From Yuukianura sp. NJ FZ-2021 (taxonomy: Eukaryota), in contig CM102283.1 in NCBI GenBank assembly GCA_046563655.1, positions 3,410,001 through 3,474,000 on the forward strand: DNA of 64,000 nt. The letters are read 5' to 3'. The translations under genes were made by a program, and so were the position numbers. Below the pieces are notes generated by a model. The model had not been told where the DNA came from, searched no databases, and saw only the letters and a list, made by a program, of their open reading frames with translations. Below are positions 1 to 64,000 of the stretch, piece after piece. The stretch's first letter is position 1, and every line of letters starts with the position of its first letter.

Positions 1-387
1 GATCATGTCGTCCACAATTGCAGCAGCAAAGTTGCTTCTTGGACTTGACATGTCTGTGATGTACTCCCAGTCACGTGGTGTAGTCGGATCGTAGGTTTCG
101 GCACTACTCAGGCGGGAAAACCCATTGAAACCTACCAAATTTTCGAAATTTTGAAAACTTTTGAAATTTTGAAAAATTTGGATTTTGAATTTACCGCCAA
201 TTGAATAGAGCTTGTTCTTGTGAGCAGTGACGACGACGCCGCTTCGCGGGCTTTTCATTGGAAGAATAAAAGTCAGTTCGTTTTCGACTGGATCAAAAAA
301 CGCTGTTCAAAATTCTCAAAACGAATCATTTGGAAATTCAAAATTTTGAGGTTTTTAATCTCACTTGAATCCGCCAGCCACATAGAC
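1..387 (-). pseudogene. Kelch-repeat (KLHL10-like) gene fragment, apparently degenerate; runs off the window start
   Basis: Minus-strand exon pieces translate as YVAGGF / FFDPVENELTFILPMKSPRSGVVVTAHKNKLYSIGG / FNGFSRLSSAETYDPTTPRDWEYITDMSSPRSNFAAAIVDDMI (kelch GG..YDP..W pattern). Splice phases do not join near 300-365, and no upstream exons were found. Confidence 0.6.
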
Positions 388-504
388 TTTCAAATCGAAA
401 TTCAGCGAAGTAAAATCAAAGCAAAAAAAATGGATTTGAAATGAAAACGTTCTTTCCCGCCTTTTTAATTTTTTTTAAAGTTGGTTTTGTGTTTGAAACT
501 ACTG

Positions 505-544
505 TATGTCTGTCCGTATGTCTGTCCGTATGTCTGTCTGTCTG
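505..544 (+). repeat. (TGTC/TGTA/CGTA)n GTCY-type microsatellite, possible HINE/DINE-like remnant
   Basis: tgtatgtctgtccgtatgtctgtccgtatgtctgtctgtctg; same type as the microsatellite in the element at 59696. Confidence 0.5.
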
Positions 545-605
545 CCATTTCGCTACTTACATACGCCGGTTACAACTGCTCATTCCACTTTGTTTTTGAT
601 TTCAG

Positions 606-896
606 ACGAGCGGTTTAAGAGGAGGGCAAGCCGTAACTGGAAATCCGGAGGCCATGCTTGAAGAAGCGGATAGGAAGGAAGCCCAGTTGCAGAATAAGAT
701 TCAAGAAGAGTTCGACAAGTTCATCGCAGAATGGAGACTTAAAATGGAACAAAAGTTCGCACAGGAGAGAGGCGAAATCGAACGGCTGAGAAATGTTGCG
801 ACCGCAATGCTGGAAAAAGATGCCGAAAAAAGTGAAACAACGGAAACCGCTCAAAGTCCTCCGCCACAACAACTGCTGGATTCTGATTCCGATTAG
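606..896 (+). CDS. Probable terminal exon of an unknown coiled-coil protein
   Basis: tttcag acceptor at 605, then an open frame TSGLRGGQAVTGNPEAMLEEADRKEAQLQNKIQEEF...DSDSD*; upstream exon not identified. Confidence 0.4.
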   Translation, partial: TSGLRGGQAVTGNPEAMLEEADRKEAQLQNKIQEEFDKFIAEWRLKMEQKFAQERGEIERLRNVATAMLEKDAEKSETTETAQSPPPQQLLDSDSD

Positions 897-1554
897 GAGA
901 GCTTCCTTAAGTACCTAACTTCCTTTTTGCTTTTACTAAAACTGTGTACGTTAACTGCAATACCGTGATTAGTTAATTACTAATTAACTAATTATTGATT
1001 AATTGAACGTGCCATCATCTGTTGTTGTAAAATGTTAAAACGCCGTAACATTAGTCGGGTTGCCAAACATTGAGCAGGGCAGGAAGCTAACTCAATAGGA
1101 GAGAAATCAAATGCTAAGATTTTAATTAATTATTTAAGTTAATTAGTTAATTAACTTAGACTAATTAACTCATTATGCAAAATTGAACTTAACGACGACA
1201 GATCCACAGCGAATGACGACTTGAAGGCCTTGCTCTAAAAAAAACATGATCAATCTGACAGAGTTTAGAATTAAAAATTTAATTTTCTTCTAAGAAAGCT
1301 AATGAGCTACACTTCTTAACCCCTTTTACAATGCTTCTCAAAGCTAACTAATTAACTTCGTAACAAAATTTAAGTTATATAATTAAGATTTAAGTCGGAG
1401 TTAGACTCCATTCTCATTCCTTTCCCATGCCTTTTATGGGAATTAAAGGCTATATAGCCGTGAAAAATAATTAGTTGTAGTTTTTTTTTCTATTTTGTGG
1501 AACTTGTTAATTTTTGAATGATTTTTGGTGTGAAGTTGACGGACTTTGTGGAGT

Positions 1555-3991
1555 TTACTGTTTGTGGAAGTGAGTCGCCGTTTTGGCGCGTCCTGATGCC
1601 CGATTCGTTGGGATTGAAGTTGGAGAAGGAGTGCGAAAACGAGCTTGTGGAGCTGTGGACACACGACCTTGACCTTGACCTTGATGTTGACCTTGACCTT
1701 TGAGAGTTGCCACAACTTGAGGAGTGTCGCCTTCTTCAGCAGCTCCTTCTTGCCAGTAATGCTGACTGAGCGATGAGAGGTCAACGACGGAAGGCTCTCC
1801 GGAGCCAGAAGTCTCCAGTTCTTCCAGAAGAGCGTCCATTTCATCAACAGTGTATGGGATAGACGACATTGCCTACCAATTTCAAAAAAAAGTTCAAAAA
1901 TTTTTCCAATTTTTAAACTTTACTTTTTTATTTCAAAATTTTCGCTCACCCGTTTTTGGTACCCGGTACGTCCTGGATTGTAAGCTTCGCGTAGATGGCG
2001 TTCCTCGGGCCACGTACTGTCCAGACCGTCACCTCAAAAATTCCAAAGATTAAAACTTGGTACACTTCCAATTTTTTTTTGAATTTCGAAATTTCAAAAA
2101 AAAATACCAAGTGGCCGTGATTGGCTGGTGTTGCTTGGAGTTCCGCGAGCAGTTCCAGGAACAGAGTATTGTTCATCGCTAAAATGTCAAAAAAAATGTA
2201 AATTTTTTTAAAAACTTCATGTTTTTTCAAAAACGAATCCGTACTCGAGGAATTCATAAGAATCGAAGACTGCTGGCCCATGAACCTCCAGAATGCGGGG
2301 TCGGAGGTCACGCAGACTCGGAATGAGTTGATGCATTTCGGTGTGGAAGTTCGGACGCTGTGCAACTTCGTTTTCCATCAATTTCATGTTCGTAAGTCCC
2401 CGACAACCTCGGAGAAACGCAAATCCATCCAAACTTCGGATTTCATTACTAAAAAAGAGTCAAAATGAAATTCAAAATTTCAAAAATTTTCACATTTTTT
2501 GAAAAAGTTACTCCGAGAGATCGACAAATCGAAGCTGAACGCAAGTAGCCAATGGCGATGGGTCGGAAATGTTATTGTCCGCGGCAAACAAATTTTCCAA
2601 ATTCGAGAATCCAAGGGCACCGTCCAGCGATTTCAAGCCACAGCGCATGACTGACAGCGTTTTCAAGTTGGGCAACATACTGCCAAGGTCACTGCAAAAA
2701 AAAACAGTTTTTTTTTCAAAAATGTTTTTCAAAAAAAAGTTTTTTTTTTTAATTTTGAAAACGTACCGTAGCCACTTGAGTTTGCTGTCGTCCAGAACGA
2801 GACAGCGCAGAGCCGGAAGGCGACTGAGCGTTTTGTACAGTCCCTCTTGATGTGGCCAGATCGGTGGAGCGTAGATGATCTTAAGGGAGGAGCCCTTCGT
2901 GTAGGATTCATCGGGTTTTGGCAGGTCAAGGGTCCCTTGGCCCTTCAAGTCATCTTGTTCGGCCTTCTGGATCTTCCGAAGGGCCTCGTCAGTACAGAGT
3001 GTGACGAAGGACTTGTTCATGTCTTGGCCAGAACTTCGGATGAACTCGTCTGCAAAGTCATCGTGACGAATGTCAGACTCAGCCAGACTGCGGATTTGAG
3101 TTGCCGAGAAAAATGGACGACGAGGGGATGCTTCAGCTCTGAAAAAAAAATCAGAAAACTTGAAAAGTTGTTTAAAATTTTGAAGCTTTTCTTAAATTCT
3201 GAAAATTACGGTGTATCATGACTTTGGATTGGACTTTCGGGTGACTGGAAATTGACCAATGACCGGACTGGGCCACCTTTGGAAATACTTGGCAGCATCG
3301 TCTGTGTACTTGGCAGCATCGGTTGTGCTGGAGCAGCTCCAGCTCCGGAAGTCGAAGTGTCCATAGCAACGGATTTCATGGACGGCTGACCTTCTGGACT
3401 GGCCGTGTCGCCGGTAGCTTCAACATCTCCAGCAACAGGTTTCTGGAAGTGAAAATATACAATGTGATTAAAATACTATAATTTTAATCGATTTGAATCA
3501 TTTTCATCGATTTTAATCAACGATTAATTATAAGTGACCTGGACATCATGGTCCTCCTCATGATCAGATTCAGTTATGTAAAGACCTGTGTCCTCAACCT
3601 GGCCAGGATTCACTTCGTCTTGGTCACGTTCATAAAAAATGTCCGGGTATTCTGCAGCAACTCGTGCAAAAATCTTCAAAAACAAACCAAAAAACATTTT
3701 TTCTTCAAAATTTTGAAAATTTTTGAATCTTTTAAATGTACCGTTTGGATATCGCTGTAAGCTTCTTCAAGTCCAGCAAATCCAGGAGCATAGTCAGCGT
3801 ACACTTCTTCGTCTGAGAACTCCTCACTGTCTTGGCCACCAGCAGCGTCAGCCTCACCAGCATCTTGGTGAACTGAAACTGAAAAAAAAGTTTCTTTCAA
3901 CATTTTTCGAAACTATGAGTTCAGATTTTTCAAAATTCGGAGATTCACTTGTACCTTGAGGAACTGGAGTAGATTGATATGGAGTCGCCAT
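1555..3991 (-). CDS. LRRC56: Leucine-rich repeat protein, LRRC56-like (dynein-arm assembly), about 10 exons
   Basis: Phase-consistent spliced model from ATG 3991 (MATPYQSTPVPQ) to stop 1555. LRR core LSRLPALRCLVLDDSKLKWLR/DLGSMLPNLKTLSVMRCGLKSLDGALGFSNLENLFAADNNISD...LRFVDLS.NEIRSLD, plus cap ENEVAQRPNFHTEMHQLIPSLRDL. Confidence 0.75.
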
Positions 3992-4229
3992 GTTTGTCGT
4001 AATTTACTGTTCGGAAATACTGCCAATCCTTTAAAACGTCACGTCGACGAAAACGTTTTCGAACGTTTGCAAAAGTTTTTGAAAGGCGTCTAGAGCAATT
4101 AAGGACTAAGCATACGTTTAAATGGACAAAGACAACCACAAAAGAAGGAACCATAATCCTACCGCGGCAAAATTTGAAAAGTCAACAATATGCTACAAGT
4201 TCAAAATTGTTACGTTTCGAAAACGTTTT

Positions 4230-4243
4230 GTCTCCATGGTAAC
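4230..4243. promoter_or_regulatory. RFX X-box upstream of LRRC56-like gene
   Basis: GTCTCCATGGTAAC matches the X-box consensus GTYNCYATRGNAAC, about 240 bp upstream of the ATG of a ciliary gene. Confidence 0.6.
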
Positions 4244-4418
4244 AGAACACAGTTTTCCAAGAAAAGACCATAAAATACGACTTATGATTAAAACATTTTT
4301 TATTGAAAATGAAAGACACCTTTCGGCAACTTGGAAATTAACAGTGAAGACAACTTGGACTATTTAGATTAAAAAGTCCAAGTTGGATAAAAGAAAAGTC
4401 CGGGAAAATTCAAAAACT

Positions 4419-6949
<2,531 letters not shown>

Positions 6950-7753
6950 TCATTACTCTAAGCGGGAGGTGTAAGTAGAGCTTAGGACTTATTTGAATAA
7001 CTCTTTCGTAGAATCTCCTATTACTTACTTGATTACCAATTAACATAACATTTATACCTCGATTTCGAAGAAATGAACCTATTAATTGATTAATGTAACT
7101 GATTAATAATTGTCAAATTTCCTTTGTTTACATTTTGAATTGCCGAAGGGCGCCAAGCGGTCTGCCAAAAAGATTCTGACACACCTCCCTCACTTCCTTA
7201 TTAGCATAGCTGGGCATCCACAATTTTATTTTATTTTTATATTTTTATTTATTCGCAATTTCACAGCTGAGATTTAGCAAAAACAAGTGGAAAATCAAAT
7301 GTGGAGATTTCAGAGGATTAAAGATTTAGGGAGTTTCCTTTCCGATTAATTGGTAAGTTTAGCATTCAGAATACTAATCTGCTTAACAATAACATTAACG
7401 GACGTCAATTAATATCCTGGGATCAAGGGGACACTGAACACTTCAGAATCTGAAGTTCAGATATTGGACCGACTCTTTGAGCAATATTTGATAACTCAGG
7501 TGAGTTGAACTTAAAGTTATTTAGCATTTTAGTTGTTGTTGGCTTAAGAATATATGTAACACAAGGCGTTGTCTAACGTTGACCTTTGACCCAGAGGAGT
7601 CGTCGACAAGAACAATCACATCTTCAGAAATCTTCAATATTGTTCTACTTCCAGGGAAATCTGACATACGCTCTGCATTAGTGCATGGATAGTTCCATTG
7701 GACTTGGAAGAATAACGAAACCTGTTTGGAGACGTTAACTAACTAGTTTTAAG

Positions 7754-10135
7754 ATGGAGGAAGTTGACTCAATTCTGATTTATACCCTGAATCAGATAGG
7801 GTGGTAAGCATATCCAATCCTTTGCTTTGTCTTGTCTTGGACAACTTTTCGCTGACATGATGTTTGACACTTTTAACCTGATTTTTGTTTTGATTTTTAG
7901 TGACATCGACTCCAAAGTAGAGGGCCTGTCACCGGCACAAATCATCAGATGTGTTACGAAATGCTTTGAACTCATTCGACCTGATTTACAAATTCCTGCC
8001 TACGACGGAACTACTTCCATGTCTGCTCGATACAAAGTGGCCTCACACATTTCACAAGCAATAATCGTAAGTGTAGAGCTTACTCAATTTAACTGTAACT
8101 CAATTACTTAACTCAATTAACTGGGAATTGATTTGTTTCAGGATCTGGGATACAAAGAAGAGGTTGGATGCCAAACGTTTTTATACCCAACAGAAAACGA
8201 TACTCGGAAACTACTAATTTTTATGATGGAGAAACTTCCTAAAGGCATTGACTCTGAACTTGGGAACAACATAGAGACACTAATTTCCAGAATTAATAAG
8301 AAAGATACTGAAAGTGACAACAATAACATACCCAATGGAGACTCCGTATCTAACGGTGTTTCAGTTGGAGTCGGTGGCATTCGTCTCCCCACGGCCGTTG
8401 ACGTTGATTCTCTTCCAAAAGGTACAAGAATTCATACGTTTTAAGCTCACTTTGATTGATTCGGAAAACGTCTTTTGCATTTTCAGAAACGTTGAGGTTT
8501 TATGCTAGTCATTTGGCGGATCTATCTTTCGCCAAGCAGAAAGCCAAATTCAAGAAGCCCGAAAGTGAAGTTGTTGAAGTGCCCGTTCCAAAACCAAGAT
8601 TGCCTTCCATCGACCTAGAAGATGACTTCGGTGATCCCGACGAATCTCCAACAGAACCAGCACCAGCACCGCCCCCAGCAGTAGTTGAGAAGCCCCAAGT
8701 CAAGGAAAAGCCCAAACCCAAAGTGCCCGAGAAACCCACCGTGTCAAAACCAAAACCCCCGATAAAACAGAAGCCCAAACTCTTATCTTCAAGTAGTGTT
8801 GATGCTGATGCTGCTGCTGCTGCTGAAGATGAAAAGAGGAGGAAAGATGCAGAAGATGATCGCCTTGCAGCTGAAGCTGCTGCCAAGATCAAGTCAATCC
8901 AGGAAGAAGTGAAGTCCAAGGCACTCGAACTGCATAAAAGGGAAGCTTCAGTGTCATCTTTGGATCAATCAATACTATCAGCCGAGGAACAAATTTTAAA
9001 GCTAACGAAGGAGCTGGAAAGGCGGCAGAAGGAGGTCGACAGACAAAGAAAAGCAGCGGAGTTACTCAATTCATCGACTGACGGCTTAGAAAAAGTTAAA
9101 AAGGCAGTGGAAGCTCAAATGGAAAAAATTTTAAACTTGGCTGAACAGTGGGAAGTTCATCGAAGGCCACTTTTGGACAACATCCGGAGTTCAAGCGATC
9201 CAGAAAATTTGGTAAGTTGGCATGACAACCTCTACCATGTCATAACCTAACCTCGCCAAAACAATAACTTTGATTTTTTTTTGTTTATAGTCGGACACTC
9301 TGAAACAAAAAGAGGAGATTCGAATGCTAAAGTCAAAGTTGAAGGAAATGGGCCAAGAAGCAAAATCAAAGGAAGAGACGTACAGAGCTTTGCTAATAGA
9401 GTACGAAAAGATGCCAAAGGATCTAAACAGGTTAAAATTTTTTCAAAAACTCAACTCATTGCCAAAAAAAAAAACATTTGAAAATGTTTGTTTTTTATGT
9501 TTAGATCTGCCTATACGAAAAGAATAATGGAGATCATCGGGAATATTAAGAAGCAAAAGAAGGAAATCACCAAAGTTCTGACCGATACAAAAGAAATTCA
9601 AAAAGATATTAACAGTTTGTCAGGCAAAGTGGGCCGAACTTTTGCAGTTGCAGATGAGCTTTTGTTTCAAGTACTTTTAAAATTGAATTTTAAAAACTGT
9701 TAAAATTTTGAAAAATGTTTTTGAAAAACCGGTTTTATATTTAACAAACAGGATGCTGAGAAGGACAAGAACGTTGCCCAGTCCTACAAGCTCTTAGTTG
9801 CCATCCACTCAGATTTTTCCAGAATCATAAAAGTTTTAGAAGACATTGGAAATCTGAAGCGACTTTACAGGGATTTAGAAGACAAAATGGATCTGGAGAA
9901 GGGAAAAAATGTAGAAGGGAAACTGGAGAGGCTGAAAGCTGATTTGGGTCAAATGAAACACGAAAATCAAATACTCCAAGCCAAGCTACGGGATCCAGCA
10001 TTCCAAAAACGACCAAATACTGTTCAACCCCCGCCAGCATCCTCGTCTCCGCCAGCATCTTCATCCCCGCCAGCATCTTCAATCACGCCAGCATCTTCAT
10101 CTCTGCCAGCGTCTTCGTCACCACTACCCGCATGA
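7754..10135 (+). CDS. CCDC22: Coiled-coil domain-containing protein 22 (CCC/Commander complex), 7 exons
   Basis: N-terminus MEEVDSILIYTLNQIG; LGYKEEVGCQTFLYP; LAEQWEVHRRPL; RSAYTKRIMEIIGNIKKQKKEITKVLTDTKEIQKDINSLSGKVGRTFAVADELLF; C-terminal 21-nt repeat (PPASSS)n. Confidence 0.92.
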
Positions 10136-10507
10136 TTCATCGGAAGAGAACAATTAATTGGTAACTTTAGTGTAAACAACGGAATAAGCTCAGCTACTAC
10201 TAAAATAGTCCAGGTCAAAGTCATAGGTAAGGTGTGAAAATTTGAAAAAAAAATTTGAATTTAAATTTTTTAGTATATCTAAAATTTTGAAATTTGAATT
10301 ATGAGAACCAATTTGTCAACAGTTTGTTGGTAAATTGTACAACCCATTGTTTCATATTTTTGGTTTCGTTTTTCAGTCTTCAATTAACAGGAATGCAATT
10401 ATTTTGGAGTTTCAGTTTTTTAGAAAAGCTAACGTTAGTAGTTCTGTTTTTGCCATTCGAGGTCGAAAATGTATCAAAACACAAAATAGAAATGAAATTT
10501 CATTTTA

Positions 10508-10521
10508 GTTGTCATGGCAAC
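10508..10521. promoter_or_regulatory. RFX X-box upstream of the first CDC50 paralogue
   Basis: GTTGTCATGGCAAC, a near-palindromic X-box about 215 bp upstream of ATG 10735. Confidence 0.5.
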
Positions 10522-10734
10522 GCCATCTTAATTTTGTTTTCTAAGGAATGTTTACGGCGAAACTGCATTTTTTTTTTAATTTTTGGAACAAAATGTTGAC
10601 CACGCGTAAACCATCAAGGTTTTTGTAGTTTAGAAACTTCAACATTTTTGTTCGCCCTTGTGTGACCACTTTCAAGGGTCGTTTTTTAAAAAAAGTTTTT
10701 TTTTTTTTTTTTCAAAATTTGGAAAGTTTGAACA

Positions 10735-12097
10735 ATGGCTCAAAGTCAAGGTGATATTCATGCAAATCTGCTGGATGGCAAGAAGAAGGAAATCAAATAC
10801 AGTAACTACGCTATCTAACTAATTTCGAAATTTAAAAAATTCAAAACTAGTTTTTCTAACATTTTTTTTAAATTTTTAGATACGCGATTCAAACAGCAGA
10901 CTCTGCCACACTTGAGAATCAACGTGAGTCCGGCTGGACTTGCATCTTTGACTATAGTCATTGGAGTTCTGTTTATACCGACCGGAAGTGTGCTCATCTA
11001 CTCCGCTGGACAAGCCAAGGAAGTCATCATTGACTACACCAATCAATGTCCCCACAAAAATTCAAGTTTGTGTCCAACCTCAAAGCTGTCCAACAGAACG
11101 CTAAACTACTGCTGCAATGTTACCTTTACTCTTCGCACTGATTTTACGGTAACTCTAACAAGTATTCCAGCACGTATTCAGCAACATTTTTTGAAAATTT
11201 TCCAAATTCTGAATTTTGGCTTGAAATTCTGAAATTTTGATTTTGTGATCTAGGGCAAAGTGTACATCTACTATGGACTGACCAAGTTTCATCAAAATCA
11301 TCGCATGTTTTCGAAATCTCGAGACGACAGGCAGTTGTACGGCGGAACTGGAAAGCCAGCATCCGAATGCAAGCCGTTTGACTTTGACAAGAATTCGAGC
11401 AAACCGCTGTGGCCGTGTGGAGCTTTGGCAAATGCAATGTTTCAAGATCGACTGAAAATCTACTACCTAGACGGTGGATCTTCTGGAAAGAAAGGCCCTG
11501 GAGAAAAGGAAATCAAAGTACAACGAACTGGAATCGCCTGGAAGTCAGACATTTCATACAAGTTCAAAAATCCACCGGGGTGGAAGTCTCCGAAGTTTCA
11601 GAAGGAACATGCACCTCCTGCAAGTAAAAACTTACAACTAATCCCGAAAAACTTTTTTTAATTTTTCGAACAAAAGTTCGTTTTTTTTTCGTTTTGTTAG
11701 AGTGGCGTATCCTTCCGTGGGAATTGGACGATGGACTTCAGAATGAGGATTTCGTGATTTGGATGAGAGTCGCTGCGTTACCGGAGTTTAGAAAAGTGTA
11801 TGGAATTGTAGACGGTGACATGCGGAAAGGGAAGTATCGAATGGAAGTGGAACACAGTAAGCAACGGAAATTATAATAAATTATAGTAAATATATATTTT
11901 AATTAAATATGTTTTTATTAGATTTTGATGTAAAGTCGTTTGATGGGACCAAGTCGATTATAATTGCAACGAAAGCGATGTTCGGTGGAAAGAATCCTTT
12001 TCTGGGAATCGTCTATGTGTCACTCGGAGTTCTATTTGTGATTACTGGACTCTTCTTCCTCTACATCTACTTCAACTCACTCAGCACACACTTGTAG
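10735..12097 (+). CDS. CDC50/TMEM30 P4-ATPase beta subunit, divergent paralogue (5 exons)
   Basis: [73 protein letters not shown] and two TM segments. Confidence 0.9.
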
Positions 12098-13373
12098 AAA
12101 GTACAAATGGACACAAACGTTAATCCAGAACCAACTCCTATTCTAATTAGTAATCAAAATTCATCAGTTTTTGTAATTTCGCTGAAATCTTAAAGAGTTC
12201 TCTTCCTTAAACGAATGGATAACTGTTTATAGCAGTCTCATTTCAACTGAGTTTTCGTCCCTCTAATCAGTTTTGCTGAATGAATGTTATGCCTTAACTT
12301 TAATTAATTAATTATGTAATTGGTAAATTAGTTTATCGCTTTAGTTTATAGCTTTTAAAGGTAAACAAAGCTTCTGGAAGTGTCAACAAACTGGCGTAAG
12401 TAAAAGCTACCCACTGTTCATAGCACCCCAATGTGCAGAGTTGGGCAATTTTTATTTTTGATACGCCTTGAATTTTGAATTACTAATGTAATTAATTGAG
12501 ATTAACAAGTGGGGTAAACTAATGTTCCATTATTTGGCATTTAGTATGATATAATTAACATTTAACTTTAGTATTCCACTTAAATGAACCTTTAGAAAAT
12601 CCTATTTGATGTAAGGTTTTTAGTTTTACAGAGTTTACTGAAACACTTCCTGTCTGATTCATAGAAAAGTTGGATTGGATTTCGATTATCGATTACTGAA
12701 TGTTGACGTCGTCAGTAGTCCATGTGAGTCGTACCAGTAATTAGTTAATCAAGGTCGTTTAGTGATATTGATTGATCGATTCCAAGTCAGAAGTGGTCAA
12801 GGTCAGAGTGCAATAACAATTAATAACATGAATTGAGATTGACAGACTAATTGAGTTTAAGTATTGCGCATGTGCTTAGAAGCTCCAGCCGTCCAGCAGC
12901 TGTTTTAATTCATTTCGTGGTACTGCTGCCGCACCTTGGACGATTAGGACGATTAGTCTTCAGAAATCCGACGATTGCTAGTTAATTGAATTACAGGTGA
13001 GTTTCGGATGGAATGGATGAAACAAGGATGGATGATGGATGATGCATAGCTAATCAGATAAAGCAAATATTGAAAAAAGATAAGATTAGACATTGCCATT
13101 GACGAGTGTAAGTACTAATTCAGACATTTTTATCTGCAGGATTCAGGAAGCTGGAGTGGAGCAATGCTGCTGAAGTAAAACGGGGAGTCCACTACTTTCT
13201 TACATCGACAGTGGTGACACAACGAAGAAAGTGGAAGAGAAGGCGAGAGCTAAAGGTCAAACGTTGACATTTCGACGAAGAAGGAGCTTCTTGCCCTTCC
13301 GGAAATTCCGAGGAACTTGTGCTACTAGTTGTATCTTGAGTATTGAGTTTGCGTTACCTTCTGTCTTTTAATC

Positions 13374-15174
13374 ATGGCTAACGTTGTACCACTGGAAACA
13401 AGTGCCAGTACTTCCAGTGATTCAAATCAAACCAAGTCCAAGAAACCTTCAAGTGAGTCCACCACTAACTAAATCTTAAGTTTTAACCAATTTATGAGCA
13501 ACTAAGTTTCAACTGTTTTATTTTCCAGATTCTGCATTTAAGCAACAGAGGCTCGCTGCTTGGCAACCCATCTTAACAGCCGGAACCGTTTTACCTACGT
13601 TTTTCGTCATTGGGATTCTCTTCATTCCTGTTGGAATTGGACTCTGGTACTTTTCAGACAACGTCAGTGAGAAGATCATTGAATACACCAATTGTACGTC
13701 CATGTACAATGAATCCCTGAAGTGTGCCGATGTCATTGACGAATACCAAAGGTCACCTGACGCTGCCAGAGGCATAAAGTTTCCCGAGTGCATTTGTAAA
13801 GTTAATTTTACGCTGGACAAGACGTTCAGGGTAACTGTATTTCCATATTCCACTTACTAAAAAAAACCTAACCTGAGTTAGTTTACTAACGATGAGAACT
13901 AATTAGTAATCGTGTCTTATTTCTAGGGAAAAGTGTATGTGTACTACGGATTAACCAACTTTTACCAAAACCATCGACGATATGTCAAGTCGCGTGACGA
14001 TGCCCAATTATTCGGTGGTACAGATAAGCCTGTAGCGGACTGCAATCCATACGCCATGGAAGGTACTTTGTAATACAATTAAGTTACTATATAGTTACGT
14101 TTCATTAGAAATTGAGGAATTCATGAATCGATTTGGATTGGAAATATTAACTTGTTATGGTATTTCGCAGGTGACAAAATCATTTGGCCATGTGGTGCTA
14201 TTGCCAATTCCATGTTCCAAGATGACATTTCGATTTATTCTTACCAATGCGTTAATCCCAATGAGTGTCCCGTGCTGGTGAACCTAAAACGAACCGGAAT
14301 TGCTTGGGAGTCTGACAAGGCCTACAAGTTCAAAAATCCAGACAACTGGATGTCAGAGGATTTTAAACGAGAGCATGTCAAGCCCAAATGTAAGAATGCT
14401 AAATAAATATTGTGACTAATCGTCTGATTAATCAAATTAATCTTCTGATTCTGATTAATCGACTAAATGTTCTGGTTTTCGTTATAGCTTGGCGAAAAAG
14501 TCCGTGGGAACTAGATCCTGAGAATCCGGACAACAATGGACTCCAGAATGAAGATTTCATCGTCTGGATGAGAACTGCGGCGCTACCGAATTTCCGAAAG
14601 TTGTATCGAATCGTGGATAACAAGGGTGGCTTCCGCGATGGTGTCGCCAATGGAACTTACCATCTACTAATTAACTACTGTAAATCGCAATCAAGTCAGT
14701 CAACTACTGGTCACAATGACAAAGTAACGTCAACGTGTTTTGAATCTATTTTTAGCGTATCCGGTGACAGCCTTTCAAGGAACCAAGTCCGTTATCATCT
14801 CCACAACATCGCTTTTGGGCGGAAAGAATCCGTTCTTGGGCATTTCCTATGTTGTAGTGGGCAGTATATGCCTTGTTCTTGGCATCGTGTTTCTCTTCAT
14901 CCATATCAACTGCGGAAAAAGGTAACGCAACACTTGGAGTTTCAAAAATTTCTAACAATTTTGGAAGAATTCTGTGAAGAATTTTGAAACTTGGGAAGAA
15001 TTTTAAGGAATTCTTTGCAGAATTTTTGACACATTCTTTCAAGAATTTTGGGGAATTCTTTGAAGAATTTTGAATAATTTTTTGAAGAATTCTTTGAAGA
15101 ATCAATTGCTGATCCGTGATTGATTGTTTAGCACATTCGAGATGACAGACGTGAATCCGAGGACACCTTACTGA
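13374..15174 (+). CDS. TMEM30A: CDC50/TMEM30A P4-ATPase beta subunit, conserved paralogue (7 coding exons)
   Basis: [84 protein letters not shown]; last exon 15132-15174 ([13 protein letters not shown]). Confidence 0.93.
14955..15102. repeat. Degenerate GAAGAATT(C/T)T tandem repeat inside the last CDC50 intron
   Basis: About ten imperfect aagaattc/aagaattt units at roughly 12-bp spacing. Confidence 0.6.
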
Positions 15175-15515
15175 AGAGGTGGACATGGCCATGGACATTT
15201 GGATGTCCACCAAGTCATCATCGTTGTATTAACGGTAGGAATTCCCTGTTTAGTGAAGTAATCTTATCAGCACTGCTTTAATCCTCGTGTTAAGTGCTCC
15301 ACTCTAAACTCTTCACAAGTTTTTTTAATTGACTAACTAAAAAATATAGTCGCAAAAATGCACAGTAGAAAAACAAGAAAGCACAAAAAGTCTATTTTGC
15401 GTCGCGTTAGCGTATTTACTTCCAAACTTTAAGTTCAATTGCGTTCCTGATTAATATAAACTGTTTAGGTTTAGTAAAATCTTTAACAGATGAAAAATTA
15501 ATTAAAATTGCCTAA

Positions 15516-18346
15516 TTACATCTTAAATCGTTTTGCGTGTGGCTTACTCTTGTTGGATTCGGATTTTTTGGATTTGGTCAATTTCTGTTGGATCTGTGTC
15601 TGGACTTTGTCTTGCAACTTGTCAAAAAATGCTTTTGAAGATTTCAGTTCCTTAGACTTCCCAACTACTGGAGCATCAGTACTTGTTTTGTCTCCCTTCT
15701 TAGTTTTCTTAGCTGAAGAAAGTACATTGTCAGCCAGTTTGACATTCCGAAGTCCGAGACCTTTGACCCGCAACTTCTCTTCGCGGTCAACCCGTTTGAG
15801 ATGCTGCTTTTTCTTCTTCTTCCTTCGGTCTCTGCTCTTGTCAGTCGAATCTCGCTCAGCCTTTCCTTTCAATTCTGATATGAGAGGAGCTGCAGAAAGA
15901 AAACAAAAACGTTTTAACTTTTGTCACCAAGTTTCAACATTTTTTTGAACGTTTGAGTTGCACTAATGTCAGAAACGAGGAATTCCAAAAATGGATTCAT
16001 CACACGAATTAAGTATCACAGAGTATCATCATCTATGTAAGTGCAAAAAAACATGTCCACTTTTAGAAGTTACTCACCTTTAATTTCTTGTGGCGCTAAA
16101 AGTGTGGCATCGCTGACACTCACTGGAGCCACTTCTTCCATTGTGATTGACGGCAGATTGGTCACAATTTTGATGTCACTAACAGCCTAGGGTAAAAAAA
16201 AAGTAATTTAAAGATAGAACTTGACATATGATTTGATATGTTCAAACTTTTCAGAAAAAACTGAAAATCTTACTGGTTTCGGTGTGTAGTGGAAGTTTGA
16301 AAGCGCGTCTAACTTTGCAAAAAGTATTTTCATGTCTTTTTGAATGCGAGCCTCTTCTTCCGGCACTGAATCCACGTCATTCTGTCCTTCCTCTGCCTTC
16401 TTCTGATTGATGTACTCCTGTGTCATTCCAAAAAAGCACATGTTTAGTTCGATTTTCAAAAAAATTAAGAAAAAATTTGTTATGACTCCCAACTAAGTTT
16501 CAGCAACGAGGAATTCCAGATGAAAGTTCATCATGAATTTTATGATGGAAGGTAACATCATAAACTTAGGAAGAAGTTAATAACACAAGTTAAAGTTAAC
16601 GTAACCTAATCGTTTTGTTTAAGAATAACTCACTTGTTCATAAACTTGTGCTAAACTTTGTTTGCTCTTTTCCGAATCCAGGATCAGTTTGTTTTTGTAT
16701 TCGACTGGAGTATCTTTTGGTTTTGCTTTTCTCTCAACGTCGTCCCAAGCCTGATCTTTGATTCTGTTTTTCATGATATCCTCCAACTTCAAAGTCGTTT
16801 TGGCAGTGATCTCAGGAGCTGAAAAACAAAAAAATACTAAAGTAAAACTTATATTAAGAGCAATAAGATAGTTGAAACTACTTCGATTTTTTTCAGTACG
16901 AGGAATTCCAAATTGATGTTTCATCACAGTAAGTAATGTTTGGAAGTATCATCATTTTCTACTAAAATACTAAAAACTGGTAGACTATCATAGTCTATAA
17001 GTTATAGACTTATTGTATAGACTGACCTTGTCTAAGAAGATGATCAAAGATCAGATGTTCTTCAAGGAGTGAGTTTTCTGGACGTTTTTCGGCAGTGATT
17101 TCTCCCTGAAATTGCCACCCTTTAGGCTCTAAAGCTTCTTTTTCTATTTGATCAATCGCTTCCTCCACTTTCTTCCTGCGTTTCTCAAACGTTGATAAAT
17201 TCTGAGGCTCTTGCGTAGTCGCTGAAAGTGAACCAGAAGTTAGCTTATCGGGCGTTGTAGGTTGGTCGTCTTCGGAACTGCTCGAGTCTTCTACTGCTTC
17301 AAGGCCGAGTAGTCCAGCATTTGAGGATTCAATGCCCTCCTCTTCGTCTTCATCTTCTTCAAGGTCATCTTGGTCTTCTTCGTCACTGTCAGATTTGATT
17401 TCTTCTTCTGCTAAAAGTGTATCAGCTGATTGGTCATTGTTATTGGCTGGTGATTGTTCTTCATCTAAGGGTTTGTCAAAGAATTGGTTATAGTAAATGT
17501 TCCTGGAGTCTCCTTCTTCGTTATCGTTCTCGTCTTCTTCGTCATCTAAAGCAGCAAACATGTCTATCGATTCATCTGAGTCTGATTCGTCAACATCTTC
17601 TTCGCCCCGCCCCCTTTTCTCTTCTTCAGCTTCCATTTGATTTTCAACATTTTCCAAGAACTCAGTCATCTGAGCCAAATTGAAAAACTTGTCATCTACA
17701 ATAGACTTGGAATAAGCCTTGCTTTTTGACGAGGATTTCTTCTTTTGTTTCCGGTTTCTGTTCCCCTCAAATTCAAATTCTGAATCTTCATCCTCTTCTA
17801 AAGAATCAGCGATGTCGTTATTCTGCTTCTTCTTCTTGGATAAGCTGGATTCTTCTTTGATAGCTTGAATTTCAATAGCCTGACTCTGAAGTATGTTTGC
17901 TTGTGCTAGTAACTTGGAGATCGATGAGACTAGGTTTTCATACATGAGTCCATTCTGAAGTTGGACTTCTTCCCAGATTTGTTCAGAGTCAAAGGATTCT
18001 GTAATAAGTTGTCGAAGAGGTGCTTCTGTTAGAGCCGCTTTGGCTGCAAGTTTACGTTTCTTCTTAGATCTGGAACTTGAGATACTGGAGAAAGCCAAGT
18101 GCTTAAGGTCACCCGCCGCAACCTCTTCGTCCTTGGTGTGATCGTAAAGGGATTTGAGTACTCCGAGTGACGTAGAAGAAACGTCGTTGCTCGCACTAAA
18201 ATATACAAACAATATTTAGAACCGTAGTTAAGACTTGTAACTTAAAAGCAAGGCTTACATAAACTTACATAAGCATAAACTGACCTCAAGAAATGCTCCG
18301 GTTCGTAGGGTTTTATAGCCTTGTAAATCCTGTTTACATCGCCCAT
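15516..18346 (-). CDS. MPHOSPH10: U3 snoRNP protein MPP10 (6 exons)
   Basis: [111 protein letters not shown]. Confidence 0.95.
15965..16037 (-). ncRNA. Box C/D snoRNA copy A (MPP10 intron 5), guide for 18S rRNA
   Basis: Sense strand ATGATGA(C)...GTGATGA(C')...TGGAATTCCTCGTTT-CTGA(D); guide complementary to conserved 18S AACGAGGAAUUCC. Confidence 0.85.
16493..16569 (-). ncRNA. Box C/D snoRNA copy B (MPP10 intron 3)
   Basis: ctaagtt/aacttag terminal stem, ATGATGT(C), ATGATGA(C'), TGGAATTCCTCGTTG-CTGA(D). Confidence 0.87.
16888..16960 (-). ncRNA. Box C/D snoRNA copy C (MPP10 intron 2), guide shifted by 1 nt
   Basis: ATGATGA(C), GTGATGA(C'), TGGAATTCCTCGTA-CTGA(D). Confidence 0.82.
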
Positions 18347-19068
18347 GTCTAAGTGAGTAGCTGTACTGCTGTAAATCAATAATCTTCAACAATTATTACT
18401 AATCGAAGAGTCCATCATCTAGTCATGATAATTAACTTTAATTAATTAACTTACACCTTCTCCTTTGTAATCAACCAGCAAGCATGCTTCTTCTGCAAAT
18501 TACAACACGAGGTACTAAAAAAAATAAGTATCAATCGGAATCAGCAGAAACTCAGCCCACCAAATTCAAATCCCACGTTTTTTAACGGTTAGTGTAAAAG
18601 TTTCTTTTTTGTAGAACGACTGCCATGCACTGCTGGGTTTTAAAAAAATTACAATTTGAAACACAAGTTATTTAATTAGTATTAATTACCAGATTAATTC
18701 AGTAACTGAATTACTAACTGCATGTTAATTATCGCAACAAAATAACTAACGTTTAATGTACAAACAATGAGTACTTCATAATATTTAAGGAACACCATCT
18801 GCTGCCCATAGCTGATGATATGGGCATGCAATAGTAGAGTAGTAGAATTTTTTTTTACAAACAGCGCTGAACGAATACACGGGAATTTTGCATTTTGTCA
18901 GTTTTGTTTGTTTTCGTTCATTCTTCGAATTTTGATTTTCGTTTTAGCAAAGAAAAGGAATCAATTGTTCAGAATTAGTGGTTTTGGTTTGTAATTAATA
19001 TATATTATTTTAATTGTAGTTGAGCAATTTTCAGGTTCGCAGTAATTTTTTAGCCAATTGATGACACG

Positions 19069-20841
19069 ATGGCTGAAGTAGAGGTGGCAGTTCATAGAGA
19101 TGCTAAGGGTCTTTCAAAGCCGAATCTCAATCCTGAACTTTCGCAACAGAGGCGACGGGAATTTCTGCTTGAGTGGCAAAAATCGTCAGTGTACATTTGA
19201 ATTGATATTGAAGCTATTGGTTAATCACTTTTTGATAAAAATGTGTTCAATTTCAGGCGACGAGATGAGATTGTGGATAAGCTGCGAGCCCTTGATGATT
19301 CGGAAGCTTCGGAAAGCGAAGGAGAGGAAGTGGATTTTCTGGAACAAGTGGATTTTAAGGGACGTGAAAAGTTGGTTCGCGGTACTCCAGCGGCAATTCC
19401 AGAAGAACAAGACAATGCAATACAAATTGATCAAATCAGCACTGTGAATCTATCACGAGGCCGTGGACGTGGGAACGGCTGCTTGGGTTTCCAGCCTAAC
19501 ATTGATGAAGTTGACAATACCGAACGTTCACGCGGGCGCGGGCGAGGACGATTCAGGTTCCCTCAGGCATCTAGTATTGCTGATGCTGATTGGAGAGTTA
19601 AGAAACCTGAATCCAGCTCAGAAAATCTTCAAATTGAGAAAAAAGCGACTACCACTGACGAAACCAAACCTTTGACAGATAAAAAGCCAATGAAAAAACG
19701 TTTTCGTCGCGTAAGTTTCAAATCTACTCAGTAAGACGAAAATTGTTAATACTTTTTACTCATTTCGTTCTGTTTTCGTTTTTGTGTAGAAACGTCCTGC
19801 TCCCTACGGGATAATGCTTTCGGAGTGGCTCATTGATGCTCCGGAAAACTTCGAGGAAGATTGGGTAGGAGTGCTGTGTCCCGTTGGGAAGCGATGTATC
19901 GTTGTGGCCTGCCGGGTACTTTAGTTTTGTCCTTGTGTTTCTAATAATTAACTTTGACCTTTGACTTTAATTGTTGTAACTTTGGGTTTAGGGAAGAACC
20001 AGAGTCTACACGAGGCGTAACGACTATCTGGGTCAATTTTCCTCTTGTCTTCCTGGTGGCAGCAACGCACATGAGAATAATTGTAAGTAATCGGAAAATC
20101 GGATTGTAACTTAATCTGAACTTTTTAAATATTAAAAACTATATATTTATTATTACGTATATTTATATAGATAAAATGTATGATTTTTGTTTACTTTGTA
20201 GTGTCCGGAACTGGACGTCGCGGGTTGACAATCTTGGACTGTCTCTGGTCAGATAAGGCTCAAACATTCTACGTTCTTGATCTCATCTGCTGGAATTCGT
20301 ATTCCGTCAATAACTGCACGGTGAGAAGGAATTTCCGAAATGTTTTTTTTCCTTACATGTCTCAGCCTCTAAACGTTTTTTTTTCTTGCACTTTCAGACT
20401 GATTTTCGTCAATTTTTTCTCACTTCCAAATTCGCAGAGAAGCCAGAACTGACAACTTCTTCGACAAGGAACGTCGTTCCATTTCAACCACTTCCTTTCT
20501 TTCCTGTTTCCGAACTGGCCAATGTTTTGTCCATGGGTTGTCCTGTCTTTGACGATGAGATTGATGGGGTCATCTTCTACCACAGAAAAGTGTTCTACTT
20601 GCCCCAAGTGACCCCTCTGGTACTCTGGGTTCACTTGTCAGACATGGAAGTTGTTCTTAGCGTTGGTGTGAGTCCAGATCTCTTGGCGCGTGAACGTGTT
20701 CGTCACGAAAAGGCTTCATATTATCTAGCGAAGCCAAATTACAACAAAAAGAAAGCAACGATAGACGTTGGCGATGAAGATTCCAGGGATGATTACACCA
20801 TCGATGAACCGTGTGACGAAGACGGAGTTCCGCTGGGGTGA
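19069..20841 (+). CDS. SNUPN: Snurportin-1 (m3G-cap import adaptor), 6 coding exons
   Basis: IBB-like SQQRRREFLLEWQKSRRDEIVDKLR; MLSEWLIDAPENFEEDWVGVLCPVGKRCIVVA; LPGG; TILDC; FYVLDLICWN; DFRQFFL; IDGVIFYH; TPLVLW. Confidence 0.92.
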
Positions 20842-21756
20842 AGTCGAGATTGACGCATTCTTCAGAGTAAGCTTATTCTTTAGTTGTCGATTGTCAATCG
20901 TTTGTAACATGTTTTGTAATTATTTATGTTATGTTTTAGGACTCTTGTTACGCTTTTGAAGGTGACCTTTAACTTATCACCAGTGCTGTTACTCGTGATG
21001 AATGGACTTAACCTTATTTTGTCGTGAATCAATTGATCAATTAAATTAAATCAATTGAGTATTTAATTAAGCTTTAGTTAGCAGAAATTAATTTACCCTG
21101 TTAGCAAATTATCGTATTTGTTGTTGTATTTTGAAAAATAAATTCAGAGTTTATTACATCAATGCTAAAGGTATGAACCAACGCAACCGCAATCTTCTAA
21201 CTATCGAAATCCAGCGACCACTTGGTTCATTGAAGGTAAGGATTAATCGATTAACTATACAACTTTATCTAAAACCGCAACATAAGTTAATTGGCGCCAC
21301 GCTTTGAATTACAATTACAAACTCCGTTTTTAGCATATGACAGCATGAGAGATTTGACTTTTCATATTTCTGTTTGGGTTTGTGTGTTTGTGGGATTGGT
21401 CAGAGTTGCGGAAGAATCTAGAAGTTTACTAGTAAACTGTTACATAGTTTGTGTTGTGTAGTCGGTTGTCTTAATTCGGTAGGCAATAATTCAATTGAAT
21501 TACTACGTCAATTAGTTACTAAATCGCCCATTCTCCTTATTTTCATACAAACTATTACTAAATTACTCGTATTCAAACGGTTGATCATTGATTTATAAGA
21601 TTTATAACAAGGAAGTCCGTAAACGACACATTTTAGTAATAGTCAGCTGATTACTTGCGTAAGTTAAGTTAAAAATTAAGTTGTTTAACTTTTCAAATCT
21701 CGTATCTGTGTTATTGATTGATTATTTTGTTAATCGTAGATTGAATTTTGGAAACC

Positions 21757-24700
21757 ATGATGCAGTTGAGTGTCAAAACGTTGGATTCCCTTACTCATAA
21801 CTTCACCGACTTGGATGAAGAGGTACATCAAGGATACTTGGCAGTATGGCAGTATTTGCAAGTATGGAACGTAAATCTAACGATTTTGTTGATTACAGAT
21901 TACCGTAGTCCAGTTTAAGTCACACATAAGCTCCACTGTGACACTACCTCCTGAACAGCAGAGACTGATTTTCCGGGGTCGAGTTCTTCAAGATGACAAG
22001 AAACTCCGGGATTACAGTTAGTGATAAATTACAATTAATCAAGAGTATTAATTAACGATTAATCAAGTTATACATTCTTCATTTGTTGTTGTCCATTTCA
22101 GATGTTACTTCGGGCCAAGTGATTCATCTTGTTGCTCGAAATCCTGCTCAGTCTACACTGGCCAACGATCATCCCCAACCACAGTTGAATACGCAACCCC
22201 GAGTGGAGGTGGAGGAGGCGGAAGGAACAATACGTTCATCATGGGCACAATTGGCACTTTGGAATTCTCCAGTATGATTTATAAGACTTAGACTTGGCAC
22301 TGGAGGTGTCAAGGTGACTGAAGGTGTCAATGACATCGTGTCATCAGTTGGATGTGCCGATATGACTCTTGTTGACATTGTTTGTTTCTTTTTGTAGATC
22401 CGCGAGGTCCAAACGCTGGTCCAGTGAGACGTCGTAGTGCCGCAGCGGCTCGCTTGACCGTGGCGAATCACTGTCTTACACGAGCATCCAACCTTCTTCA
22501 AACTCTGGAAGATGAAGTGTCACTTTTGCCACAGCAACCTGCACCTGAAGGAGTGGAACATGACGACGATGAAGCTGCCGTGCTGGAGTCAATTGCATTA
22601 CAACATGCTGCAACTACAGCTACTATTATGGCTTCCGTGCATCAACACCCTCCCGGGCAGCCTCAAGCCCCGCCCACTGGAAATAGTACAAGTTCTGCCA
22701 CTAATGGATCAGGTCAAGGTCAATCTGGAGCAGCTCCCGCTTCAGGACAAAACGGAACCCAGAATACCGGAAGTCCTGCTGCAACGGCAAGGGCAGAGTA
22801 CGTTATATAAGTTAACTAATTAACTAATTAGTAATTAAAAGTCTAAAGCATTAAGTGTTTAGTCGCTATTTATTTTTACAGAGCTCCGCCTCTTCACGAA
22901 CTTGCGACTTGTATAAACGACGTGATGGCACTCAATTCACGATTGACGCCCTATCTACAAACGGTGCAGCGTTGGCTCGTAGAAAACGGAGACTTTGGCG
23001 AGGTGACGTACAATATATTACGTAAATTTTACGTTTTATGTAAACTGTAATTTTTTTTTTACTTTTTTTTTTAGAATCGAGCTTCCACGCAGTACACATA
23101 CAATACGGTTTCTTCCGTTCTGCATTCTTTGTCACACTCAATTCATGCTCTGAGTGACCTCACTGTAGATTTCTCGCTTCCTCCAGCACAACGACGCCTG
23201 CGTGCTCCAAGTACTGTTTGGGTTGAACAGTCGCCAGTCGTCCGAGCCACGATTCCCATTGGAGTTCAAATTGGAGTGGAAGCTGTTGTTCCTAATACTA
23301 ATCCAAACACAGGAGCCCCGCCGAATCCAACTGGTGCTCCACCGGGACAAGTTTTTGGTGGACAAGGACTACTGCCAGGAAATGCTGGCGGAGTACCCGT
23401 CATGCAGCAACAAATTCAGCAAGTGATATCCAGTATCATTCAAGGGGTCATGTCAGGTCAGATGTCGGAGCCACCACAACAACCAAGTGCAACTCCTGCT
23501 CAACCGCCAGCATCCAGTATCGACAACAACAACTCCCAAAGTGCACCGAATACTGGTCCGAATCCTTTCGGTAACTTTTTCCCGCCGCAGGGATTTCAAA
23601 TTCCAGTGAATCTTATACCTGGAGCAGGAGGAGCTGGACCTACACCGCAATTCGGCACTGCTTTACCGAATATTAGTCAGCCCGGGGGAATGAGAGCAAC
23701 TAGGCAACCGGTACCGATACCGATACCGGTACCGCCAGCAACTGCTGCAGGAGCTACCGGAACTAGTACTGGTATGCGTAATCGTACAAGTTTAAATTCA
23801 CGTCGTCGACTGCTGCCATTGACTCAACAACGTTCTTTGCCTCCCTTAGACTCGATTCCAAGGCGACCGTTGCCTAGTCTGGAGCAGATGATTCTGCAGT
23901 GTCGTTCTCATCATTACCCGAATCCGGCACTTCCACGGCCACAACGACCCGAAAATTTATCCAGATTTCTGGCCCGCGAAACTCAAATTCCGGTTGGAGC
24001 GGAGACATTGGTTTTTGATACTGCAGCGTCACTGATGCAGGGACTGAATTTGACTCATCCGATACTTGCGCAGTATTTTCGAGCTACTTTGCTCCGTGGA
24101 CGAGACAGTACGAATGCTGGACATGTGACAACAGCTGTTCGAGTATATGCTAGGAAACTAGTCTCTTGGATTGTTGTAAGTTTAAGTTTTAGTCACTGGA
24201 ATAAGTAAATTAATCGATTAACTCATGTTTTTTATATATATAGACTTCCATTGCTGCTACGAGGAGTGATTTTAATCAGGTTCAGCTCACTGCTAAACTT
24301 GTGGAAGCCGTGACCCAGTTGATGTCAAAAGCTACTCAAATTATACTGGCCACTCCAGCGACAAGTCCAGTCACTCCGAAACTTGGACCATTGCTCAACG
24401 AATTTATGCCGGAATTTCTGAATGCCCTTGACGTTTTCCCGCCGTCGGAACATATAAGTATTTTCAAAGGCATTATTCTTCTAATTGTGGTAAAAATTCA
24501 TAAAAATTTGGGAAATTTTTAATTTTGAAAGGTAAACTTTTTACTTTTTGGTTTGATTTTACAGAATAGTTGCTTTCCTGGAACTTCTGTTGTCTTCACG
24601 ACTCGACTTGCGGCTGGAATCTACGATTACCTCAGCAGTTGTCAACCGACTCGACCCGAATCTGAGACGGAGTCGGACAACGTTGAAGCCGAAATCTCCA

Positions 24701-25265
24701 TGGAGATTGATTTGGAATTTGAAGATGCTTTGGATATTCCTCAAGTCGACGCTCAGATAGGATCAGCCGGAGAGGAATTCGATCCAAACAGGATTTTCCG
24801 GAACTCGGTTGCCAATAACACTGCAAGCACTGTGCCTTCAATGCCCACTCCCAGCACCTCAGCAGTGCCTTTGTCCACTTTGGACTCTAATACTGCCCAA
24901 GCATCTTCCAGTACCTCCAGTACTTCGGGAAGCAAGACTGTTGAAACTGGAAGTGGCAATGGGAAGAAACGAGTTGCTCCGGCGGATAACTTTCTGGATT
25001 CGGACGACGACGAAGAGAACATGCAAGCGGAACTTCAGAGAATGACGGGGTCGTTGTTTCGTGATGTTCCAGAGGTAACTAACGTTTGTAATTAGCAACA
25101 CATTAGTTTATTAAGAAAATCTCAATTAATCTTAATCTGGTGTTAATTTTTTGATAGCCATGGCATGAAACTCTCCTGTTGGATATTCAACGGCAAGAGG
25201 CTCTGAGGCAAAATCCTCCACCGGAACCTTCGCCTGGATTTCTATCGATCTTTCCACGGAAATAA
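21757..25265 (+). CDS. BAG6: BAG6/BAT3/Scythe-like large proline-rich protein; apparent 1-nt frameshift in exon 3; ends before the BAG-similar domain
   Basis: N-terminal UBL MMQLSVKTLDS...EQQRLIFRGRVLQDDKKLRDYNV...VIHLVAR; HSLSHSIHALSDL; P/Q-rich middle; terminal VPEPWHETLLLDIQRQ...GFLSIFPRK*, matching the BAG6 VPxEWxxxIxxDIxxQ...YLSGMP motif. Confidence 0.85.
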
Positions 25266-25519
25266 GAGATTGCTAAACATAATTCAAAATATGTCCAGTT
25301 GTACTGGGCAGGCACATTACCTAAGGTTGGGAAAACATTTTAGTATGATTGAACAAGATTTACGAGAAGAATATGGAGAAGCACAATTCATAATTAATTG
25401 AAAGTAATTCTTAATTTCTAATTGGTTAGTATTCAAGAAAACCTTAGCTAATGGAAGTGCGTTTAATTTACGATTAGCTTACTAATTAGTAATAAAGACA
25501 AAGAATCGTTTTTTGTTAA

Positions 25520-25755
25520 CCTTGGCATGAAACTCTCCTTTTGGACATTCAACGGCAAGAGGCCCTGAGGCAAAATCCTCCACCGGAAGTTTCGCCTGGA
25601 TTTCTATCGATCTTTCCACGAAAATAAAAGATTGCTAAGGAAAATTATTCAAAATTAGCCCAGTAGTACTGGGTCAGCACATTAGCTAATGCTAGGAAAC
25701 AATTTTTGTTTGATTGAACAACGTTTACAAGAGAAGATTATGGAGAAGCACAATT
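25520..25755 (+). pseudogene. Tandem duplicate of the BAG6 last exon plus 3' UTR, acceptor lost
   Basis: Near-identical to 25158-25390; preceded by ttgttaa instead of ttgatag. Confidence 0.85.
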
Positions 25756-25982
25756 TAGAGTGATTGACAACAGAAGCTAATCAATGGGAGTTATCCTTAA
25801 TTTCAGTAAAGATTAATTTACCAATTAGTAATTTAGAGATATCGTTTAAGGTTAAACGACTGTTATGTTAGCTTCTGATTAAGTTAGGTTTCCAATAACT
25901 TACTAATTAAAGGTTGGGGGTTTATGTTAGTCTTCGAGTCCGTTTGTAGACAGCGCGAGTATCTTATGAAACCTTGGGAGAG

Positions 25983-26874
25983 TTACTGCTGTGGAGATGA
26001 TGAAGGCTGCGAAACAGGGAGTGCTGCTGGCGGAGACAATGACGATGCTGTACTGGATAGCTCGCAATTTTCGTCTCCTTCGTCATCCTCCGACTCCGAA
26101 CTGGAACTAAGGTAAACCCAATCCGGATTAGATTTTTTAGTTAAGGTTAAGGCGATAACAAGTCAATCGTATTGTTCAATTACATCAAATCTAAACCATT
26201 ACCTCGTGTTTTGGCGGTCTTTGATCAGTCTACGTATTTCTTTAACCATTCGGTCCATTTCCTGTGATTTTTCTAGTCCAAATACGCTTTGTTTCACAAT
26301 TCCAACGTCAGCGGTGTTAGTCAGAACGGTTATGCCATAAGTGGCTGGGAATTTTCCAGAACCGGAGTAGCAAAAGTCGGCCACCGTCATCGTGCGTGTA
26401 ATTGGTAAAGTGTAAAGACTGGAATCAGTAATAATTGTATATGTCACAGGAAATATCATAATTTCGCTGCCTCAATATTTTGTCACTGTGCACTTACTTT
26501 TTCTTTACGAGACGGGTGGTCGTCGACATATGGGTCCCAGGGTGGTCGTCGCCCTGGGTCTTGAAAAATTTGATAATGTTGTCTCCAGTATCTTCGTCAA
26601 CTTTGATGGAAGCAAGCAATCCAGTCCATGGATCTCGTAGTACCTCTCGTTTGTCATCAGCATCTAAGTATAACAGCCTGAAGTTGAAGTCCATGACCGA
26701 TGTTTCTATTAGTTTTCGTTTCCTGTTTCTCTCGGAACACAAGTTTCTGAAGCTAACTACGAGCTCTACTGGAACTCCAAAACTGTGACATGGAGTCTCC
26801 ATGCCGTCTTCGTGTGGAGGTTCCTTCAGGGTGTTGGGATTGAGATAGGGGCAGACCGATGACATGTGACACAT
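25983..26874 (-). CDS. Uncharacterised 3-exon protein
   Basis: ORF 26494-26886 ends at a GTAAGT donor, ORF 26199-26459 ends at GTAATG, and a terminal exon reads SESEDDEGDENCEL...SPQQ*. No recognised domain; start uncertain. Confidence 0.5.
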
Positions 26875-28286
26875 GGGCCGTGTCACACGGTACCTTTGGT
26901 CACTTGAGGGTTGTCCAATCCCATTCGTTGCTTACGGTGCTTAACCGCAGACTATTATAGCTTATTCTGCGGATACACTATTTGGATTGACAAAGAAATT
27001 GATCTGTGTTTGCACTGGAAACCCTGAGAAAGATAAGCGAATCCTGAATCGGGGGTTTTTAACTATAAAGTTACCTAATAAAGTTAACTTAAAAGGTAGT
27101 TATAAGACAGTACAATGCGTTTTGTTTTCGTAGTAAAATTCCGCCTCATCTGTTCTCGTACAATTGTTTACAAAGTGTTACAGGGTTAGGCAGTGCTCCT
27201 TATCCGGGCATTAGATGGGTCCAGGTTAAAGAAATTAATTTTCTTAAAACAAGATCATAACGAAGGAGTTAATATGGTTAGTTAAGGCTAAATCCAAACT
27301 AAAGAGTTAACAACTTCTAATAATTTGACAGTTCTATATAGTTACTTATATTTTATTATCTATTTATTTATTATTTTATATTATTTTACTATGGTATCCA
27401 AAAACAACTGAGTTTTTTGTTTGTAAAGTGGTTCAGCAGACTGGTATCAAAGGTTCTTTCCGCAAACCGTCGTGATAGAAGAGGGTAAATACAAAAATTG
27501 GGTTTTGACCTTTGACCTTTCATTTCTCCCACCACGGACCCGACGTGCCCAGTGGGTGGGACTGGGTGGGAACTTGGTGTTGTTGACTAAGAAGCATGTG
27601 ACTCCTCGTCCTTACTATCTTACCACTCACGTCACTACTATACTGCCTTGCCTATTGCCTTGTTTACATCATTCACTTCTTGTGTACTAAAAGAGATGAG
27701 CAGTGTGCAAAAATTTCCCACAAAGAACCAAGGTCACACGAGCCAAAAACCAGAAGCTTTTAACTGGAAGGTGCCATTGCCATTTGCACAGAGGTCACCT
27801 CCATAACTCTTCGCAAAGTTTTTGCAACACTCCGACTCCAACACTCACTTAAACTCCCAGTGTAAGATTAACTTTCATGTGGTTTTACTTATTTAGTTAT
27901 AGTTGGTGATTAATCTAAACTTAAACTTGTACAATCTGATTGGTTTTTGCAGTGCTTGGGACACATTCACTATCCACTTGTGTGACACAAGTTGTGTCAG
28001 TGTCTATCTCATGCTGTTGTCTGTCACAGCTGCTTTTTTCCTCGTGTCACCCATCATCTATTCTGGAATTTGCAAAAGGATAAACGTCATGTGAGTTTGT
28101 TTTTAGTTTCCTCCAGAATCCAGTACAGTCAAACACAAAAACCATTCATCCTAAAGGTAGATTTAGCATTCTATTTGTCAAACACAGAACGATTGAAAAT
28201 CGTAACAAAATCTGAGAAGTTAACCCTCAACATTTGATTGAACGTCAGCTAACAACCAGTAAACATTGGCGAACGTCTGGACTTCA

Positions 28287-29129
28287 ATGATGATGGACAT
28301 GGACGATACATACCCGTCACTTGTGACGGTGAAAGAGGAGAAACCAGATTTCGATGAAGTAATTAACTCAGCAGTTTACTCAACGATTCTTAACTGTAAT
28401 TGAAACATTTATAAAACTTCTGACTGTTTTTGTAGCATGCTCATTACATATTTCCGGAAGAGGACAAGAAGATACTGGTGGACCCACCAAAACGTGGAAG
28501 AACGAGATCAATCTCCAAGAATAAATCGGCGGATAAAGTCGATGTAAAAGCAAAGTTGGGTGAGGATAAACGATGATAGTCTTTTGATTTTATAGGATGG
28601 ACTAAAAGACTAAATGTTGAACTATTTTCTAGAACGGAGTCGACAGAGTGCCCGTGAATGTCGTGCTCGAAAGAAGTTGCGCTACCAGTACCTCGAGGAA
28701 GTTATAACTGAAACAGAAAAAGCAATTTTTGCACTTAGAAGAGAACTGGACACTTTAAAAATCTGGGCCAACGAATTAGATGAGGGACGACTCCCCGAGA
28801 ACTTGGTTCACTACAGGACATCATGTGTAGAAAAGAAACTGACGACTCCATTTACGCTTCAGCAGCATCATCACACTCAAATTGCTCAACAGAAGCAGTA
28901 CGCTTCCTCCCTAGCTTCTCAATTGTCACAGTCACCCAATTCAACTCTTGGAACTGGCGGTGGAATATGTCTGTCGCCTACAACTTCATCAAGTATGGCC
29001 ATGGCTGAACTGTCCCTGTCACCCACAGGTCAACTCAGTACTCCGTACATGATGCTGGGTCGATTCAAGCGAAGTCCAACCAACTTATCTCCAACATCAG
29101 CATCACACTCTTCAGTGTCGCCACCTTAA
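28287..29129 (+). CDS. CREBL2: bZIP protein CREBL2 / REPTOR-BP (3 coding exons)
   Basis: Spliced [33 protein letters not shown]...AIFALRREL...W..ELDEGRLP, the CREBL2 signature. Confidence 0.93.
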
Positions 29130-29694
29130 CTTATCCATCAATCGATTTATGAACGTTGGCATTTAGCAGCACTTGTAATGCTGCGCGGTCTAATCTATTT
29201 GTAGTCGAACGAGCTTGTGTTTTTTGAAACTTGAAAATCGATATAAGTAGTTTTGGAAATCGCTTTCAATTTAATGTTTGTTAAGAAAGCGATAAAGTTG
29301 ATAGCTTTAAAGTTACATTTTAATTGTTAACCTTAGATTTAGTTTCTGTTGTTCGGACAGGACGTTCTACCTCTGTTCATGTCCACATGAAGTCAACATT
29401 CAAGAAATACTGGAAGTACTGCGTACTGGAGGTACTGGAAGTACATTGATATTACTTTAAACGTTATGGTTCAGAAATATTAGTTAATTACAATTAGTAG
29501 TTATTAGTGGTAATTAGTGAACTAGCAGTATGTGTCTCAATCACAATTTGATTCTTATAAGGTAAACTGTGTGACCTGTAAAACTAGCCTGTTTTTGTAC
29601 AGAAAACCATTTTTGTGGGTCAATTGTGATAATTGTGACGCTTTTCATTTGATTTTCAATTAAAACAGTTTAAACTAGTACAGAATGTGTGTTT

Positions 29695-30179
29695 TTATGG
29701 CTGGAGCATTTCATATTCCAGTTGCAGACGTTGACATTCCAGCTGATTTCTCTTGACTTGGAGGCGACTCATCCGAACCCTAAGCTCTGCCAGTTTTTTG
29801 TCAATTTCTGCAAGTTTGAGACTTACTGCTTCCAAACGTTTCAGATCTTCATTTCTACGTTGGGTCAACTTTGCAATCTTCTTGCGATTGTTCTCTACCA
29901 GTCGTCGCTTCCTACTCACCTGAAATCACAAACAAACCGGAATAAAACCGTGTGTTCAAAAGTAGCGAGCGTTGAGCGCTGTCTCAAACTGTAGTACACA
30001 GTACTTCACTGTAGATACAGTCGGTGATACACTGATACTGATCAAAAACATTATGAAACGGTTAAGAAAAGTCGGCCTTTGACCTCGTAAGATTTTCGCT
30101 GAAAAATGTGAAAAATTATTCTAGGTTTAGCTTGACATTATAATGATTTTACCCATGGATTTGGTTTGCGAGCCTTCAT
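29695..30179 (-). CDS. Small basic leucine-zipper-like protein (about 83 aa; exons 30179-30153, 29919-29695)
   Basis: MKARKPNPW/VSRKRRLVENNRKKIAKLTQRRNEDLKRLEAVSLKLAEIDKKLAELRVRM...; GT donor and tttcag acceptor are in phase 0. Confidence 0.55.
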
Positions 30180-30866
30180 GCCAAAAGTTTTACAAGATGT
30201 CGTCGGCACCGGATGTTCAAAACTTATGACTTCAATTTTCAAAATTTTGAAACTCTTGTACAACTTTTGGTTTTTCTACTTGAAACGGCAGTTACCCTTT
30301 GGTTACAAAACCCTTAGGATTCAAGGACAATGGGAGCAAAGGTTCCAAAAAATCTAAATTCGTCCACTATTGTTTTCTTTTGAAAAACCTTCGAAGAGAA
30401 GACTAAACTTTTTTTTTTATTTACTTTTCAAAATTCTTTTTATTTACGTTTCAAAATTCGGCAAATGTGAATGTTCTTGTGGGGGAAAAAGGAAATTTTG
30501 AAACTCAGATTAGCGCTCTTTTCAAACAAACAGCTGTGTTGGAATGTTGTAGCTTCTTCAAATCATGGTTTCTATTTTAAATTAAAGTTGTCTCGAAATC
30601 AATTTATGTCGTAATTGAATTCCAAGTAATTGAGTAATTAATTAAAATATAATTTAGTAATTGTGATATTGTTATGGCAATTTTGTTTTATAAAAAGTTT
30701 GATTTTGGTTCAGTGCCCACCTCTGCAACTTCTGAAACAAAGGAGAGGTCATTCAACTCCGCTCAGTTCACTTTTAGCTCTCGAAGGAGGAAGACGTCTC
30801 TCCCGCCTCTCTCCGCTTTTTATAACCTCAATTACTTCAACGTTAATTTCATCAATCAACGACAAC

Positions 30867-32639
30867 ATGAATTGCGTTCACACTCCAGCACAATACACAA
30901 GTTCCAACAGTCTCTCCACTCCTGACCCACATTATATCCCGGGATACGTTGGATACGTTCCACAAGGTCAGTCGTTTCATGTCTATGTAATCAAACATCA
31001 GCTGATTGTTGTTAAATTTCAACTAACGATTACTTTTCGTTTGTACTTTGCAGCCAAGTATCGGTATGGACATACCTATGGGATGACGAGTCACCGAGTC
31101 CTGCTGGATCCATGTATCCACATGAGTCCACGTTCTGTACTGACCAACATCCATCCAGAATACTGCTCGGTAAGTTACTTTGCAATCTCGAACAATAAGC
31201 TTTGAGTTTTGAAAACGTTTGTTTTCGTTTTGATGTAGGATGACTTTGGCCGTCCGGGACTCGGAGCTGATCCGTTTCTGCAGAACAAGATGGCTTTGGT
31301 GGAGAGTCGTGTCAATTCGTTCGGTCGTCAGCAGTACTTGCCCAACATGGTTCCAGGATATACTGGATACGTTCCGCGGTTCCAAACTATTCTTGGTCAC
31401 ACGTACTCTCCAGCTTGCAACCGTGCTTTGGCTCGCTTCGAACAAGATCAGTGGCGTGATCGGCTGTTCAACAAGGTTAGGATTCGGAAATGATAAATTC
31501 AAATACTGGTAAGAGTAACTGTAATTGAAAAAGTTGAAATTTGTGTGTAATTTTGTAGGAACTGGAAGCTCTTGATGGTTGGCGGTTCTGCTACAAGTCG
31601 AAACCGTGGGAATCTCCGGAAGTCGTTCGACCTGATGCTGGAGACTTGCAGGAGTTTCCTCGTCAGCCTTGTCAGGACATGACACCAAACCAGCGTGTCG
31701 TCACACTGTCACAACCTCGCAGCTCAGGTTGCGGATGCTCAGGTTAACACTATGACACCGACTCAAAACAAGAAACACAAAATACTTCAACATTTCTAAA
31801 AAAAATTCCAAGAAATTTCCATTTTCTAAAAATCTCGAGTACACGTTTTGGAAAAACTGAAACTCCGTAAAATGAAATTTGCATTTTAAATAAAATTAAA
31901 ATTCATGTCTGTCAAACGCCATAGGTTTTTTTGGTAGATTTTTAAATGATAAAGTCGGTGTCATTTAGAAAAAATTAAAATTCTAAGGTAAGATTTCATT
32001 TACTTATAGAAATTTTTTGGTTTTAAAACCTATGGCGTTTTATTTCGAAATTTTTCTTTAAAATACTTTTTGTTTTTGTTTTTAGGAGGTGCTGATGCTG
32101 GGTCTATCTCGGCTGGTCGCATTCGGATCCTGACTCCGGACAAATCTCGCTGCGACTACGGTGAACGACGAATGTGGGGCATAGCAACGGAGAAAAATTT
32201 GAACAAAACTTGTGGACTGGACGTCTGGATTAACCCAAATTCGTTCATGAAGTAATTTAAATTGCGATTTTTAATTAACTTAACTAATTAACTCTTGATT
32301 AACTTAAATCCTGTGACCTTTGACCTAAAAATTTCTATTTTTTCATTCTTCAGGCCACTGACTCGTCTTCAAACGATTTACCGAGACTGTGAAGGGATGA
32401 TGCCAAATTAGTAAGTTAACAAACTAATTAAAATGAATTACTTTTAACTAATTACTTTTGTTAACTTAATTGATTATATAAGTTAATCTTAACTTTTGTT
32501 TTGTTTTAGCAATGGACATGTTCCGGGAGAAATGTTTCGGTTCGGCCGAACTTACGGATCGTCCACCAGAAATGCGAAACTTGTGCTGCAGAAAACGTTT
32601 CGTGCTCCACTCTGCTCTCCAGTCTCCAAAAACGTTTGA
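30867..32639 (+). CDS. FAM166/CIMIP2 (UPF0605) ciliary microtubule inner protein-like
   Basis: Repeated motifs [70 protein letters not shown]. Confidence 0.85.
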
Positions 32640-33721
32640 AAACATTTGCACTTCTGCAGCAGTCGAACTTCTCCACCAATCAAAATTCTCCCTCAAAATT
32701 AAAGCGGAGAGGACACAACTTCTACTTTTCAACTTGCCAAAATTCTATAACTTTTCAAATTCAAATTCCAAAATCCACTTTTTGCTACTTTTCCAAATTT
32801 ATTGTCCAAAATTCATTAAATTTCCAAAATTATTTGCTTAAAATTCCATTTCCATGTTTTATCTTTCTGTGATTTGATGACCACCATATCATGTCTTTGC
32901 GAAACTTGCGAAGAGATGAGCAGCTTGAGGCGTTTTCTTCCTTTTTCTCATGCATTCCAAGCGTAAAGAATTTTTGCAGAATCCTTTGAATCTCGTAGTT
33001 ACTCCCCCCAACACCAACCAAGCCAAAAAGCAACACTTCAATTTTTATTTTGACTTGAGGTGCAGAGGATTCGAACTGGAGGAGTCACGGTGAAGGCGTC
33101 TTGCATCTTCAATTTTTTCCTAAAATTAAAAACATAGTCAACAGTTAGACCACTTCTTACTGTTCTGCAATTTCATTCCAACAGGAACAGTTTTCGAACA
33201 ATTGAAAAATTGCTACTGAAAAAAACTTGTTACGCATAATCAACTAAAATTCTGCAAAAAGATTCGTCTGGGTTGCCAAATTTTTCGTCAAAAAAAAAAA
33301 CTGCACACTCAAAAATTCAAGGTGAGAAATAATCCAATTTACTGACAAATATTGTGCTAAAAGTATAATAGTAATTCTCAAAAAAATTTCTAATTTGCTC
33401 AAAATCTGACTTAGAATTTACATTTTCAAAATCAAAATTGCAACATTCATAATTTCTTTTGAGAGGATACATCATACATCTTTACAAAATTTTGCACTCC
33501 ATCTCTTGCATCCTGTCTTTTTGTGAGTGTCGATTACAGGAAGTAAATGTTGCAATTTTTAATCCCACTTCTAACAATAGCACAAATTAATCTTGACATT
33601 GCACAATCAATTAATCTGCACTTGAAGTTCAGTGGTGAAATAATTTCACAATTTTCAAATTTGAAATTTCGAAAATTTTTAAATGAAAGTGCGAATGAAA
33701 AAACAGTTACTATGTTATGGG

Positions 33722-34320
33722 CTAAGGAACTAAAGATGAACATCGCTGTAAGGTTTTGGTTAACAGCGGAAGAGGATGTTCGTGTTTAAAAACCTTTTTA
33801 AGACAAACATCTAAACTTTGTTCATCCGTAAAACGGAAGTTGTTAACAACATTTTCAAAATTTTGAAGCATATGGCCATTTCTTACTTTATAGAAGTTTT
33901 GAATCCATTTTGAAATTTCCTGGAAAGCGTCGTTAGGTACAAATTCCCTTTCGTTTTTGAAGTAATCCAAAATAAGTTGTAAATCCATGCGTGCTGTGAA
34001 TAATTTCAATTTCATTCCCACGCTAAAACAAGAAATAAAAAAAAACGCAGTGACCTTCCCGCGATCCCACGAACTCCACTTTCCACCCAACGACCTCCAC
34101 CACTTTGCTGGTTCCATTTCCAGTACAAGAGGTTCCCAACGCTTCATAGAACGCAGGAACTAATGAAAACTCCAAAAAATTACTTCATTAAACCTATTTT
34201 TAATTATGTATTCACTTATTTTATGATCTTACAAACTTCAGCATTAGTGTGAACATGATTCTCTTTTTTTCAAGCCGTTTTTCCGTTTTCCCCCAATTCT
34301 GACATTTCGCCAACCTTGTA
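33722..34320 (-). other. Possible degenerate or uncharacterised spliced gene
   Basis: Exon-like blocks with GT/AG borders (PAFYEALG...GSRE / ARMDLQLILDYFKNERE...); the phase-compatible first exon contains an in-frame TGA. Confidence 0.25.
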
Positions 34321-34603
34321 AAAAATCAGAGTGAACAAGAATACAATTATTTGTTGGCCACCACAAAAATGTGAAACGATTTCTAACCACTTTTTTATAA
34401 CATTTTTTTTTGTTGATTTTGCACAACTTAAGGCAAGAAGTCAATCAAATTGAAGACAGAAACGAAGGAAGGTGCAGCAAACGAGGCTATTCCTCCCTTC
34501 ACTCAAAAATACACAAAAGGAGTGACGAGGTGATCGGTCATTGACCTCTCCAAGTCCAAATCACTCTTGACATTGACCTTCACGACACTTTTAAATTTCT
34601 AAA

Positions 34604-36181
34604 ATGTGGCAAGCATTCCTCACATTTAGTTCTCTTCTCTGCGTTTTCACCACCTCCGTTACGACACTTCCCACATCCAATCTCCGCAACGACAAAGGTG
34701 ACCGCGGCGGTGTTTCACCATCAGCGGCAACAAGCGACAACAAAATCTACGGCTCGGAGCCTTATCAGCTCCAATTTCAAGAACGCCAGCATTCTCACCA
34801 GCATCAGCACGATCACCAGTACTATCCCTCGCCTTCCACTCAAGTATCGCAATCCGTCGATTCCGCTTATCAGCCGAATCGTCAGTATCAGCAACATCAG
34901 AATCAGCAGCATCAGCAGTATCATCCTTATCGTCACTCTTCTCATCAGTATCAGCAATCGCATCAGCGTCTCCGTACAAACGTCAATCAGAACGACTACG
35001 ATCCATTCTACTTCTCAGCTCGGAACGGAGTACTTCCAGCGATTCCAGCGATTTCTTCTAGCGTATCGAATGTTTACTCGGGTGGAAGAACTCGACGGAA
35101 CTCCAAGTTCCGTGACCTCTTTGGTCACCATGACGACTCCTCTAATTTGCTAAATGAAGACGTCCATTTCTTCAGAAGAGAGCAGAAACCACGACGACAT
35201 GAAAGTGAGAGTTCGGCTGAAGTGCGGTTCCACAAGGACAGTCAGAGAATACTTCCGCAGTACTTCCCAGCACACCCAGCATCTTCTGCCTCAAGAACAC
35301 CAACAGGATTCCATCCACACGATCCATCTTCATTCAACACCGTAAGATTTTAATTGTACACCTTCAAAAGAAACAAAGAGAAAAAGAGATTGCGTGTTAC
35401 TTGTCATTAAAAAGCTAAAAAAGTTTTTAATGATGTCAAAATTTAAACATGAGTGAAAGGTTGACTTACGTTTTGTTGTGGAAGTTTCAAAAATTATGAA
35501 GTTGAAGTTGAAGTTTCATCAAAAGTTGAAATTGCAATGTCACTTTTGAAGGATACAAAGTCTATTTGTGCTAAAGATCTTCAGGAGATGCACCTCATTA
35601 TGAATAATTTATAACTCCACAACTCATAATTTCTGAATGCATAACGTTTTATAATCGTTATAAAAAATTATGAACTAAAAAGTTATGAGTTTGAGATTTT
35701 CAAGATTAGGAGAAGAACCAGAGCAGAAATTGGCACTTTTTAGTTGAAAACTGCCGATAACAATTTATTTTTTAAATTGTTCCGCGGTTTGACTTTAAAA
35801 TTGAGAACACAAAGGAGGGAAAACGATGATGAACTTTTTTTTGCCGTTGTTGCTGTGGTTAAGTTTTTTGCTGTTGTTAAGTCGTTTGCTTAGTTTTTTG
35901 CTGTTGTTTAGGTTGACAGACGAGGGCATTACCCCCTGGGCTCCAATCACCTCGACTTTTACGATTCCCACCGACATCATCCGAACATTCCAAAGTTGTT
36001 TGTTCCAGAACGTGAACAGCATCGGTACGGCCGAGAGCCAATCGAAGGTTGGAGTGTCCAAGTGGGAACGCAGTTGAGAGTTCATGATGACGGTAGAGAG
36101 CGAAATCCAGCACAATTTTACGTTAAGGATGAAAAACCAGCCAATACTCGAAGGTATCCACATCGTCACGAGTACATTTGA
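34604..36181 (+). CDS. Secreted Q/H/S-rich protein (exons 34604-35341, 35912-36181)
   Basis: Hydrophobic signal peptide MWQAFLTFSSLLCVFTTSVTT; phase-0 GTAAG...TTTAG intron; several dibasic sites. Confidence 0.7.
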
Positions 36182-36435
36182 AAAACCTGAAAAACACAAA
36201 ATACAGCGAAATTGGAAATTTTAGAATTTCTTAGTATTTAAGTCTAGAAGAACTAGAAATTGTTAGACTAAAAGAAGAATTTTTTTTAGAAGTTTAGCAC
36301 TTGGACGTAGTTTTGTAGCAATTTAACTTTATTTGTTTAGCAATGCATGTAGGAAGTGCCTTGTTTTGACTAGAAAATTTGTAGAAATAGAAAGTGTTTT
36401 TAACTTACGCCGGAAAGTTTAATAAAATTCTAAGG

Positions 36436-38790
36436 TCAGTCTTGGAAGAAAATATTGCTGAGCTGGGAGTCTGTCAGTTTCTTTACTTCCTCTGAAAATC
36501 AAAACCACAATTATTTAGAGTATCAAACTTTTAACAAAAGTTTCAAAATTTTAAGAAGTTTTCAAAATTTTGAAGCTCAGCGAACCGAGTCGTAGCTTAC
36601 CGTCGATATCAGTAATGTTATTGGACGTTTTGGTATTAAAAACAGCATAGAATTCTCTTCCGTTAGAAACTTTTGATACAATCCAGGCACATGGTTCGCA
36701 TACCAGCTTCACCACGATTTCTCCATTCTCGGTAATTCTGCAAATTCAACACAAAAGTTGTAATTACTTTTAGTAATTACTTCAGTAATTAGTAATTCAA
36801 TTCAAATGAGTAGTTCAATTCAAATGAGTAATTCAAGTCGTAATTGGTTCAAAATCTTACTCTGCCAAATCCTCTTTCAAATCAGCCAGCATCCGATATG
36901 GATCCATGTCACACTGAACTCCCGGTGACAACTTGACGGCCATATTTAGGTTATTGAAATACAGGAATTTTACTGTTGGAGGAAGAGAGTCCAGTGATGT
37001 CGATTGAAATGTGGAAGCTAAACCTTTGATTGACGAAGTGATTCCAGTAATTCCAGAAACACGATTCCAGTCGCTCTCCAGTAATTTGGCAAGTGGACAA
37101 AAATTTAAACTAAGATAAGTTTCTAGGTTAATCATAAATTCAACTCCTAGCTCCTCTGAATCTGCAATTCAAAAACAAATTATCTTCAGCAACCAATCAA
37201 ATCACTGCTTTTCACTAATTAACCAATCAGAAAAAGTAACCAATCAAATCAATTGGCGGGAAAAAAATGACTTACCAGGTAGAAACATTGTGATAAAAGT
37301 TTGTTCCGATTTGTAAATGAGGAGATGGAATCTCTTGCGACTTGATTGGTGAGGTTGCACTTGAACAGCTGATCGAACAGTACATCTACTTTCTCTTCTA
37401 GAAGTGAAGTTTGAAGAAGGAGAAGCAGTGAAGAACGAATCAACTGAAGTGTTTCCATCGTCACTTCCGGCGTAACTGGAACTTGCTGCTCCGTTGCACT
37501 CTTCGCTGTCACTGGTCACATTAGCTGCTAAGTTATTTCTTTTTACTGTTGTACTTGGAGGTTCGAAGAGTGAAATGTGTGACCTTTTCTTAACGATAAA
37601 TCCATATGTAGACGACCTCTTATCTGGTCCGGACAGGAAATGCTGAGAGAGTACTTCTTTCAGCAAGTATTCGTACAGTACTTGGATATCGTTATTCCCG
37701 ATCCCTGTCCTGAAGTATGAAAAGACAAAAATTGTTAAAACTTTCTAAAATTTCAAAAAGTTTGAACTTAAGTTGAAAATGAGCTGTTGTTGGTGTTACC
37801 ATATTAGTTTCTCTCCTTGGAGCAGCAGAACGTATTTGATTTGTGGAAATGTAAGTAGAAATTGGTTGATGTAGCACTGTACTCTGAGGAACATTTGTCG
37901 ATCGATGGGTAGAAAATGGAGACCTTGAAATATCTCCACAATACCGCACTGATTCGTCTGTATTTTGTTGAGGTTCTGCTTAAAAAGAATCAATTACCGT
38001 TGAATCACATGTCCAGAAAATTAAGTTTTAGGAGTTAGTGGTGACTTACAGTTTTGAACGACTTTCTCAAAGATTCTTGAAGCCCTTCGATCCCAGAATA
38101 CCTGAAGATCGTTTCCAAGTTGTCATAGCGTAGAGTGAACTTCCGGTAGAGCATGAGCAGTACTGCTTGAAAGACGTTGGTTTGGACTTGGTCATCAAGA
38201 TACTCTATTAGCTGAACTCCATCCGGACTCATCCGTATCACAGAAGGTATTGAAAGCACCTCAAAAGAAAAACAGTCGTAATCATGATTAAAACAGTTAA
38301 TTAATCATCATGATTAATCGTCCATCGTCAAGCAAGTGGAGTGTTTTAGTATCTTCTCGCTTACCATTGTAAACCAGTATTGTGGTTCTGGCTGGAAGAA
38401 AACGTATCGCGATTTCTGAGTATGCAGAGCCTCGCATGGTACGTCACAGCTAAAATTCCTAATCAAAAGCAGAAAAACATCAATTACTAATTGATTTTGA
38501 ACACAAAAGAAAACTAAAATAAGTAACTTACTCCGAGAATCGTATGATCGCTTCACAGAGTCCGACATGTTTTAGCTGCGTATCCACATGTGTTTCCGGT
38601 GGGTAGTAGTACAGTATTTTCCCCAGTTCCTATAAGAGTATGAAATCATCGATTGTCATTCAAAACTTAGAGTTGTAATCACTTTCATAATTTTGCTTAC
38701 ATCGTCATGGTCGTTGCCAAACATGGGATTGAATACAAAGAATTCCTTCAATTCTACACTGGCTCTGCCACCTCCACTATTGACGTCCAT
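36436..38790 (-). CDS. CCZ1: Vacuolar fusion protein CCZ1 (Mon1-Ccz1 Rab7 GEF)
   Basis: LKEFFVFNPMFG, KILYYYP...HVGLCEAIIRFS, ALHTQKSRYVFFQPEPQYW, IFQGLHFLPIDRQMFLRVQ, KFLYFNNLNMAVK, C-terminal EEVKKL...NIFF. Confidence 0.9.
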
Positions 38791-39892
38791 CTTGTCAGTA
38801 ATCAGAACCCAGTCGTCCAAGTAGTCAGTTGTCACGAGATGATTTTGTTCGTCCAGTTCGCCTAAACCATGTTGTCCCACCTTGACCTTGGGACAAGCGA
38901 GCGGACAGTCCTATAACTAAATTCTAAGTTCAGTTCAACTAAAAAACTAACTTGTTTGTAGTTTATGGCACGTCAATCGAGGGTAATCGTGCCCTCGCAG
39001 TCACTAATCAATTAATTAGTGACTGATTACAGTTTTGTTATTAATTGATGTAAACGATGGAGTACTTGGTTGATAGTGTTTAGTTTTGTTACTCCCACTA
39101 ATCACAAAAGAAGTGCGACTTTTTCCACAGTCCAAGGAGACTATGTTACCGATATGACCACCAATTCTAAAATATAAACTAATTAAATTAAGTAATTTCT
39201 AATTTAATCGGCAACACCTACCTCCATTTAGATAAACAATCCACAGAAAAAAATTAATTTTACATTACAAGAAACCCCAAAATAAAAACAGCTTGTCATT
39301 CAATTGCAATTGCAAAACTCCCCAAATGGCAATTCTCCAAAACACAAAATTGCGAAATTGCGAAACTCGAGAATTTGAATTTGACGCCTACACGTCAAAG
39401 AATTTGAATTTCTAATGCGTCAATACTTACAACGTTATTCTCAACTAAGTACAATTACGTTTATCTAATTACTTGATTCAGTTTAATTAACGCTAGATAA
39501 CAATTAAAGTTAAACTCTGTAACTGGAATGACGTAGTTCCGGTGAGGTCAAAGTACGTCAAGTCTTCCAGTACGTGAAACACGTCAAAAAGACAAAGGAC
39601 GTCAAAAAGTAGATGAACTTTATCGAATTCTCCGAAATGCTTTATTAAATTTTAAATTTGGATAAATTAAACGAAGACAATCGATTTCTAGAATAATTAT
39701 GAAACTACTTTTTTAAATTTAACGTGACGTTATAATGACATGCTTTGGAAATTTTTTAGTTTTTAAAAGTAAATTCCCCACTCATCACATTAACTTTCAC
39801 AACTCACTAACCTATCTTTTTAGTTTCATGATTAATTTTTCTTTTAGTTTTAAAGATTTTGATGATTTTTAATAAACGTGCCGATTTCCTTA

Positions 39893-42800
39893 CTACATAT
39901 TCAGAAGCGATCGGATTTCTTTGTGCATGTGACACAGAAAATCTACATAAGCGGAATGACCATCCACGCTCCTGTCCTCCACCAGAAACTTCTTCATCAC
40001 CACCTCCAACTTGTCTCTTTGGCGAATAACAGTAAGCTAAAAAATTTTCAAAATTATGAAAAAATTCAAATTCAAGAATCTAATTTTTTAAATACTTACT
40101 CTCATGTGTCGATTTCTCTCCGTTCTTAGTTTTCGAATGAGAGATTTGAGTCGCAGGGATTCATCTGACGTAATTTGGTCCGGAAGTTCCGTAATCGTCT
40201 CAGTATTCAATTGGCCTAAATTTGCTACTCCAAAAATATTCTGCAGCCAATCAGGACTCACGGCGCTTCCAATCCACAGAAAAATATAAATTCCATTTTC
40301 TGAAAAACCAAAATCAAAAATGAAATTCAATCTTTTGAAATTAAAAATCCAAATCCAAAATCAACTTTTCAAAAGTTTTGACTTACCCAAAATATAAGCG
40401 GAGTCTTCTCTCATTCTTTCTACGGAACATCTAACGGGAATCGGAGTAAAAGTTTTAGTTGGATCCACTTCTGGTCCGGCAATAGCAAGGAGTTGCGGGT
40501 AAAAGTGATGGACAGTCGTCTCCACTCCCATGGTCATCACAGTGAACATGATCCAAGAACGATCGTCTGGGGTCAAATCTTGACCTCCCGCAACAGCATC
40601 ACTTCGTAGAATACAGTTGACATAGAGAGGAAGAAGTTTGAGGCATTCGGGCAATATCAGTTGACCTGGCATCGTTGGATTGGCACAATGTTTCCGGTAC
40701 GTTGCCAGCATTTGAGCACTCCTGAATAATTAAAATTCCAAATTCATGAAAAATCCAATTTCGATTTCAACAAAAAATCGATTTCACATGAAAAAATAGA
40801 TTACCTCTGAATAATTCCGTCTCTCATTGTCTGTGGCGTGGTTTCGATTGACCTAGAAATGGCCTGTTTTGCTAGAAAATTAATGATTGTGTCCAATTCA
40901 CAACTACGGTACAAATCAGCCATTTGTTGACATGTACTCAGGGCCAGGTTATGAATCCGTAATCTCCGTTGACCTACAAAAAATTATCAATTTGAAGCAA
41001 ATTTTCAAAACAAAATTGAAACTTTTCAAGAAACTTGCTTTTTTTTAACTTTACCGTAAATGGATGTGTACAGAAGTGCTACTTGGATGTAAACTCCTTC
41101 CTCGTCGGTCAATTTATCATCATGTTTCACTTCCACAGCAATGCTCTTGCTGGAGTCAATCGCTGCCAATTCAACATCAGTTGTGTTGGCCATGTAAAAG
41201 TGACCGAAAAAGTCCGTCGGCCGAACGCCCGTCGACGTTCTGACTCTCATCACAGCATCAAATGCTGTCGAGCGACCCAAATGCATTGCCAAGTCTCCAA
41301 TCACCCTCGACCCATCCACGTCCGCCTGATAACAAAACAAAAGTATGTTGGTTTTTTGAAAAACTGAAATTGAAAAATGTGAATTCCGACATTGAAATTC
41401 ACTTCTTTTTGAAAATGCTGGCAAATATTGGCAGTACCTGGAAGTAAGTGTACTTGTTGACCGATCCTCCAGTGACTCTCGCTGCTTGTCCAATAGTGGC
41501 CACATCGACATAAGAGTTATTGAACAAGTAGAGGTCAACGGACACTCCGCATCCAACGCAATCTTGGGCCAATTGATTGTAGTAAGTCGTTTGCGGGGTC
41601 AAAACAGCTTTTTCCTTGTCGGTTCCCAACAGTCTTCGGTCACCTTCCCGATTTTTTAATTTCCCCGGCGCAGATTCCGATGTTGGAAGAGATGAGTGGA
41701 ACACCAAAACTTTTCCAACACGTTCCGAAGCCTATTCAAAAAAAAACTTTAGAACTTCAATCAAAACATCTTTCAAAATTAAAGTCGTCAACATGAAAAT
41801 GGGCAAAAGCTAAAGGATTTTGAGACTCAGAGTGTTTTATAAATTTTTGAACTTTTAATTTTGAGTTCACCTTGAGCGCTTCCATTCCACCTTGAATCGC
41901 TGCGCCCAGCGTCCCCTCTGTTTCTTTGGTATCAGCGAACATGGCTGGAATTTGGGCCATCAGATTCTCAATTGACGTCGTCGCTTCTCCGCGTGGAACG
42001 AAAAATCCATCCAGAATGGGCATGAACATGTCACCCACATCAGGCACAATTACCATTTGAGGTTGACTCAAGTTCGGATCAATGTTGTAGAAATGAACCT
42101 GAAAGAATCAAAGATTTTCAAAATTTTGAAATGAATTTGGAAATTTTTAAAACTACCTTGGAGTTGTAAGTAATGAATCCAACTGGAGTATGTGGCGGTA
42201 AGGCTTCAAGGAGTTGCACGATATTAGCACAAAGTAAATTGACTAAACCCGATTTCACGTTGTTGTACGACACGTCAATGGCAAAAATGTATCCAGGCTC
42301 CTTTGGCGCTACATTATTCTATGTAAAATGATAAAAATCATATTAATCGATTAATAACACAAAACACAACCAATTAATCATGATTACTTGACTTTTTTTT
42401 TGTATGATTACCCTGCAGTACTCCGGTGTGGCCATGAATTCATAAGATCCGCGCCACAACTCCGGTCGATCCCACTTGTCCGCTCTCTGTCCAGTATGAT
42501 CCAGATGCTGGAAGTATTCTGGCGGTACTTCCGTGGTGGCTTTGCACAACAAACACTGGAACCGCCTTCCTCCGTCGATAAATTGCATCAGAGGAGACAT
42601 GTAGGCTTTGCATCTTATGCATCTCACTGGACCAACGGCACCAAGGTCCACACACATCATTTGCTGCTCATCGGCTGCAGGATTAGCGAAGGGACTGATC
42701 TATAAAAACAAAAATTGAGTTAATTACTTATGAATTAGTAATTACTCAAGTAAATTACTTAGTAATTCAAAACTTACAACAAGTGCGAAAGGAACTGCTG

Positions 42801-44004
42801 TTTGCTTCATCATGTCCGGTTGAGCAGGAACAGAATACATCGTTGATCTCATAAATCTTGGACTTGAATTTCCTTGATCGTCGACTTGGTATTTCGTAGT
42901 GACGAGAGGCGGAAGTAGTCCGCGTTGATTCGTTTGAAAAACGCCGCCACGAGTCTGTTGGTCCTCTTGCATCACGCTGAGCTAAAAATGAGAAAAAGTA
43001 ATTGATTAATCATCAATCAATTTGGAGTGGAATTGCCAATTGGGAATAGAAATTAAGCTTACCGGAGAAGGCATTTGCTCTGGATCCAATCTCCGTCCCG
43101 TACCTCCTCCAGATGGAGGTTGCTGTGCTGGATAAGCTCCAGGCGCCATTGGTCCACCATAGCCAGGCTGCTGGAATTGACCTGGACCTGGAGGCCGCAT
43201 TGGCGGAAGTTCTCCAGGACCTGGAGCTGGGTATTGTTGCTGAGGTAGAGACGATGGTCCATTTTGCATTGGAGGAAACCCTGGACCAGGAGCATATGCT
43301 TGTTGACCCATTCCAGGTTGCTGTTGACCCATTCCGTGTTGCTGTTGACCCATTCCAGGCTGCTGTTGACCCATTCCAGGCTGCTGTGGCATTCCAGGCT
43401 GTTGGCCCGGTCTCGGTGGATACTGTGGATATCTCGACGGTTGGGCTCCTGGAGCAGGATGCTGCGGAGGCTGTCCATATGCTGGTTGTGGATACGTCGG
43501 TTGTCCTTGAGACGGCTGCGAATACGTGGGTTGACCTACTGGAGTTGGTTGTGTCTGTCCCGGTGGATACATTGACGGTTGCGGTGGTGCTGCGGAAGTA
43601 TTCTGACCCTGTGGATACTGCTGATACATTGATGGTTGTGGTAGTGGTGCAGAAGTATTATTCTGTGCTGCTTGTGGATACTGCGGATACCCTGGTTGTT
43701 GTGCTGGCGGACCAGGCTGTTGCTGTGGAGGTTGTCCGGGATAGGCCGATTGTTGTGGCCCAACCGGCTGTTGCTGTGCTTGTGCCTGGGGATACTGGGG
43801 GTATCTTGGTTGTTGACCTGCAGGAGCAGGCTGTGGCGGGAGTTGACCCTGGAGAGGTACTGAATTCGTGTACCCATTTTGAACCGGTTGACCCATTTGT
43901 GGACCCTGACCTTGCGGAGGTACCATTTGTTGACCTGGCGGCTGCTGGGGGTACTGCGGATACCTCGGCTTCTGCTGCTGCTGCATCATCTGCGGTTGGG
44001 CCAT
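39893..44004 (-). CDS. SEC24C: COPII cargo adaptor SEC24 (C/D type)
   Basis: P/Q-rich N-terminus, RRLDPEQMPSP, DQGNSSPRFMRSTMY, zinc finger PVRCIRCKAYM...QCLLC, FAIDVSY, GQLILPECLKLLPLY, SYVDFLCHMHKEIR. C versus D cannot be resolved. Confidence 0.95.
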
Positions 44005-44104
44005 CCTAGGCTCGGCTCAGACTTACTCACTGTCTCAACTAATTGCCGAATTAATCAATTACTTAAGTTGTTGATTTGGTTTTATAAATGAGAAATCTTT
44101 GATT

Positions 44105-44112
44105 CCACGTCA
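44105..44112 (-). promoter_or_regulatory. TGACGTGG (UPRE / CREB3-CrebA-type) site upstream of SEC24
   Basis: CCACGTCA about 100 bp upstream of the ATG, with a second GCCACGT at about 44130. Confidence 0.4.
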
Positions 44113-44705
44113 GCAACGGAGACTTCACTTGCCACGTACGGACTGAGGGAAAGTCAATGCAAAACACAATGCCAATTGGGAATTGCCAAAAACAACAAAT
44201 GACGAATCAGGTCGCACTAAAAGACACTCCAACACACTTACGCAGAGATGGGCATCACCAACTTAATTACAAGTAATTAGATGTCAGTAATTACTTAATT
44301 ACTTGAAACAGACAGTAATTTAGCATCGATGAACTTTGAATTTAGCAGCTTGGAGAAATTATGACTCAAAAATTATAAATGTTTTGCGAAATATACAAAG
44401 TAGTTTATTCGTGCTAAATCTAGCGTATTTACAAATTCATTAAATTACTAATTACTAAATTAAATTACCAGTATTTAAAAACGTGCTGTATGTTGCTATC
44501 GGGTCCGCTCTCTCCAACAACTCGTCCGAAGTTAACAAAGTGTCACGGCTTCTGTAGGAATTAATCTGATTGTTCAAGTCCACTCTAGTTTATCCTCTGC
44601 TGTAGACTCTGAAACATAAAATTAATCACAATTAGTACTCATGTTAACTTTAATTTAGTTAATGTAATAATTAGTCTAGACAAAACTTACAATTCATTGT
44701 GTAGA

Positions 44706-45541
44706 TCATGCAAGAGAGCCTGGGCGAGCATTCTGGAGTTCCGAGTCGTTCCGTCGACGTTTGACAGCAACCGATTCCTTGCGTTGGCCCGGAGACTTGC
44801 TGCTGTAAGCCTTTGACAACGAAGGGCCCAGCTCCCCCCGTTTTCTCTTCAGAGTCCATACGTTCCTGATGACTTCCTTTTCCGCTCGTTCCATAATCCT
44901 GTCCCAGTCTTGCTGGAACTTCTCAGAGCAGAGTCTGTCCAAGTGGATCTTCTCAAATTCCGGAATCAGGTGCTCTTTGTTCAAGATCCGAAAAATCGGA
45001 GAGGTTCTATTGACAGCGACGGTAAGCTGGTCTGTCACTCTTTGTCTCATGAGGTCATCCGAATCCGGGTCTTCGCCATCGTCATGTTCTGGCTGATTGA
45101 ATTCCACGACGACCGGAACAGGAACTTTGACAGGCGCAGGTCCTTGATTGATCTTAACAGGCATTGGATTCGTGATGGTCGTTTGGTGGTTCGTGACGGC
45201 CGTTCGGAGCTTCGGATCAGGCGCAGGACTGTCATTGTCGTCGTCACCAGTCAGCTGGCTCTGGAGTATTTTTTGTCGTCGTGCTGCGTCGTCATGCAAA
45301 TCAGTGACTCCGGTCCGCCGTGACTGGAACTTCTGGGTGTCATCTTGACGTCGTGTCGCTCTGCTCAGGGTTCTCTGCACGTTTGAACTCTCGCGAAGCG
45401 GATAGCCCGTCTACAAGTAACAATTTTTCTGATTAATCGAACACATTAACTAATTCAATAAGTTTAAAACTTTTTGTTATGCCTAGATTCAGGGTTACTG
45501 ACCTTAGAGCAGGTTAAGTTAGAAATTAAGCCAAAATCCAT
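44706..45541 (-). CDS. Uncharacterised hydrophilic protein (exons about 45541-45503 and 45410-44706)
   Basis: MDFGLISNLTCSK spliced in phase to TGYPLRESSNVQRTLSR..., continuing into the 224-aa ORF; no recognised domain. Confidence 0.55.
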
Positions 45542-46483
45542 AGTGGATTGGACGTTGGGTTGTCGTGTGGATGGATTTTAGTGTTACCGAGGGCAACGAC
45601 CGCTACTGTTATGCTGAAATGCTGGCAGTACTTTCTTGGTAGAGGTCAACGACCTAGAAGTTTTTCTTCAAAATCGAAGTGCACGTAAGCTACCAACACA
45701 ACCGACTCCTCCAACCTCCAGTCGCAGACTGTTTGTCTTTTTGCTCGAGAGCAACGGACAAAATATTTTTTTAGCAAAACAAATCCCCATGGAAGGTTAT
45801 AAGCTGTCCAACAATTAGCATTTGTAACAAACAGTTTGCTAGAAATGTGATTTCATGAATTTTGAAACGCAAAATGTACGTTTTTCCACAAAATTTTACA
45901 TTTCCGTATCCGTAGTCTTTTACTTCTTGTCCCGACTTGTAAGAATCTGACGTTGACCATATGCAAAGAAAATCGATTTAAGTACGATTAGTGGATTGTT
46001 TTTGTGAAAAAGTCAATTTTATTTAGAAGATTTTGATATTTCATACTAAATACGAAATATTTTAGCCTTCGAACTAAACGTTTTGAACTCGTATTTAAAA
46101 AAAACGATTTTTAGACAGGAAAACGAACAATTTACACAGGAAAAGTTTTGTTTTGTTTTGTTTTACTGTAAAGACTCTAATTATAGGCGGTGGCTAAAAG
46201 AAAACAGACTAAGAGCCAAAGTACAAGCTAGGGCTTCTATTTAGAAGTTTTACGGTACAAAGGACATAAGTATTGCAACAAAGTCAATGTATTTACGATA
46301 GATTAATTGCTGCATTAATTTACGTATTTAGTAAAAAAAAAAGCTACTGTGCGTTTGTCTTTTTTTAATAAATAACAAAACAATAGACAAAATACAAAGT
46401 ATAATAACAAATAGTATGAAAACTAAAGTTGAAATTGACGTTAGCAGATTTTGAAAAAGTTTGGAAATTTTGAATTTTTTAAA

Positions 46484-49400
46484 CTATTGACCGCTCGTTA
46501 CTAAAAACTGTCCGTTTCTTCGTATGCCTTCGTCATTGGGCCAATGAACAGCACCGCTGGTGCTGCCATCTCTGTACCTCTGTCCTTGCTGTTGCTGAAA
46601 CAGTCGTTCTTTTAGCATGCGCTGTTGCTGAATTTGCTGTTGAACTTGTTGCTGTTGCTGTTGAAGGAATCCAGGATTTCTGAAATTCCTGTGCCTGTTA
46701 CCTAGCAACGCCTGCAGAGGATGTCTGCGCATGACAATTGGTGGAGGTGCAGGTCGATGCAAGTACTTTGTCCTGTCGATCATCTTTCCATGCTGAACGC
46801 TCGGACTTGGATCTTGGTCTTCTCCAGACGGGAATTTGATTCGTCCAGAATGTAAAGGCGGAGACGGGATTGGTTGAGAAGGGACCAATGACGGGAAAGG
46901 ATTTGGAGCTCTCTGATTGGCTACTGAATTGGACCAATGAGAACCTTCAGCACTTTGGTCAAATAAGGCCACAGTTGTTGTCGGCCGAAGTTTGAGGGCT
47001 TCAGCAAAACTAGGCAGAATTGAACCCGTGACTTTACTATTTGGAGCATACTGGAGCTGCTGCGCATGTAAATCACGTAGTGACTGAAAATTGTTGTGCA
47101 CAAAAGTCCGGTTTTCACCGGAACTGTAAAGTACCGGTCGCCAAGTATCGGAAACCACCGGTACAAATCCGGCAGAAGTACCGGAAATACCGGAAGGTTT
47201 GAAATTGTAAACATTGGAATGGAAATCGATCGGTTCTGGCGGGTGGAATCCAGAGGAATTCAAATTCAAATTTGAATTTGGCGGTGCAACTTCTACGATT
47301 CCTCCAGATTGTGGTGAAGTTTGTTCTGTTTCATCAAATTTTTGTTCAAATGCTGGCAATATGGTTGAAAAAGCTGGCAGTATATTTGAACCAGCTGGTT
47401 TATGCTGCTGAGATAGCGGGAGTTTCACAGTAGCGGGAGTTGGAATTTGAAAAAACAAATTTTCGTCAAGTTGACTTACTGGTTGACGTTCGAAGAAGAA
47501 ATTTTGAACGTCGTGATTCTGATGTTGGTAGCCGTCAATTTGAACGTGATTTAAACTGGGCTCTATTTTTTCGTCGTCGACGGTTTTCTTCTTGTTTTGA
47601 TCCTCAGAAACTTTATTTTCAAAAAATATGGCGCCAACTTTTTTGTTCTCAGTTTCCCGCGTTTTCTCTGCCGAACTTTTTTGAATTTTCGTATGACTCT
47701 GTTCTGAAATTGGCCTCTGCGCAGTAGAATTTTTCAAAATTGGTGTCATTTTGGACGAATTCGGTTCGGAACCGGATTTTACAGGAGGTGGGGCAACTTG
47801 TGGGTGGATTTCGGAGGCGGAGCTTAGCGGTTGACGATCACGGTGCAGAGTATTGCCAGTATCTGGTCCTCTACTACTGCCGAAGTCCACTTCAATGATA
47901 TGACTCGGCGCGGGAACTTCGTCGTCCTCCGTGGATTCAAAATTTTCACTCCCCTCCTCCTCCTCCTCGCGAAAACTCTCCTCCACCGCTGCCTCCGCCC
48001 CTAAACCGTGCTCAAAATACCCTCCACCGTAACCGTGAAACAGTTTTTGTTCATCCAGTGGTGAAAAAGTACTTGGTGGTATCGATAATTCTTTGAGGAC
48101 GTCGTGAAACGATGTTGGTCGAACCGGTACTTCCGAAATACTGCCAGTGTTGACGATATTCCCAACACGGTTCGGTTCGGCATCATTTGGAGACGAAGTA
48201 CTGCTGGCTTTGAACATATTAACAAAGTACTGGCCAAAACCGGTACCGGCGTACTGCGGTACCAAATCGGTAAACGTTGACGGCTCTGAGAATTCATCCA
48301 GTGTCGGACTGACGTTTTGTTTGCCAATTGTCGTCGGGGTGACGTTTCCTACAGGAATTTGCAAAGTTTCGTCGATTCTTGTGTCGTTTTCGGTAAAATT
48401 GGTACCGTAATTGACAGTATCGTTGACGGTATGATTTACGTCATTGACGGTGTCGTTGACGTACCATGACGGAAGTATGGCTGATGTGATTATACCGGAA
48501 GACGTTTCTTTCGTGACAAGCCGTTTATCAACATCATCGGCTCCAACCAAAACGTCAAGAAATTCGGAGCTGGGCATTTCCGAAGAATTCGTGGGTTTCT
48601 GGAGGTCATTGACCTTTGGCGGGTCAACTATGTTAATAGGTGAAGGTTTGGGCTGAAGGTCATTGACCTTGGGCGGGTCAACTATGTTAATAGCTGAGGT
48701 GAACCTTGGTGGGTCAACGACCTTGACGGGGTCAAGGACCTCAGCAGCACTTCCACCAAAGTTGGTCAGCTGATCGTCATTGACGTCAGAAACGCTAAGT
48801 GGCGTCGTCATTCTCGTTCTAATTGTTGTGTAAACTCTTGTGTTTGAATTTGCCGGCGAAAAACGTTCAAATGACGACAGTATTTCCGTTTTATTTTTAA
48901 ATTTTGGTGCCAAATTTTTGATTATCCTTTCAAGCAAGTTTCCTCTACTTGTACTTGACGTTTCGACTGAACTTGACGTACTTGGAATCGCTGGAAGCGA
49001 TTCGGTTGTTGACGTCTGAAAAATCACCGGTTCTGCCGATTCGTCAGCCTCTCCGGAACCCAATTTTTCCGTTGACGTAGAAAATGACGTCAGTTGCGGA
49101 CCGCGGTTGCGTCGTCGGTTGAAAAAAGTCGGACTGTTCTGATTGGCCGATGTTGGTTTTGGGCTGTTTTGATTGGTTGACGGTGGCATGGAGAAGAGTA
49201 CATGGGCATGCGTAGTACTGGTGGACATGTCTTGTTCTGAAGAGGAATGTTTGTGTGTTGGAAGCACTGCGACTGCACTCCATCTTTCGTTGCTCTTCGT
49301 TTCTTCTGATTTGAATTGAGAATTTGGCGGGCGTTCAACAGAGGAGCCCAAATTTGAAATTCTGCGGGGAAATTGATAGGGTGGATTGACTGTGGCCATT

Positions 49401-50681
49401 CTTGTGTCATGGTCAACTACTATGTAAGGTTTGGCTGGATTTGTTGTCGCTGCTTTTGTTGTGGCCTAAATTGCAAAAAAAAAGTATTAGAACTTTTATA
49501 AAGTTGAACTTTTAATTCGATTTGCTCCAATTCATTCCAAGTTTAAACAATCGAAGCGTATCTAACAAGTTGTTCAAATGCAGACGTCAAAGCTGCGCAA
49601 AGAGCAAAAACAAATGACTTAAGAATTAGTTGTTTCAAAAATTTCAAAAACTTCTGTCCTTCAAAATTTTGAATTTGGAAATTCAAATTAAGATTTCATA
49701 AATTTTCGTTTTCTTACTTTCGTTGTTGTGCTACTTGAGGACGGAAGTGGACTTGACGTTGTGCTATGACTCACACTGTATAGATTTTTTCTTTTCGTGG
49801 GCGTGGCTGTTGTTGTCGTTGTAATTGTTGTCTTTGTCATACTTGTTTTGGCTAAAAAACTTTCTACGGATGAACTTTCTTTGGATAAAGTGAAATCTGG
49901 CTGTTCCTCTTCACCTTCATCCGGAACGTAAACTGTCACTTCCGTCGTGGTTCTCGAGGTCACTGGGGTCAAGGTCACGCTCTCATTGGAATCAAACTTA
50001 TTCCGATTGAAACCGTAGAACAAATCAACGTCATCCACTCTGTCCACAGTCGAACTTCCAAATGCATTTCGACCTACATTTTCAAAAAAAATAGTTTTCA
50101 AAAAGTGTCATTTCAAAATGTTTTTTTTAATTAGCTTAGCAAATTGATTTTTTTACACCTCTAAATTCTAGCGAAGAGGTGTGAAGTTTTTGTCATGTGA
50201 CAACAAATCGAGAGGTCAATGACCTCTTGATGTCGTCACTCAAAACAGAAACTACTGTTTTGAAAAAATGAAAACCACAATTCTTCGAAAATGAAAAAAT
50301 AAAATTTTTGAAAAATGAAAGTTTCGAACTTGTTTTAAAACTTATTTTCTGAACAAGTTCAAGTGGCCCGAGCACCCTTGATTTAAAATTGATTAGTTTT
50401 GGACACCGTGCGTAGAACAAGGTGCGCCGTGACTTTCTATTGTTTTTGTTAAATGAACTGCGCATGTCCATTGAGCCATGTTTAGTTAATTAGCATATCG
50501 AGTGTCAGTTAATTACTAATTGAATTTTTCACGTACTTTTGAGAACAAAGAAGACCGTGATGACAACTGAGGCTGCTAGGCCCACCAGCAGCAGTACGCT
50601 GAAGCACCAGCAGAGAACTGCCCCGCCGCGGCCACGGCAGCATTCCACGTCACCCTCTGACCCATACTCCTCTTCATACAT
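46484..50681 (-). CDS. Large S/T/P-rich, mucin-like type II membrane protein (at least 3 exons)
   Basis: N-terminal TM VLCWCFSVLLLVGLAASVVITVFFVL preceded by Cys residues; spliced to a T-rich exon (about 50073-49719) and a 2.9-kb last exon with many NxS/T sites. The start may lie further upstream. Confidence 0.75.
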
Positions 50682-53629
50682 TGCATCGTGGTATGCTCTC
50701 TGCTGAAATAGTACAAAAACAGCAAAGATGATTGCAGAAAAGATTACAAGCAATTTGCAAATGTCAGTGTCAAAATTATTAGGTACAAGTAATTAGCAAA
50801 TTTCAAATTAAAGAATGACCAGGACACAGAAAAGATGAGCAAGATAAGAAAAAATTTAGCCTGAGGCTAAACTTTTTTTAAAGCACAATTTTCACATCCG
50901 CTTACAGCTGTAAAGTACAAACTGAATTTTTGGTTATTTAGAAAATTGACGAATCAAAAATACACAATTCTTTGAAAACTGTTTCAGACTTCTTTTGGAA
51001 GTTGTGGTTTCAGGTATTTTTTAAATAAAAATTGTGGTGAATCTTTTTCTGGGTGGCGGGAACTTCGAAAAATTTGAAATTTCGAACCATTACGGGAATT
51101 GCTAGCGTCTAAGCAGAGATTTGTCACTTTGTTCGTTTTTTGAAAGATTTTTTCGTTTTTTGTACAAAAAGAAGTGGCTGAAAGTTCTCTTTTTGAAAAC
51201 TTTTTTTTAATGAATTGTCATTGTTTGGTGGGCTGCGGATGCGCCTGCGTGGAAGTCTCTGAAGCCCATCCAAGGTCACGCCTCATGAACTGGGCTCTTG
51301 GCAAAGTCACAACACAAGAGCAGTGGGTCACTGGGACTCGGAACAAAGAGGTCAAACTATTTTATATTATAATTATTATTATATTATTATATATAATTAT
51401 TATACTTATTATATTTTACCCTAGCCTTGCTCAACTAATCTAATGCTAACCTTACCCTTGGAAACATTTGACCGCTTCTGCCAAACATGTTGACCTCCAA
51501 CTTCGCAAAGTATCAAAAAATCCCGGTTTTTACTAAAAACGTGGCAAATTTTGAAATTTTGAAAATTAAGTACTCCCAACTTCACTTGTTTTTAAATTTG
51601 ACACCCTAAACTGTTCTTTCCAAATCCAGGTTGACGTCAGCATTGCTCCAGAATTTGAAATTCAATTCTTAAAAAACTTTAACTTTTTTTTTTGATTTTT
51701 GTTTTGGAGTTGTAAAATTTAATGTGTTATTGTTCCGTTTTTGACAGTGTGTGGCACACTTCACTTTTAGAAATTGTTAATGTCCATTTTTAGAACTTTC
51801 AAACGGTGAATTGACCCAGTGAGGGGAAAGGTGTCGAACTTGTGCAAAATTTGTCAATTGCTAATGACACTTAAAATTTTTTATTTCTAAAAATGATTTG
51901 CAAAAAAGAGGACTTGACGGCAGCACTTGAAAGAAGTGAATGAGGATAGACTTTGCAAAGTGTTTGCGAAAAGGTTCCCTTGGTTCCTTTCCTAAAAAAA
52001 ACTGCGGAGGGATGCAAAAGTTTGCAAATTTTCAACCGGATTTCATCCCCCTCCACCTCGATCTACACTAAAGCACAGAAATGACAGCGTGGTAGGTTAA
52101 AAATATATTTTTATCATATATAAATCAATTTTAATTTTATATTATTATAATTTATCTAATTTGAAAATGGGAGTGTGAGATCTGCAAATGAGATGGGCAT
52201 GACGAAGCATCTAGCCTTACCGTTTTATTGCTGAAAAACTCATTTATTCTACTCAATTTAGTTTTAAAAATTAAATCAAGTGATTTGACCAAAAAAAAGT
52301 CCAAAATTTCAACACTTTTATCAAAAATTTTAAAAGTTTTTCAATTTCTGTGACGTTAAAAAAGTACAGTCCGAATGTACAGCGAATGTGACACAATTTT
52401 TGCAAAAAGTAAAGGAAGAAATGAAAAATGGAAAAACACAAATGGATTTCTGAAAGTGACAAAAATTTGCACGAGAGCAGCGGGGAGTCTGAAAATTTTT
52501 GACATTGGATCAACAACTTTACACTACTTAAGCAGTGTAATTTGGGAAAAATACTTTTTACATAACAAAATATAAAAAAAAGTATAATTTTATATTATGG
52601 GGGGTCGTTTGTGGTTGAATTTGTGCGTTATTAGAATGTTGTTGTTTGTTGTGATTGATCTCTGGGAAAAGTTAATCTGTGGGCTGTTCAAAGTCCCGTT
52701 TCCTAATCGTTACCCACTTTGGCACCAAAGCGTGTCGAGAGCATGAAGATTCTTCTGCGCAGAAACCATTTAGCATTTGGACTCATCATAAAGCACCTTC
52801 CTCTGCGCAGCTCGAACTCTAACTACTCATGCGCAGTACTCTACCAATTTAATGTTCACTCAACACAACTCTAATTGCAGGTTCATAAACACAAGAGTCC
52901 AACTTCCGCTCAATCCAACCCTGTTCTCATTCAAATTTTAAGTTCCTTAAAAAAATTTCTAAAAAATTTATGTTTTTTTTCGTGTTTGACTTTTGTGTTT
53001 AGAATGTTGGTGAATTAGGATTTGACAAAATCTATGCCAGTAAGGATCACACGAGCAGAACGAAAAATGAAAGTTTCATTTCGTTGCTTAACAAATTAGT
53101 TAACGAGCTTAACCAAAATAGTTAAACGCCAGTTTACTTAACAATTGAAACTATTTTTGTTAAATCTAAGTTAAACTTTTAATTAATTGAAGTTTGTTAG
53201 CCTTGACTAAAGCTTTACCTACTTTGATTTCATTTGTATGAATAAAAATTGACACCATTTACTTTCTAATTTTGTTTTGTCAATTTGAAAAAATGATTTT
53301 ATTCATTTATTAATAATTCATAAATTAATCAATTAGTTAACTATGTAAGTTATTTTTGTTTCGCAGAAAGTGGACATGACCTTAACTTGTTGCAGTTAAG
53401 TTAAAGTTAAAACCAACTTTAGACCAGTTTGGTCCAGTTTTTACTCGTCCGTTAACACTTAGCTCGTGCAATTATGTCCAGCAACTAAAAACTGTTAAAA
53501 GTTAAACGTCACTTAAGCTGAGATTAAAGTAAGAGGACGCCATTTAGGTACTACGTGAAGGCTGAGGTCACCAAGCATTGACCTTGTTGTGGCTCCACGT
53601 TTTGCAAAATTTACATGTTGAACATAATA

Positions 53630-55098
53630 GACACTTAGGAAAACTCTGTGTAAGTTTATGTTTATGTTTATGAATATAAAGTTATTCAAACTCCTCCCCT
53701 TTTCACAAAAAGTTATTCATAAGCATAAACATGGGCCGATTTGTGTTTATAAAAGCAAAAGATAAACAGTGCACACGAATATGTTTAACTCTTCACTTCA
53801 TCTTTACTAAAGTTAAAATTACCACTAATTAATCAAAAATCAAAGTGATTAGTCATCAATGTTGATTTTTCAGTGATCAGTGAGGATTTTTTAGTGACCA
53901 CAGATTAATTTTCAGTGACCGCCAAAGACTTTTTAGTGAGCACTGATGATTTCTCAGTGATCAAAAGCTTTTCAGTGACCACTGACCATTTTTCAGACCA
54001 CTAACCATTTTTCAGTGACCACTGACCCTTTTTCAGTGACCACTAACCATTTTTCAGTGGCCACTGACCATTTTTCAGTGACCACTGACCATTTTTCAGT
54101 GACCACTAACCATTTTTCAGTGACCACCAACAACTCTTCAGTGACCACTGACCATTTTTCAGTGACCACTAACCATTTTTCAGTGACCACCAACAACTCT
54201 TCAGTGACCACTGACCATTTTTCAGTGACCACTAACCATTTTTCAGTGACCACCAACAACTCTTCAGTGACCACTGACCATTTTTCAGTGACCACTAACC
54301 ATTTTTCAGTGACCACCAACAACTCTTCAGTGACCACTGACCATTTTTCTGTGACCACTAACCATTTTTCAGTGACCACCAACAACTCTTCAGTGAACAC
54401 TGATGATTTTTCAGTGACCACCAACAACTCTTCAGTGAACACTGATGATTTTTCAGTGACCACCAACAACTCTTCAGTGAACACTGATGTATTTTCAGTG
54501 ACCACCAACAACTCTTCAGTGAACACTGATGATTTTTCAGTGACCACCAACAACTCTTCAGTGAACACTGATGATTTTTCAGTGACCAACTAAACAAATT
54601 TTCAGTGATCACTGATGATTTTTCAGTGACCACAGATTGTCAGAGGTCACCCATGATTTTTCAGTGATGATTTTTCAGTGATTATTCAAAAATTCTCAGG
54701 AATCACTGACAATTTTTCAGTGATCGCTGCTAATTCATCAGTTTAGAATTTTTCAATAGTCACTGAAAAATCATCACTGATCACTGAAAATTTTTTGGAG
54801 ATCACTGAAATATCTAAATTTTAGTACATAGTCACTGAAAAATCTACGAATTGAAAATTTTATTTGGTCACTGAACAATCATCGGTGATCACTGAAAATT
54901 TTTAGTTGACCAATTTTTACAATTTCCTTAGTACACTACTCCGATTCGGTAGTCATGGGACACATGAATTCTTAAACGTATACATAAGCAAGTGCTCTCC
55001 TAACTGAGGGGTCCAACTTATGCGTATGTTTATGTTTAAGTTTAAAAAAGATAAGCATAAGCATAAACATAAACTTACGCAGAGTTTTCCTAAGTGTC
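53630..55098. mobile_element. Non-autonomous TIR (MITE-like) element enclosing a satellite
   Basis: About 43-bp TIRs GACACTTAGGAAAACTCTGYGTAAGTTTATGTTTATG (2 mismatches); flanking direct repeat TAATA (or AAT in a 1-nt wider register); no transposase. Confidence 0.8.
53865..54900. repeat. 21-bp minisatellite with 63-bp and 42-bp higher-order units and an inverted right arm
   Basis: Unit TTTTCAGTGACCACTRACCAT and variants; inverted TCACTGAAAA copies at 54760-54900. Confidence 0.92.
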
Positions 55099-55571
55099 TA
55101 ATAATTTGTATGACAAAATTATAATATAAATATAAATACATAAACTACTAAAACTAAATTAAGAGCAGATAAACCGGAGAGCGTCAATGACGTTTCAAAA
55201 TTGACGCAATTTGGAACACAAGCTTTGTCAAAAATAAGGGTTTTGAAACGCTGTGCAACAATTAGTACATTAGATGCCTAGGCTAACAAAAACTAAAACT
55301 AAATAGTGCCAATTTTCAAATTTGCAAGCAAATTAGTCAAAGTCTTTTGGAAAAAGACGGTGGCTCAAAGTCACTGCTTATTGGACATTGAATCTAAAAA
55401 TGAAAAACGGAAGAATAATTTTCACATAAAAATTTGCTCTATTTAATGCGGTGGAAAATGCCACTTAAAAAGACGCACAAAATAGTGTGAAACGGAAGCA
55501 ATGGAGTAGTTATGAACTTCTTGAAGTCGGAACACTTTTCAAAATTTTGACATTTTTTACAATTTTTCAAA

Positions 55572-58500
55572 ATGAAAACGAGATTTGTAACTTCAAATAG
55601 TTCGACAAGTTTAGTAAATGCTGCTTCATTTGGAAATGGAAACGACTTGAATCTGAATCCAGGCGATACTGGAGTCAAAGTTGAGCACAACCGAAAAGAA
55701 GATTTTGATCGTGGACCGTCGTTTTTTGAAAGAGCGTTCCAGTAAGTTTCAAAACAGTTAAAAAAAAGTTTTCTTTTTTTGAAACTTGGAATTTTGATTC
55801 CCAGGAAGAAAAATTTTGAACGGACGTTCCCAATTTTGAAGTGGGGCAGAAAGTATACAGTGCAAAAAGGCGTTTCTGATTTGATCGCTGGATTGACAGT
55901 GGGCCTTACAGTTTTGCCGCAAGGTCTGGCCTATGCTACTGTTGCAGGGTAGGGATTATAATATTTATTTAATTATTTATAATATATAAAATTTATGTAT
56001 TTCATATAATTTAATTAATGCATGTTACAACTAATTCATAGGTTACCGCCAATTTACGGGCTGTACTCCAGTTTTGTAGGGTGTTTTGTATACATTTTAT
56101 TCGGTAGTACAAAGGCCATAACCATCGGACCTACAGCAATCCAGTCAATATTAACATACAAATATACCTACGGAAAACCACCACAATACGGTACTCATCA
56201 AATTTTTTTTCGAAGTACTTTTTTTGAAAAAATTTTTTGTTTCAAGAAGTTTTTTAGTTAAAATTTTTTTTTCAAACTTACAGCTATTTTCCTGTGCTTC
56301 GTTACTGCCGTTGTTACACTCTTTATGGGAATTTTCCGATTAGGTATGGTTTCAATTTTTCTGATAAAATTTGTCCTGAAATTCAAAAATTTTTGTTTTT
56401 CGACTTTTGAATAGGATTTGTTGCCAATTTCATTTCTGCTCCTGTGATTAGCGGATTTACTTCTGGAGTGGCTCTGACCATTGTTGCTACGCAACTTAAA
56501 AGTTTGTTAGGTTTGAAATTCGACAAAGAAGGATTTTTGCCTACGATGCTTGGACTTGCTGAACATATTCACGAATACAAAAAGTATGACACGATTATGA
56601 GTGTCGCTGGACTCTTAACATACGTCGTTTTGAAGGTAAAACACCTTCGGGTTTTGATTATTTTGTTGTTGCGCTTTTTGATGTTGACAATTAGTTGTAT
56701 TTCTCCTACTCCTTAAAATTATCGATTCCTTTCGAGATTTTTGAAAACTGAATTGTTTCAACAATTTAAAATTGTTGTTGACCTTTTTGCAGTATATCCA
56801 AAATATTGTTGGACTTTTTGTCAAAGTGAACAAACCTGTGGACAAAGCCCTTTGGCTCCTCTCTACCGCCAGAGGCGCTATAATCATCATCGTAATAAAA
56901 TTTAATATAATTGAATACATTTAAATATAAAAATGTAATATATTTTCATGTAAAATATAATATTATTATAGGCTGCTACTGCATATGTCATGATCACTGG
57001 AACTACGATGTTCAGTCTCGTTGGTCACATCACTCCAGGACTTCCAGCATTCCAGCCTCCGCCATTTACAATTTTGGACCCCTCCACGAACATTACACAT
57101 TCCTTCACGGACATTCTGCAGGAAGAGGCTTCTGCACTGCTAGTCTTGCCACTTCTGGGGGTCATGGGACACATCACCATTGCAAAGGCATTCGCAGGTA
57201 TGAATTTAAATATTTTATAATATAATAAATAAATAATATAAAACTAAATTAATTTCACACAGGATCAGACAGAGTGGACTGCACTCAAGAAATTCTATGC
57301 ATCGGCATTTCCAACGCCATCTCTTGCTTCTTCAGCTCATACGCCATCGGAGGCAGTTTTTCTAGAACGACAGTCAATGCTATGAGTGGAGCAGAGTCAC
57401 CTGCAGGTACCAATTTTTGAATTTTGAGAAAAAAACTAAAATATGTTCAAAAGATTTCTCTAATTTTGAATTAAAAAAATATGCAGAATGGTTCGATTTA
57501 TTTTCAATTTTAAAAAAATGTAGAATGATTTGTCTAATTTTCCATTTTTTTAAAACTTGTAGGTGGGCTGATCACAGGCAGTATGGGTAAGATGTACTAA
57601 ATTTAAAAAAAATTAATAATTTGTCTTGAAATTTTGAGTTTTTAGTGTTGAATTTAGTGTATTAAATTTTGACTTTTTTAAAATTTTGTGTTTGGATTTT
57701 TGTTCTGCTTTTCAGTTGTACTGGCACTGCTGTTTTTGACGCCGACGTTTGCATACATTCCGAAATCGAGTTTGGCTGCTTTGATTTCGGGTTCAGTCAT
57801 TTTCATGGTGGATCTTACCATTATCATGCCACTGTGGAGATCAAAAAGTACGTTTTGGAAATTTTGAATTTTTTTTTCCAAAATTTTGAAACTTTTTGAA
57901 TTTTAGGAATGGACTTGATTCCCTGGTCATTGACCTTCTTGGTCACGCTCTTCGTTGGTTTGGAATTTGGCATCATGACAGGCCTCATCATTTCCGTCTT
58001 CTACCTGCTCTACTACGCAGCTCGTCCACGCGTCAAAATTTTACAGGGCGAGGTAAAATTCAAAACTTCAAAAAAAAAAAAAAATTTGTTCAAAATTTTG
58101 AGTTTTTTTTCTCGAAATTTCAGACCGCTAAAGGCAACAACTTCACCATAATTGTGCTGGACAGGTCAATGACCTTTCCTTCCGTTGACCACATCACATA
58201 TGAAATTACAAAAGCCGTCGGTAGATGGGGTGTCTACAAAGTGCCAGTGGTCATAGACTGTCACCATATTCAATATGCCGGTAAATTCAAAATTTTGGAA
58301 AATTTTTCAAAATTTTTCTAAAAGTTTCAAAAATTTTGAATCTTTTAGACTACACTGCTGGAACAGCCATTCGGGACATGATTAAAACTCTGAAAGTGGA
58401 GGGCTATGACCTTGTTTTTTGGCAACTGAAGCCATCTATTCTGCATATTCTAAAAGGAGTAATGCACAATTCAGGCATAGCCTTTGTGCATTGTCAGGCA

Positions 58501-58629
58501 GAAAGTGATGTCGAGGTCATCATAGACGAGGCATGTCAAGGTCAGGTCAACGGAACAACGGCCAGACTGGGCGTGCCCACTAGCTGGACAGCCACGATCC
58601 ACCGAACACTCTCCGCCTCTCACCTATAA
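55572..58629 (+). CDS. SLC26 sulfate/anion transporter (SLC26A11-like), about 13 exons
   Basis: FPILKW...[65 protein letters not shown], STAS domain (VVIDCHHIQYADYTA). Confidence 0.93.
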
Positions 58630-59109
58630 CCAAATTTTTTAAGTTTTGTCAGGTCCTTTTCAAATTTTGAATAAAAATTTCCAAAAAAAAAAACGAATTC
58701 CCGACACTGAAGTTATGAATTTTCTGGAATTTGCAAAAATTCTGACCTGGAAAGTGGAAAAGTTGTTCACAATTTGCGAATTTTTTGGAATTTGCAAAAA
58801 TTGTGAGCCAAAAAATCCAAAAGTTGTTGACAATAATGTGCGATTTTTTTTTGCAAAAATTGTTTCCTAGTTTTTCGCAAACTGGTTGCAATTTTGGAAC
58901 CTGTTTGACTGTAGATTCTTTCTGGTCATGGTCAGACCATGTTAGGTGACATTCGCAATTTGCAAATTCGCAAATCACGAGTTCGCAATCCTTGAATTTT
59001 GCAACATCACCTGGTAAAAATCTGCAATGTTTTAGGGATTAGGGACTGCGACACTCGTGGCTAGATCGGCTTAGGTTCCAGACAAAACAGCTTTGGATCA
59101 AAATCAAAA

Positions 59110-59472
59110 ATGAAGGTGAGTCAATGTTTAAAGTTCAACTGAAAAATTTTCAAATTCTGAACATTTCCTAAATTTCAATTTCAGAATGGACGTTTTCTGA
59201 GTTTATCCGTCGCAATTTTTTTTCTGGTTGTTTTGGTTTTTGCCAAAACGGTGAGTACGTGCGGAGGGCCAGTTCAGTACTTGGATGACGGAGGAAACTT
59301 TGTTGGAGCGAGTCAAGCTTCACGTACGGAAAGTCAAAATTGGGGTCAAAGGTCATCAATTCAAAGGCCAAGACTTCAAAGCAGTGTAACGTACGTGCCA
59401 CCTCTGCGGAGATTCAAAAGAAGCCGCTCAATTCATCTTCGTCTTCCTCAACCCCACCCTGTCGCTGCCTAA
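59110..59472 (+). CDS. Small secreted prepropeptide-like protein (exons 59110-59115, 59185-59472)
   Basis: ATGAAG/gtgagt...ttcag gives MKNGRFLSLSVAIFFLVVLVFAKTVSTCGG...RRFKRSRSIHLRLPQPHPVAA*. Confidence 0.65.
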
Positions 59473-59659
59473 AAATAACTCAAAACTATTCCAACCTTAG
59501 TTTTTAGTAAAATAATGTCAAAGGTCAGGCTTACTTTTAGTTAAAAAGGTCAAAGGTCAAGTTTAATTTCAGTCTACGTGTAGTTAAAGGACGTCAAAGA
59601 TCAAGGAAATTGAGTAAAAACGTCAATAAACAAGTGGACTCTGACGCTTGTGTAATTAT

Positions 59660-60670
59660 TAAGTATCGTCAGATACTTATAGGGATCGTAATTGCCGTCC
59701 GTCTGTCCGTCCGTCTGTCCGTCCGACTATACTAGCCACAACATCTCTGGAACCGCTGGACCGATTTTCAATCTGTCTTCACAGATGAACTGCACATGGT
59801 CCAGGGGTGGACAAGTGGTTTTCGGTTTGACCGGAAGTGGCCAACTTCCGGGTCAAAGGCCAAGGTCAAGTACATTTTCGACAGAATTTGGAAAAATCGC
59901 CTCTACAAAAGTTGTTCATCTCAAGGAGAGGAACAACTTTTCCGTCGGTGATGTTGACCTTTGACCTACGGTTCTAGAGATATAGACGTTGCAAGTTGGA
60001 AAATGGTGTCGCTCATACTACGCGCGTATATAACTTTGGAACCACTGAACCGATTTTCAACCTGTCTTCGCAGATGAGCTTCACATGGTAGAGGGGTCAC
60101 TAATCGGTCTCTGGTTTGAACGGAAGTGGCCAAATTCCGGGTGAAAGGTCAAGGTCAAATACATTTTTAAGTATCGTCAGATACTTTCATTCAGAGAAAA
60201 ACCAGTTTCTGGATTCATCTCAAGTGACCTCTATCGGTGTCAAAGGTGAAGGTTATGCTCCATTTAAATTAGGGAAACGGACGGACAAACTCGGAAGGGG
60301 TTTGCGGAAATCGAGCTTTGATGACCTTGAGTGACCTCAAACGTGGTCAAATGTCAAAGACATTTTTTTGTACAAGTTGGGAAACGGATAGACCGATTTG
60401 GTAGCGGTATATGGGGATCCGATTTTGATCACTTCTAGTGACCTCTAACAGGGTCAAGGCTCAAGGTCCTCCTTCTCTCTATAATTCGGAAAAGGATGGA
60501 CCGATTTGGAAGTGGTTTCCAGGCATCGCTGTTTGACGACGCGAGGACTAAGATTTCTGTTTGAGCTCTAACAATGTGAGAGATCTAGGTCAACAATATC
60601 TCGCGCGGGAACTCTCTATAATTGATCTGACGATACTTATTTACATCGTCTTTGCAAGAGGTTTATTTTT
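59660..60670 (+). mobile_element. DINE-1/HINE-like (Helentron-derived) non-autonomous element
   Basis: 15-bp subterminal inverted repeat TAAGTATCGTCAGAT / ATCTGACGATACTTA, 5' palindrome AAGTATC-gtca-GATACTT, (GTCC/GTCT)n at 59696-59724, internal direct repeats, 3' short stem-loop followed by a T-run. Confidence 0.75.
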
Positions 60671-61123
60671 AGCCAAAGTTATCAAAATAAGTTGAAAAAG
60701 TAGAATTGACGATGATGTGGAAATGGAGTTTTGGAAAAAGCTAATTTTTGTACAAACTCTTGCGTACCTTAAGGGCCTTTGTGTTGAACTTTGATGTTTT
60801 GTTAAGCCAAAATGAGGTTGGAGGTTCAGAAATTCAGAATAAAAAATAGAAGGGATACATAGCCTAAGGGGAGATTCGTTCAAAAACAAAGTTGTGGAAG
60901 CAGTATTTGAAATTCTCAAAAACATAATCAGTTCAACACTGTAAAAGTCACCATCTCTTGTTTGTTCATCGAGTTAGAAAAAAAAACCATTGAAGCGTCG
61001 TTCCACATTTGTAGAAAATGGTTCCACTCCAGGTAGGATACTGGATTAATTTTTGGAAAATGAAATTAAAAATTTAGAATAGAAAATTTGATTTAGAACA
61101 GAAAGTTTGAAAAAATTTGAACA

Positions 61124-61693
61124 GGTCATAAAGGTCAACATCATCTTCACCTTGTGTTTCGGAGTTGAGGCGGAGTTCAACGGGAAAGAAACTACTACTA
61201 CTCCAGTACCATGGAGATTTCATAATTCTGAAACAAAAGTATCCAATGCCGCTCAAGCTTTAGTCCTTGTCCGTAAGCGCCATTTGTAGTTTTGTGTTTT
61301 AAAATTTTAAAAAATAACTGGGAATCAGTGTTTCCAAAAAGAAAACAAACTATAGTTTCCAATTTTGAAGGGAATGGACGAGGGAAGGCAGAGTATGCAG
61401 TTGATGAAGTGAAAATTGTTACGCAGGAGCAATTGTCCCAGACATTTGCATTCATTTCCGGAACCTGGTTAGCAACACTGGATAAAGCATTGCAAGGACT
61501 AGAAAAAATGCTGGAGAGATGGGATAAAACGCTGGAACGAGTTGACAAAACGCTGGAGCGAGTTGACAAAACGCTAGATCGATTGGATAAATCAATGGAC
61601 AAAACGTTTGATCGCTTCGACAAAACTCTCTTTTTTTTTTGGGGTGTACTCATATCTATTACAATAGTAGCACTAACCTCAATCATTGTTTGA
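61124..61693 (+). CDS. Heptad-repeat coiled-coil protein with C-terminal TM helix; start not found
   Basis: (DKTLERV)n encoded by 21-nt repeats, then FFFWGVLISITIVALTSIIV*; possible upstream exon 61124-61272 joins in phase. Confidence 0.45.
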
Positions 61694-62619
61694 ATTTTGT
61701 TAAATTCACAACAAACCGGAAAAAAAAGAGAAATAGGATTTTTTTTAGATCTACAATTTTTAGGATGTACAATTTCATTTAGAATTAGGATTTCGTTCAT
61801 GGCCAACTGTTTGTATACTAAACACGGACTCAAGGCCACTAAAAGTAAACTTAGCTGTTGTTTACACACTGCTAATTTTCGGTAATTAACTTCCAAATCA
61901 TGTAAATACATAAATCTCTTCAAAATTCAATTCCTCAAAATTGGTATCAATCATCCTGTGTCTAAATTTCAAAAACATTTGTGTCTTAAACTTTACTTTT
62001 TTTAATCCACCGCCATTCCGTTCGTGCATGTTTCATCAAAGACGTTTTTGGACTGGAAAATTCCAGATTTCAAAATCTCTAGTGCCAAAAGTTCAGACGC
62101 CACTAAAACCTTCTTGAAACTCCGTCCAACTTTTTTTTTGAAACTCCGCCCAACTTTTTTTTTGAAATTGTGCTGTAATACTAAGAAGTAAGGCTGAATG
62201 CGGGAGTATTAAGTTGGGTGCTGTTTGCTCACCTAGAGAAATCCAGCGTCCCGTGAGTGCCAAAACATGATAAGTTCAGAAAACATAGGTTGATAAGCAT
62301 TGTTATAGTACTAGATAATAGAAGATGAAGTGGGGGGTCAGTAGCACTTTGGAAGTCTATAAGCATCCAGCATCTCTAAAGCAGCATTTTGGAAGTCTAT
62401 AAGTATCCAGCATCCAGCATCTCGGCAGCATTATTCAGCTTCCACAAGCTCCATTTCACATCTGCTGCTTAAAATTTAAATAAAATTAGAGCGGATTAGG
62501 GATTAAATAGTTCAAGTGGAAAATTCCTCCAGTCCAGATTTTTTGGGCATAAAAACAACAGTACTCGCACTGGCCACTTTCACTCAAGAGTGGCCCAGCG
62601 ACTTGAAGAGACATCCAGA

Positions 62620-62696
62620 AAAGTTCTAAAAAGTCTAAAGTTCAAAAGTCTAAAAGTTCAAAAGGTATAAAAGTTCAAAGAGTCTAAAAGTTCTAA
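62620..62696. repeat. Short AAAGTTC/AAAAGTCT tandem repeat
   Basis: About nine imperfect 8-bp units. Confidence 0.6.
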
Positions 62697-62912
62697 GATT
62701 TACAGAAGAAAAGTTAAAAAAACGCTTCTAGTATAGTTTTGAGTTTGAGATTTTGGAACAGAATTAAATTGGTTTTGATTTCTGTATTTTGGAGCTAAAA
62801 AAGTTCTAGCTAAAAGTTGGTGTTTTAAATTTTCAAAAAGTCTTCGTTTTTTGAAATCTTTGTTTTTGAAAAAGGCGCCACTTGCCGTTAAACTTCTGAA
62901 TAGTTTCTGTCT

Positions 62913-64000
62913 ATGGGTAAATATCGGACTAGTCCTCAAAAGATCAAATGTGGTGACAGTGTCGGTGGTCTCCTGTTCTGGAGCTTCTTCTTTTTCGTGT
63001 CTCCGCCACTCCTGGCGGCGACTCCGGTGGATCCAGTCTCTCCGGTGGCTCAATCTGCCCCACCAACGACCTCATTGGTGCGTTCGGTGAATGGAGACAT
63101 CCTATTGGTGGATTCAGTAAATGGAGACATCCTATTGGCTGAGCCAAATTGCACTCCCAGCGCACTCAATGATTTCCCGCATGACTTCTTCACGAAGGAG
63201 CAACGACTCCATGGAGGGCTCGTCTTCCATTTTATCATTTCGTTCTACGCATTCTACGCTCTGTTCATTGTCTGCGATGACTACTTTGTTCCGTCCATTG
63301 AAGAAATCACAAGAGGTAATTCATTTTAAAAAAAATCAAAATTTTGAAAAAGTTTCAAAATTTCATGATTTTTCAAAATTTCAGTTCTTGGAATCTCCAC
63401 GGATTTGGCTGGAGCAACGTTCATGGCAATTTCGACCTCTGCACCGGAACTCTTTACGAACGTCATTGGAACTTTTGTTACGAAGGGTGAGCATTATCAT
63501 GCGCGAATTTCAAAAAAAAAAAGAGTACTGCGCATGTGTCAGGTTGTAAAATTTGCAATTTTAAATGTCTAAAAATAGAGTTGTGCACTTGTCTGGCATT
63601 AAAATTAGAATAATTCGCAGACTTTAAAATGGCGGCTTCTGATTGGTTGAATTTTTTATTACAGGAGACATGGGCGTGGGGACCATAGTTGGGAGTGCAG
63701 TTTTCAATATTTTGGCTGTTGGATTCTGTTGTGGCATTGGAGCTGGATATGCCGTTGAAATTCACAAGAAGCAACGGCGTCCGGTAACTTTTTCAGAATT
63801 GAAATTTGAAATTTTGAAAATCAAAATTTATGAGTATTTTTTCGAAATTTTAGGGAATAGTGTTAGAGTGGTATCCACTAACACGTGACTGCATCTTTTA
63901 CCTCTGTTCAGTTGGACTGCTGCTGGTCGTTCTGGAAAATCGGAGAGTCTACTGGTATGAGGCATTGACGCTCCTGCTCTTCTACTTTGTCTACATCTTA
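62913..64000 (+). CDS. K+-dependent Na+/Ca2+ exchanger (SLC24/NCKX), 5' part; continues beyond window
   Basis: [34 protein letters not shown], alpha-1 repeat [39 protein letters not shown]. Confidence 0.93.

Follow-up and report, generated by a model that had tools for sequence, protein, structure and literature searches.

Paralogous box C/D snoRNA candidates in three MPP10 introns with a guide complementary to 18S rRNA beside the m7G site

The MPP10 gene and its intronic box C/D units

The stretch of DNA analysed here, a window of 64 kb, carries on its minus strand an MPP10 gene at positions 15516 to 18346, which was delimited by Pfam matches of its exon pieces to PF04006 and by in-frame splicing. 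Six exons (18346-18285, 18195-17027, 16818-16634, 16417-16274, 16186-16078 and 15889-15516) are joined across GT-AG introns into an in-frame coding sequence of 2043 nt, and the exon pieces match positions 30-343, 344-405, 405-456 and 497-529 of the PF04006 (Mpp10) profile consecutively, with a best E-value of 3.4e-51, in agreement with the original prediction, which had named MPP10 as the host gene. The closest named MPP10 is that of the springtail Orchesella cincta, with 58% identity across the C-terminal half, and named insect and vertebrate relatives show 36-41% identity to the protein encoded in the window; the DNA thus probably comes from a springtail or a closely related hexapod. A CDC50/LEM3-family gene on the plus strand (13498-14925; PF03381 on three exon pieces, best E-value 4e-21) is convergent with MPP10, and between the 3′ ends of the two genes lies a GAATTC-rich tandem array (14957-15102) with a 22-nt unit present in approximately six copies at 73% matches. 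This array is unrelated to the snoRNA guide described below, though GAATTC is common to both.

Introns 2 (17026-16819), 3 (16633-16418) and 5 (16077-15890) of MPP10, all read on the minus strand, each contain one box C/D unit on the sense strand, with box C to box D spanning 62-64 nt. The arrangement of boxes C and C′, a shared 13-nt guide and box D in these three introns, as previously described for this DNA, was confirmed letter by letter, and the layout is in each case box C, approximately 20 nt, box C′, approximately 10 nt, the guide, 1-2 nt and box D. The intron 2 copy occupies 16888-16960 (box C ATGATGA at 16955-16949, box C′ TGATGA at 16926-16921 and box D CTGA at 16896-16893), the intron 3 copy 16495-16566 (box C ATGATGT at 16561-16555, box C′ ATGATGA at 16534-16528 and box D at 16503-16500) and the intron 5 copy 15964-16037 (box C ATGATGA at 16032-16026, box C′ GTGATGA at 16003-15997 and box D at 15972-15969), all on the minus strand. 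Within the 64 kb the guide 13-mer, TGGAATTCCTCGT, has exactly three occurrences, all of them on the minus strand, at 15975-15987 (intron 5), 16506-16518 (intron 3) and 16898-16910 (intron 2), while with up to one mismatch 0.11 matches would be expected by chance in the window and none of 100 shuffles reached three. In introns 3 and 5 two nucleotides separate the guide core, which ends in CGT, from box D; in intron 2 there is one, and a single register is therefore not common to the three copies. The boxes of the intron 3 copy are flanked by a 7-bp terminal stem (CTAAGTT/AACTTAG), and the intron 5 copy has an external stem (TTGCACT/AGTGCAA).

Beyond these units the introns of the window do not align with each other, which bears out the earlier statement that the rest of their sequence is unrelated, and intron 4 (16187-16273, minus strand, 87 nt), which served as an internal comparison, has no such unit. 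A search of the 64-kb window against Rfam returned no match at gathering score and no rDNA; at E-values up to 10 the box C/D units gave only weak matches to box C/D families unrelated to them, of which sR5 scored highest, at 20.3 bits with the intron 5 copy. The DNA contigs of two sequencing runs, X1 and X4, differ so little from the window that comparison with them has little power. Among the 40 substitutions listed for these contigs none falls inside a snoRNA body; those listed include four in intron 5 downstream of the snoRNA (15931, 15944, 15946 and 15947), and an AA insertion is present behind 16044, upstream of box C of the intron 5 copy.

Copies in the introns of related MPP10 genes

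Metagenome contigs were scanned with a pattern consisting of box C′, the guide core and box D, which returned 44 loci, and MPP10 exons were sought in all of these by tblastn using the window protein and 120 MPP10 relatives. MPP10 exons were found at two loci alone, L044 and L028, diverged orthologues which encode proteins with 53% and 40% identity, respectively, to that of the window. The original prediction had pointed to the MPP10 introns of relatives, and inspection of these revealed three copies at each of the two loci, placed in the counterparts of introns 2 and 3 and of the last intron. In L028 a convergent CDC50 gene is situated downstream of MPP10 as it is in the window, and the retention of this neighbour identifies L028 as an orthologous locus. 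The remainder of the snoRNA-bearing introns does not align among L044, L028 and the window.

The nine copies obtained in this way have a mean pairwise identity of 0.68 in the RNA body as against 0.30 in the flanks, and the span from box C to box D is 61-64 nt in all nine. All of them have a box C (RUGAUGA) towards the 5′ end, which reads AUGAUGU in two of the nine, and a box D (CUGA) towards the 3′ end. Invariant positions comprise the UGAUG core of box C, box D, the 13 guide positions and, in box C′, four positions (UG..GA). Box C′, found in every copy, reads UGAUGA in five and UGGUGA or UGGAGA in the other four. Box D′ is degenerate (CWUA or AUUA), and the element between box C and box D′ is only loosely conserved, with a recurring UUCC; in view of these two properties, the element upstream of D′ is probably not a second guide. 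The duplex energy of the flanks, taken as a measure of a terminal stem, is matched by no more than 6% of shuffles for four copies, and for the other five it does not improve on shuffles. With the covariance model R1 the window intron 2 copy scores 57.6 bits, being itself one of the training sequences.

The position of the units relative to the splice sites is also conserved. In the window, the end of box D lies 74 nt (intron 2), 82 nt (intron 3) and 79 nt (intron 5) from the 3′ splice site, and the corresponding distances in L044 and L028 are 73, 74, 83, 86, 75 and 75 nt, where splice sites were deduced from tblastn borders and GT-AG dinucleotides, the donor of L028 intron 2 being the least certain. 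The distance is thus 73-86 nt in all nine introns, whereas that from the 5′ splice site to box C varies between 28 and 72 nt. A location some 70-80 nt upstream of the 3′ splice site is reportedly optimal for splicing-dependent box C/D snoRNAs, a result ascribed to Hirose and Steitz (2001), and the spacing seen here fits such an optimum for splicing-coupled box C/D snoRNP assembly.

At the 40 variable columns of the body, a copy is no more similar to the others of its own genome than to those of other species, and the best cross-species pairs join copies of the same intron: the window and L028 copies of intron 3 agree at 0.67, and the window and L044 copies of intron 5 at 0.58. This pairing of same-intron copies across species hints that the triplication is older than the split of these lineages. 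Separately, the L044 copies of introns 2 and 3 (1460-1523 and 1821-1883) have nearly equal spacers following box C′, AATAACTAAT and AATAACTATT, and this near-equality points to gene conversion, or a later duplication, between introns 2 and 3 in that species.

The 18S rRNA target and the register of the guides

The guide TGGAATTCCTCGT is antisense to the 18S rRNA segment AACGAGGAAUUCC, as read against published 18S sequences. In PMC3064781, the predicted binding site of yeast snR57 is given as 18S positions 1569-1583, where it guides Gm1572 and overlaps a Nep1 site, and G1575 is given as the nucleotide that is N7-methylated by Bud23; the assignment of snR57 to Gm1572 is confirmed in PMC4344503. 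On the published 18S sequences, the earlier proposal that the guide is antisense to the 18S segment containing Gm1572 (snR57) and m7G1575 (Bud23) is upheld. The antisense element of at least 10 nt, ending beside box D, that characterises box C/D snoRNAs is represented by the invariant 13-nt guide, the rRNA complementarity of which is to published 18S sequences and to the snR57 site. Two published oligonucleotides include the same 13-mer, an ITS primer for moths that is anchored in 18S (PMC3376038) and a probe for yeast rDNA (PMC12900514), and it recurs in the literature, as far as article titles convey, in many works on 18S rDNA of protists, snails and fungi.

According to the D+5 rule, as stated in PMC11014333, the position that would be methylated can be read from the gap between guide and box D. 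With a gap of 2 nt, as found in window introns 3 and 5 and in seven of the nine copies overall, the fifth position is a C which pairs with the G of AACGAGG, the equivalent of Gm1572, and with a gap of 1 nt, the case for window intron 2 and L044 intron 3, a T takes that position and pairs with the next A. The original prediction had placed D+5 of two copies, A and B, on the G1572 equivalent; this holds if A and B are the copies with guides at 15975 and 16506 (introns 5 and 3), but for the intron 2 copy, with its guide at 16898, it is wrong, the register there being displaced by one nucleotide. The register was calibrated on plant snoR8a, using the RF01284 consensus AAUUCCUCGUa+CUGA. AtsnoR8a/b are assigned to the Arabidopsis RiboMeth-seq site Am1579 in PMC8583080, in the table of which Arabidopsis 18S numbering equals that of yeast plus 6 (Gm1434/Gm1428 and Cm1645/Cm1639); on that numbering, A1579 corresponds to yeast A1573, the nucleotide next after G1572. 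By their D+5 registers the copies in the window are consequently two predicted guides of the yeast type and one of the plant type.

Interpretation and comparison with known snoRNAs

The units in the window are very probably genuine intron-encoded box C/D snoRNAs of approximately 70 nt, representing old paralogues made from introns 2, 3 and 5 of the MPP10 pre-mRNA. Anatomy, conservation, splice-site spacing and complementarity to published 18S sequences are established at the level of sequence, and from these we infer processing, snoRNP assembly and methylation; as real, conserved and previously unannotated snoRNAs the copies are well supported by the comparison across loci. Following the textbook pathway, Snu13, Nop56, Nop58 and fibrillarin would assemble on the C/D kink-turn during splicing of the host transcript, and debranching of the lariat, followed by trimming, would leave the snoRNP. 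Pairing would then form between AACGAGGAAUUCC in the 3′ major (head) domain of the 18S rRNA and the 13-14 nt stretch that directly precedes box D, allowing fibrillarin to 2′-O-methylate the nucleotide facing the fifth guide position counted back from box D. The predicted target of the copies in introns 3 and 5 is the G equivalent to yeast Gm1572 (snR57 type), and that of the intron 2 copy would be the adjacent A equivalent to Arabidopsis Am1579 (snoR8a type).

Yeast snR57 shares with the window copies its target segment (18S 1569-1583) and, for introns 3 and 5, the predicted methylated nucleotide (PMC3064781, PMC4344503). In both, the guide lies upstream of box D; the window copies probably have no active guide adjacent to the C′/D′ pair, in keeping with snR57, the C′/D′ motif of which has been described as not adjoining a guide (PMC3116282). 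The window copies differ from snR57 in being intronic in a protein-coding gene and in being present threefold. To our knowledge yeast snR57 is not intronic. Homology of the window copies to snR57 beyond guide and boxes could not be demonstrated, and no Rfam model matched them. Plant snoR8a/b (RF01284) have in common with the window copies the antisense core AAUUCCUCGU, and their 1-nt CGU-CUGA register is that of the window intron 2 and L044 intron 3 copies, while snoR8a differs in that its guide lies upstream of box D′ and in that it carries a second guide (Um1264); RF01284, with a gathering score of 37 bits, was not matched by the window copies even at E-values up to 10.

The genomic arrangement resembles the Drosophila clusters with one snoRNA per intron, in that each intron likewise carries one snoRNA and several paralogues reside in one host gene. 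Of the snoRNAs expressed in Drosophila S2 cells, 95% are intronic and many are clustered, and 30% of host genes encode ribosomal proteins (PMC13228274); in flies, intronic clusters hosted by genes with translation-related functions are the rule. The host in the window is MPP10, as compared with the translation and ribosome-biogenesis hosts described for Drosophila; a literature search that covered titles and the opening parts of abstracts found no report of MPP10 introns harbouring snoRNAs. It is an ordinary and expected arrangement for a ribosome-biogenesis gene to carry several snoRNA copies in its introns, and the expression "expanded guide family", which had been used for the three copies, is a fair description of them in that ordinary sense.

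That the copies are not snoRNAs, and instead derive from a dispersed repeat, a transposon fragment or a splicing element containing the palindrome GGAATTCC by chance, is a reading to which we attach hardly any probability. GAATTC-rich tandem repeats are located close by (14957-15102) and no Rfam family matches, as such an origin might lead one to expect, but a model built from the nine copies, which match it by construction, finds nothing else above 12.8 bits in the 64-kb window, the copies occupy the same introns in three species with intron flanks that are otherwise unalignable, and the boxes, the lengths and the spacing from the splice sites all conform to the box C/D class. If the copies are snoRNAs, their main task might be binding, so that they cover the 18S rRNA over the m7G site and abut the Nep1/Emg1 site, acting as a chaperone or timer of SSU head assembly, with three copies raising the dose and the MPP10 host coupling that dose to SSU-processome output. 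Deletion of snR57 in yeast removes the need for Nep1, and release of snR57 is discussed as possibly required for Bud23 methylation of G1575 (PMC3064781), and the three copies are kept in all three species examined. All nine copies nevertheless possess a canonical box D and a guide giving the D+5 nucleotide, as methylation guides do, yeast and Arabidopsis do methylate the target spot, and nothing in the sequence calls for a non-catalytic function; we regard a predominantly binding role as improbable.

The choice is much closer for the two shifted copies, in window intron 2 and L044 intron 3, and we see about an even chance that these are register-slipped, redundant or decaying paralogues instead of dedicated guides for the adjacent A. 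A single-base loss between guide and box D suffices for the shift, which affects different introns in the window (2) and in L044 (3); both of these loci retain two G-register copies each, and all three copies of L028 are in the G register. The one-nucleotide shift of the intron 2 copy could accordingly be a tolerated slip and not the mark of a working Am guide. Against decay, neither a box nor any part of the 13-nt guide has been lost from the shifted copies, whose scores of 57.6 and 59.1 bits are like those of the others, both being training sequences of the model, and plants methylate the adjacent A through the same register; the window intron 2 copy is, moreover, closest to the shifted L044 copy, albeit weakly (0.49 over the 40 variable columns). 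A more elaborate proposal, in our judgement an unlikely one, is that the paralogues of the window share out the work, two copies directing the yeast-type Gm and one the plant-type Am on its neighbour, which would yield two adjacent 18S ribose methylations, three and two nt upstream of the m7G at the P/E site ridge, and that these copies are made in step with MPP10, their binding and release helping to time the action of Nep1 and Bud23 in SSU head assembly.

Read as genuine snoRNAs, the copies add a conserved, unannotated snoRNA family for a poorly studied animal lineage, the nearest named MPP10 being that of a springtail. Their predicted target suggests that ribose methylation beside the 18S m7G site, represented by Gm1572 in yeast and Am1579 in plants, also occurs in an arthropod-like lineage. 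In this family, furthermore, nature supplies a clean example of paralogous guides distinguished solely by a one-nucleotide shift in register.

All 44 loci of the metagenome scan were sorted into classes by eye. Besides the two MPP10 loci, four (L001, L012, L035 and L039) are of the plant snoR8a type; the Rfam scan was applied to L001, which matches RF01284 at 56.7 bits (gathering score 37), and L012, L035 and L039 are identical to L001 in the matched sequence and the 70-nt upstream flank. Six further loci (L016, L020, L027, L022, L010 and L029) appear to be further eukaryotic box C/D snoRNAs, with a guide in the G register, and the remaining 32 look like coding or chance matches, mostly GC-rich, with L003 and L017 read as a conserved protein-coding stretch. 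On the minus strand of L001, at 5368-5849, a plant-like cluster comprises snoR97 (68.8 bits), the above snoR8a and an incomplete snoZ278, which at 30.4 bits stays under the gathering score of its family. L020 (1154-1847 and 3553-3593) and L027 (273-965 and 2673-2713) each contain two snoR38 copies (RF00213, 49.6-53.9 bits) together with an unannotated box C/D unit that bears the 18S guide of the MPP10 copies in the G register, with no MPP10 nearby, and these units look like a snoRNA gene cluster of another eukaryote.
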